DNA of 64,000 nt, taken from contig MCFE01000105.1 in assembly GCA_002104905.1 (NCBI GenBank), forward strand, positions 1 to 64,000, given 5' to 3'. The notes beneath the pieces were generated by a model that had not been told where the DNA came from, ran no database searches, and saw nothing but the letters and a program-made list of their open reading frames with translations. Position numbers and translations under genes: made by a program. Source of the DNA: Basidiobolus meristosporus CBS 931.73. Lineage: Eukaryota > Fungi > Basidiobolomycota. Shown in pieces: positions 1-64,000 of the stretch. Numbering within the stretch: the stretch's first letter is position 1; each line of letters opens with the position of its first letter.

Positions 1-47
1 CAATTGCATCTGCATTTTGCATCCACTAACACTGGCTCTGGCACTAG

Positions 48-1665
48 TTAATCAACCCCTTCAGAACTGGGAAAATCGTCATGTTCCAAGTCACTTACAA
101 CCATGAATGGCGCTTTTTCGAGATCATTTGCTTCTTCCTTATTGGTGCATTTGGGGTATTACTGAGTTACAGCGGATTCTTAGCGAAGCAGCCGTACTTA
201 CAACCATTACCCTCTAGGGACTCTTCGGAGCATTGTTCATCAAGTGTAACATTTGGTGGGCCAAGATCCGAGCAACCAAGCTCAAGAATTACCCCGTCCA
301 CGAGGTTCTGGCATTGGTTATGATCACCTCGATCGTTAGTTATTGGAATATCTTCACCAGGTAGAAGCATTCCGGATTCAGTATGCCCTTCCCATCAAAA
401 ATAACCATTTTCGTCGGCCTTTAGAATGGGTTCTGGTGAGCTGGTCACCAACTTGTTCAAGGAATGTCAAGATGAGCACCAGGGTGATTTGGAAGGGCTG
501 TGTGTGAACGAACCCGAACAATTTGGACCAGTCGTTGGAATGCTTCTGTATGCCATGCTTATCAAGATCGTGCTCACCATCTTTACATTTGGCTGTAGAG
601 TAAGTGGTCAGCATGCTGCACTTGTGGCAACCCTACTGACTCGAAAACCCAGGTTCCGTGCGGGATTTTCATTCCTTCCATGGTTGTAGGGGCATCCTTC
701 GGCCGAATTGTTGGACTCGGAGTCCAGTACCTTCAATTGTGAGTAGATTCTGCACCTTCAATGGTATTGCACCATCACTCACCCCCCATACAGGGTGTAT
801 CCAGATCTACCAGTATTCAGTTCATGCACCGATGCTGCCAACTGCATCAACCCGGGTGTCTACGCGATTATTGGAGCAGCAGCAGGCTTGGGTGGGGTTA
901 CTCGCATGACCGTCTCACTTATTGTCATTATGTTCGAGCTTACTGGCTCTCTCACCTACGTATTGGTAAGGCAAAGTCTCATGCTGGTGTCCCATGTAGC
1001 TGCTAACTCGCCTCTCTAGCCTTTGATGATCTCTATTCTGGTGGCCAAATGGACAGGCGATGCCCTGGTTCCAGGAAGTATTTACGACTGGCTGATTGAG
1101 GCCAACGGACACCCCTATCTTGACTCGAAAACGGAATACATTCATCTTGGCCAAACTAACGATATTACGGAGCATGACCTTCAGGTGATCGATGTGAACG
1201 AATCGAACACTGTGAGTGATCTCCGTAAGAAACTGGCCAAAATGGCCAACCATGGCTACCCGGATGGGGGTTTTCCTGTTCTCAATGGACAGCTTCTTAT
1301 TGGCTACATAGCTTGTAACGAACTGGAACATGCCTTGGACACACTCAATCCTGATGACGTCAACGCCCACTGTTATTTCAGCAAAACATTCGATGGCTAC
1401 GAGGATCATCTGGTGGATCTCACTGCCTACATGGATCAGGTAACTAACAACTTGCGTGACGTTCGATGGCAGCGCAGCTAATGCGACTGGTTTGTAGGCA
1501 CCATTGACCATCTCGGAGAATTCTTCCATGGAGCTAGTCTTGGAGCTCTTCTCCAAGCTCGGTGTTCGCTATGTCTGTGTCGTGTCTCATGGACAGTATG
1601 TAGGTATGATCCACAAGAAACGCCTGCTAGCCTATCTGAAGGAGTACGAGCAACAGCATCATTAG
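48..1665 (+). CDS. GEF1: CLC voltage-gated chloride channel/antiporter (Gef1/ClC-3-like), 3' part only; 5' end lies outside the window; multi-exon
   Basis: Spliced translation gives [35 protein letters not shown] (GIFIP signature), [29 protein letters not shown] and two C-terminal CBS-type domains. GT-AG introns include 156-217, 361-423 and 600-652. Stop TAG at 1663-1665. Confidence 0.93.
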
Positions 1666-1722
1666 CTTGATTAGAATAGCCTGCTATCCTACCTGAAAGA
1701 GTACCAGCAACTGCACCATTAG
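1623..1722 (+). repeat. 43-bp diverged tandem duplication of the CLC C-terminal codons and stop
   Basis: 1623-1665 versus 1680-1722 match at 37/43 positions; they read [13 protein letters not shown] and LLSYLKEYQQLHH*. Confidence 0.9.
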
Positions 1723-2174
1723 TCTAATTAATTTCTCAAAGCCCTTATGTAACATTATTGCCAATTTAAATATCTCCTATCTCGTCAATCACTGACTTAG
1801 AGTCTTCCAAAAATAAGTAAAATTAATTCAACAAAAAGGTGCGATTGATCCCATGTTTCCACAGAGTGTGCCAGGCTGTTGTCACCTTGCATTGCTCGTG
1901 ATCACCTATGCCTCCTGAATCTCTCCCTCAGATTGATCGATTAATCTGCAGACTGGTTTTTTCAGCACATGACTCATTCAATTCATAGTCAACACCTGCG
2001 TTGTCAGTCACAAGAAGCCACCATTATTTCTTTACCTGCCAGAGAAGTTCTACTGGTAAGCTCCTTCCCATTCAACCAGTTCCCTGCGAAGAACTAACCG
2101 CACGTAGAGCACCGAGTTTCTCCTTTCTGTATCTGTCGCCGTTGCTGACCCGAAGTCTTTGGAAGTCAATTTAC

Positions 2175-3746
2175 ATGGAACCTCTGTACAAAGAATACGT
2201 CCTTGGTCTCTCATACGCTTCTTACATTTTTGTTACTTATCTCAAGTAATCCAATGAAACCAGTTTTCTCTATTGCTGCCAAGTTCCACCCCCTAATCTG
2301 GGCCTTCTCTCCCCACGTATAGCTACCGTCAACTTCGAAAGCTCCATGAAGGCCGTCCGAAGATATTGACCAAACTGGTCACCCCTGAGGAGTTTGACCG
2401 CTTCACCGCCTACAGCATCGACAAAAGTAAATTCTTGTTCCTGGGAGATGCTTTTTCTCAACTACAGAACACCGCGGTAATCTACTTCAATTTGCTGGCC
2501 TGGCTTTGGAATGTGGCTGGTCGCTGGCTATCCTCTGCCGGCTATTCAGGTGGAAGTGAGGTATCGTCGTCTATCTGCTCTTCCTTCTTCTTACTGATGC
2601 TAAGCGTGCCTCATAGATCTCTCAGGGTGTAATCTTTTTCCTCTTGATATCCGTCATAAGCTCCATCACCGCCCTGCCCTTCAGCCTGTATAATACATTT
2701 GTCATAGAAGCCCGGCATGGGTCCAAAACACTGACGATAGGCTCGTTCTTCGTAAGCGGCATCAAAGGCTATTTATTTGGCGGTGCGGTCGGAGTCCCGT
2801 TAATTGCTACTTTCTTGTATATTGTTCAGTGGAGCGGCGACCGGTTCTACTTCTATGTTTGGATGTTTGCGTGAGTAGTGAGGATCCTCAATACTCCCAT
2901 CGAAGGCACCCGACTTACCGTTGCATTTCAGTTGTCTGTTTCAGTTGGTGATGGTCAGTTTATACCCGACTCTGATCCAGCCGTTGTTTCATGAGTGCAA
3001 GCCGTTGCAAGATGACGAGCTGAAGGGCCACATCGAGAATCTGGCTCGGCGGATTGGCTTTCCGCTGGGCAAGATCCACGTTGCGCCCTCTGATCCGAAC
3101 AAGCACACCAACCACGGGTACAGCTATTTCTTCGGCTTCTCGCCCAACAAGCACATAGCAATCTTCGAGAGCACTCTGAAAGACACCACCAGGGACGAGG
3201 TGTGCGCACTGCTGTGTAAGTGTCCACCCGTGCATTCCAGACGTAGCCCCACCCTAACCCTCACTAGGTCATGAGTTCGGCCACTGGAAATACAATCATG
3301 TGATGAAGCTGTTTATCATCCACCAAATCCATCTGTTTGGGATCTTCTACATCTTCAGCCATTTCATCAACCACTCGGGGTTGTATCGAGCGTTTGGGTT
3401 CGAGTCGAAGCCAGCGCTGGTCGGGTTCATGCTCTTCCAATACATCTTCTCCCCGTTCGAGGGGCTGGCGACCTTTCTGACGAACGCACTGTGCCGAAAG
3501 CAGGAGTTCCAAGCAGGTAATCCATCCACATATTTTCCCAAGCCTCCACAGTACTCCCCTAACCCATTTCCGGGCCAAGATGAATTCTCCAAGCGTCACG
3601 GATACGGCGAATCGCTGAGGGCCGGCCTGGTGCGACTGAACAAACAGGACTGCTCCAACCTGAACCTGGATAGCTGGTACTCGACATACCATTACTCGCA
3701 CCCGCCTCTGGTGGACCGATTGAAAGGCTTGGTGAAAACCGAATGA
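2175..3746 (+). CDS. STE24: Ste24/ZMPSTE24-like CAAX prenyl protease (peptidase M48), divergent paralogue; 6 exons
   Basis: Begins MEPLYKEYVLGLSYASYIF..YLNYRQ, then LPFSLYNTFVIE, LYPTLIQPLF, zinc motif HEFGH (across intron ~3216-3268), EFQAD and YHYSHPPLVDRL. Introns at ~2246-2312, 2561-2616, 2873-2930, ~3216-3268 and 3517-3579. Confidence 0.88.
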
Positions 3747-4201
3747 CCCGAATTCCCCGACTCTCTCTCTCGCTCTCTCTCCTTCTCTGATACCTGGCCT
3801 TGAACCGTAATCTATGCGTATGTTGTAATTGACGATGTAATGTGACATAGAATAAATCGCTCCAGCTAACAAGCCACCAGAGGGATGTTTCACAGATGCA
3901 TTCATTAAGTTTGAGATTGTGGTTGTGATCCAGATACACGACAAATATAGGGTAATTAGGCGGATGGATACGAACGTTTGGCTAGGAAATTTAAGGACTA
4001 GTTTGGTTCAATTTGTAGGATGTTCTTTAGGAACTTTCACCTCTATAAATGATCCGAATTAGGGTGTACGGTCGGTCGCTTTCTTTTTAAGTTATCTTTA
4101 ATTTGGTTGCAAAGCGAGGACTACTTGACACTCCGTCTCTCGTCCCTTCCCTTCCCTCCGAATACCTGCAACCGAGCTCACTTCGCAGAAGGTGCGAGTC
4201 C

Positions 4202-5199
4202 ATGAACCACTCCATTTCCCCACAGTCTCCCCTATCCTATACCTCGTGTATGGGTTCGAAAACGAGCGGCTCTCAGGTGGGGTTCGGCTCAAACAGAGAG
4301 ATAAAGCTCGACCCAAGAAAGTCCGCCAGGAAGCCTGTGACTGTGGTATACCAAAGAGGAATATCTCCTCCGTCTGCACCACCTTTACTCATTCCCGTTT
4401 GACTTCTTAATGCAGCCGAAAATGAAGAACCTATATCGAGTGTTCTCCGTGTTAGAGGTGGACGATAGTTCTCTGTATATCCTGGTGTGGCCGTAACATT
4501 GACCTTGATACCTTTTCCAGGAAGAATCCCGTCCTTCAGAGAAGGAGATAGCCCACGAACAGCAGGTGACCCACTTGTTGAGAAACGAGCCAGACCCCAC
4601 ATTGAATGATAGAATGGAAGCAGAATTGGATGCAGTGGCTGGAGCTGGGACTTCAGGGGTAAGTGGAAGAGTATGCTGATTGAGGGAGAGCTGGACAACT
4701 TACCATGGTATGGCAGTTTTGGGAAATATCGATGTTCAATCCGCTCTCCAGTCCAACCTATCTTCCTTCACGACTCAACCCCGAGAGCGAGGTAAGCCCA
4801 CGGCTGGCCATATTTCATTGCTTGATTCTGACGGATACCAGTATTTTTACCACGATACGAGCACCTATCCTTCCCCCACATCGTCGTCCACCTCCGTGTC
4901 ATCCAACGCAAACCCCCTTGGTGCAGGTCATAGAAGTCCAGCTAGCCTGCGTGGTAAGCGAAAACGTACGTAGACGTTCGGTGATACCCTACTTCTCGAG
5001 CTAGCTTGTACTAAATCGGATCTCCAAAGTGCTAGAGGAAAGGTTCGAGCCATACTCGAGCATGAAACGACGTGCTCTGTCCCCGACCGCCAACAGCCCT
5101 TCGCCTACCAACGCCGCAGCTAGAATCCACATCAGGACAAACTCCCTAATTAATATTCAATACACCAGCGCGTCTTTCAGCCAGCTAAGCTTGTCTTAG
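4202..5199 (+). CDS. Hypothetical ~230-aa Ser/Pro-rich protein with FAM122/PABIR-like motifs; 6 exons; start uncertain
   Basis: Five 50-70 nt GT-AG introns (4346-4415, 4458-4520, 4659-4716, 4792-4841, 4966-5029) join into one open frame: ..RKPVTV/PKMKNLYRVFSVLE/EESRPSEKEIAHEQQV..GKRK/LLEERFEPYSSMKRRALSP..QLSLS*. The ORF track does not show it as a single ORF. Confidence 0.72.
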
Positions 5200-5419
5200 G
5201 CAATTGGCCATCTGTTCCCTGTATAGCCCTTCATGAATGAATAGATCGACGGGATTTTTATTCGGTTTAACCCAGCATCAGTCTGGGCATGCATATATAC
5301 AAGCAGGATTGCGTGGCTTAGAATCTCGCAAACGACCACTCTATCTGTTTTGAAATGCGTAGAGGAGTCAAGTGGCGCGAATTGGATCCTTGATCACTCT
5401 AACGCTGTCAACTCCTGTA

Positions 5420-8400
5420 TCATTCTTCTTCGTCCTCCTCCTCCTCCTCTTCCTCTTCGTCGTTGTCGATGTCAAAGACACATATGTCTTTTTGCTCAGA
5501 AGAGAGTACGCCGATGATTCTTCGCGACTCTCTGCCGTTGGTGACGATCCCATTTGCCTGATTCACCTTGAGATTCCTCGCTCGCTCGGTGGTGAAACGA
5601 GTTGGATGGATTTTCATCTAGGTCGAAATAAGTCAATAAAGCAGCACTCACCCAAGTAACCACTATGCACACTCACTTTACAAAGCTCCAGTATCGAGGA
5701 GTCTTCGAACGAAGCGGTTCCAGTCGTGTAGTCTAGTTCTCGGAACTCAACAAGCTCCAGGTAACATGCTGGTTGCTCTGCAGACCATTCCATCGGACCG
5801 TTAGGAGGGGCATACAAGGGGGGCGGAAGCTACGAGGCTGCTTACCGTTCTCGTCTCTTCTCTGCATCAGAACCGCCAGTGATTGATCATCAAAGAACTC
5901 CATATCAAGCAGCGTGGCCCCTGGCTCTTCTATCGATAGACCAACAAAATCACTGCGTTGCGTCGATTCAGTGGATAGCTTTGTTCGTACGATCCAGACT
6001 GGTGGCCAGGGATTAGAACTCGCTTCACGCCCAGATTCAGCAAGGTTACTTACTTGTAGGCTTGCATTCATTCTCATTACTGCCGGGCAATGAGTGGAGC
6101 GCAAGATATTCATATGTGGCCTTTTCCTAAATATGCTCGTGAGTGGGCGGCACTTCGCAAGAACACAACCGTGCATACCTCGTGGACTCCCCTGGAGGCC
6201 ATGAGTAAATGGCCTTGTTTGCCAAACTCTGTGGCGCAACAGAAATCGACGCACTGGGATTGAAGTAAAGTAAATCGGCTCTGCTGGAATGTATCTCCGA
6301 TCAGCTTGGCGGGGACATCCAGTAGTTGTTTACAGCGACCATCCAGCACTTGGAAGAGGTCACGGACACTGACGAAGCGCAGGTCACAATCGCTCAGTAT
6401 CTCCTTCGGGAAGGTGAAACTGTGCGGGTATAAGCAACTTGCCCTTTTCGTATTGTTGCGCTTCTCTAGCTCCTCCAGGTACCGGGCCATGCTGTTTTGG
6501 CTCATTTTGGAGAAAAAGCCAGCCAGGCAGTCGTTGGTTAACGAGGTTTGCAGAAATTCGGCCACCTTCAGGATGTCCACGGGTTGATACCTTATTGGGA
6601 CCGGCTCTTCAGTGGGCATGATTTTCTGTAATACTACGAAGCAAGATCAACCAGCTGCCCTGGTCTAGGCAAACCATTTCGAACTAGCCGTACCATTTTG
6701 CAACCATTTCGTGAAATTCAGGAATTTCTTCAGTTCCGCATCAATCGTCAGCAACAGCTCCTCCAATCTACCGACAAAGTTGCCCACGAGCATGACACAC
6801 GAATGCACCGTTTCTTCATGCAGTCCAATGCTGGTATATCGCTCCTCCCTGGTATAAATGGAGGTTGATGAGCAACGGCACACTGGCAGGCGTTGGCGAC
6901 GAAACAAACCATCTACTCAGCCCCGCTATCTCATCTAGGTATAGGATCAGTCGGATACAAGCAGGCTGTACATATTCATGTGCAAAGCTACGGATGCCAA
7001 TGAACCCGTTTTCTGTGGTTTTCTCCCACTTTCTTAGCCCCTAAAGCGACAAGGTTACCAAAGAACCACGAAACGGCCATTCGAAGAGTAGTTACCTTTT
7101 CCGTTAGATCTTGTTGCATAAATTGATTGAGACAAACGCTCGGTGATCCTTTTGCCAGCATGTTGGCGAACTCGGCGACTGGGTTGGAGTCCACTGAGGC
7201 ACAGGAAGTCTGTTAGAACCCTCGCATTTAAACAGTACCCAGCCTTTCTAACCTCCTTGGTCTATCAGTATCTGTTCCAAACGTTCCAAATGTTTCTTGG
7301 ATAGATTGGTGACTCCGAGGTACTCCTCCTCCATTCCCTTGATGCTCTGCTGGATGTAGTTGAGAAGAAAGCTCACCTTTGTCGATATCGAAGAAAGCGA
7401 CCGAATCTCCCTCTTTCTCGAGTGTAGTAATCCGGTGTCGAAGGAGATGGAGAAGGAGCAACCAAGTTTGGAATCGCCGTTGGGGTCGGACAAGCTTGAG
7501 TATACCAGAGTGAAGACAGACAGGTCGTGGGAAGCGCAGCCTTCAATTGCTCTAAATTTCTGAGAGCGTGGTGAGTGGAAGCCACCGAGAGAAACAAACC
7601 GTCGAATACCTTAGCTTCGGGAACCGCGTATTTCTCGGTGGACTTGGACCCAAGGTCGAACACGCCATACACACTAGATAGGATTGGTTTGTTTAGCCAC
7701 AAGAACCATGCTCCATAACCAACCGTCCGTACCTCGTGTAGATATTTCCGAAATCATCTGCTGCTATCAGCAAGTTTATGGTGTCGCTGTCTTTCTCGGA
7801 TTCATCGAACATATCCAGCGCCGTGTCTTTTGGTTTCGTAGCAAATATGCTACCACTAAAAGGCCATTATTTGAGCCATAGGCGCAGTTAACACTGTTCA
7901 GTATGATCGAACCTGGATCTGTTGTGGGGGATAGCGCTAAGTTGCGGCAAATGCTTCACGATGTGCGAGTGGCTATTGATGGAACTCTGCAAAAGAAGTG
8001 GTTGTTGATGGCAGTCCTCAGGCTCGCTTTTCTTCGTACACTTACCTGATTCCCCTGAGCATTTCCCGCTTCTTCAGCCCAATACAAAAAGGAAATGGGG
8101 TTTTTGGCCGCTTCCGAGTTTGAAAGCTGTATCTTGTGGAGGATTTGCGCTGAGCTCACGTCGTAGAGCGACACCGTGCAGTTCGGATAACCAACGGCCA
8201 GGACCTTCCCTAATACCAGGATTGTTGTTAAACCATGGCTCGTCGTTCAATCTACGCCAAGAGCGCAAGGAGAAAGACCTACCGTCAGGTCTCCAGGTCA
8301 ATGCAGTTGGTTTGCTTTCTCCGGTGTGCGATACAGACCAAACTTTTTGCCACGACAAGCGCCACAAGGAAAGCTCGCCAGTATATGTTATGAGAGCAAT

Positions 8401-8496
8401 CAAATCCATGGTCGGGCACCATGAATAAAAGCACACCGCCTCGGGGAGTCTCTTCTGACCAAGTGGAGTGAAGGTTTTCTCGGCATCGGGCACCAT
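5420..8496 (-). CDS. APC4: Anaphase-promoting complex subunit 4; multi-exon
   Basis: N-terminus SWCPTMDLIAL..LSLWRLSWQKVW..LTWRPDG matches the ANAPC4 WD40 start. A helical middle follows, and the C-terminus NGRESRRIIGVLS..VFDID ends in an acidic tail. Confidence 0.88.
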
Positions 8497-8802
8497 GTTG
8501 AGTCTACTGAAGAAGTGACGAAACAAGACTCACTTTTTGCACGGTGAGCAGACACCCAACTTGTTTATTATTGTCCTATAAACAACTGTTTATTTGGAAT
8601 CAGAATTCACGGAGTATTTCTTGACATCACCCGCACTCAAGAATGGCGGGTAGAGTATTCCGAAATGCTATCCTCGTGATCCTGAGGGATCTCCAGTCAC
8701 CAGTGGCTAATGCAAATTAGTAGTAGCGCAACCATGAGTACGTAGCTACCAGTGCTTAAATTTAACATACGCTTCACGTAGTGGAATAATAAGGTTTTCT
8801 AA

Positions 8803-10376
8803 ATGAACAAAATCAACCATGAGGCTCTGCTCACTATAGAGCAACCATTCGTAAAAGTAACTCGTAGTTGCCAAGCATCTCTTGTCCCAGTGGTTAATCT
8901 CTCTCCACCCAGGTACCATACGAACAATTGAAGAAAGCCTTCAGGGTTTCTCAGAAGCACATTGAAAAGGAGATCACAGTGCTTACTCATTCCGTTGGGG
9001 ATCTTTTGAAAGCTGCCAACCAGGGTAAGGTCAATGCTGACGAGGCTGTCAAAGTAATCGACAACTCTATCCAGAGGCTGAAAACCTTGAAGCAGAAGGT
9101 ACCCTTTTCCGCGGGATTTAAGTCACCAGAGTCAACCTACTCACCCGAACCTTGCTTGTAGCTTCAAGATGCAAAACAGGAAGAGCTTCTCTTCACAAAA
9201 AGAAGCAAAGCTCGTTTGCAACACCTTTCGGAGCTGAACCAGATTGTGTCCTATAACGACGAGGCGTACACGCGTTGGAGTAGAGTCCGATTAGATCGTG
9301 TCCTGGTCGACTTCATGCTACGTTCAGGTTTTAGCGAAACCGCCAAGGCGCTGGCCAAAGATACAAACATCGAGGTTCCGTTTATTCAATCCCCCCTGGG
9401 TCCTGGCCACCTCGCTAACTCCATAGTCGAATCATACAGGAACTTGTGGATACCGAACTGTTCATCCAGTCCAAGAAGATCGAGGAAGCGCTACAAAAGC
9501 ACAGTTGCACAGAATGCCTGCACTGGTGTAGTGAGAACAAGACGAGCCTGCGTAAGATGAAGGTAGTGTGATGCTAGCGCTAGGCTGGTCCATCCATCTT
9601 TCTAACCGGGCTGAATTAGAGCACGCTGGAGTTCAATCTCAGACTTCAAGAGTTCATTGAGTTGGTTAGAGCACGAAGAACCAGCGAAGCTATCTCGTAT
9701 GCACGCAAGCATCTCATTCAATGGACCGATGCCAATATCAAAGAGATCCAACAAGCGATGGCACTTCTGGCCTTCAAGCCAGACACCAAATGCCAGCCCT
9801 ACAAAGTAAGTATGGCATCGTATGGGTCCGACTGGGAAACAATCTCGCTTACATCCCGACCTCCACTCCTCAGAAACTCTTCGACGAGAACCGGTGGGTC
9901 CATCTCGTGGAGCAGTTCCGCAACGACAATTTCAGCCTTCATAGCCTGACTTCGGAGCCTTTGCTCTCGGTCACTCTACAAACCGGTCTATCTGCGTTGA
10001 AGACGCCCATGTGCTACCAGCATGAAAATCGCAACATCAACTGCCCAGTGTGCGCCCCCGACACACTAGGTGTGCTTGCACAGAAGCTACCCCTATCACA
10101 TCATGTAAATTCCACCATCGTATGCAGAATCTCCGGGGAGATCATGAACGAAAACAACCCGCCCATGATGCTTCCCAACGGATACGTCTACTCCTTCAAT
10201 GTAAGTTCGTCTAGGTCCGTCGAAAGCAGCGTCCGACCAACTAACCCCTCTCTCTCTCTCTCCACATTGCACAGGCCCTCAAAGATATGGCGGCCAAGAA
10301 CCAAGGCAAAGTCAAATGTCCACGCACCAACGATACCTACGAGTTCTCCGAGCTTAAGAAGCTCTTCTTGACTTAG
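8803..10376 (+). CDS. FYV10: GID/CTLH E3 ligase subunit FYV10/GID9 (MAEA); multi-exon
   Basis: EQPFVK/VPYEQLKKAFRVSQKHIEKE, LisH (RLDRVLVDFMLRSG), CTLH (LEFNLRLQEFIELVR), CRA, and degenerate RING (LPLSHHVNSTIVCRISGEIMNENNPPMMLPNGYVYS..CPRT). Confidence 0.93.
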
Positions 10377-10547
10377 CGTACTGATCCACCTGACCGACTT
10401 ATTTGTATAATATATTAATATCGATGTTTATTAAAAAATGGGCCATTCAAACCAAACCAAACCAAACGTCATGGTTTCCAGTTGATCTGATGCGGAGAGG
10501 TAAACAAGCCGACTGGAAAAAAAAAATATGGACCAGGTGGGCGGGGT

Positions 10548-10553
10548 CACGTG
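10548..10553. promoter_or_regulatory. CACGTG E-box next to a GC-box-like word upstream of CCT7
   Basis: GGGCGGGGTCACGTG lies ~180 bp upstream of the CCT7 ATG. Motif match only. Confidence 0.3.
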
Positions 10554-10734
10554 AAGATCCTTCGGCGAGCTTCCTTGGCCACCGAGAAAATCTGATCCCC
10601 CCCCCCCAGGAAGGGATTTTTCTCGGCCAGTGTAGCAAAAGCTATTCGAGTATTCCAAGAGGTGCTTATCCGACTTGATTTTCAAGAGACACTTGCCTAC
10701 AACCGACTGTGCATTTCTTGTTTCTATCACCAAG

Positions 10735-12836
10735 ATGGCTTCCCCCGCTTCCATGATGGTATGTCTATATTCTTCAGCAGCTCAATACCTCTCGACCCAC
10801 CACCACCACCACCTTCCCCTTCCCCTCCCCCATCCACCGCAACCTCCTTTGCCGTGCGTACCCTCGTCCACCTGGCCATCCTGATCCACCCACTGAGTAA
10901 CACAAAGATCCACTAACTGACTTTGTCTTTCCCGTAGCAACCTCAAATCATCCTTCTCAAAGAGGGTACCGATTCTTCCCAAGGCAAGGGCCAACTCCTG
11001 TCCAACATCAACGCCTGCCTTGCGGTGTGCGACACCGTTCGCACCACCCTCGGCCCCCGTGGCATGGACAAGTTGATCGTCAACCAAAGAGGTGAGTGAC
11101 CTTTCTTCAGGAGCCACCTACCCAGGCTCGTCTAGATTAACCGGTTGCTTTGCAGGCGACGTCACCATCTCCAACGACGGTGCCACCATCATGAAGCTTT
11201 TGGACATCGTCCAACCCGCCGCCAAGACCTTGGTGGACATCGCCAGGTCTCAGGATGCCGAGGTAAGGCTTGCAGGTTTTGTGCCCCGACCCCCGGGTGG
11301 ATAGCTAACGTTTGCCTCAGGTCGGTGACGGCACCACCAGTGTGGTCCTCCTTGCCGGAGAGTTCCTGAAGGAGGTCAAATCCTACATCGAAGAAGGGGT
11401 CAGCTCCCAAGTGATCATCAAGGGTTTCCGTAAGGCCGCACAACTCGTAAGCTGAACGGGAGCATTTCTGTTCCGGGACGGACCGTACCAACCAACCACC
11501 ATCTATTTTTAGGCCATCAACAAAGTCAAGGAGATCTCAGTCACCGTCGACAGAACCAACGAGGAGTAAGTGGCTTCCCCACACACGGAACCCCCCTGTC
11601 CGCCCCTTGGCTAACCCTCCACCCCACAGAGAGTTCAGATCCCTCCTCGAGAAGTGTGCCGCCACCGCCATGTCCTCCAAGCTGATCCACTCCCACAAGG
11701 ATTTCTTCACCAAGATGGTGGTCGACTCCGTTCTTCACCTGGACCAAGAAGACCTCAACCCCAAACTCATCGGGATCAAGAAGGTCCCAGGCGGCGCCAT
11801 GGAGGACTCCCTCTTCGTCGACGGGGTGGCCTTCAAGAAGACCTTCTCCTACGCCGGTTTCGAGCAACAGCCCAAGCACTTCAAGCAGCCCAAGATCCTG
11901 TGCCTGAACGTTGAGCTGGAGCTCAAGGCCGAGAAGGACAACGCCGAGGTCCGGGTCGAGGCGGTGGACGAGTACCAATCGATCGTCGATGCCGAATGGT
12001 CCATCATCTACCAGAAGCTCGAGGCGATCGTCAAGACCGGAGCCAAGGTGGTCCTCTCCAAGCTCCCCATCGGGGACCTTGCCACCCAGTACTTCGCCGA
12101 CCGCGATATCTTCTGTGCCGGCCGCGTCGCCGCCGACGACCTCAGCCGTGTTGTGAAGGCGGTCGGTGGCTCCGTCCAATCCACATGCACCGACATCTCC
12201 GAGAAGCACCTGGGCACCTGTGAGGTGTTCGAGGAGAAGCAGATCGGTGGGGAGAGATTCAACCTGTTCAGCGGCTGCCCCGCCGCCAAGACATGCACGC
12301 TGATCCTTCGTGGTGGCGCCGAGCAATTCATCGCCGAGGTGGAGAGAAGCCTGAACGACGCCATCATGATCGTCAGAAGGGCCATCCGCAACAACCACGT
12401 GGTGGCCGGTGGTGGCGCCACCGAGATGGAGCTTTCCAAGTACCTCCGTCTCCACGCCCGAACCATCCAGGGCAAGCAGCAGCTGATCATCTCCGCCTTC
12501 GCCAAGGCCTTGGAGGTCATCCCCCGCCAGCTGTGCGACAACGCCGGGTTCGACTCCACCGAGATCCTCACCAAACTCCGTCAGAAGCACACCCAGGGCG
12601 GAACCTGGTTCGGCGTGGATATCAACAACGAGACCATCACCGACAACTTCGACGCTTTCGTCTGGGAGCCTTCCCTCGTCAAGATCAACGCCATCTCCGC
12701 CGCCGCCGAGGCTGCCTGCTTGATCCTGTCCGTTGACGAGACCGTCAAGAATCCCCAGAGCCAGCAAGCCCCTCAGGGACCTCCAGGAGGCGGTATGGGC
12801 ATGCCAGGCCGCGGTCGTGGCATCCCACGTCGCTAA
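10735..12836 (+). CDS. CCT7: T-complex protein 1 subunit eta (CCT7); 6 exons
   Basis: [58 protein letters not shown] and a Gly/Met/Arg-rich tail. All 5 introns fall before ~11630. Confidence 0.96.
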
Positions 12837-13190
12837 GCGAACCGGATCACCCCCGGGAATGTCGGTATGTGCCGGGCCACGCTCGAGCCCAATCCCAATC
12901 CCACACCCAACCATCCCCCCACTGTCCCGCAACCCCCTAACCCTCTTGCTTCCCTTTTATTTCCGGGTTGATTTTTCTCTCGCCTCTTACATGATTCTCC
13001 GCCACGAAACCATGGACGACTTCGTTGTAACATTACTTTAGAAACCATGTTATTGTCATTGCCATTGTCATCGCAACTAATAAAAGTCCCAGCAAGATAG
13101 TGTCGGGCGGATGGTTTGGTTTATTGGTCGAGTGGATATCAGAGCCATACAAGTACATGTTAAATGAATGGGTGGGTGGTGAAGGTTGGG

Positions 13191-13256
13191 ATGGGGATGG
13201 GGATGGAGATGGAGATGGAGATGGGTATGGAAATGGAAATGGAAATAGAGATGGAG
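13191..13256. repeat. Hexamer tandem (ATGGRR-like, 11 units) directly abutting the ribokinase stop codon
   Basis: atgggg atgggg atggag atggag atggag atgggt atggaa atggaa atggaa atagag atggag. Confidence 0.9.
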
Positions 13257-14471
13257 TTATGGGTATCTAGCAAGGATCTCCTCCTTGGTGGGGACGCTGT
13301 CCATCGCCCCCTCCTTGCCGATCGCAATCGAGGCCGCCTTGATCCCGAGGTCCAGAGCAGCCTTGAAGCGTTTACTGGATTGGAGGTATTCGGAGAGGAA
13401 GTAGGCGATGAAGGTGTCTCCAGCTCCGGTGGTGTCCACGACCTCGCACTTGACCGAGGGCAAGGAGATCTCCTCCCCATCGAACACCGCGTATACCCCG
13501 TCCGCGCCCAAGGTGATGATGAGTCCCTCCAATGCGGGGAGTTTCTCCAACACCGACCGGGCGATCCTCTTCACGTCCAGCTCCCCACCGGGCCATTTCT
13601 CCCCGGAGATCCCCTCGTGCAGGCCCATGGCCTCGGTCTCGTTCACCACCAGGATGTTCACCAGCTCCAAGGGGTACTCCGAGATGACCTCCGCGTTGAA
13701 CGGCGCCGGGTTGAAGATGACCTTCATTCCTAAACGAACCGGAAACGGTTAGCAAGCTCACGTCCAACCATGCGGGCCCGGCTTTCGCTCGAACCACCGA
13801 CCTTGCTTCTTCGCCGCTCTCATGATCTCCCCGCCAAGGTTGATCTCGTTCTGTAGCAGACACCAGTCGCCCGGTTGGAACTGTCCGACCACCTTCTCCA
13901 CGAAGGGCTTGGTGATGCAGTGGTTGGTTCCGGGGAAGAGGATGATGGAGTTGTCCCGGTCGTGTTCGCTCAGCTGGATGATCGCTCTACCGGTGGACTA
14001 AGTCGTGGGGGGGGGAAGCAAGTCACGTCAGGTTAGTCGTCTCTTTGGTCCACCAGTGTACCTCGGACCTTGCCGGCCATCTAGCTTACCTCCACTTCGG
14101 AGACCTCCAGGTGTTCCACCTTCGTGCCGAACCCGGCTAGCTTCTCCTTGATCCAGACCCCGTCTTTTCCTATGATGCCCGCCATGAAAGTGTCGTTCCC
14201 CGCCTACCAGCGAACAAGTGAGCCGTAGGTTAGCGAGCGGTCGGAGGTGAGGGTGTTGGTTTTGGGTCTACCGCGAGAGAGGGGGGATAGGGGGGTCACT
14301 ACATACCTTGGCCAATGCCGCGCACTGGTTGGCCCCTTTACCACCGGCACGTTGGAAGTGCCGGGTGGAGGAAAGGGTCTCCCCGGAGCGTACGATATGG
14401 GGGACCACGTAGAAGCTGTCGATGTTGACGGAACCGAAGCAAAGTACCTTGCTGTTACTGCCGTTACTCAT
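13257..14471 (-). CDS. RBK1: Ribokinase (PfkB family); 4 exons
   Basis: GSVNID, GETL, AGGKGANQ, TGRAII, LLQNEI, FNPAP, VNETE, ITLGADG and DTTGAGDTF motifs. Confidence 0.92.
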
Positions 14472-15163
14472 GGATGGATGTTGTTTGCTGTGGTGTTGAC
14501 CGGATAGGTTGGTCGGTTGGTCGTTTGGTTGGTTGGTTGAATTACTGGGTTCCGTGGATACGTGGGATCCTCGCTATTTATCCCACCTCCGCTCGAGACC
14601 GAATCCGAGTCTGAAACCATCCATGCCCTCTCCCCACTGGTAGCCTCGACCGCCACCCCCTCCTGATTGGTCACCGCCCGTCGGTTTCGATCCGCCTGGT
14701 ATTGCTCGATGCTGATGACGAAAATGGTTTGATGTCTACCTCTACAGGCTGATCATCATATGTACTTTTTTGGGATCATTGTTCGATATGTTACCTGCGC
14801 ACGAGGACCCACCATACGGGTAGCGTTGAGGCGGTTCATCGACCTTTCCAGGGAAATGGTTCTGCGTGAGGGTCACACGTACGAAGGTAGGGACCAGGGT
14901 CAGGGTCAGGCTTAGGACTAGGGTAAAGACCAAGTGTACGACTAGAAAGCGGGGGGGGGGGAATCACTTAGAAACACGGATGCAAATTTATTTCAATAGT
15001 TCGACTAAAAAGTTCAAATAATATTTTACAAAAAATAGTTCTGGCTCTTGATTTCAATGACAAGATGGGGAAATGTGGTGGCTGGAAGGGATGGGGGAGA
15101 CGCGGTGGTGATGGTGAACGTCGAGAGCGGCTGTCGCTCTTCCGCCCACGCTTGCTCCGGCTC

Positions 15164-18100
15164 TTACTCTTCCATGTCGCTTCCTTCCTCCTCGGAGCTA
15201 CCCTCCTCGCCTTGGGCCACTTTCATACTGAAGTCGTATTCTTGATCACATCCGATGTACGAATCACACATCAAGTAAAGTTTGTATTTGAACTCTCCCG
15301 CCTCCGAAGGTGCCGGGAAATCCAATTTCACCCCGAGTCGACGTTGAACAGTGATACGCTTGATGGCCGCCACGGTCTTGGCCGCTGGGTCTCCGACCAC
15401 GAGCCACCAACCTTCGTCCTTCTTCGAGGGGAAGAATGGTGCAATCACCGGGCCAACCGGCTCATCGTCCTCCTCGTCTCCCTCACGTTCCAAGGAGATC
15501 TTCATGGTCACGGAAGAGTCGGTGGTAAGCTCCTCAGGATCTTGGATCTCGAAGTTCAACTCGATATTGGGATACCTGTTGACGAATCGGGCGATCTCGC
15601 GAACCTGTCTCGCCTCCATGCCCTTGAACAACTGATCCCGGTCCGCGTCCTCGAGCTCCATGATCTCAAACACAGAGTCCACATTCTTCTCCTGGCATTG
15701 TTGGATCAACTTGCTGGTGAAGTATGGGACCTGCTTGAGTGGCGAGTCCCGATCCCATTGGGCTTGGACGGACATTTGGGCGAGCTCCATGGCCGCAAGG
15801 GCGGGGGTGAGCCAGCCGTTGGAGGAGATCACATCGACACACGCTTGAAGCAAAGGAATGATCTTGGAAACCACGATGGTTTGGTCGGATTGAAGATCGG
15901 GAGGAAGCTGCGTGCGTGAGAAGTGAGCCTGCAACAAGATGTTGGCTTTGACGTGTGGGGAGTTGAACTTGCTAGAGGCAAGTTTGACAGGCAGGCGTTC
16001 GTAGATGCGCTTGAGTATACCATCTTCGTGGTGTCGAATGGGGATCGACTCGAATTCCGCCGCGGAGGAGATGATCTCCAGTAGTCCACGGAGCTTGGTG
16101 TTCGCGGTAAGCGACATGCTGAACATCTCCACGGCGATGTAGTTGATGTTGTAGTATGCGGCAATCATGCCCAGGTTCAATGGGAAGATGTCCATCTCAT
16201 CCTCGATGGTGATGCACTTCGAGGCGACCAAGTCATTCAGTGTGTTCTCCACCAGCTCGGAAAGATGGTCAGACAGATGACGATGGGTTGTACCTTGAAG
16301 GTTGTAGTAGTTCGGATTACGAGTCATACGTCTATAGATGAAGGTCCAGGTAATGTAATCCACGGCATCTTGCTTGTTCTCAATCGTCTTGGTAACAATC
16401 TCTGCATTGAAGTGATCGTGGAGGAACAGATCCAAGTGGGACTCGATGGGAAGTGATTCGAACAAGAATTTCTTGTAGAACTCCTTCTTGTTGGCTTGGC
16501 ACATGAGAACGCATCGGCCCAAGTCGTCCTTGTTGGGTCGACACGCACGTCCCAGCATCTGAAGAACATCTGTGATAGGGTAATCCACATAGCGATGATC
16601 CTTACCTTCGAAGTACTGTGTACCCATGACAATGACCATATGGGAGCTCATGTTAATACCCCAGCAGGTATCCCTCGAGACAACTACGATTTGGATCGCT
16701 CCCGACTCAAAGAGCTGCTCGACAATTCGTTTGTCCTGCTTGGAAAGGGCCTCATGATAGAAACCAACACCATGCTGTGCGGTTTCAGCAAGAGTCTTGT
16801 CAGATATCTTGGCGATATGCTCGGCAATGTCTTGAGGTTGACAACGAAGGAAGCGGTCAGGCTCCCCTTCAGCATTACAGAATGCCAACAAATCTACCGC
16901 CGTCAAGCGGCACTGCTTGCGTGATGGAACAAACACAATCGCGGGCTTGTCAGGAGAATGGGTGGTGATGGCAAGATAAGTGGGCTTGGCCATGGCGAGC
17001 ATTAGCGATGCGAAGTGAGGGATATTGAAGCTCTGAATATGCAGCTCCAAAGGAACAGGTCTAGCCATAGGAGGGAAATTGAAGGTGGAATGTGGCGTGG
17101 CCCCAATCCATTCGGCCAAATCACGAGCATTGGCGAGGGAAGTGCTTAGAGCGATAATTCTAAGCTTGCTCTGGATTTGAGAGGACATGTAGCGCATTCT
17201 GGAAACAATCACCTCATAGGTTGGCCCAACTTCACCACCAATAAGATGGATCTCATCGGCAATGAAAAGCTCGACAGCCTGCACATTCTTTCTCTGTCTC
17301 CAACGGCGAGAGAGCACATCCCATTGCACAGGCGTGGCGATGATGATGTCTCCTTGCTCGAGCAACTTGAGATCTGCACTAGTCTCACCAGTAAGAGCAA
17401 CCACATTCTTGCCCCCTTGAATCCTAGCAAACTTCTTGCTCCACTCGGCCAATCTTAGATCCGCAACTTCTTGGAACGGAGCGATGTACACGCAGCGAGC
17501 TCCAGGACTCTTTTGCCAAAGGCGAAGGATGGCGAACTCGGCGCAGATCGTTTTCCCACTGCCCGTTGGTGCCCCGATAAAGACGTTGTCATCGGTCATG
17601 TAGAGGGAATTGAAGATCTGGGTCTGAATGGGGTTGAATCGCTCAACCCAGCTGCTATACAAAGATTCAAACTCGGGGTTGTTAAGTGCAGTCACAGGTA
17701 ATGGCTGCAAATCGAGTAGCTCGGTCGGGGGAGGATATCTCTCAGGGAGCAAGAGATGACGGAAGGATACAGGAAGCTTGGTTTCGCTATGTAACCAACG
17801 ATCAGAGACGACAGTTACAAAGTAATTTGGTGGGATTGGCTCAAACAATGGAACAGTAAATGTCACAAGATGCTCTTCCTCAGCATAGCGCTGCTTCAAC
17901 AAGAAGACATCATGATACAATACCATTTCACTGTCGCCATCCTCAACAATAACCCAGAAGGATTCGGCGTTACCGTGAACCTTCTCGTCCCATTGGAAAT
18001 CAGGTGTGATGGTCAACTCGATGCGAAGAAGAGAACGAGTAATCGGTTGGACATGAGCTTGCAAGTCAAGCTTTGGGAACTGGTGGACGTACTTGTGCAA

Positions 18101-21100
18101 CATCTTTCCAGCCTTTGGAATACCCACCAACTCGCCAATTTCCTGTGGGTTGAGATCAAAGTAGCGTTCCCAAGGGAATTCCTTCTTTTCCAAGCGCTTA
18201 AGAATATCAGCTGGAATCTGCTTGAATTGCTTCAAAGGAGACATAGAAAGCCACATCCTCTTCTCTGCCATTTTACAAAGATCCAACGCTTTACGAGCCA
18301 GCTGAGCCCAGCCACGCTTCAAACAGATTTCAAAGATGGCACGAAGAATTCTGCCTGCGCTCTGGGTAACATACACCATGTCTGACACAAGAGCGAACCC
18401 TTCAAGCTTCAATTGCGAGATATAAGACTGGAGAAGCACGTTGATCTTGGCAGTTGGCTCCTCAATGGATTCCTTCACCGGGATAGGAACACGCTCCAAC
18501 AATTTGGTCAGCTCCAACTTCTCTTCCTCTCTAACCGGGATATACTTGAACTCATCAGAGAGTGAGAAGATACGGAAAAGTTCGATATGCGACATCATTG
18601 GTCTCAAATGTTGATTGTATGTGGCCATAGAAGTATGCGAGATATAGTAGTGGGAAGAAATTCTACCAAGCTCGGTGACTTGAAAGCGGCCAGTCTTTTT
18701 GTCGTACTTGATGAGGTTTGCTTTATCAAGAAGAAGAGCGGCAGAGTGGATGAGGTCAACACGCTTTTGCTCGAGATAAGGATCCTCGTCATACTCATCG
18801 ACACCTACACCATAGAGGGGTCCGTTTCTTAACATACGCACATAAAGGTAGGTATATCCAAGCCACTGGACGGCATCATCCCGGTTTCGGATGGTACCAA
18901 GAACGATTTCGGCGTTCAAGTTATCCGCAAGTTTGGATACGAACTGACTCTCAATAGGAAGTTGCTGATTGAGAAGAGAGAGGTAGTATTGAAGTTCGGT
19001 ATGAGTGGTAATAATGATACCTTCTCCGAAAGTATCGAACTGAGGACGACCGGCACGACCCAACATTTGCAAAACATCCTGAGGACTCAATTCAGTCCAA
19101 CGGCCCTTCTCGGGCGAGTAGATCTGGGTTCCCTTAATAATAACCGTATGGGCGGGTAAATTGACACCCCATGCAAGTGTGGCAGTGGAAACAAGAACTT
19201 GAACGTGACCACCACTGAACAGATCCTCAACTAATGCACGATCAGTACGATTCATACCAGCGTGATGGATAGCAAATCCGTATGGCAATACATCTTTCAA
19301 GTTCTCATCTTTGACGGTCTCGGCTTCGGATTGAAGAATTTCTCTAGTAGCGGAGTCCTCACGAAGGAATTGGCCAATGGTGTCTTTATCGATACACATA
19401 TCACGGATAGCTCTGGCTGTTTTGGCCGTCTCTTTACGGGAGTGGACGAAAATAAGGATCTGGTTCTTGCCGGCTTGATCCATGACCTTTTCATATGTCA
19501 CCTCGTTCATAACCTGGAAACGCTTAATAGCCTTCTTCTCGGTAACCCCAATAAACTCTTGCTTAAGAGGGCAGGGACGGTAAGAACTGTCGAAGTAGAA
19601 CAACCCTTTGTTGGGGTCAACACGCATGAATGCGGCAACATCTGTATAATTGGGCAATGTCGCACTAAGACCAACCAATCGAACCATCTCTTGAGTCTGC
19701 TCCATATTACGGATCGCACGAGCAACAATACTCTCCAGAACAGGTCCACGCTCATCATGCAACAAATGGATCTCATCAATGATAACCAAGCTAACCAGAT
19801 TAGTGTAGCTTCTATCAGTGGCCTTACGAGTGATGACGTCCCATTTCTCCGGGGTGGTGACGATCATCTGAGTTTCTGCAATTTGCTGCTTGGTTAATTG
19901 GCGATCACCAGTTAGTTCGGCTACTTTGACGCCAAAAGGCTCAAGTCTCTTGGAGAAATTGAGAACCATTTCTTGGACTAAGGCCTTCATTGGAGCGATA
20001 TAAATGATTTTAAAAGCATCAATGTCAATGATACCAGTTGCCTCGTCACGAAACTTGGAAAGTTCGCGCAAAACACACAACATAGCAACGTTGGTTTTAC
20101 CAGCACCAGTAGGAGCACAGAGCAGTACATTCTCGTCTTCACCGAAAGCAGTAGGATACAACTTGCTTTGGATTCTATTCAAAGAGGTGGCGCCGGGGAA
20201 TGCGACTTGTGACCACTCAGGCAGAGTATTGATGGGTACCAACTTCTCGTCTTCGCCAAGAGGTTTTGGAGTTGGTGCAGGAACGTGAATCTCTTCATAT
20301 CCCTTCTTTGAGCGCTTGAAGGAGCCGTCTGGTAATTTACACCGCTTATTGGACATCAAATGCGATCCTTGCGAGAATGACATTAGCTCCAAGTCAAGGG
20401 CAGCTCGGGGTATCAACCCAGTAGGCCCCTTTGTAGGTCCTCTGGAAGCGTGATCAGGCTTCTTCTCGTCTACATCCATGGCGTCGGCATCTTCGACAAC
20501 ACCTTTACGAGTAGCACTACGTCTCACTCTCTCTCCGCCCAAGCTTTTCAGGATCCAGTCAAGGCCTTTAGATCTCATTTCCTGCTCTATATTGGCTTTT
20601 TCTGCTTCTTCACTGGTTCTAGCCAACCGAGTACACCAAACGATCATATCCCTATTTTTTGTGATGGTTTTGACCAGCTCAAAATGCTCATAATCGAAGA
20701 GATTCATCAGTTCGTTTTCACAATCTCTAGTATTGACGGCTTCAGAGGATAGTATAGATAGTGCACTGGCGGTTTTTTCTTGCGCAGTATGTGAGTCGGG
20801 ATAGTATGTCGCTACCAAACGTTGAAGCCAGAAAGCGTCAATCTCGTGTGGATACAAGACTTGTTCGTTTTGGGCTTCTGACGATTGCTTTTTATCAACT
20901 TCGGCTCTGACTACAATCTCGTCACCGTCATCACCAAGTTGCATGGCGTCTTCATTAGCGACTACCTCTTCTTCCCGCTCCTCCTCCTCTTCTGAATCGT
21001 CTTTAATCTCATACAAATTGTCTTCGCCCTCCTCATCTTCGTCTTCATCAAACACGACGGCCACTCCGTGCTCTTCATCTATCGTTTCTATAGGGCGTCC

Positions 21101-21771
21101 ATCTTCCCCTGTGTTGGCTGCCTCGCCGTCCGGGTTGAAGTCGGTGATTCTTTTACCAAGACTGATTAGTTGTGCGAATCGTTCTGAAGTCATGGAGTTG
21201 ATAATATATTCGATTTCGGATTTTTTGTCAAAATCTTTCATATTCTCTGACTTCAGAATCTCCAACACACTATCCGCAGCACTTCGAATAACATCATGTG
21301 GTTGATCTCCAAGATTCTGACTAACAAAGGCCAAAATAAGCTCGTATACTGCCCTTGTTTCTTTGGTACGGGGTCTATATTCAAGACCTTCAAAGTCGTC
21401 GGTCGCTGAAAGGACGTTATTAAAACCATATGCACTCTTCAATGAACTAGATGGCAAAGTGTTATTCGCTAGTTCGTATATGCACAGAAAGATGAAGAGC
21501 AGCAAAACACATACCTTTCTTCTTTTCGCTTCTTTCGCTTCTCCAATATGACGTGTTCATCCTGCGTGTTCTTCTTCTCTGCTTTAAACTTGACAGTGTC
21601 TCGAACGGCGCGACTCCCGAATTCTTTGGGGTTGATTCTACCGTGTAATGTCTCAGGCTCGCCGGAAGGCTCTTGATCTCTTCTGGGTAGGGCAGATCTG
21701 TCCGCCTGAAGGACAAGATTGGAATTCTGTGTGTATTGATATTGAGACGCCTTAGCGATCTGATCCGCCAT
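15164..21771 (-). CDS. BRR2: U5 snRNP 200-kDa helicase Brr2 (two helicase cassettes plus Sec63 units); single 68-nt intron at 21447-21514
   Basis: [24 protein letters not shown] start, then a 2113-aa ORF with [12 protein letters not shown] and [12 protein letters not shown] cassettes, a PWI-like region and Sec63 domains. Confidence 0.98.
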
Positions 21772-22204
21772 CTTATGAAGTCTCGCGGCTGTATTAGATT
21801 AAAAGGGGATATTTAACTTTCCGATCTATCAAGCTCCACGTAAAAAAAAAGACTACTAAGTAATGGAAAGAAGCGACGAAAATTTCACTATTTACGAAGG
21901 TACCACGAATTTATGTCACCAGGAAAGAAATCAATTTTTTAAAAAAAGGGCGTCAGTGTGGGTCCTTGGAATTAAAATTCCCATGGTTTAGAAAATCTTT
22001 TTGCCCCTTAATTTCCATGAGCTGGATATTTATTATTTACTTGATGCTGAGGTTTTGGCTTAATGCTGGATGACATCATGGCATTCGGGGATATCGGTAT
22101 AGGTAGATAGGTGCAACGCCAGATCGTCTGGTCATCCAGGTGACGCGATCGACTCCATCTCAGCCAGGTGTGAACTACGAATCCTAGGAAACGGGAGAGG
22201 GGTT

Positions 22205-24106
22205 CTACAGGGACAAGCCGTATGCATTAATGGCCTTCAAGGCTTCCACGGCGGTCATTACAATTGGTTGGACTTTGGAAGCTTGGACCAGGAGTTTCAG
22301 CCGGGCTACAACGTCGGTCTTTGATTTTATCATCTTCTGCGCGCACTCCTTGTCTGTTTTGGCGATGTTCTTCAAACATTCAACACCCCGATGCTGAAGT
22401 TCAGGCGACTCGTTGGGCTTGATGAGGTCGGAGAGGATCTCAAAGGTACGTGAATCATCAGCCAGCCAGCGGCACACATCCCCCTCGTTAGATAGAATGG
22501 CTATTGCGCCACTGGCCGCGCGCCGTGTAGCAAAGTCCTCAACATCCGAGAGCGCCAAAAGGACCTTCCTCTTGTTTTCACTGCCCTTGGAGCAGTACAC
22601 CTCGTAGACAGACTGGCACATCATCATGTTGCACATCGTTTCGGTTGCTGCTCTACGAACCATCTCGTGGTCGGAAAACATGAGGTTCTCAAATTCCTCC
22701 ATCCCGTTGGCTTTGACTACCCTTTCTCGGACCTGTTCACTGATGCTGGTGATATTTGTCAGAGCCAAGAGTGACTCGAACTGGCCAAGCTGGCTTTCTC
22801 CTTTGCACTGTTGAACGAACAGGCGGACAAGCTCGTAGATCTGGTTGTCTCGAAACGCCACGGTGGGGTCCATAGTGATGGCAATCTTCGCCAATGCGTG
22901 GGACGCTATCGCACTGGCCTGTTTCTCATTGGAATTTCCAATGGATAGTAGGACCCTCACACCACCCCCCTGGACGATGAGGCCGCGGTTTTCTGGCTTC
23001 GTGGCAATGTTCAAAAACACCCGGGCTACTAGCTGACGGATGTTTGGACTGGTGTTTTTTGCGATGGTTACCAAAGTCGAGATACCGTCTGACTGTAGGA
23101 CCTGGCGAATTCTCTTTTCCACAAACTCTTCTTCATTTTCGGGTTCCGACTCCTGCTTTTCATTCTCCTTAGCCAAACGCTTGAGCTTCATCATTTGCTT
23201 TTGCTCTTCGGAAAGTCGCGGCTTGTAGTTGGTGAGATTTGTAAGGATTACTGCCACGCCATACTGCACCGTGGTGTTAGTTTCCTTCTTCGCCATGGCG
23301 CCTAGAGCCTTCAGCAGAGCAGGGTTCTCCGCGATCTCTTGCTTGTACTTGGCTTTCTGTAAAGTCAGATAAGAAAGCCCTTCAATCGCATTGGTCTTCA
23401 GCACGGTTTCCATCTCGGCATCGAGGATTATGGTGATGAAGAGCCGCAGCAACTTGCTATCCTTGAGAAGAGTGGCAGCCAGGTTCTTGTCCACAAACAG
23501 GAGTTTGGATAGCACAACTGCACTGTACGACTTGAGTTTTTGACTGACGCCAGACACAAGGAGCTGCTTCAGAAAATCCGCACAGTGAATGGCTACATTG
23601 TTGCGGCAAGTCTTATCTGTGCAGGCGTAAGAAAGCATCTCAACCAGCGACTCCTGAACCTTCTCCGAGTCAAACTCACTCAAGTCCATGATTTCGGCGA
23701 GGAATCCGTCCCGGTTGAACAGAGCTCCGCCTAACTCGGGGCTGACTTGGAAAGCGACCCCTAGCAGCCGATAAGCCCTGACCTTCACTTCGGATTTGGT
23801 TGAATCCAACCAATCATCGATAATCTCTCTGACCATCTTTTGAATCTTCTCTTTATCTGGGAGCAATTCATAGGCCTTGGTGAAAATCATTAGTGAAAGT
23901 GCCTTCTGTGCTGTAACTGTGTCCTGGATGGTGGCGACAAGGATGTCGTGGAATTCCTCCGAATCCACCACTTCCTGGGCAGCTTCTGGGGTCAGCAAAT
24001 TCTGCAACACCTTCTTAAGATGAGAAGCACGCTCTTCATGGTCCGAAGCACTCTCGTTCAGAGAAAGGCTTTTCAAGGTATTGTCTATTGATGAGGAGTC
24101 CTCCAT
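22205..24106 (-). CDS. SHE4: UCS-domain myosin chaperone She4/Rng3/CRO1 (UNC-45 family, no TPR); apparently intronless
   Basis: 633-aa ARM-like ORF with AIEGLSYLT, GLIVQGGGV, HALAKIAIT..P..AF, FESLLALTN, VRRAATETMCN and RRAASGAIAILS. Confidence 0.9.
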   Translation of the reverse strand: MEDSSSIDNTLKSLSLNESASDHEERASHLKKVLQNLLTPEAAQEVVDSEEFHDILVATIQDTVTAQKALSLMIFTKAYELLPDKEKIQKMVREIIDDWLDSTKSEVKVRAYRLLGVAFQVSPELGGALFNRDGFLAEIMDLSEFDSEKVQESLVEMLSYACTDKTCRNNVAIHCADFLKQLLVSGVSQKLKSYSAVVLSKLLFVDKNLAATLLKDSKLLRLFITIILDAEMETVLKTNAIEGLSYLTLQKAKYKQEIAENPALLKALGAMAKKETNTTVQYGVAVILTNLTNYKPRLSEEQKQMMKLKRLAKENEKQESEPENEEEFVEKRIRQVLQSDGISTLVTIAKNTSPNIRQLVARVFLNIATKPENRGLIVQGGGVRVLLSIGNSNEKQASAIASHALAKIAITMDPTVAFRDNQIYELVRLFVQQCKGESQLGQFESLLALTNITSISEQVRERVVKANGMEEFENLMFSDHEMVRRAATETMCNMMMCQSVYEVYCSKGSENKRKVLLALSDVEDFATRRAASGAIAILSNEGDVCRWLADDSRTFEILSDLIKPNESPELQHRGVECLKNIAKTDKECAQKMIKSKTDVVARLKLLVQASKVQPIVMTAVEALKAINAYGLSL

Positions 24107-24355
24107 GCTGAGTTAAGCCGATGTGAAAATTGGGTTGGTTTCTGGTTGAAAATACCAACATAAAAACGGACTCGATCATAGAAATATTGATGATTTGATG
24201 AACATCATCGAAAATAGTAGAATATCAAGCATAATGCTATGGAGAGGATTTTAATGTGTGTAGACTCTATGTGGATCACCGTCTAATTATACAAGCCTAT
24301 TCGGAATGAGAAGAGTGTCTGGAAAGTGCAGCTCTCCCTTGGTGTTTAGAAAAAT

Positions 24356-26694
24356 TCACAAAGTGAAGTCAAATTCTTTGAAAACTGCTTTGAATTCCTG
24401 TGCATCCTCTTTCTCCTGATCCTCGTCCTTAGCACAGGCTTTCCAATCCTCACGCTCAGGGTATCCCAGCAGTCTAGAGAGGACTATCCGTCCGAATTGC
24501 AGATTGAATCGAGCCTTGGGTAGGATCTCGTGCGCCAGAATCTTGCCATTTGGGAGCTCTACCTTGAAGTATTGAGCATTCGGGTGGTCCTAGCAACAAC
24601 CAGATCAAAACCTGTAGCAAACAACCTTACGAAAGACGGACTTACCGGAACATGTTCGCTGAGCATCATACCCATGTTGTCTGCTTCTTGAACGAAGGCA
24701 TTCTCGAGATTCTCCACCAGATGTCTGGGAATTGGGACCACCTAGCAATACAATTAGGCTTTGGTAGGGAAAGTAGGGGTCGTGTTTTCCTTCAGTTACC
24801 TGAACATGTGCGTGGTTGAAGCGACCCTCTCTAGAAATCTCAAAGGACACCATCTCGCAGTCATACTTTGCGTACAGCTCCTTCAGGGCTTTCTTGTACT
24901 TTTCAAGCTCCGACATGATGCCATCATAGGCCTCAGGGTTGATTCGGTTGAAAGAGGCATAGTGTCCGATGGGGATTAGCAAAGCATGTCCACCGCCGGG
25001 GATCAGCCCAATGTCCTCGTCGTTGGTGTCGATTAATCCTCCTTTGGCCAGGGTCACGTAGAGCTCCGAGCCGATGCTAACGATTAAATGCTTGGCAATC
25101 TTGGGGTTGGACAAACAGAACCAACAGGGATCTGATCAATGATGCATAGTCAGCGCGCATTCTTAGAGCAAGGGTTTCTAGCGCCCTACCTTTCTCACCA
25201 CCTCTTCGACTGCTGTCTTCCTCCGCTTTCTTCGGGCAATCACGAATCCAGTGTCCAGGGACTTGACAGATCTTGCAAACATAGTCATCTGGGGGAACTT
25301 GCGAGGTGCTCTCAACCTTGGTTGGGCAGTCACGTATATGATGGCCTGGCTGGTTGCATTTATTGCACACGTAATTGGGAGGAAGGGTGCGGGCTTGCTT
25401 GTTGACCTCGGCACTGTTTTCCCAGAAATAGTTGCCGGACTGGATTCTAATATTAGTGTCGGAAACGCAAAGTATGGGCGGTCACTATCTCTTTTACCTG
25501 GCTCATGTTGGCGTGGCTCCTCTTCTTTCCCTGCGTGGCGTGTTTCGAATACGGGCACTCGGTAGAGTTGGGTGGTACTACGGTCAGCACATCAAACGAA
25601 AGGTTTACAGCGGGGACGACGTTCATGGCGTAGAACCACTACAGGAAATGGGTTAGACACGCGCTAAGGGCGGCTGGAGAGGACGGCCACGTTACCCTCG
25701 TCTTCAATGTATTCCCCATCTCGCCTAACCCAATGAAGCGGGTGGCCCTTTGCGCGACGGAGTCGTCTTTCGCGTGGATTTCGTTTTTGTATGGCTCTCT
25801 TTCGAAGAAAATCTTTTCCTGTGTCGCAAAGTGATATCTAGGTTTCAAGGCGGTGGCGATTTTGGCGATGTTGGGTGAACCGGAGGTGATCTGTTGGCTG
25901 GGTGTTAAGCTGGAATGATGCATCAAGCCTTCAGGCCATTCGTATGTTAGCAGGACATCTACTCCGTCAAAGCCCCCTTGTTGTGTTGCCTTCATCAGGC
26001 CCTCAACATCAGTGGTGCTGTAGTATTGTGAGGTGGCAGGGGCATTGTCCTTTGAATGGCATTTAGCGTTGTCTCGAGCCAAGTACTTATCTAATCGGAA
26101 TACATACTGCTTGTTCCGGCTCATCCAGATGCTGCGAGTAAGCGCCACTGATGTATGCGATGCTCAATCCCTGAGAGGTCTTTAGGATCCCGGCTTTTCC
26201 TGAGTGAAGCAAGTGAGGAAAATGGAGGTCAATCGGAGCTACAGCCACAGACCAGTATTAAATCACTTACCTAGGTAGAACAAGTTGGGGCAGACCTCGC
26301 CGTGGTTTCGGTCAATCTTATTCTGAACAATCTCGGGAATACTGTTGGCGCCCGAGATAAAGTAGGTAGTCACCGGGACTGAGGAGGAAAAGAAAGCTCC
26401 GGGTTTAGAAATCCCATCGTCAACACTCAACTTCCGAGAAAAGGCTATTCAAACCGTTGATCTTGTCCTGAACCAGATCCTCCAGATCTTCCTGGTCGTT
26501 CCCGAAGAAATCCCCCGCGCAGAGCAGAATGTCGAACGGTCCATTCTTCTTGTTGATCAACTCGATCTTACTGAAAAGCTGCTTGATCTTCCCGTGGACA
26601 GAGCCAACTACGATTCTATTGGGGAAGCATTAGTAAGCGCTTGGTGAGCAACCAAATCAAACCAAACTGACGTTTTCAAGGGGGCTGAACTCAT
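24356..26694 (-). CDS. DRN1: Debranching-enzyme partner Drn1/CWF19-like 1 with two CCHC zinc knuckles; multi-exon
   Basis: N-terminal IVVGSVHG..INKKNGPFDILLCAGDFFG, DVLLTYEWP, LKPRYHF, FFEREPY, ATRFIGLG; knuckles CNKCNQPGHHIRDC and CKICQVPGHWIRDC; CwfJ domain CWFCLSNP..KHLIVSIG, GGGHALLIPIGH, HAHVQ, ending EFDFTL*. Confidence 0.92.
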
Positions 26695-27008
26695 TCTGCC
26701 AGGTTAGAGTCTGGGTAAACCAAGTAGCTAAACAACGACGATTTAATTCCATTTACGAGGAAGATAAGGTGGCATTCAAGTATATTAGGAGTACTATTCC
26801 AGAATGTATCGGATCCAGTACAGTGTCACATGGTAAGGGAAAGCCGAATCCGACACCAATGCCAGTCTAAGTAAGGCAGATCTCACATTTTGATCCATAT
26901 GGGTAATCTCGTATACAACGGTGGTTTTTTTCAGCTCCACTCGGAACCATACGAGCACATATAATCCTGAAGTGCTTAGCAGCAACACGTTAAGATACAC
27001 AGAGGAAT

Positions 27009-27329
27009 ATGTCTGAGGTAGGTGGCCAGTAGTTTGTTCTTCTCTGAGTCCTATTAACCCTTGTCCCTCAGAAATTAAAGCTACTTTATTTCGCCAGTGC
27101 CCAAGATGCCGCTCAAGTCCAAGAGGAGACCCTCTTGCTGACTGAGTTGCCCACCCCTAATGTCGCCTCTTTGATCGCTTGGATGACAGAGAAGTATCCG
27201 GGCATGGGCAAACTCTTCTCCAGCAACACCATGCTCGCAGTGAACATGGAGTATGTGGAACTGGACTCCCAAGTTGCCCTGAAGGATGGGGATGAAGTCG
27301 CCGTTATTCCCCCCGTCAGCGGTGGTTAA
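27009..27329 (+). CDS. MOCS2A: Molybdopterin synthase sulfur-carrier (small) subunit, MoaD/ThiS fold; intron 27018-27071
   Basis: MSE/KLKLLYFASAQDAA..LAVNMEYV..LKDGDEVAVIPPVSGG*, with C-terminal diglycine. AATAAA at ~27505. Confidence 0.93.
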
Positions 27330-27889
27330 TCTTGAATATAGAAGGACGCACGTACTTCCCTTTGCAGAGCTATGCTCCTGCGGCTGTTCCGGTACCGTTC
27401 TTGGTTAGAAGCCGACGAGACTTGGCGAGTAAGTTGTATATGCTTTAGTGGGTTGGTACGGGTCGTTCGTCAATACCTGTAGCCACCTCTCGTCCTATGG
27501 TCCGAATAAAGAATGTTCGTTTTCGCTGTGACAATCGCTCAGTCCATTGCTGATGAAGCCAATCCAATTTTGCGTCTGATATTCAGAATTAGTTGGGTGC
27601 AGTATCCGAATTGAGTTTGTTCTCTACCAGATTTTTCAGGTGTTACTCCTCAATATCTATATTACTTGGCCATTTAGATCTTTGTATACCCATACAAACA
27701 TCAGCCACAGACAAATTGAATATCTGAGTTCACAATTGGATTGAGTTTTGTAGTTGATATGAGTATCCAGTTGAGTGGGACCATGGTAAGTTTCGTTAAT
27801 GAAATCTAAATGCTCCAGTAACTTGGTCACCTGGATTGAAACTTAAAAGCCCCAGTATTTAGGCTGAGGCAATAATTATATGATTTACT

Positions 27890-28030
27890 TTCTTTTCTTT
27901 GTCAAACCCTCCTGAAAAATTAATTGGTCCCACAGGTGGATCCAATCCAGACCAACAGTCAGGATCCTGCAATGAGGCTGTAATAATGTCAGCAGCTTGG
28001 AACTCTTGATCCTCTTCATGATGGGATTGT
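27890..28030 (-). mobile_element. Short fragment of CACTA/Tnp2-type transposase
   Basis: Alignable by eye to 34910-35010 and 48950-49030 (ggtcccacaggtg..atccaatccag..cagcagcttggaa), which lie in or next to the Tnp2-like relics. Confidence 0.55.
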
Positions 28031-28241
28031 CATAGTGTTTTGACAGCCTTATAGTTGTTGTAAGAGATTTGGAGATATTGAAGGCACTGGGTGAACAAGT
28101 GGATTATGTGGTTTTTGTTATAAGATATTTGGAGATGTTGAAACCCTGTGATAAATAATTGTGATGATCCTGTCAAATGGCTGTCACAAAGTTAAAATCC
28201 CATAACTAAGAGATATTGATGCTGTTAGGACTCCATACAAT

Positions 28242-28948
28242 TGTTGTAAGAGTCTTGGAAATATTAGAAGTGATTGGGAGGACATGTAGATTATGTGGTC
28301 TTCACTTAATGATTTATTGAATGTAAAAGTAGCATTTACCTTTTACATGGTACTGGCATAACAAACATGTAGAATAGGCTTAGGAAAATCCCAAGAATAT
28401 GTGTGTAAAGTGTGGGGCTGTTTGGGCAACTCTGAGAATTTTCATGTTCTGGGTACCTGAAATATTGGTGAGAAGATTCTAAGTAAATTCCAATAAGGAA
28501 TCTGGTCAGTATCCTATAGGATTTGAAGGTAATGATCTAAGTGACTAAGTTAGGTGATTATTTAGGTGGAATTGCAAATTTTTACAACACTCCCACTCCA
28601 CCACATGTTTGTACTGACTAGTCCTAATGTTGACATAACATATTCAAATTTGTCTCTAGCTAATGGCTTGGTAAGTTTATCTGCAATCATTTCATCCATA
28701 GGACAGTAGACAAAGCTAACTAAGCTATTCTCTATAGCTTCACATATGAAATGATGTCTAATATCTATGCGCTTAGTTCTAGCATGAAAAGTTGGATATC
28801 CACCTAATTTTATACATTCTTGATTATCTTGAAGTTAAGTAATTGGCATTTTCTGACATAAACCTAAATCTTTAGAAAGCTTTCTCAGCCAAATTGCTTC
28901 TTTTGTATCTTCACAGGCTGCCATTTACTCTGCTTCTGTGGTAGAAAG
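28242..28948 (-). mobile_element. 3' end of a Ty1/copia element: RNase H remnant, PPT and 3' LTR (28242-28589)
   Basis: Minus strand reads LSTTEAE*MAA..AIWLRK..QDNQ..FHARTKRIDIRHHFI..MIADKLTKPL, then PPT GGAGTGGGAG, then an LTR TGTTGT...ACAACA. It is interrupted at 28948 by a + strand copia LTR. Confidence 0.88.
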
Positions 28949-31900
28949 TGTTGTAAAAATTTGTAATTCCACCTGAATATTCACCTAACTTAGTCACTTA
29001 GATCATTACCTTCAAATACTGGAGAATACTGACCAAATTCCTTGTTGGGATTTACTTAGAATATTCTCACCAATATTTCAGGTACCCATAGCATGAAAAT
29101 TCTCAAAGTTGTCCAAACAGCCCCAAACCTTGCACACATGCTCTTGGGACCTTCCTTAACCTGTTCTACGTGTTTGAAATGCCAAGACCATGTAAAAGTA
29201 TAAATACTACTTTTACATTTACCAAATCATTAAGTGAAAACCACATAATCTACTTATCCTGTCAATCACTTCCAATATCTCCAAGGCTCTTATGACAGGT
29301 TATGAGTCCCAAGCTGTCACTCTCTGCAATGTCTACTACTGTTATTACGGGAATTTTTCCCTCTGCTGAAAAGTTGGATGGATTTAACTACCAAGTGTGG
29401 AGGTGAAGATGAAGATGCTGCTACAAGAAAGAGACCTTTGGTATATTGTCATGGGAGAAGAATGCCCTCCTAAATATGTGGGAGAAGAAGCCTTAAAGTA
29501 CTAGAAGAGAGAACAAAGTACCTTTACTGCATTTGCCTTAATGTTAAAGACAAATTGCTAATTCAATGCTCAAGAGCAAAAATGGCAAAGAATGACTGGA
29601 AGGCATTAGAAGACACCTACCAGTCATGTTCAGTTGCTAAGAAAATGTATCTGAGACAAAAATTCTTTACTACAAAGATGCTGCCAGGAGAAGAAATGAA
29701 AAATCTAATTAGCAGAATTACTCTGCCTGTGGATGAAATGGAATCTGTGGGTGTACCACTACTGATGGGGATGTGATAGTTACCATCCTGAATAGCCTGA
29801 CAGACAGGTTTCAGGGCCTTGTATCAGCCCTAGAGTCCAGAACTGAAGATTTGGCCTTAAAATACGTATATGGAAGGCTCCTGGATGAAGAATTAAGAAA
29901 ATCAAGCACCAATAAGAAGGAAGAGGAAAATGCTTTAATAAGCAATGATAGCCAAGAAAGCAGGTAACTAATACCCTACAAAGGCAACAGCAACCTGTTT
30001 TGCAACTACTGCAAAAGGAAAGGATGCACATCAGATCAATGTCTCAAAAAGAAAGATAATCAGCAAAAGAAGCCTGAATATGGAAATGCTGCAACAACTA
30101 AAGATAGACTATTCATATCTGCACTAAATATGACCACAAACAAGGATTCTCAGGCATGGTACATTGACTCTGGAGCATCTCAACACTTTACACACCAAAA
30201 AGAACTTTTTACCCAATAGACTGTTCCATTATGCCATTGATCATATAGCCAGAGAGTGATGTATATTTTGTTATTAATATGATATTTTAGGGTCATATGC
30301 ACGTCAATTTTGATCCTAAATTGTCACTGTATGGCACCATCTGGCACTCTGAGGCATGATCAGGCACCATCTGGCATGCAATGGCACTATTGGGCACTAT
30401 GATCAGCTGGAATGATGGAACAAGTCTAATATCAAGAAATTCCAATTAAGAGGGTTTTCATGGGTGACAATAGAACACTTGATGCAGTGGGAGATGGAAC
30501 TATCCAAGTAAACCTTAGAAGCAGTGGAGGAAGACATACACTGACCGTTAAAGAAGTACTTTATGTACCAAAAATAGGCAAGAATCTACTATCTGTAAGC
30601 AAGGCTTAAGTAGAAGGACTCAGTTTCAGCATTGACAATTCTGGATGCAGGATCACTGATCAAAATGGTGCCCATATTGCTTTGGGTAACAGAGATCAGA
30701 ATCTATACACGTTGACTTATACTCCATCATATCTGGAAGCCAATATAAATAACTTAAATGAAGAAACACCAATGCTTTGGCACAGGACATTTGGACACAT
30801 CAATTTTGAATATTTGCGTAAAATGATCAAAGATCAGCAAATTTCTGGAGTAAAAATTGATCCTCTAGCTATTTTGGAGCACTGTCAAGCCTGCATATAT
30901 GGGAAGCAAGCCAGACAACTGTTCAAGAGCTCTGGGTTAATCAAAACTAAGAAGAAATTAGATCTAACTCACTGAGATCTGTGTGGACCTATGCAAAACT
31001 TATCTCTAGGTGGGACAAAGTATTTAATCACTTCACTGATGATTATGCACAATACACATGAGTCTACTTCATGGAGAGAAAGGAAGAAGCTCTGTCTAAA
31101 TTCAGGGAGCTTAATGCCATGGTGGAGAGAGAAACTGATGAAAAAATCAAGAAAATACTTGCTGGCAATGGTGTAGAATATACCTCCAAACTCTTCATTC
31201 ACTTCTGCAAAATTCATGGGATAAAGCAAGAGACTACTGTACTATACTCCCCACAGCAAAAAGGAGTAGCAGGATGTGCAAACAGATCAATAATTGATAT
31301 GGCAAGATCTATGATCCATGATCAAAATTTTTCTATGATTTTTGAGTGGAATCAGTTACAACAGCTGTATGCCTTAAAAATAGGAGGTATAACAGAATCC
31401 TTGTGATTCATCTCCATTTGAAGGATGGTATGAATACAGACCAAATGCAGAACATCTAAGAATATTTGGGTGTACTGCATATGCCAAGAAACTGCCAGGA
31501 AATCAGTCAAAATTTGAGCCAAAAATAGTAAAATATTTATTTTTGGGATACTGCAATGAGAGTAAAGCATACAGACTCTACAATACCAAAGCAAAGAAGC
31601 TAATCAGGTCCAGGAATGTGTTGTTTGATCAAAATTCAAAATTTTCACAAAGCATGAAATTAGATGATGACAAAAATCTGATCTGAAGTCCACCAATTGT
31701 CAGGATTAAATCAGATCAAAACAATGAGAATTTTCTCACTGCAGAGGACTTTACAGCCCTGGTACAGCCTGAATCAGTGCTCAGGAATATCCCAGAAGTG
31801 ATCATTCCAGTATCAAATGCCTGGAGACCCATTTGGACAAGAAATAGCCCAAATTACTGAATCAAGGAGGGTACAAACTTAGCCTATGCCTATTCCATCA

Positions 31901-33737
31901 GTATTGATGAGCCCCAGGCTGCAAAAGAGGCCCAAAATAGCCCTCAGACAGAGTCTTGGAGATCTGCAATGACTGAGGAATATTAGGCCCAGATGGAAAA
32001 TCAACCTTGGAACTTAGCCAAATTACTAATCAGCTAAGAATCAATTGGATGCAGATGAGTCTTCAAGACAAAATACAAGGCTGATGGTACAATGAAAAGA
32101 TACAAAGCACGACTTGTGGCCAAAGGATACTCCCAAACAAAAGGACTTAACTATACTGAGATTTTTGTGCTGGTAGCCAAGTTTATTTCCATCAGATTAA
32201 TATTGGCTATTACAGCCAAATATAAGTTTTTTATTCATCAAATGGATGTAAAAGTGTCATTTTGAATGGAGAACTTGATGAGGATGTGTATATGATCCAG
32301 ACTGATGGGTCTTGCAATCATGATAACCCCCATTTAGTCTGCAAGCTCAAAAAGACTTTTTATGGTCCTAAACAATTACCAAGGGCCTGGAATTGCATGA
32401 TAGATTCTTATTTAGAATCTTTGAGTTTCAAAAGGAGTAATGCTGACTATAGTATATACTATAAGCCAGATAGAGCAAATCCAGTTCTATTAGCTCTATA
32501 TGTGGATGATCTTATTTTAGCTGTCAATAACCTAGAAACATTGGAAGAGACTAAATCCAGTCTATCTGAGGAGCTCAAGATGCCCAATCTAGGAGAACTC
32601 AGTTACTACTTAGGGATTAAGTTCTCCATAGACAGAAGTACCCAGACTATTATCCTAAGCCAATCCAAGTATATTCAAGATATACTAAAGAAGTACAAAA
32701 TGGAAGACAGTAAACCAGCAGCTACCCCAATGGAGACAACACTTAACTTGGTCAAAACTCAACCAAATCAAGAGAGCTTGGTGCTATCTGAAAGGCCTGA
32801 CTTTCCTTATCAATCTGTGGACAGCAGTCTGATATATATCATGCTTGGATCACGTCCAGATATCTCATATTCCGTGAGAGTTGTCAGCCAATATGATCAT
32901 GACTATGGATCTGTTTATATTGCAGCAGTTAAGCAGATTTTTAGAAACCTAAAAGGAACTGCTGATATCAGCTTAAGATAGGTTTAAAAGGATTCAGAAC
33001 AGAATCTTGTGGGATGCTCTGATGTGGATTGGGGACAAAATTTAGAAGACAGAAGATCCACCACAGGATGCACCTTTCTATACTGTTGAGGAGCAATTTC
33101 ATAGAATGCAAAAAAGCAACCAACCATAGCCCTTTCTACCATGAATGCAGAGTATATGGCAGCCTGTATAGCTACAAAATAAGCAATGTGGCTAAGAAGG
33201 CTTTTACAGATTCAGGCCTATGTCAAAAAATGCCTATTGCTTTATTTCATGATAATTAAGGATGTATACAATTAAGTAGAAATCCAGCTTTTCATGCTAG
33301 AACTAAGCAGATAGATATTAGACATCATTTCATATTTGAAGCTATAGAGAATAGCTGAGCTAGCTTAGTTTACTGTCCTTCAGATGAAACAGTTGCAGAC
33401 CTATTTACCAAACCATTAACTAGAGACAAGTTTGAATATCTTAGGTTAAAATTAGGACTAGTCAGTATGTGCATTTAGCTGAGTGGAAGTATTGTAAAAG
33501 TTTGTAATTCCACCTGAATATTATCCTAGCTTAGTCACTTAGATCATACCTTCAAATCCTAGAGAATACTACCAGCTTACTTGTCCAGATTTACTTAGAA
33601 TATTTTCACCAAAAATATCAGGTACCCAGAATATGAAAATTCTATGCTACTTTGGCACTCAATAAATCATTAAGTAAAAACCACATAATCTACTTGTCCT
33701 CACAATCATTTCCAATATCTCCAAGACTCTAACAGCA
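28949..33737 (+). mobile_element. Decayed near-full-length Ty1/copia retrotransposon (5' LTR 28949-29297, 3' LTR 33490-33737)
   Basis: LTR, PBS GGTTATGAG, gag (KLDG.NYQVW), protease (WYIDSGASQH), integrase (LWH..FGH, DLCGP), RT (RYKARLVAKG, LYVDD), RNase H and PPT GAGTGGAAG, with many stops and frameshifts. The LTRs are ~80% alike by eye, the 3' one has an internal deletion, and no TSD was found. Confidence 0.93.
30218..30427. mobile_element. 210-bp MITE inserted in the copia protease region; ~30-bp TIRs; 3-bp TSD AAT
   Basis: AAT|AGACTGTTCCATTATGCCA...TGGAATGATGGAACAAGTCT|AAT. Removing it restores the copia frame (LFTQYQEIPIKRVFMGD). It contains seven GGCA words at exact 10-bp spacing (30331-30400). 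Confidence 0.85.
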
Positions 33738-34252
33738 GTTTCTTGGCTTGTGCTGTTCACCCAAGTATTCTTGGGTGTTTTGTACTTGGTCTGTATCCAT
33801 ACCATGCTTTGTATAGAGTAGAATCAAAAAGCATTCTGTTATAACTCCTGTTTCAAAGGTATGCATCTTTGGCAACTAATTCTGCCCAAAAATTGTAAGA
33901 TAGTTTTTGATCATGGACCATTGAGCTTGCCATGGCAATTATTGATATGTTTGCATGCTCTGCTACTCCATTTTGCTGTGGGGAGTATGGTAAAGTAGTC
34001 TCTTAATTATCCCATCTGCTTTGCAGAAGTGGATGAAGCGTTTTGAAGTATGTTCTCAACTATTTTCAGAGCATATTTTCTTGGTTTTCTACAAGCTGAC
34101 CATAATGCACAGGCAGATAAAAGTGTAGCAAGCACAGTACCTTTGGTTGAAGACCTATATATGCTGCCAAAAAATAAAGCAAAGCTGTCAAGTCCCCAAC
34201 AGAGCTGCATTGCTGACAGCAGCCAAAGAACAGCTGGACAACAGCTTGCTCT

Positions 34253-34905
34253 TGTTGCAAAAACTTGTATTTCCACCCAAATCTGCACCTTATTTAGTCC
34301 CTTAGATCTCAACCATTCAATCCTAGGGAATACTGGCCAAATTCCTTGTCAGGAGTTACTTGGATATTTTCACTAAAATATCAGGTATCTGGAACATGAA
34401 AATTCTGAAAGTTGTTCAAACAGCCCCAAACTTTGCACACATGTCCTTGGGACCTTCCTAAGTCTATTATTCATGCTTGCTATGCCAAGACCATGTAAAT
34501 GTATTAATACTACTTTTACATTCAGTAAATCATTAAGTGAAAACCACATCATCTACCTGACTTCCCAGTCACTTCCAGTATCTCTAAGATTCTTACAACA
34601 GGTTATGAGCCCTGAGCTATCACTCACTTCAATGTCTACTAGTGCTATTACTGGAACTTTCCCCACTGCTGAAAAGTTGGATGAATCTAGCCACCAAGTG
34701 TGGAAGGTGAAGAAAAAGATGCTGCTACAAGAAAGGGGCCTTTGGGATATTGTCATGGGCAATGAATGCCCCCCTGAAAGTGTGGGAGAGGATTCCTTAG
34801 AGTACCAGAAGAAAGAACAAGGTATCTTTAACTGCATTTGCCTCAATGTCAATGACAAATTGATAATTTAATGCTCAAGAGCAAAAACAGCAAAGAATGC
34901 CATAT
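34253..34905 (+). mobile_element. Second copia 5' end: LTR (34253-34600), PBS and start of gag, truncated
   Basis: Same LTR family (TGTTG...ACAACA) followed by GGTTATGAGCCC and KLDESSHQVWKVKKKMLLQERGLWDIVMG. Confidence 0.88.
34601..34612 (+). promoter_or_regulatory. Copia primer-binding site (half-tRNA iMet type)
   Basis: GGTTATGAGCCC directly after the LTR-terminal CA, like the PBS of Drosophila copia; decayed copy GGTTATGAGTCC at 29298-29309. Confidence 0.75.
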
Positions 34906-36620
34906 GAAAAATAATTTGGTCCCACAGGTGCATCCAATCCAGATCAGCTAACAAGATCCCATTTAGAGACCATCATAATACCAGCAGCTTGGAATTAGTA
35001 ACCCTCCTAACAAGCTTATGATGGGATTGTAATGGTTTCTGCAAATTTTACAACTAAATAAAGGGACAAAACTTGACAAAATTATATTGGTGCCATGTGA
35101 GAAGTACTTAGAGTGGCAAATACTCTGTGATCTCTTGCCAATTCTATCAAATTTCTCCAGTATCTTGAAGGGCTCATTTAGCTTGAAATGCCCCAGGTAC
35201 AACTTGGTCATCAGTATAGGGATACTATTGAAAAGCAAATGCATTGCTTCCAGTGAAAAGCTTTTGCTCCAACAGATACCCTCTATCTTAAGTATCTCTG
35301 GTTTCCAATTGATTCCATATTCCAGCCAATGGCTTATAGCTTGCCAACTTTGCTTGCATACCTACTTCTGTATGTTCTCCCTGTGGAAAGATGATGTGCT
35401 TAGTGCTGGTGTTTGAGTAATAATATTGTGTGTGAGTTATGGAGTAAATCCCCTGAATCTCATTCATTTGACAGTAATACTGCCAATTATGCCCAGAAAA
35501 ACCTGCTATCTTGCTGATGGCTGGGGTATCTCCAATGCAGATAATGATATGCGCTTTTACATGATGGCCATTTACCATTATCCTGCTGGAAAGCATGCAA
35601 AATTCATCCAGCAATAGATACAGGTAGCTTTCCAGGTTGGACAGTGATTGAGGCTTAGATACCAGTGAGACTACTATCAGATTATTGCTCTAATACTGTA
35701 AGATGGGCATCATATTCAGATTGATGAGAATCAGTGGCCAGCAGGATTTGCTGGTAGAGTACTTGTTTAATGAGAGTCCATCAAGTGCCAAAGCAAAGGC
35801 ATGGTAATACATACCTTCAAAGTAGCCCTTGCTTCTTAGCTGTTTGAAATGTTTGCCATCAAATATATCAGATATGTTTGCACTTGATTGATACAGAGTG
35901 CAGTACTGTATAGCTTTGCAATATTTGTTGGACTGCATCAGCTTCCTCAGATGGGGCATGACCGGAATATATCCAGAGTGTGAACAATGCTTTCCCTCAA
36001 TGATGGTGGATTCCTGACAATTTGGACATGTTGCAATAGCAGCATTTTTGGATGTGAATGCCATGCAACTGTTAACACATGCTGGAATCAGGACAGTCTC
36101 TGGATCATATGTTGCCAGCTGCATGAAAGTTGTCCACTTGTACCATGTACATGGTGAGTTGCATCCTGGTATGATTTTGGCAAGAACTAGTCATAAATTC
36201 TCAATGCCCCCATTACTGATATTAACGGAAACATGTCACATCTCTTGCCACAACATTACATCATTCACCAGTAGATGGATTTCTAGGCTCACTTGGCTCC
36301 ATAGAGTATCCTTGGCATTTGTCTCCACAGGTGTTGTCTCATTTCATATAGGGATTTGACTGGGCTCATACATGGTACTATTGCTAGGGGAGATAGGCTC
36401 AAAGCCCATCAGTGAACCTTCTTTGTCAGAGCTATCACTCTGCATGCTATATTTAGAAGGCTGAGATGAGCCTAAAGGCATCACAAACTCACCTGACTCA
36501 GTTAGCGCAAGGTGGCAAGATGGCCAGGTGCCAATATAGAAGTATCAACTGGCTGGCAAGATAATGTTAGTACAGTAGTGAATGATGGATGGTCAAATAT
36601 CACATGTGTGGCAAAATACT
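34906..36620 (-). mobile_element. Decayed CACTA/EnSpm (Tnp2-family) transposase, copy 1
   Basis: ACVNSCMAFT..CPNC, DIFDG, ALALDG..CWPLILINLN, GDTPAISKIAGFSGHN..YCQMNEIQG and MHLLFNSIP..LYLGHFK. Confidence 0.82.
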
Positions 36621-36624
36621 GGCC

Positions 36625-37800
36625 ATTGGTATGCTAAGAAAGTATCTCAAGAGTAGCAGAAACTATAAAGGCAGGAGAACAAGGGTGCCATGGCTAAAAA
36701 CCAGCAGCTTCCTCAAGAGCCTTTTAAAAGCAGGGCAAAAAGCTCCAGACAAGTGTCAAAGTGATGCCAGGTGGCTGGAAGAGTTCTAATTAGCAACAAG
36801 CAGGCAAACACAGATGCACCAGCACAACATTTATCAAGAAAAAGAGTAGTACCACTCACAAAGCACCCAGTCATAGTAACAGTGATAACAACTAGCTGCT
36901 TTTACAGGAGCCTATCACAACTGCGGTTGAGAGCTCAAAACAAGTGGAAAAGAAACAACAGGTTGCCAGAAGAGTGCCAGCAAGGGATGAGCAGGCTGAA
37001 ACAGATGCATCAGAGCAGAATTTAACCAGGAGAAAATGTAGTTCTTTATAAGAAGCACTCACACAAAGTAGCAGTGAAAGACCTGGCAGTGATAATGGAA
37101 AAGGTAAAAGGCAAAATGTCTACCCAAGCCTGAGACAGAGAGGCATGCAAAAAAAACTGCAGTTCTTTCCAATTAATGCTGCAAGCCAGGAACAGACTGA
37201 GTCCCATCATAGTCAAGAACAATCACCAACAAGAAAAAGCCATTTTCACAAGAGTTAAAAGCACAGCAAGTTGTGCTACACTCCAGCAAGGTAGATGATT
37301 TTACTGAAAAAGGCATTTTGTCTACCACAGCCTCCACAGCCTCCACATCCTCCATTGTTGACAGAGTGGATATCCCACTGACAGACAAGGCTACAACATT
37401 AAGAGCTCAAAAGACTATCACAATGCATTCAATGGAGTTTTGGAGCATTGATAGGCACACCAAGAGGTTGCAGCACTTCAAGAGCAGTGCTCAAGAAAAT
37501 GCACTGGAATATTGGAAGGATTTATTGCAAAGACTGGCAAATGAGGAGCTAGACCTTACAGTGCCCGCTGAAGACCTGGACATGTGGGAACCAGTGAATG
37601 AACAGTGGCATAAAGCTGTTGTGCTCCTGCCAAAGTTGTGGAACCAGAGCATTACAGCAGAAATATTTATTGAGTGGTGGGTTTTAATGGAGGAACTTGT
37701 TGAGTTTGGGGTTGGGCTTAATGTTAGTGTAGGGCTCTTTGAACAATACACAAGCTACCTGATTTGCCATCAAATATCCTATTATGCCCATTAAGCAAGT
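36625..37800 (+). pseudogene. Unknown ORF2 relic adjacent and divergent to the Tnp2 transposase
   Basis: Homologous by eye to 58850-59850, with a conserved reading (DRVDIP.TDKATTL..QHFKSSAQEN..EYWKD.L.RLA.E.LDL.VP..WEPV..W.KA). Confidence 0.55.
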
Positions 37801-39087
37801 AAATCCCTGATCCTAGTGATTGGACAAGGTGTTGTAGCTAGCACACAACCAATTGTATGGGTGTAAATCAGATCAAATGGCTGCACTGGTGCCACAGATG
37901 ATGTATACATTTGCAGGATGTTTATTGATAGGGGTCCTGTCTCAAATGTGAGACAACCTTGATATTGCTTGTATCAAAAATTCAGTTATCACTGATTTGC
38001 AATGGCTCAATGCGGATAGCAAAAAGTATGAGTTGTTTGGATCAATACAAATAATAGCAATTCAATGCAATTGCATCATCTTTTCTTAGACTTTTTTCTC
38101 ACAGGGATTACTACTGAAGCACTTGTTAGTGATTCACTTTGCACACCTAGACTATTTTCTTGTTGACTATCCTCTAGGCTACCTGTGTATTTGTAGTTGG
38201 TATTTTGCATCCTAGTTGATGAGCACAATGCTGCAGCTTGGCCATGCTGAATTGCCCTGGATGATACAACTGAGGGGGCCTGCAGTGCTACGTGCTGACA
38301 TGTTCTTTTACTTACCAAAGGCTCTGGCGGTGGAGACACTTCATATGGGTCATCATCAGTCAGTTTACCAGAAGATACTTGCTGATGGTCAGGTGTAATG
38401 ATACACGCAGGCACAACTTGATGTGCTGCCATGGCCCTTGGCTGAGTTTGATGTCATGCTGCTTATTGACACAACTTGGCTTGCTCCAATGGACTGATGT
38501 GTGCTGGAGTGCTGAAGTTGCAAGGGATGGTAAGGAATTCAGCAAGGCATGCTGGCAAAATCTAGACTATGTTGCTTGTGGTCTGTATTCTTCCTCTTGA
38601 AGCTCACCTGCTGATTCCTCAAGGTATTTGCTTACCCTCTGCCTAATACTTTGCAGCTGTTGCCTGGATGAGTTCTGTATATATTGCTCTTAGAGGCCAC
38701 TTAGCTCTATTAATATATCACATCATACATTAGTCATTTGAGGCAAAAATGTTGCAAAATCTCTTTGGTTACCAAAGTCAAGGCCCAAACAGACACCTCC
38801 AGCCAGTACTGAGCAAATTGTGCGCAAAATTGTTCCTGGCTGGCTTCCTCATCAAATCCCCTCACTCTCAACTAATTCTTGCTATCAATAACTGTCTTGT
38901 TATATATCACCTTACATAAATCCACTGGCATCTTGATGTAGAACTCATGCCACAGCTATCTTCTCATGACCTTCCATCTCTGTTAACTCTCCAAGGTATC
39001 TAGTTCTGCTAGATTTATGAGTAATGCCAAATATCTGTATGGAGGCTGATCATAGACACTTGAGCCATACTAAAATCACTTGGCAAG

Positions 39088-42000
39088 GACCACCTGGATC
39101 AAGTTGAATACTTTATTGATGGGTTGAAAGAAAGAACTTGCAAGGAAGTGAATTATCTAAGACCTCAGACTATTGAAGAAGCCATCAAGATTGCCATTGA
39201 CTATGACCCAGCTATGTTTGGAGTTAGGAAGCCTACAGTGACTAATCAGAAAGGCTACAATCATTATGAAAGAAGATAGTCAGAAGCAGCACCAATGAAA
39301 ATAGATGCTATGCAGAAGAACCCCACCTCAGAAGAATGCAGAAAGAAAGGACTTTGTTTCAATTGCCACCAGCAAGAACACATCTCAGAGTACTGCCCCC
39401 GGAGAAGAAATGGACAACAGCCAACAAGAACCTTCAACCATATTGAGTGCCATGAACTAAGTAATGTGGAGGATGAGCTTGAAGAAGACTTGGAACTCAC
39501 CTTCCATATGACAGAAGAGTACTTGTCCCAAATGACCTCAAACTCAGGGAAGTTATTATACTTAAATGGAGTAATCAATGGAGTACCTGCCAAGATCATG
39601 ATTGACTCAAGAGCAGCACATGAGTACATGTCAGAGCAATTTGCCTTGAAAGCTGGAATCAACTCGGAACCTACCAAATCAACTTCAGTTTCCACTGCTG
39701 ATGGGAACTCTCACATAATCAACCGTACTACCCAGCCAGTAAGAATGAATATCAATGACTATGATGAAGACCTACAGGCCTGTATATTTGGAAACTGCAA
39801 GTTTGACCTTGTACTTGGGAAAACCTGGCTATTTTGTTGTAATCCATCAATCAACTGGAGAACCAATGCTACTCAGATCCAAAAGGACAACAAGACCTAT
39901 GAGCTATTACCTGCCAGGCTGGATTTCAACTTGGTCAATTCCATTTTGTGTGAGACAAGTGAACTTAGCAAGACCCAGCTCTGTTGAGCACTTAGAAAGG
40001 TTCTCATATATTCCTCATGGTGGTATTACAGGAGGATTCCTCTACCCCAGCACCCCAGCAGGTCCAGACTGTCTTGAAGAAATATTCAGACATGTTTCCA
40101 GATGAACTTGTAAGCCTAGCACCAGTCAGAGATGTGGATCATGCCATTGACACAGGAGATAGCCCTCCAGTGAACAAGACACCTTACAGAATGAGTCCAT
40201 TGGAATTGGAGGAAATGAAGAGACAGATTGATCAGCTATTGGAGCAAGGATACATCAGGCCCAGCAAGTCACCCTGGGGAGCACCAGTGCTTTTTGTGAA
40301 AAAGAAAGATGGAACACTTAGGATGTGCATTGACTACAGAGCCCTGAACTCAGTTACCATCAAGAATAAGTACCCCAAACCTTGGATTGAGGAGCATTTG
40401 GACCAACTTAATGGAGCCACTACTTTCAGCAAGATTGACCTCATGTCAGGATACGACCAGATTAGGGTGAAACCAGAAGATATCTCTCAGACAGCATTCA
40501 GGACCAGATATGGACATTACAAGTACTTAGTCATGAGTTTTGGCCCCACCAATGCCCCTGCAACATTCATGACACTGATGCAGACTGTCTTTCAGGAGTA
40601 CTTGGACAAGTTTGTGATATCTACCTGGATGACATATTGATATAGAGCAAGACAGCAGAGGATCATGTGGTGCACATTGAAAAGGTCTTGAAGAAGCTAA
40701 GAGAGAACAAGCTATATGGCAAGCCAGCCAAGTGTGAATTCTTCAAGTAACATGTTGAATATTTGGGACACATAGTGACTAGCACAGGAGTGACCTTAGA
40801 CCCTAAGAAAGTTGAAGTTATCAAGAATTTGAAGCAGCCCCATAGCATATCAGAACTCAGATCATTCCTTGGAATGGCATTCTATTATTGGAGATTTGTC
40901 AAGTCCTTTGCAAGCATTGCAGCCCCTTAAACTGATATCCTCAAGAAAGACAACACCTACAAGTGGGACATAGCTTGTGAGACTGCCTTCCAGACACTCA
41001 AGAATGAACTTGCTAAGCTGCCAAGCTTAAGAATACCTGACTTCAGAAAAGAGTTTACCCTATGCACAGATGCTTCAGATTATGCAATTGGTGGAGTGTT
41101 GAATCAAGGACACAAGGGAAAGAACTAACCAGTTGCCTTTGAGTCCAAGAAACTGAACTCAGCAGAACAAAACTATCCCGTGCATGAGAAGGAGATGCTT
41201 GCTATAATACACTGCCTGAAGACATAGAGATGCTATATTGAAGGAGTCAAATGCACTCTAAAGACTGATCATGCCTCACTGCAGTATGTATTTATTCAGA
41301 AGGTTCTATCCAGAAGAATGACAAGATGGAGTGAATACATTGAGCAATTTGACTTGAAGATTGTCTATTGCCCTGGGAAATATAGCATGGTTGCTGATGC
41401 CTTATCAAGACTAGAACAAGTGGCACAACTCAACTTGGTGCCTGAATCAGATTTGCCTAGCTTAGTACTACAATACTTGGAGGACCAATCCATTCCTAAT
41501 GGGGTGGATGAAGAGATAAAGAAGATAATCCAGGATGAAGCCAGAAAATTTGTTGTACAGGATGAAACACTCCACCAAATTGTTGATGGAAGCCCTATTG
41601 CCTATTGGCCTTATGTTGCTTGCCTGGATTTAATACACAAGCTACACAATGTATATGGACATCTTGGAATTGAAGGAACCTATAGCCTTGTGAAAGCCAG
41701 AGCATGGTGGCCCAGAATGAAACAAGATACTGAGAAGCTATTGAAAACATGCCCTAACTGCCAAATCAATCAAGGCCGCCACAAAGAATTGCCAAACTCT
41801 TCCCTTTGGAGCCTGTAAGACCATTTAAAAGATGGGGAATTGACTTTATAGGAAGACTGCCAGCAACCAGGAAATGCAACCATTGGATCATAGTAGCAAT
41901 TGACCATGCCACTAAATGGCCAGTTGCTAAAGCAGTACCAATAGACAGTGAACAAGAAGTTGCAAGTTTCATTTACCATGAGATCCTGATGAAGTTTGAA

Positions 42001-43096
42001 TGCCCTGTGGAGATCTTATCTGATAGAGGAGCAAACTTTATGGCAAAGACGTTAGAGGCTTACCTGGAAATGCAGCAGATTAAACACTTGAAAACTTTGG
42101 CATATCACCCCAGAACTAATGGAGTCACTGAGCAGTTTAATGGATTATTTGGAAAAATGCTGACCAAGTATGCAAATGGAGCTGTCAGTAGATGGGATGT
42201 GTATATAGATCAAGCACTTTTTGCCTGCAGAGTTAGAGTTCTCAACACTACCCAACAATCACCATTTTACTTAGTGTATGGATGTGAACCAAGGATTCCA
42301 GGAGATCTCACACAACCCAGGCTTACAGATGCCTTAAAAGATGAGCTTAGTCAGCCCAGCAGACACCAGCAATTGGAACAAAGATGACAAGAGGCACAGG
42401 CCAAAGTATCTCAAAGTGCAGAAAAGATGAAGCAGAGATTTGATAAGACAATAGCACCAGAGGTATTGACAGTTGGGAAATTTGTATTGCTAAGAAACAA
42501 TACTTGGAAGAAGTTTGAGCCACAATGGACAGGACCATTCAAGATTGTCAGAGAATGTCCATTTGCAAATTACCAAATAGTGGATAAACAAGGAAATATC
42601 CAAGAAGACTTAGTTCATAGAAACAGACTCAAGCTTGCAAGACTTGCTGACAATACTGAACCATCAAGATATTGGTATCACAAGAAATTAGATTCAGGAG
42701 AACCCTCTCAATTTTGGTAGGGGAGAATGTTATGATCTGCCGCTTGAATGCTTAAGTTAGTTCAGTTTCTAGTCAAATCAACTAGTTATATGTTTAGGTT
42801 TTCAGTATATAAGTATTATCTATCATATCAGTAACATTAGTCAACAAATGAATCAGCAAATCCTTATCAGACAGAAAAAGATATATTAAGTAGGAGCTTA
42901 TTGGGTGATGATGAAGCATTTTAATGAGACATCAACCACAGCCTACATTAGGAAATACAATTAGTCATCAATTGATCTGGCAAAATGTATATAAGGAGGT
43001 GCTGGAACCTCAATAAAGATCAGTTCAAGTTTCAGTGAATACAATACTAGCTAAACTCCCTATTCCTCTACAACTCTTGTACCAAGACTTGTAACA
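39088..43096 (+). mobile_element. Ty3/gypsy retrotransposon copy A, 5'-truncated (3' LTR 42728-43096)
   Basis: Gag C-terminus with CFNCHQQEHISEYC knuckle, protease (MIDSRA), RT, RNase H, integrase (HNVYGH, RWGIDFIG, SDRGANF, WTGPF) and PPT GGTAGGGGAGAA; stops and frameshifts present. Confidence 0.94.
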
Positions 43097-43431
43097 CCAG
43101 TAGCTGGATTGTCCTTATTGATCTAGATCTGGACTATGTAGGTAGCATATCCATGGTTTGCTAGATCTCCCAGAGTGTTCATGAACCTCCTGTCTTCACA
43201 ACATATCTATTCTGAGATCTTTCAACCAAATTGGTCATGCATTATGATCCAGCCATTTGATCTATTTTGCATCTATTTGATCAGCTGAGTGCTAGCTATG
43301 ACACCAAGTCCAATCACTAGGATCAAGGATTTACTTGCTCAATGAGCAAAATGGGATATTTGACGGCAAATCAAGCAGCTTGTGTATTGGTCAAAGTGCC
43401 AATTGGGGGCTGACAGCTTCCAGATACTTAC

Positions 43432-43967
43432 TGTTATGAATAGACACAAGGCAGGAGGAAAAGCTAGGCATGGCAGGAAGGGACTTAGGTGTGGACCATC
43501 AAGGCAAGGCAGGATTCAAGGCAAGGCAGGATTCAAGGCAAGGCTGTTTATTCAAGACCTATGTTTATCAGACTGAGGAATACTTAAGGGGGGATAGGAC
43601 TATATATACTTTTGGCTATACTGATGCCCAGAGATATTAGCTAATACTAATGGGGTTGTGGGGTGAGGCACAGCAATGGTGCTGGGGATAATGACATAGA
43701 TGACACGGCACTGAGACAGGATGGGGAAATGGATTGGGTCACCTGATCATGTGACTAAGTCATGTGACATGGTATTTCCATATATGGTACTGGACTATGA
43801 AAAATACGATGGAAAGCTTCCATGGAATGTTCCATTGTGTAACAATGGTTAGGAATGGTCAGGAACTTTCTGGAAGGTGGTAGAAGGTTCCAGAAGGAAT
43901 CTCTTAGAAATTGAGCTAGGAAGCTGAAACTTGGCATGGGTGCTCATGGTTGTCATGTGATCATGAC
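43432..43967. mobile_element. Probable solo LTR of a third, unrelated family
   Basis: Ends TGTTATGA...TCATGACA (7/8 inverted); flanks CTTAC/TTTAC fit a 5-bp TSD with one transition. It has an internal 17-bp tandem (43499-43544), a TATATATA word and a TTTATT word. Confidence 0.55.
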
Positions 43968-44065
43968 ATTTACGGACTAATTAGCAGCTGAGATACCATC
44001 CAATTGGAGTAATGGTAACCAAAAAGATAAGTATTAGTGTAACTGATAGTGTGATATGCATTTAT

Positions 44066-47000
44066 TGTTACAAGTCTTGATATAAGAGTTGTTGAGGAAT
44101 AGGGAGTTTAGCTAGTATTGTTTTCACTAAAACTTGAACTGATTTTTATTGAGGTTCCAATAGCTCCTTATATACATTTTGCCAGATCAATTGCTGACTA
44201 ATTGTATTTCCTATTGTAGGTTGTGGCTGATGACTCATTTGATTGCATCATCATCACCCAATAAGATCTTACTTAATATATATATTTCTGTCTGATAAGG
44301 ATCTGCTGATTCATTTGCTGACTAATGCTACTGATTTCATAGAAAATACTGATATACTGATAACCTAAACATATACTAAGTAATTTGACTAAGAAATGAT
44401 CTAACTTAAACATTTAAGCGGCAGATCATAACATTCTCCCCTACCAAAATTGAGAGGGTTCTCCTGAATCTCTTTTCTTGTGATACCAACATCTTGATGG
44501 TTCAGTATTGTCAGCAAGTCTTGCAAGCTTGAGTCTGTTTCTATGAACTAAGTCTTCCCAGATATTACCTTGTTTGTCCACCAGTTGGTAATTTGCAAAT
44601 GGACATTCTCTGATGATCCCAAATGGTCCTGTCCATTGTGGCTCAAGCTTCTTCCAAGTGTTGTTTCTTAGCAATACAAATTTCCCAACTGTCAATACCT
44701 CTGGTGCTATTGTCTTATCAAATCTCTGCTTCATCTTTTCTGCACTTTGAGATACTTTGGCCTGTGCCTCTTGTCATCTTTGTTCCAATTGCTGGTGTCT
44801 GCTGGGCTGACTAAGCTCATCTTTTAAGGCATCTGTAAGCCTGGGTTGTGTGAGATCTCCTGGAATCCTTGGTTCACATCCATACACTAAGTAAAATAGT
44901 GATTGCTGGGTGGTGTTGTGTACTCTGACTCTGCATGCAAAGAGTGCTTCGTCTATATACTCATCCCATCTACTGATAACTCCATTTGCATACTTGGTCA
45001 GCATTTTTCCAAATAATCCATTAAACTGCTCAGTGACTCCATTAGTTCTGGGGTGATATGCCAAGGTTTTCAGGTGTCTGATCTGCTGCATTTCCAGGTA
45101 CACCTCTAACGTCTTTGCCATAAAGTTTGCTCCTCTATCAGATAAGATCTCCACAAGGCATCCAAACTTCATCAGGATCTCATGGTAAATGAAACTTGCA
45201 ACTTCTTGTTCACTGTCTATTGGTACTGCTTTAGCAACTGGCCATTTAGTGGCATGGTCAATTGCTACTAGGATCCAATGGTTGCATTGTTGTAAAAATT
45301 TGTATTTCCACCTAAATATTCACCTAACTTAGTCACTTAGATCATCACCTTCAAATCCTAGAGAATACTGACCAAATTCCTTATTGGGATTTACTTAGAA
45401 TATTTTCACCAAAATACCAGGTACCCAGAACATTAAAAATCTCAAAGTTGTCCAAACAGCCCCAAACTTTGCACACATGTTCTTGGGACCTTCCTTAACC
45501 TATTCTACATGTTTGTAATGCCAAGACCAGGTAAAAGTATAAATACCACTTTTACATTCAATAAATCATTAAGTGAAAGCAACATAATTTACTTGTTCTC
45601 CAAATCACTTCCAATATCTCCAAGACTCTTACAACATGCATTTCCTGGTAGTTGGCAGTCTTCCAATAAAGTCAATTCCCCATCTCCCAAATGGTCTTAC
45701 AGGCTCCAAAGGAAAGAGTTTGGCAACTCATTGTGGCTTGCCTTGATTGATTTGGCAGTTTGGGCATGTTTTCACTATCTTCTCAATATATTGTTTCATT
45801 CTGGGCTACCATGCTCTGGCTTTCACAAGGCTATAGGTTCCTTCAATTCCAAGATGTCCATATCCATTGTGTAGCTTATATATTAAATCCAGGCAAGCAA
45901 CAAAAGGACAATAGGCAATAGGGCTTCCATCAACAATTTGGTAGAGTGTTTCATCCTGTAAAACAAATTTGCTGGCTTCATCCCGGATTATCTTCTTTAT
46001 CTCTTCATCCACCCCATTAGGAATGGCTTGGTCCTCCAAGTACTTTGGTAATAGGCTTGGTCAATCTGATTCATGCACCAGGTTGAGTTGTGCAACTTGA
46101 TCTAATCTTGATAAGGCATCAGCAACTGTGTTGTTTTTTCCAGGGCAGTAGACAATCTCCAGGTCAAATTGCTGAATGTATTAACTCTATCTTGTCATTC
46201 TTTTGGAGAGTACCTTCTGAGTATATATATACTTGAGGGAGGCATGATCAGTCTTCACAGTGCATTTGACTCCTTCAATACAGCATCTCCATGTCTTCAA
46301 CCAGTGTATTATAGCAAGCATCTCCTTCTCATGGACTGGATAGTTTTGCTCTGCTGAGTTCAGTTTCTTGGACTCAAAGGCAACAGGGTAGTCCTTTCCC
46401 TTGTGTTCTTGGCTCAGCACTGCACCAATTGCATAATCTGAAGCATCTGTGCACAGAGTGAACTCTTTTCTGAAGTCTGGTATTATTAAGCTTGGCAGCT
46501 TAGCAAGTTCATTCTTGAGCGTCTGGAAGGCAGTCTCACAAGCTATGTCCCACTTGTAGGCATTGTCTTTCTTGAGGATATCAGTTAAAGGGGCTGCAAT
46601 ACTTGCAAAAGACTTGACAAATCTCCAATAATAGGAAACTATTCCAAGGAAGGATCTGAGTTCTGATATGCTATGGGGCTGCTTCAAATTCTTGATAGCT
46701 TCAACCTTCTTAGGGTCCAAGGTCACTCCTGTGCTAGTCACTATGTGTCCCAGGTATTCAACATGCTCCTTGAAGAATTCACACTTGGCTAGCTTGCCAT
46801 ATAGCTTGTTTTCTCTTAGTTTCTCCAAGACCTTGTCAATGTGCACTACATGATCCTCTTCTGTCTTGCTGCATAGCAATATGTCATCCAGGTAGATTAT
46901 CACAAACTTGTCTAAGTACTCCTGAAAGACAGTCTGCATCAGCGTCATGAATGTTGCAAGGGCATTAGTGAGGCCAAAACTCATGACTGAGTACTCGTAA

Positions 47001-48625
47001 TGTCCATATCTGGTCCTAAATGCTGTCTTAGGAATATCTTCTGGTTTCACCCTAATTTGGTTGTATCCTGAAATGAGGTCAATCTTGCTGAAAATAGTGG
47101 CTCCATTAAGTTGGTCCAAGAGCTCATCAATCCAAGGTATGGGGTACTTATTCTTGATGGTAACTGAGTTCAGGGTTCTGTAGTCAATGCACATCCTAAG
47201 TGTTCCATCCTTCTTTCTCACAAAAAGCGCTGGTGCTCCCCAGGGTGACTTGCTGGGCCTGATGTATCCTTGCTCCAATAGCTGATCAATTTGTCTCTTC
47301 ATTTCCTCCAATTCCAATGGACTCATTCTGTAAGGTGTCTTGCTCACTGGAGGGCTATCTTCTGTGTCAATGCCATGACCCATGTCTCTGACTGGTGGTA
47401 GGCTTACAAGCTCATCTGGGAACACGTCTGAATATTTCTTCAAGAGAGTCTGGACCTGCTGGGGTGCTGGGGTAGAGGAATCCTCCTGTAATACCGCCAT
47501 GAGGAACATCTCGGTATCTTTTCTAAGTGCTCTACAGAACTGGGTCTTGCTAAGTTCACTTGTCTCACACACACTGGAGTTGACCAAGTTGAAATCCAGT
47601 CTGGCAGGTAATAGCTCATAGGTCTTGTTGTCTTTTTGGAACGGAGTAGCATGGGTTCTCCAGTTGATTGACGGATTACAACAAAATAGCCAGGTTTTTC
47701 CAAGTACAAGGTCAAGCTTGCAGTTCCCAAATATATAGGCCTGCAGATCTTCATCATAGTCATTGATCTTCATCCTTACTGGCTGGGTAATAAGTGTCTG
47801 CTTGTGTGGAGGTTCAAAAGCATCCTGAATTTCCAACACAAGCTCATCCCAGGTAGAGATTGTAGAGCATCCCATCAGATTGGCTAACCTGATCTTGTTG
47901 TGGTACCACTGTAAGGCTGCATCTGCCAGGTAAGAAGCTGCATAATGCAACTTGCTTTCAGGAGCAATTCCTTTAGCTTTAAAAGCTTCTTCAATCTGAA
48001 AGAGCCAAGTTCCCAGGTTTTCATTGACTCTACCATGGTACCGGTTGACCCTCACACTAAAGTTGCTCTTGACAGGGCTTTGCTGGCTCTGTGCCATGGT
48101 AGTCATTCCTTGTTGCTGTTGGCTAAGGATCTGGAGTGACTGTTGCTGTTAGGCCAGGATTTGATGCATGGCATTCTTCCATTCTTGATTGTCTGACATC
48201 TTGAAGGAGGTTTCTTCTTTCTTCAAGAGGGAGGTTTCTGGTTATTGCTGATACTGATGTTACAAGTCTTGGCATAAGAGTTGTAGAGGAATAGGTAGTT
48301 TAGCTAGTATTGTTTTCACTAAAACTTGAACTGATCTTTATTGAGGTTCCAGCAGCTCCTTATATACATTTTACCAGATAAATTGCTGAATAATTGTATT
48401 TCCAATTGTAGGTTGTGGCTGATGACTCATTTGATTGCATCATCATCAACCAATAAGATCTTACTTAATATATATATTTCTGTCTGATATGGATCTGCTG
48501 ATTCATTTGCTGACTAATTCAACTGATTTCATAGATAATACTGATATACTGATAACCTAAACATATACTAATTGATTTAACTAAAAACTGATCTAACTTA
48601 AACATTCAAGCAGCAGATCATAACA
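44066..48625 (-). mobile_element. Ty3/gypsy copy B with both LTRs (48258-48625, 44066-44433), 4-bp TSD TTAT and an internal in-frame gag-pro deletion
   Basis: 368-bp LTRs with ~25 differences (~93%). ORF 46187-48106 (639 aa) fuses the gag N-terminus to the protease C-terminal half, RT (YLDD) and RNase H. The integrase is split by a copia solo LTR. Confidence 0.95.
45288..45636 (+). mobile_element. Copia solo LTR inserted in the gypsy B integrase; 5-bp TSD TGCAT
   Basis: TGCAT|TGTTGTAAAA...CTCTTACAACA|TGCAT. The empty site matches copy A (ccaggaaatgcaacc). Confidence 0.94.
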
Positions 48626-49004
48626 TTATTCACATTCACAGTAAAGAAGCATATCTAAATACCAGATTTTACCTACCATAATAGTGGTATCCAATTGTGC
48701 ATATGATGCAAACATTACAAGTTGGCACAATCATCCAAGCAAACCTTATTGTGTCAGATTGTGCCAGAGTGTGCAAGAATGTCCCGTATGGTGCAAAATT
48801 GTCCAAGAGCAATCCTGCCTAATGATAGCTATAATCATACAGTCAAGAGCACTAAACAAGTGGCAAAAAAAACACCAGGTAGCTGGAAGAATACTAGTAA
48901 GGGACAAGCAGGCAGAAATGGATTTCCTATGAAAATAAATTGATGCTGCAGGTAAATCTGATCCAAATCAGCTATCATGATCCCACAATGAGGCCATCAT
49001 AATG

Positions 49005-50531
49005 CTGGTGTGGTAGGGTAAATAGTCCTCCCACAGAGAAGTTATTCTTATAGCTATTATGGTCAACATGTCCATATTTTATCTTAGCAATATTATCCCA
49101 TTCTTCTTTGCCCATATTATTAGTTTTATCTGCATGTGATGTTTATGCTGATTAGTTATTAGCATTGTTATCCCAGATGTTATTCACATTTGTGATTGGT
49201 ATGTGTATCTAAATTAGGCATTTATTTGTGTTAGTACCTGTGACACACAACTTAAGTCTGTGCTACCATTCCTACCATTTCAATACCATATGAGGAATCT
49301 CTATCTTACACAGGTTTTAGACTACTGATCCCTCATCGGTAGGATGTGCAACACCTTTCATAAACTTCCAGGACCAATTTGGAATATTCTTAGCTCATAG
49401 TGATGTAATCAGGAATTCCACTGATGCCTTAATTTTCTAGAACCTTGTCATTAGTAACATTTGGCAATCAGGAAAAGTATTTTAGGGAAATCAATCCATC
49501 AGTAATAAACCATCACTTCTATCAGTAGTACTTCTCCCTTATTGATTAGCAGTTGATCACTGCATCTATCTTCTACAGTTACTCCTCAGACCTGCCATCA
49601 GGGAGCTTCTCTGGGCAGTGCACAAGACACAGATATGCCTTTAGAGACACTTGGAGCACCTAGGAAGCTAGAGAAGCAGGAGCTTTTACCAGATTGTCAT
49701 ATTGACATAGACACTAGCAGTTTAGACCCAGAGGTTATTGCACCCATCAGACACCCCACACACCTTGGTTTATTTGTTTCTCTGTGGGGTGGTTGGGTAA
49801 ACATACCCCCACAGACAAGCTCATACATAGAGCTGTTATGATACACTTATCCACACTTTATCTTATCAGTACTATCCCATTCTTCTTTGCCCATACTATT
49901 TGTAGTATCCCCATATGATGCTGACCTTGGTTGGTTATGAGCTTTAGTTATCATAGATGCTATTCAGCTTTGTGATCAGTATATGTATCTGCATTAGGCA
50001 AGTACCCATGGCAAACCTGTCACACATGACATTGCACTATGTTACCATTCCTACCATTTCAATACCATATATGGTATCTCGATGTTACCCAGGCTTCAGA
50101 CTACTATTCCCTGATTGGTTGAATGTGCTGCACCTGTTATACCCTTGCAGTACCTCCTTGGAGTATTTTTAGCTCATAGTGATGTCATCAAGACTTCCAC
50201 TGATGCCTGGAATCTTCTAAAACCTTGTCATTAGTAATTACTTTGCAATCTGGAAAACTGTTAAAAGTCAGTTCCTTACCAATAAATCATCCCTTATATT
50301 AGTAACACCTTTCCCTTATTGAATAGCAGTTAATAATTGCACCTACATTCAGCAGTTACACCTCAGACCTGCCATCAAGGAGCTTTTTGGGGTAGTACAC
50401 AAGGCACACAGAGGCCTTTGGAGACACTTGAAGCCCCTAGGAGGTTAGAGAAGCAGGAGCTTTTACCAAAGTGACATATTGACAAAGATACTAGTGTTTA
50501 GACCCAGAGGTTGTTGCACCCTTTAGACACC
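49005..50531. repeat. Diverged tandem duplication, period ~780 bp, unknown origin
   Basis: ~49005-49755 aligns along its length with ~49782-50531; shared blocks include tatcccattcttctttgcccata, ccattcctaccatttcaataccatat, tagctcatagtgatgt and gagaagcaggagcttttacca. Confidence 0.85.
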
Positions 50532-50999
50532 TTGGTCTTGCAATTATGAAGTGATTTGGATATAAGGAACTTATCAAGATAGAGTGATAATAGTTGAACT
50601 GTTGTTTATTTAGAAAGAGGATAAGTATTTATACCCCTGTAGAAGTAATACAGCTGTAACACTAAGTTAGAAGGGTTTCTTAACATTCAGGAGCATTCTT
50701 TAACAGTGTCATAGTTGGGGTATAATGTTTGGTGAAAAGTATTAATTAATCTTCATTATGGGGGAATGGTCATAGCATTATAGATGTAAGAAACTAGTAA
50801 AGCTGGGGCTGCAAATAAGTTCTACAGTGACCAAGAGTAGTGTAGTATTGCTAAGTAAAAATTTAGCTGCTGAATAATAGCAAATAGCCCAATATTTCAA
50901 CACTCACACATGTTGAGTTGTGTAGCTTCTCCCAGGAGTATCTCTACACTACCCTATTGGCAGCCTAAAATTATTGACCCTGTTCACAAAGTTATGACT

Positions 51000-52947
51000 G
51001 GATTGTGATGGTATTTTGCAAATTCTACTGCTATATACATAAGTAAGCCATAAAGTGTTTGAGCCATTCTTTGACACAACTTGAAGGCATTTGGATAGTC
51101 TTATTGTGGCCCACACTTACTTGAATAGACCCAACTGGTTAGCACATGTAAATGTCATAGATGCAAGAAGACTTGACAGTATCTTGACAGCCTTTATGTG
51201 GACAACTGTTGGCAACATGGTGGCAGTACTGCCACCTGCAGCTAGTACTGTACAAGATAACTGTTCCAATTTACCAAATGGTATTTCCTATTGCTACCTC
51301 CCCTTGCACTATTCATATATTCCATTGAAGAAGCACTCCCCCCCAATTTATTTGCTTACCAACTATTAGTGTGGATACTCCACATATTGTTCAGATCAGA
51401 AAAAAACTATTGGCCTCCTGCTTGCTAACCTCTACAAATATGCACACCTGCTGAAATTGACACACTTCTATCACCTCAGCTTTACAGCTGTACTGTGTGA
51501 TACTTGCAAAGTTGCCATATACCTTGTATTGCTGTTAACATCTATATCTTGCAAGCAAATGCTTAGTTGAGTCACTTTTGATGAGAATACCTTTTGAATA
51601 TCCATAATTACATCTTGGTATACAGCCAGAATATTCCTTCTCCCTGCTGGATTCAGGGCACTTTTAAAGGTAGGCTTAGGTTCTTGTTTGTATGAATTCC
51701 CTACTGAATGGTGTAGAGATCAGCTTGTACCCAGCAGAAATCTGATATACCTTTTTAAAGTTGTCCTGACAGAATTAGTTGCTTGTTGTGCTCAATCCAA
51801 CCATGCATTACTTGCCTAAGTACCCACACACTAGGGCTATGTAGCATCTTAATACCAAAGGCATAGGTGTCTCCATGTGCACATCTGTCCTTAATATTCT
51901 CCATCACTTCCTGGATGTCCTCAATGTGCCAACTCATCACATCCATGAAACATATGCAGGTAGTATTGTTAATAAGATTTGGATATGTACTACCTGCAAC
52001 TTGACTTTTCACCCTGTTTCCTCACACATCCACTCCATAGGAAACTACCAAAAGGTGAAACATGGTTCAATATTCTCCACATACCAAGCAAGATGGAGTA
52101 GATAATGGATACAGTATCAGCAGTGATTTATACATTCAGCTTTATACTTGTAGTTTAGCTGCTCAAATCCTAACACCAGCTCCACATATAAAAGCAACAG
52201 ATACACCAAGTGTGCACCGGTGATCCACTCCTGGATAGATATTCCTACAATGTCAACATATGACTGCCAATAGTTTCTGTATACTCTGTGCAGAAATTGC
52301 TCCAGGAGGCCACTTGATAAACATAGTTTCAGCTCATCCAGTCCCCGCATTTTTATTATTGCATATACAAATTAATATTGACTAGGGCTTGCAAGAAATA
52401 ATTTGGGTATTGAAATTCTGTAATATCCTGCTAATGCTTTCAAGTTTTTCTGGTCTCTCAATAGGTTCACATAGCTTTAAATGCCTCATTTACAAGTTGG
52501 TCAGTATTATAAGGATATTATTGCAGAGCAAATGCATTACCCCCAGTGGAAAGCTTTTGCACCAGCAGATTCCTTCTTTCTTTAGTGTCTCTGTTTTGTG
52601 ATTTACTCCATATTCTGGCCAATGACTGATAGCTTGCCAGCATTGCTGCTATTACACGCTGACTTCTATATGAACTCTCTGTGGGAAGAAGATGCTCTTA
52701 ATACTGATGAATGGATAATATTAATGTGTGTAAGCTATTGAGTAAATCTGCTGGATCTCATATGTTTGACAGCAACACCATTGATTTTGACCAGAAAAGC
52801 TGGCTATCTTGCTGATGACTGGGGTATCTTGACTGCAGATAATAATATGTGCTTTGCATGATAGTTGTTTACTAGCATCCTGCTGGAAAGCATACAAGAT
52901 TAACACAGTAATGGATTGAGATGGCTATCCAGGTTGGATGGTGACTT
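51000..52947 (-). mobile_element. Decayed CACTA/Tnp2 transposase, central and C-terminal part (DUF4218-like)
   Basis: QDTPVISKIASFSGQN, SIHYLL.LA..VENIEPCFTFW*FPME and KSQVAGSTYPNL; homologous to 55000-56700. Confidence 0.72.
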
Positions 52948-52963
52948 AAGCGCAGACAAAAGT

Positions 52964-53779
52964 ACCCATTGTACTGGAGAAAATCCACTTTTTGACCTTT
53001 TTTTTTGGACCAATATTGTGCTGGATGTTCAAGTGCAAAGAAGATTTGAGGACATGCACCTGGTACTTAATACCCATGGTACACTAAATCTAGCTTCTGT
53101 AGCTTGTATTATGATCTGCTGCTTGAATGTTTAAGTTAGATAAGTTTTTAGTCAATCAATTAGTTATTTGCCTAGGTTATCAGTATATCAGTATTATCTA
53201 TCATATCAGTAACATTAGTCAACAAATGAATCAGCAGATCCTTATCAGACAGGAATAGATATATTAAGAAGGATCTTATTGGGTGATGATGATGCAATTT
53301 AACAAGTCATCAGCCAAAGCCTACATTAGGAAATACAATTAGTCAGCAATTTATCTGGCAAAATGTATATAAGGAGGTGCTGGAACCACAATAAAGATCA
53401 GTTCAAGTTTTAGTGAATACAATACTAGCTAAACTCCCTATTCTTCTACAACTCTTATACCAAGACTTGTAACACTTGTATCATGTAGCAAAAATGAATG
53501 GCACTATCATTGTCCACTGGTACTATCAGGCACTATATTTAAATATCAGCCCTAAAGTAAGATCAACACAAAGCACTTTTAGTGCCAGATAGTATTGGTG
53601 GACCAAGATAGTGCCATTCATTTTTGTGACATGATACAAGCTACAAGAGCTAGATTTGAAGTGCCTTGGGTATTGTGTACTAGATGCATGTCTTCAGTCC
53701 TTCAATGCTCTTGCACATCCTGCACAACATTGATCCAAAAAAAAAGGTCAAGAAATGATTTTTCTCCAGCACAAAGGGT
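52964..53779. mobile_element. Foldback (long-TIR) element, ~440 bp native length, ~200-bp arms, left arm split by a gypsy solo LTR
   Basis: 52964-53106 plus 53479-53535 is the reverse complement of 53580-53779 (~82% by eye), with a 44-bp loop. Confidence 0.82.
53107..53474 (+). mobile_element. Gypsy solo LTR (same family as copies A and B); 4-bp TSD CTTG
   Basis: CTTG|TATTATGATCTGC...CAAGACTTGTAACA|CTTG; 368 bp. Confidence 0.92.
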
Positions 53780-53860
53780 GAGATATGTGGGCTGCATTGC
53801 ATGAAGATGCAGAGCTGTGTTTCACTCTCTGTGGCCAAGTTTAGGTCTGCTATATTTCTC

Positions 53861-53924
53861 TGGCACTAAATGGCACTATTTGGCACTTCTGGCTCAATGT
53901 GGCACTATTCATTGGAACAAGTTT
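53861..53924 (+). mobile_element. Right end of a relative of the 30218 MITE
   Basis: TGGCAC words at ~10-bp spacing, then TTGGAACAAGTTT followed by AAT, where the Tnp2 relic resumes. Confidence 0.6.
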
Positions 53925-54830
53925 AATGTTTATCATCAAATATATCAGAAATGCTTGCACTTGATTGACACTGAGAGTGGTATACTATGTTATAAGAGTC
54001 TTCAAGATAATGGAATAATCAGGAAAACAAGTGGCTTATGTGATTTGCACTTGTTGATTTATTGAATGCAAAGCTAGTAATTATACTTTCTCATGGTCTA
54101 GGCATTACAAGCCCATAGAGTAGGTTAAAAAGGTCCCAAGAACATGTGTGCAAAGTTTGGGGCACTTGGACAACTTTGAGAATATTCAAGTTCTGCATAT
54201 CTAGTATTGTGGTCAAAATATTCTGAGTAAACTCCAACAAGGAATTTGGTCAGTATTCCCTAGGATTGGAAGGTAATAGTCTAAGTGACCAAGTTGGGTG
54301 GATAATTAAGTGGAACTTTAAGCTTTTACCACACATTATAGCCTCACAATACTTGTTTGACTGCATGAGCTTTTTTAGATAAGGTATTACTGCAATATAG
54401 GCCAAGTGTGAACAATAATTTCCTCTTATGGTAGTGGATTCTTGCCAAGCTGGACATATTGGAATGGGGGCATTTTCTGATGTGAATGGCATGAAACTGT
54501 TGGCACATGCTGGTTTTAGAATGACCTCTGGGTCATATATTGCCAGCTGTTTGACAGTTTCCATATGTAACAAGTACATGGCAAGTTGCATACCAGAATG
54601 ATTTTGGCAAGAGGTAGCAATAAATCCTCAGGGCTCCCTTACCAGTACAGGTGGAAGTATGCTACTTCTCTAGCCACAACTTCACATCATTCACCAGTAA
54701 ATGACTTACTGGGCTCACTTGGCTCCACAAAGTAGCCTTTGTGCTCTTTTCTGTTGGTGTTGTCTCATTGAAGGCTGAGATATGCCAAGAGGTATCACAA
54801 ACTCACCCATGCTGGTTAGTACAAGGTGAA
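53925..54830 (-). mobile_element. CACTA/Tnp2 transposase N-terminal relic, interrupted by a copia solo LTR
   Basis: YDPEVILKPACANSFMPFT..CPAW; homologous to 35850-36500. Confidence 0.7.
53988..54333 (-). mobile_element. Decayed copia solo LTR
   Basis: Reverse-strand match to the copia LTR family. Flanks TACTA/CATTA differ by two C/T transitions, which could be a decayed 5-bp TSD. Confidence 0.8.
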
Positions 54831-54999
54831 AAGTATTGCTGGGTATTATTATAGAAGTATACCAGCAGCTTTGAGTCAATCACCATCTACATGATCTTAT
54901 GACAGGATCACAAAGGTGTTTGGCTAATGTTGCAGCTAAATAAAGAAAAAAAATAATGGGGTTTGCACAGTGTTTTGTCAAGGGTGGTATGATATTGTC

Positions 55000-57650
55000 G
55001 AGGTCTCTACTATAATCTACAACTATTTGAATGGATCTAGCCAGCCAGTACATCCAACAGGGTGGCCTACAGCTGGTTCTATATAATGCTACTCACTACT
55101 ACCTTGAGTATTCCACATATAGTTTGAGCAATTGATAATATGGCCTCTTGCTTACCAACCTCTACAAACACACAGACCTGCCACAATTGACATACTTCTA
55201 CCACCTCAACTTACAGCTTTATAGTGTGATACTTGCAAAGTTGCTATATACCTTGTATTGCTGGTAGCATACACATCCTGCAAACATATGCTTGGTAGCC
55301 ACTACTTCTGCTACAAATACCTCTTGGATATCTGCAAAGTACTTTTTGGTATTTATCCAATATATTCCTTCTCCCTGCTGGATTCTAGTCCCCCTTGTAG
55401 GTATGCCCTGGCTCTTGTTTATGTGAATATTCTATTTAATGGTGTAGAAATTGGCATGTGGCTAAGAGAAATCTGGCATACCTTGGTAGAGTTTTCCTAA
55501 CAAAAACTAGTTGCTTGTTGCACTTAACCCAACTTTGTATTAATTAACTGGTTAACCATGCATTGGGACTGCTTAGCTTCTCAATGCTATAGACATAGGA
55601 ATCTCCATGCGCACATCTGTCCTCAGTATTTTCCAACTCACTCTGACTGTCCTCCTTGTGCTAACTTATCACATCCATAATGGACTTGAAGGTACTAATC
55701 TTGATGAGACTGGGATATGTCAGTACCTCCTACTTGACTTAACTTCCTATCTCACCACACATCTACTCCATAGGAAACTTGCAAAAGGTGAAGCATGGTC
55801 TAATATTCTCAGCACACCAAGCAAGATGGGGTGGCAAATGGATATAGTAGCAGCAGAGATCAATGTATTCATGTTTATATTTATGGTATAACTGTTCAAA
55901 TCCCATCACAAAGTCTTTGCACAGTAGCCATAGATGTACCTAGTTGGCATTGGTGATCCACTTTTGGATCAATACTCCCATAACATCCACATATGACTCC
56001 CAATGAATTCTATGTACTCTTGGTAGAGATGGCTTCAGAAGGCCACCTGATTAATTACATATCCAGTTCATACAGTTATTGCACTTGTATTGTCACATTT
56101 GCATAGGAATATTGATTGGAGCCCATGAGAAGTTTTAGGGTAGAAGATACTCTTTATAATATTGCCAATTCTTTCAAATTATTCTGGTGTCTCAAAGGCC
56201 TCATTTAGCTTGAGATGCCCTATGTACAACTTGGTAATCAGTGTAGATATATTTGTGAAAAGTGAATGCATTGATCCCAGTGGATAGCTTTTGCTCCAAC
56301 TAATACCCTCTTTCTTAAGTATCTCAGGCTTCCAGCAAGTTTCATATTCCAGCCAATAGCTTATAGCTTGCCTACTTTGCTGCAATTGCATGCTGACTTA
56401 TCTACATTCTTTCACTGGAATGATAATGTTCTTGTTGTTAGTATTTGGGTAATAATAATATGTGTGACTTATGGAATAAGTGCCCTGAATCTCTCACATT
56501 TGAGAGCAATAACATCCATTGTCCCAACAAGAGCCAGTAATCTTGCTGATGGCAGGGGTGTATCCAATGCAAAAAAAAGTAGGTGCTTTGATATTACAGC
56601 CACAAGCTGTTGTCCTGCTGCAAAGCTTACAGAATTTATCCAACAATGGATTCAGGCAGCCATTGATGTTGGAGAGTGACTTGCGCTCCAATACCAGTGG
56701 GATAACCATCAGATTTCTGCTCTGATACCACAAGATAGGTGACAGATTCAGGTTGATAAGAATCAGTGGCCAGCCAAATTTGCTAGTAGAATACTTGCTG
56801 AGTGCAAATCCATTAGGGGCCTAGGCAACAGCATTGTCATATGTACCTTCAAAGTAGCCCTTGCTTCTTAGCTGTTTGCAATGTTTGCTATCAGATATAT
56901 AAGATAGGTATGCACTAGATTAATACTGAGTATGGTACTTTACAGCTTCACAATATTGGTTAGACTGCATGAGCTTCATTGGACAGGGTATTACTGGAAT
57001 ATATCCAGAGTGTGAATAATGCCTTCCCCCAATGGTGGTGGATTCCTGACAAGTTGGACACCTTGCAATGGTGGCATTTCTGATGTGAGCGCCATTCAAC
57101 TGTTAACAAATGCTGTTATCAGGGCAGTCTCTGGGACATATGTTGCTAGCCACATAACAGTTTTCTGTTTATACCATGTGCATGGTAAGTTGCATTTTGG
57201 GATGACTTTGGCAAGAAGTGGTAGTAAGTCCCCACAGTCCCTGTTACTGATATTGGTGCAAATGTGTCACTTCTCTACGGTCAACATCACATTGTTCACC
57301 AGTAGATGGATTAATGGTCTCACTTGGCTCCATAAAGTATTCTTGGCATTGTTTTCCACAGGTGTTGTCTGATTGCATAATGAAAATTTGCAAGGCTCAT
57401 GCATGGTACTATTGTTAGGGAAGATGGACTTAAATCCTTCAGTGCACCTGCAGCTTCAGAGCTATCACCCTGCATGCCATATTCAGAAGGCTGGGGTGAG
57501 CCCAAAGGCATCTCAAGCTCCCCTTACTCAGTTTGCACAAGGTGACAAGTTCTGCCAGGTGCCATCATAGTGGTATCCAGTGGCCAGCAAGATATTGTTG
57601 GTATGGTAGTGACTGATAAATGTTCAAATTTGACTTTTGGGCCAAAAGCT
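55000..57650 (-). mobile_element. Decayed CACTA/Tnp2 transposase, longest copy
   Basis: Cys cluster (57020-57150), IGYTPAISKITGSCWDN..CSQ, MHSLFTNI..LYIGHLK and a DUF4218-like C-terminus; collinear with copies at 34906-36620 and 51000-52947. Confidence 0.78.
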
Positions 57651-58109
57651 TGCCATGTTCCTTGAAATACTTCCTATGCTGTGCGCTTCATGGCTGAGAG
57701 GCTTGCCACAATAGCCACATGGTCTTTTTTCTCTTCTCTTAGGGCATTGAATCAAGGTAGTCTTGTTTACAGGGCAAACAGCTTAATACTCAGCAACATA
57801 ATGCTATTATGTCAATTTTTTGTCAACACTAATGTGAGTTTAAGACAGTTTTGTATTTGAGATATTGGAACTACATGAATGTACAATTCAATGATGACCG
57901 GTCATAGTAAGCTTTAGAAATAAAGCTGTGGCACCACATACACACATACATGTAAAGCCATTTCCCCATTGGTTTGACTCACTTCCATATATATGCTGCC
58001 AGAAATTAAAGCAAAGTCATTGGCTCTCTGGACAACAGCTTAGTTTGATATTAAGTGCAACAAGCAGCCCTGTGAAGAATCTAAAACGTGGAATTCATCT
58101 GATTTTGAG

Positions 58110-58152
58110 CTGGTATTTGACTGGTATTTGACTGGTATTTGACTGGTATTTA
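58110..58152. repeat. 11-bp tandem CTGGTATTTGA x ~4, between the transposase and ORF2
   Basis: Three perfect units plus one near-perfect unit, followed by degenerate CTGGTGTT units. Confidence 0.9.
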
Positions 58153-58439
58153 CTGAAATTTTGCTGGTGTTCAGCTGGTGTTTTGGGTCAAAAACTTCAA
58201 ATGCAATTTCTGATGGAAGTAATGGCCATCTAAATACCAAATCTGATATGAACAATAGTTTGCCTAGTCTCCTGCTGTATAACTGGTTTGCTTTCCTGCC
58301 CATCTGCTAGGAACAGAGATAATGAAAGTTGTTGCTTTGAAAAACCTGGAAATCAGCTGATACTGTGATAGTATTTTGCCAGCCTTTTCTCAGTTTTTTT
58401 TCTTAGGGGCAGGGCAACAACAAAATATGGCCATGTGGA

Positions 58440-59850
58440 GAGTTGACCACTAAAGGTAATAATGCAGACTCCTCAGGCTCTAAGTCATGTGGGAACTTAG
58501 AAATCTCTGCTGTGATGCAAGCTGACAATATTTACAAGGCAGATGAGGATGTAGCAAAAGTAGTACCTTTGGTTGAAGGCCAGCAAGTGGCTGTCATAGT
58601 ATCCTCACCAGCTAGTGGTCATGTTAACATCACCACCACCCAGATTAGCAAGTATGTTATCAGCTCATATCAAAGCATCAATGAGGCAATTTGGTGTAGT
58701 GACAGACATGGTGGGAGCAATGGCCCAGAGTGATTGTAAAGTAGTCCAGAAACAGAATGAGCGCCAAGAACTTAGCCATTTTCCAATGTAACAGCAGAGG
58801 AAAACTTTACAGTCTTTGAAGCACAAAAACAGTGATATTTGGTGAGCTTTGGTATGCTTGGAGAGTATCTCAAGAATAGCCACAACTATCAAAGGCAGCA
58901 GAACAATGGTGCAATGTCAAAAAACCAGCTGCTTTCCCACAAAATCACTAGAAGCAGGGCCAAAAGCTGCAAGCAAACGTCAAAGTGACATTGGGTAGCT
59001 GGAGGAGTGCCAATAAGGAACAAGCAGGCAAACACAGAACCACCAGAATAACATTCATGACAGACAATGCAAAGTTCCACCAAGGAGGTATGCAGTCTAA
59101 GTACAAGTGGGGGACCTATCAGTAATAAAAATCAGTAGCTACCTCTAAAGCCCATCACAGCCTGGGCTGAGAGCTCAAAACAAGCGGAAAGAAGCGTCAG
59201 GTTGCCCATAGAGTGCCAGCAAGGGACAAGCAAGCCAAACATATGCATCAGTGCGGCATTTATGAAGGAAAATATGTAGTTTAATACAAGAAGTACTCAG
59301 ACAGAGCAGCAGTGAAAGACCTGGAAGTAACAAAGAAAAAGGTACAGGGAAAATACTCTATTGAAGCCAGAGATAGGGAAGCGCAAGGAATAAGGTGCAG
59401 CTCTTGTCATTCATCACCGTAAGCCCAGAGTGGATTGAATCCCAATATAGCCAGGAAGAATACAACAAGAAAACAGCTATTTTTACAAGAGCTTGAAGCA
59501 CAGTTGGTTGAGCTAATCCCCAATGAGGTACAAGAGTATGCAGGCAGAGTCAATTAGTCTATCACAGCCTCCATGTCCTCTGCTGTTGACAGAGTGGAGA
59601 TCCCACAGACAGATAAAGCAACAACACTAAGTGGTTACAGCACTTGTTCAAAAGCAGTGCTCAAGAAAACACAGTTGAATATTGCAAGGATTCATTGCTA
59701 AGACTGGCAGATGAGGTGTTAGACCTTGCAGTGCCAACCCAAAGCCAGGATGTATGGGACCAGTGAGCAAAGAGTGGTATAAAGCCATGGGGTTCCTACC
59801 AAAGTCATGGAAACAGAGTTTTACAGCACAAATACTTATTTAGTAGTGGA
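58440..59850 (+). pseudogene. Unknown ORF2 relic (longest copy)
   Basis: Homologous to 34040-34160 and 36625-37750; many stops. Confidence 0.55.
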
Positions 59851-60099
59851 TTTTAATGGACTTACTTCTCCAGGGTGGGGCTTGGGCTCATGTTGGTACT
59901 GGATACAAGGGCTTGCATAGTTTAATACAACTGGCAATTGAGGTGTAACCAAAGTTGCAATGGACATATATCAATTTGTATGCATGGAGGTAAGAGAAAT
60001 AAGTGAGTCTGGAAGTAGGGAGTGTGAAAACAAGGCAATAGCTAATCAATGCACACAAATGTAGGATGTGATAGAATGACCAGGATCAGAAAGTGTGAA

Positions 60100-60700
60100 A
60101 ATTGGCAGAGAACCAATCAAAAGCCACTTTGTATTGTTGTGAAGAAAAAATCTGACTAAGTTTTTTGTGATATCTGGGGTGCAATTTTTTTGACAGTCTT
60201 TGCATGGTGTCCTAGCAGGATCAGTACCTTACATTCAAAGGACTTTAAACTTTGAATGGCCCTCTGATAGGATCAGCACAATAGTTTTTCATAGGGATAA
60301 GGGGGAGAAGAATCCTCCAGGGAGAAAGTTTACATTGGCTGAATACCAAAAAGCTCTTTGTAGGCATTCATGAGGTATTGATTGCAAAAGTAGTGGCCAT
60401 AAAGAATATACTTCCAAGATGCATATGTCATCATCAATGCAAGGTATCTAGCAACTTTGAAAGTATCACACTGCAATGTTGTAAATTCATAGTGATAAAA
60501 GTGTGTCAATGCTGTGGGTGTGCATGTGTATAGAAGTTACCAGGCCAGGGGCCATAGTTTTTTTGATACAAACTATAGGTGGAATCCCCATGTTAGTATT
60601 AGGTAAGCAAATAAAGGGTTGATTCTACAGTGGAATATGTGTAATGGTGCATGTAAATTTAGAAAAAAAAATACTACTTGGGTGATTAATACAGATGCAT
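60100..60700 (+). mobile_element. CACTA/Tnp2 transposase C-terminal relic in opposite orientation
   Basis: Aligns with the reverse complement of 51300-51700 (gcaacttt..aagtatcacac..gtgata.aagtgtgtcaa..ggtaagcaaataaa). Confidence 0.6.
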
Positions 60701-61410
60701 TTTACAGAGCTAGCTATTGGCTGCAATACTACTAATATTTAGCCAACAGATGCCTGCTAGGAAACTGTCAAAGCACCTTCCAGTTTTTTGCCATATAAGC
60801 AAACTGAATATATTGGCTGGCTACAACTACTCAAATAAATGTAAAACTTGTTAAGAACATCCCAATGCCTTGCAAATCTCACCAAATTATTGTTATGTAA
60901 AAAATTGAGAGATGACTATTATGCAATGGACAGATATAGATTAATGGCATATGCAGGCACAACCTGATGCATTGAAATAGCCATTGGCTAAGTGCAAAGT
61001 GCTGTTACATAGTGCTACAACTTGGCCCACTCCAATGCACTTGGGCTTAAATGAGTAGATTGGCAAGCTCTGGTAACTTTGCTGTGAGATGCATGCATTG
61101 AGCTGACACACACCAACTCATTGTGAGGTGCTCTTGTTGAGGATGTTGGAGTAGATTGGACTGATGTATGCTGGTATGCAATAGTGGGGTCACATTTACA
61201 CCCATTGACAGATGTGTCCATTCCAGTATCTTCTACTTCCTTAATCCTGTACTACCCATATTTAGTTTTATCCATTTGTCTTATCTGATCAGTAGTATCC
61301 CATAAGCTGGCTAACAACAATACCTGCTCATTTATTACGTAAGTTATCCCTCACCTTGTGTAAAATTACTACACGTAACATGTATAGATATCTATTGGAC
61401 TTATGAAAGA

Positions 61411-64000
61411 ATGGACCCCCTGGATCAAGTTGAATACTTTATTGATTGGCCAATGGAAAGTACTTGCAAGAAAGTGAATTACCAAAGACCTCAGACTATT
61501 GAAGAAGCAATCAACATCATCATTGACTATGACTTGGCTATGTTTGAAGTTGGAAAGCCCACAATGAGTAATCAGAGAAGTTACAATCACTATGAAAAAA
61601 GAAATCAGAAGCAGTGCAAATGGAAATATATGCTATGCAGAAGAATCTAACTCAGAAGAATGTAAGAAGAAAGGACTTTACTTAAACTACCACCAGCAGG
61701 GATATATTACAAAGTACTGCCCTCAGAGAATAGATCAACACCAGTCAATAAGAACCTTCAAGTATATTGAAGCCCTTGAGCATAGTATATGGAGGATGAA
61801 CTTGAAGAAGACTCAGATCCCACCTTCCAAATGACAGAAAAATACCTATCCCAAATGATCTCCAACTCAAGAGTGCTATTATACTTAAATGGAGTAGTCA
61901 ATGGAGTACCTGCCAAGATCATGATTAACTCAAGAGCATCACACAACTACATGTCAGAGCTGTTTGCCTTGAAAGCTGAAATCAACTTGGAGCCCACCAT
62001 ATCAACTTCAGTCTCAACAGCTGATGAGGACTCTCACATAATCAACCATAATACTCAGCCAGTAAGGATGAGGATCAATGACCTTGAAGAAGACCTACAG
62101 GCCTTCATATCTAGGAGCTACAAGTTTGACCTTGCACTTGAAAAAGCCTGGCTGTTTTGTTGTAATCCATCAATCAGCTGGAGAGCCCATGCAACTCAAA
62201 TCCAGAAGGACAACAAGACCTATGAGCTAATACCTACCCAACCAGATTTCAACTTGGTCAATTCTAGTGTGTGTGAAATAAATGAACTTAGCAAGTCATA
62301 GCTCTGTAGAGTTCTTTGAAAAGGTACCAGTAGGTTCCTCATGGCAGTATAAAAGGAGGACTCCTCTACTCCAGCACTCCAGAAAATTCAGACTATTTTG
62401 AAGGAATATTCAGCAATGTTACTGGATGAACTTGTAAGCCTACTACCAGTCAGAGATGGGGATCATGCCATTAACACAGGTGCTACCCTCCAGTGAGCAA
62501 GACACCTTACAGAATGAGTCCAATGGAATTAAAAGAGATAGAGAGACAAATAGATCAATCAATAGAGTGAGGATACATCAGACCCAGCAAGTTGACTGGG
62601 GGAGCACCAGTACTTCTTGTAAAAAAAGGATGGACTACTTGGGATGTGAATAGACTGAAGTGCCCTCAACTCAGCAACTGTGAAGAATAAGTACCCCATA
62701 CCTTGGACTGATGAGCTTCTGGACCAACTCAATGGAGCTACTATATTCAGCAAGAATGACCTCATGTCAGGATGCAACCAGACTAGACTGAAACCTGAAG
62801 ACATCCCTAAGCTAGCATTCAGGATCATTTATAGACACTGTGAGTTCTTAGACATGTGCTTTGGCCTTACCAATGCCTCTGCAACAGTCATGACCCTGAT
62901 CCAAACAGTCTTCCAGGAGTACTTAGACAAGTGTGGTAATCTACATAGGAAACATATTAATATACAGCAAGACTAAAGAGGAACACTTGGGGCTTCTTGA
63001 AAAGGTTTTGAAGAAGTTAAGAGAAAATTAGCTGTATGGCAAGCTAGCAGAGTGTGAATTCTTGAACAAACCTGTTGAATATCTGGGATGCTTAGTGACT
63101 AGCACAGATGTGACATTAGACCCCAAGAAGGCTGAAGTCAGCAAAAATCTGAAGCAGCCACCTAAAATATCAGAGCTCAGATCATTCCTTGGAATGGTTT
63201 CATATTACTGGAGATTTGTCAAGTTCTTTGCAAGTATTGCAGCCCCTTGACCTGATATTATCAAGAAAGACAACACCTTGAAGTGGGAAATAGCTAGTGA
63301 GACAGCCTTTCAGATGCTTAGGACTGAACTTGCTAAGCTGCCAAGCATAAGAATCCCAGACCTCAGAAAAGTGTATACTCTGTGCATAGACACTTCAGAC
63401 TATGCAATTAGTGGAGTATTGAGCCAAGAACATGAGGGAAAAGACTACCCAGTTGCTTTGGGTCCAAGAAGTTGAACTCTGCTGAACAAAACTATACAGT
63501 GCTTGAGAAGGAGCTGCTTGCCATAATACACTGCTTGAAGACCTGGAAATGCTACATTGAAAGAGTCAAGTGCACTGTGAAGACTGATCACACCTAAACC
63601 AAGTATACACTTACTCAGAAAATGCTCTCCAGAAGAATGGTATGATGGAGTGAATACATTCAGCAAGTTGACTTGGTGACTGCTGATGCCTTATCAAGAG
63701 TAGAACTAGTTGCACAACTCAACTTGGTGCCTGAATCAGACTGGCCTAGCTTATTACCAAAGTACTAGTAGGACCAAGCCACTCCTAATGAGGTGGATCA
63801 AGAGATCAAGTAGTTAAACCAAGACAAAGTCAGTAAATTTGTGATACAGGATGAAACATTCTATCAGGTTGATTATGGAAGCCCTATTGCCTATTGCCCT
63901 TATGTTACTTGCCTGGATTTAATACATAAGCTACACAGTGAGTATGAATATCTTAGAATTGAACAAACCTAGAACTTTGTGAAAGCCAGAGCATGGTGGC
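61411..64000 (+). mobile_element. Ty3/gypsy copy C, most decayed, 5'-truncated, runs off the window end
   Basis: DQVEYFID..RPQTIEEAI, protease (MINSRA), RT and RNase H remnants collinear with copy A. Confidence 0.9.

What the first reader, a model, noticed from the sequence alone, without database searches (positions are those of the whole stretch)
4202..5199. Unannotated spliced gene encoding a possible fungal FAM122/PABIR-like PP2A-B55 regulator
Seen: five canonical short introns join a ~230-aa, mostly disordered, SP-rich protein with two motif blocks, RVFSVLEEE-x6-EIAHEQQV and GKRKLLEERFEPYSSMKRRALSP. Known (from memory): human FAM122A, a competitive inhibitor of PP2A-B55, has RLHQIKQEE-x7-ETVHEREV as its B55-binding helices and a later LKRK..E.EY.PKR segment. 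Both blocks occur here in the same order with near-identical spacing. An upstream in-frame LRRRCES resembles FAM122A LRRSNS if the gene starts earlier. Inference: this may be a fungal FAM122 homologue acting on Cdc55/Pab1-type PP2A, which I do not know to have been described.
Basis: partly seen in the sequence, partly recalled or inferred. Interest (0 to 1): 0.7.

Follow-up and report, generated by a model that had tools for sequence, protein, structure and literature searches.

The report
Fungal FAM122-like candidate PP2A-B55 regulator
A real six-exon gene of the fungus Basidiobolus meristosporus encodes a disordered nuclear protein whose only folded element resembles the two helices that animal FAM122A uses to block the phosphatase PP2A-B55, but kinship with FAM122 is suggested, not proven.

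Summary
Exons 4202-4345, 4416-4457, 4521-4658, 4717-4791, 4842-4965 and 5030-5199 (+) join through five GT-AG introns of 50-70 nt into a 230-aa ORF carrying both motif blocks.

The window is the start of B. meristosporus CBS 931.73 contig MCFE01000105.1. The gene is not unannotated: GenBank has K493DRAFT_335971 (172 aa). That model uses other splice sites and loses the conserved C-terminus.

The protein belongs to an unnamed family with no Pfam hit. Members occur in Basidiobolus, Glomeromycotina, Mucorales, Umbelopsis, Endogonales and Syncephalis, plus one lichen ascomycete.

In the helix module, only one Arg in helix 1 and two Glu (i, i+4) in helix 2 are invariant. These match FAM122A R84, E100 and E104. 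AlphaFold2 predicts disorder apart from a helix-turn-helix over this module. A protein-language-model search puts FAM122A/PABIR_N clusters first.

Against this, HMMER profiles do not reach the FAM122A chain in the PDB. Module similarity beats shuffles only for Basidiobolus. The second block looks like an hnRNP-M-type PY nuclear import signal, not a FAM122 feature.

Verdict: a plausible FAM122-like PP2A-B55 inhibitor, about 50% likely. Family membership is unproven.

The parts
4202..4345 (+). Exon 1 (48 aa, poorly conserved, S/P-rich). It ends in ..ARKPVTV, which together with exon 2 rebuilds the family motif [RK][RK]xx[LIV][LV]-PKxKx[LF]xR[VI].
   Evidence: First in-frame ATG. The GTATAC donor sits at the position homologous to the B. 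ranarum donor. The junction motif matches RRSSLL-PKSKAL of Mucorales. Only 45% nucleotide identity to B. ranarum. The start is unverified.
4416..4457 (+). Exon 2 (14 aa, PKMKNLYRVFSVLE). It carries most of helix 1, with the invariant Arg at 4437-4439 and Val at 4440-4442.
   Evidence: 81% nucleotide identity to B. ranarum. Arg is invariant in 50 family members. The helix is predicted in the orthologue.
4521..4658 (+). Exon 3 (46 aa). It holds the acidic end of helix 1 (EE, 4521-4526), the turn SRPS, and helix 2 EKEIAHEQQV (4539-4568), with the two invariant Glu at 4545-4547 and 4557-4559. An acidic variable tail follows.
   Evidence: The intron 2 position is conserved in the orthologue and the paralogue.
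4717..4791 (+). Exon 4 (25 aa). It holds the near-invariant Trp (4720-4722) and the invariant S-[KR]-L-N-P-E block (4768-4785).
   Evidence: 73% nucleotide identity to B. ranarum. S, L, N, P and E are invariant in alignments A4 and A5. This settles the frame against the alternative unspliced ORF 4680-4973.
4842..4965 (+). Exon 5 (41 codons plus 1 base). It holds the PSPTSS Ser/Pro cluster, HRSP, and the invariant KRK (4956-4964).
   Evidence: The phase-1 intron after KRK is conserved in all three Basidiobolus loci.
5030..5199 (+). Exon 6 (56 aa plus stop). It holds R-FE-PY (5041-5055) and KRRALSP (5065-5085), which with KRK form a basic PY-NLS-like signal. The conserved C-terminal NAAAR..SLINIQ..SFSQLSLS lies at 5110-5196.
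   Evidence: 81% protein identity to B. ranarum. The block is conserved across the family. The only PDB match of the block is the hnRNP M PY-NLS peptide 2ot8_C. Pfam HnRNP_M_NLS matches 4 of 15 members weakly. The deposited model reads this exon in another frame.
4181..4201 (+). In-frame upstream LRRRCES, outside the ATG-initiated ORF. It could be coding only if an unseen 5' exon or a non-ATG start exists.
   Evidence: ORF table. The B. ranarum paralogues carry LRRLSRIKS and YRRSRTKS in exon 1, but the DNA alignment does not place them opposite this stretch.

Best explanation
The locus is a real six-exon gene of Basidiobolus meristosporus. It encodes a 230-aa, almost wholly disordered, Ser/Pro-rich nuclear protein.

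Its one structured element is a helix-turn-helix. Helix 1 (R-V-x-x-V-L-E-E-E) carries an invariant Arg, a following hydrophobic residue and an acidic pair. After a short Pro-containing turn, helix 2 carries two invariant Glu four residues apart.

I propose that it acts like animal FAM122A/PABIR1. Helix 1 would dock on the conserved platform of the B55 (Cdc55/Pab1) subunit. Helix 2 would lie across the PP2A catalytic site, with its two Glu facing the substrate-binding arginines. This would make the protein a stoichiometric inhibitor of PP2A-B55.

The KRK...R-FE-PY...KRR block most likely drives nuclear import through the transportin/Kap104 pathway. The flanking RRxS and SP sites offer kinase control.

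Shown here: the gene structure, conservation across early-diverging fungi, the predicted helices, the pattern of invariant residues, and the nearest named family by language-model features. Inferred only: binding to B55, inhibition, and common descent with FAM122.
For: - Gene model: five introns at identical positions and phases in the window gene, its paralogue and the B. ranarum orthologue. Exons are far more conserved than introns.
- Family: 60+ proteins, all 'hypothetical' and without Pfam domains, from Basidiobolus, Glomeromycotina, Mucorales, Umbelopsis, Endogonales and Syncephalis, plus one named ascomycete.
- Invariant residues: in the helix module of 50 members these are only the helix-1 Arg and the two Glu of helix 2 (A4 and A5).
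- Match to FAM122A: R84 salt-bridges B55 D197, E91/E92 bind B55, and E100/E104 bind the PP2Ac arginines. Mutating E100/E104 abolishes inhibition.
- Spacing: Arg to first Glu is 15 residues in the fungi, 16 in human, and 15 in the OCR-read C. elegans line.
- Basidiobolus REMAHEHEV compares with frog and fish RETAHEREV.
- AlphaFold2: P0121 is disordered except H78-92 and H96-115 (pLDDT 75-88), which lie exactly on the module. The Mucorales member has its only confident helix at 144-183, on the same module.
- ESM Atlas features: for P0121 the three best clusters are FAM122A-like/PABIR_N (0.89, 0.88 and 0.83; 189, 186 and 157 of 256 shared features). For the Mucorales member P0139, FAM122A-like is again the best named family (0.84, 182 shared).
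- Pairwise module score of B. ranarum against the human peptide: z 3.4, p 0.004 against shuffles.
- Collinear weaker parallels with the animal alignment: a basic RRxS patch upstream, a W-E-acidic motif after helix 2, a PSPT cluster, and RSP..KRK followed by acidic residues.
Against: - No HMMER link. Profiles A3 and A4 give no hit to FAM122A chain 8so0_D at E<=10, although that chain is in the library.
- A module-only HMM scores the human peptide at 2.2 bits, and 12.6% of shuffles do as well.
- Pairwise similarity is not significant for Glomeromycotina, Mucorales, Endogonales or the ascomycete.
- I88 and K89 of the FAM122A motif have no conserved counterpart. The hydrophobic residue sits one position later.
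- R105 and V107 are not conserved outside Basidiobolus.
- The FAM122A second element KQCFSP with Ser158-Pro is absent. The fungi have S[KR]LNPE instead.
- The Atlas scores are below 0.9, which the tool calls a lead only. Fungal clusters in the Atlas carry no PABIR_N annotation.
- Foldseek finds nothing.
- No complex model and no RNA evidence could be obtained.
Confidence: 0.5

Rival explanations
1. A conserved fungal nuclear disordered protein with no link to PP2A. The helix module would bind another partner, for example a transcription, chromatin or RNA factor. The likeness to FAM122 would be convergent or compositional: an acidic amphipathic helix in an S/P-rich protein that also has a basic import signal.
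For: No profile-level link to FAM122A. Module similarity is significant only for Basidiobolus. Block 2 is explained by a PY-NLS. Atlas scores under 0.9 are leads only, and a third of shuffled proteins get a first hit of 0.8 or more. The same first-stage scan also proposed another PP2A-B55 analogy in this genome that ended without statistical support.
Against: The invariant residues of the module are exactly those that matter in FAM122A. The spacing and the helix-turn-helix match.
Confidence: 0.33
2. A PP2A-B55 substrate or adaptor rather than an inhibitor. Helix 1 would recruit B55, as in p107 or Eya3, so that nearby SP/TP or RRxS phosphosites of this protein or of a bound partner are dephosphorylated. 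Helix 2 would not block the active site.
For: B55 binds many unrelated helices through the same platform. The published substrate motif [RK]-V-x-x-[VI]-R is nearly met by R-V-F-S-V-L. The protein is rich in SP and TP sites.
Against: The two Glu of helix 2 are invariant, which is not expected if only helix 1 matters. The turn length is held to within one residue of FAM122.
Confidence: 0.12
3. Not a real gene, or a wrongly spliced model. The motifs would be artefacts of joining chance ORFs.
For: No RNA run could be listed. The intron 2 donor GTGGAC is weak. The deposited model differs.
Against: Exon-specific conservation. Identical intron positions and phases in three loci. Both junction-spanning motifs are conserved in more than 50 proteins of other fungi.
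Confidence: 0.02

Closest known systems
FAM122A / PABIR1 (animal PP2A-B55 inhibitor; Pfam PF27638 PABIR_N; structure 8SO0)
   Same: Both are disordered, S/P-rich proteins of about 230-290 aa. Both have a helix-turn-helix with Arg plus a hydrophobic residue plus an acidic pair in helix 1, and Glu-x3-Glu in helix 2 at the same distance. Both have a basic RRxS patch upstream and a Trp-acidic motif, a PSPT cluster and KRK downstream. FAM122A is the nearest named family by language-model features.
   Different: There is no HMMER or fold statistic linking them. No conserved counterpart exists for I88, K89, R105 or V107. The KQCFSP/Ser158 element is absent. The fungal family has its own invariant S[KR]LNPE, RFEPY and C-terminal SxMSLS motifs. 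The literature places FAM122 'first in Bilateria'.
hnRNP M PY-NLS (Karyopherin beta2/transportin signal, PDB 2OT8; Pfam PF11532)
   Same: The core R-F-E-P-Y followed by K-R a few residues later is identical. A basic patch (KRK) lies upstream, as in basic PY-NLS signals (R-x2-5-P-Y consensus, from established knowledge). It is the only PDB match of the block, with weak Pfam matches in 4 of 15 members.
   Different: The match covers a short motif only (E 1.2 and 0.025). The rest of the protein is unrelated to hnRNP M, and import by Kap104 is untested.
ENSA/ARPP19/Igo1 (endosulfine PP2A-B55 inhibitors present in fungi)
   Same: Small disordered proteins that bind B55 through a helix and reach the PP2Ac active site.
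   Different: No Endosulfine Pfam hit. No FDSGDY Greatwall site. Inhibition by ENSA needs a phosphoserine in the active site, whereas here two Glu would take that place, as in FAM122A.
Spo12 family (proposed fungal stoichiometric PP2A-B55 inhibitors, bioRxiv 10.1101/2025.10.28.685054)
   Same: A fungal disordered protein proposed to inhibit PP2A-Pab1/Cdc55 under Cdk control. The authors themselves suggest that FAM122A may be functionally akin.
   Different: No Spo12 Pfam domain hit. Different conserved motifs. Spo12 depends on a phospho-Ser in its SPO12 domain.
IER5 / SERTA helical hairpins (B55 adaptors)
   Same: A helix-loop-helix docking on the same B55 platform. A separate Basidiobolus gene of this kind was noted elsewhere in this scan.
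   Different: The sequence pattern is different. IER5 occludes the B55 surface but has no acidic helix reaching the catalytic site.

Membership tests
FAM122/PABIR | Significant sequence or profile match to FAM122 proteins or to Pfam PF27638 (PABIR_N) | tested here: not met
   Fungal profiles A3 and A4 give no hit to 8so0_D at E<=10, although the chain is in the library. The module HMM gives 2.2 bits, and 12.6% of shuffles score as well. PF27638 is absent from the local Pfam copy, so it could not be scanned directly. The Atlas lists the fungal look-alike clusters with no common Pfam family.
FAM122/PABIR | B55-binding helix R-L-x-x-I-K-x-E-E (R84, L85, I88, K89, E91, E92) | tested here: inconclusive
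   The Arg is invariant, the next residue is V/I in nearly all members, and the acidic pair is kept as E/D. I88 and K89 have no conserved counterpart: the window has V and L, Mucorales have Q and A.
FAM122/PABIR | Inhibition helix with Glu100 and Glu104 after a short turn | tested here: met
   Two Glu spaced i/i+4 are invariant in 50 members and lie 15 residues after the Arg, against 16 in human. A helix is predicted over them. R105 and V107 are matched only in part and only in Basidiobolus.
FAM122/PABIR | Second binding element, residues 154-159 KQCFSP with Ser158-Pro | tested here: not met
   The fungal family has an invariant S-[KR]-L-N-P-E about 51 residues after the second Glu, a similar distance, but no Ser-Pro and no convincing alignment.
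FAM122/PABIR | N-terminal LRRSNS-type basophilic phosphosite | tested here: inconclusive
   RRSS or RRAS directly upstream of helix 1 in Mucoromycota. The window protein has RKPVTV there. LRRRCES at 4181-4201 lies outside the ATG-initiated ORF.
FAM122/PABIR | Binds and inhibits the PP2A-B55 holoenzyme | not testable with these tools
   No multimer prediction or bench assay is available here.
FAM122/PABIR | Nearest family in an unbiased whole-database comparison | tested here: met
   In the ESM Atlas feature search, FAM122A-like/PABIR_N clusters rank 1-3 for P0121 and are the best named family for P0139. The scores of 0.84-0.89 are below the tool's 0.9 line, so this is a lead and not proof.
PY-NLS (transportin/Kap104 cargo signal) | Basic or hydrophobic N-terminal patch followed by R/K/H-x2-5-P-Y in a disordered region | tested here: met
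   KRK-x4-R-F-E-P-Y is near-invariant and lies in a region of low pLDDT. The only PDB match is the hnRNP M NLS 2ot8_C. Pfam HnRNP_M_NLS matches 4 of 15 members. Karyopherin binding was not tested.
Spo12 family | SPO12 domain (Pfam Spo12) | tested here: not met
   No Pfam hit at E<=10 for the exons, P0121 or P0122, and none at E<=1 for seven other members.
Endosulfine (ENSA/ARPP19/Igo) | Endosulfine domain with the FDSGDY Greatwall site | tested here: not met
   No Pfam hit. The motif is absent from the translated model and from P0121.

The most novel reading that the evidence does not exclude
This unnamed fungal family is the true orthologue of animal FAM122/PABIR. The constitutive helix-based inhibitor of PP2A-B55 would then date back to the common ancestor of fungi and animals, not to Bilateria as published. 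It would have been kept in early-diverging fungi and some Pezizomycotina, and lost or changed beyond recognition in the model yeasts. In the fungal form it is coupled to a PY-type nuclear import signal.
Probability: 0.4. Interest if true: 0.75.

Novelty: new variant of a known kind. Interest (0 to 1): 0.6.

Why it matters
Three kinds of regulator bear on fungal PP2A-B55 in the papers read here: the Greatwall-Igo/ENSA route, Zds1 as a yeast B55 binder, and a recent proposal for Spo12. FAM122A acts before ENSA and needs no phosphorylation to bind. It is described as a bilaterian invention.

A fungal counterpart would change the picture of how the Cdk/PP2A-B55 switch evolved. It would point to a missing regulator in Mucorales, which include human pathogens, and in arbuscular mycorrhizal fungi. 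It would also give a natural set of divergent sequences showing which residues of the two helices are truly required.

Even if kinship fails, the work defines a conserved, unnamed fungal protein family with clear motifs. It also corrects a deposited gene model.

Tried and rejected
- My first splice guess used a 19-nt 'intron' at 4397-4415. It was rejected as too short. The homologous donor at 4346 fits the orthologue and restores a family motif.
- The alternative unspliced ORF 4680-4973 was rejected because the W...S[KR]LNPE frame is the conserved one.
- Pfam scans of all exons and of nine family members found nothing meaningful.
- PDB phmmer and hmmsearch with exons, P0193:400-465, A3 and A4 gave no FAM122A hit.
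It reached only Basidiobolus, plus two repeat proteins that I set aside as spurious.
- The word-index searches with A3 and A5 found fungi only. They could not be expected to reach animal FAM122, which shares no 5-residue words.
- Foldseek of the mostly disordered model found nothing.
- No RNA-seq run was listed.
- Spo12 and endosulfine membership were rejected.
- Genome contigs holds bacteria and archaea only, and the one attempt failed on query length.
- The joined spliced protein of the window was translated only inside local scripts to read frames. It was not sent to any search or folding tool. Searches were done exon by exon by reference, and with the natural annotated orthologue P0121 in its place.
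- Animal FAM122 full-length sequences could not be obtained under a reference. No profile-profile comparison of the two families was therefore run. Only the 28-residue human peptide given in PMC10765524 and confirmed in 8so0_D was used.

Full report
**What is there.** I read the region and rebuilt the splice model locally.

The exons are 4202-4345, 4416-4457, 4521-4658, 4717-4791, 4842-4965 and 5030-5199 on the + strand. They give a 693-nt CDS of 230 codons plus a stop. The five GT-AG introns measure 70, 63, 58, 50 and 64 nt, with phases 0,0,0,0,1.

RVFSVLE|EE-SRPSEK-EIAHEQQV crosses the exon 2/3 junction. GKRK-L|LEERFEPYSSMKRRALSP crosses the exon 5/6 junction.

My first guess for intron 1 was 4397-4415, only 19 nt, which is too short. 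The donor GTATAC at 4346 is the one that is homologous in the orthologue.

**Where the window comes from.** A neighbouring CCT7 exon pointed to Basidiobolus. Window bases 1-11123 are identical to B. meristosporus CBS 931.73 contig MCFE01000105.1.

The gene is therefore annotated in GenBank as K493DRAFT_335971 (P0126, 172 aa, 4422-5123). That model starts at the Met of MKNLYRV. It uses a donor at 4485, which inserts nine residues between the two helices, and a last acceptor near 5006, which shifts the frame after KRK.

The syntenic B. ranarum locus has the gene order Ste24 protease, target, APC4, CTLH, CCT7. It carries a 248-aa annotated orthologue, P0121. B. meristosporus also has a paralogue, P0122, on another contig.

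All three genes have introns at the same five positions with the same phases. Against B. ranarum, exons 2-6 are 53-81% identical, whereas introns and flanks are 29-42% identical.

The deposited frame is not.

Exon 1 is weakly conserved. Its end and the start of exon 2 rebuild a family motif: RKPVTV-PKMKNL in the window against RRSSLL-PKSKAL in Mucorales.

No RNA run could be listed, so there is no transcript evidence.

**The family.** Pfam finds nothing in the exons or in relatives.

It reached only Basidiobolus.

Word-index searches with full-length alignments recovered about 60 proteins. They come from Glomeromycotina, Mucorales, Umbelopsis, Endogonales and Syncephalis. There are also two 690-aa proteins: one from the lichen ascomycete Mycoblastus, and one near-identical unnamed metagenome-derived sequence. 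All are 'hypothetical' and none has a Pfam domain.

The conserved blocks, in order:
- a basic RRxS-LLPKxK patch
- helix 1: R-[VI]-x4-x-[ED]-[ED]
- a short turn, often containing Pro
- helix 2: E-x3-E
- a near-invariant Trp
- an invariant S-[KR]-L-N-P-E
- a PSPT cluster
- KRK-x4-R-F-E-P-Y-x3-5-K-R-R-A-x-S-P
- a C-terminal NAAAR...N[IL]Q...SxMSLS

Across 50 members with a complete module, the only residues kept in at least 95% of them are the helix-1 Arg and the two helix-2 Glu.

**Comparison with FAM122A.** The cryo-EM paper (PMC10765524) gives 84-RLHQIKQEE-92 as the B55-binding helix.
- R84 salt-bridges B55 D197.
- L85 and I88 sit in hydrophobic pockets.
- E91 stabilises the helix through R84, and E92 binds a deep basic pocket of B55.

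It gives 97-INRETVHEREVQTAM-111 as the inhibition helix, with E100 and E104 on the PP2Ac arginines. Mutating E100 and E104 abolishes inhibition (PMC11233601).

The invariant fungal residues coincide with R84, E100 and E104, and the acidic pair coincides with E91/E92. The Arg-to-Glu distance is 15 residues in the fungi and 16 in human. In the OCR-read supplementary alignment it is 15 in C. elegans.

Basidiobolus REMAHEHEV is close to the frog and fish RETAHEREV.

AlphaFold2 with the family alignment predicts the orthologue as disordered (mean pLDDT 52.6), except for helices 78-92 and 96-115 with pLDDT 75-88. These lie on the module, with the break at Y-P-S. A Mucorales member has its only confident element, helix 144-183, on the same module.

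An unbiased language-model search of the ESM Atlas gave FAM122A-like/PABIR_N clusters as hits 1-3 for P0121 (0.89, 0.88 and 0.83; 189, 186 and 157 of 256 shared features). For the roughly 30%-identical Mucorales member P0139, FAM122A-like was again the best named family (0.84, 182 shared). It ranked behind three unnamed Ascomycota and Basidiomycota clusters.

**What speaks against membership.**
- The FAM122A chain 8so0_D is in the PDB library, yet fungal profiles do not reach it at E<=10.
- A module-only HMM scores the human peptide at 2.2 bits, and 12.6% of composition-matched shuffles do as well.
- Pairwise global scores beat shuffles for B. ranarum (z 3.4, p 0.004) and for the B. meristosporus paralogue (p 0.03). 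They do not for the other clades.
- I88, K89, R105 and V107 lack conserved counterparts.
- The recently described second element KQCFSP with Ser158 (PMC13041800; human residues 74-174) is not present. The invariant S[KR]LNPE lies at a similar distance but has no Ser-Pro.
- Foldseek finds nothing, as expected for such a model.

The only PDB match of the KRK...KRR block is the hnRNP M PY-NLS peptide bound to karyopherin beta2 (2ot8_C). There GNRFEPYaNPTKR aligns with eDRFEPY.snlKR at E 1.2. Pfam HnRNP_M_NLS matches 4 of 15 members, with a best E of 0.025.

A basic patch followed by R-x2-P-Y in a disordered region fits the established PY-NLS rule. I read this block as a nuclear import signal, not as a FAM122-specific element. 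FAM122A has KRK plus acidic residues there, but no P-Y.

**Literature.** The papers I could search describe FAM122 as 'first found in Bilateria' and as conserved in bilaterian animals. Searches for FAM122A or PABIR together with fungi, yeast or Cdc55 found no fungal homologue.

A 2025 preprint proposes Spo12 as a fungal stoichiometric PP2A inhibitor. It states that Spo12 has no sequence similarity to FAM122A. The present family has no Spo12 or endosulfine domain.

The functional reading is a FAM122-like inhibitor of PP2A-B55, imported into the nucleus by a PY-NLS. It is the best available explanation at about 50%.

Formal membership of the FAM122/PABIR family is not shown. One defining test (profile match) failed and one feature (the Ser158 element) is absent. 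I therefore file it as a new variant of a known kind, not as a member.

The joined spliced protein of the window was used only inside local scripts and was sent to no search tool.

Noticed in passing
window 4422-5123 (GenBank model K493DRAFT_335971 = P0126): The deposited gene model keeps 27 nt of intron 2, inserting VDDSSLYIL between the two helices. It also uses a last acceptor near 5006 that shifts the frame. The product therefore lacks the RFEPY/KRRALSP and C-terminal motifs found in every complete relative.
   Followed up: yes
L004:4001-4913 (B. meristosporus contig MCFE01000011.1) and P0125 (B. ranarum): Both Basidiobolus species carry two paralogues of this gene. The B. ranarum second copy (P0125) also has a model that breaks off after KRK.
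   Followed up: partly
P0143, P0185, P0189 (Mucor-like proteins, alignment A4 columns about 370-392): Several Mucor models run on into junk (VSFG.IKFFLK...) exactly between RRSSLL and PKSK. This is the position of intron 1 in Basidiobolus. It suggests an ancient intron at that site that is retained in these gene models.
   Followed up: no
L001 against window 1-12900: B. meristosporus has a second CCT7 copy, 95% identical over the 92% of the long exon that aligns, on contig MCFE01000613.1. A CLC channel gene lies upstream of it, but the Ste24, target, APC4 and CTLH genes are missing. This looks like a segmental duplication with loss or rearrangement.
   Followed up: no
window 3300-3746 (+), 5420-8496 (-), 8803-10376 (+), 10735-12836 (+): The neighbours are ordinary housekeeping genes: a Ste24-type M48 CAAX protease, APC4, a CTLH-domain protein and CCT7. 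The gene order is conserved in B. ranarum.
   Followed up: partly
ESM Atlas clusters: Unnamed clusters from Ascomycota (about 215 aa) and Basidiomycota (about 432 and 764 aa) are the nearest look-alikes of the Mucorales member. The family may therefore be wider in Dikarya than the single named ascomycete hit (Mycoblastus) shows.
   Followed up: no
same genome, another piece (scan note s1-194682): Another Basidiobolus gene was flagged earlier in this scan as an IER5/SERTA-like candidate B55 adaptor. It likewise lacked statistical support for family membership.
   Followed up: no
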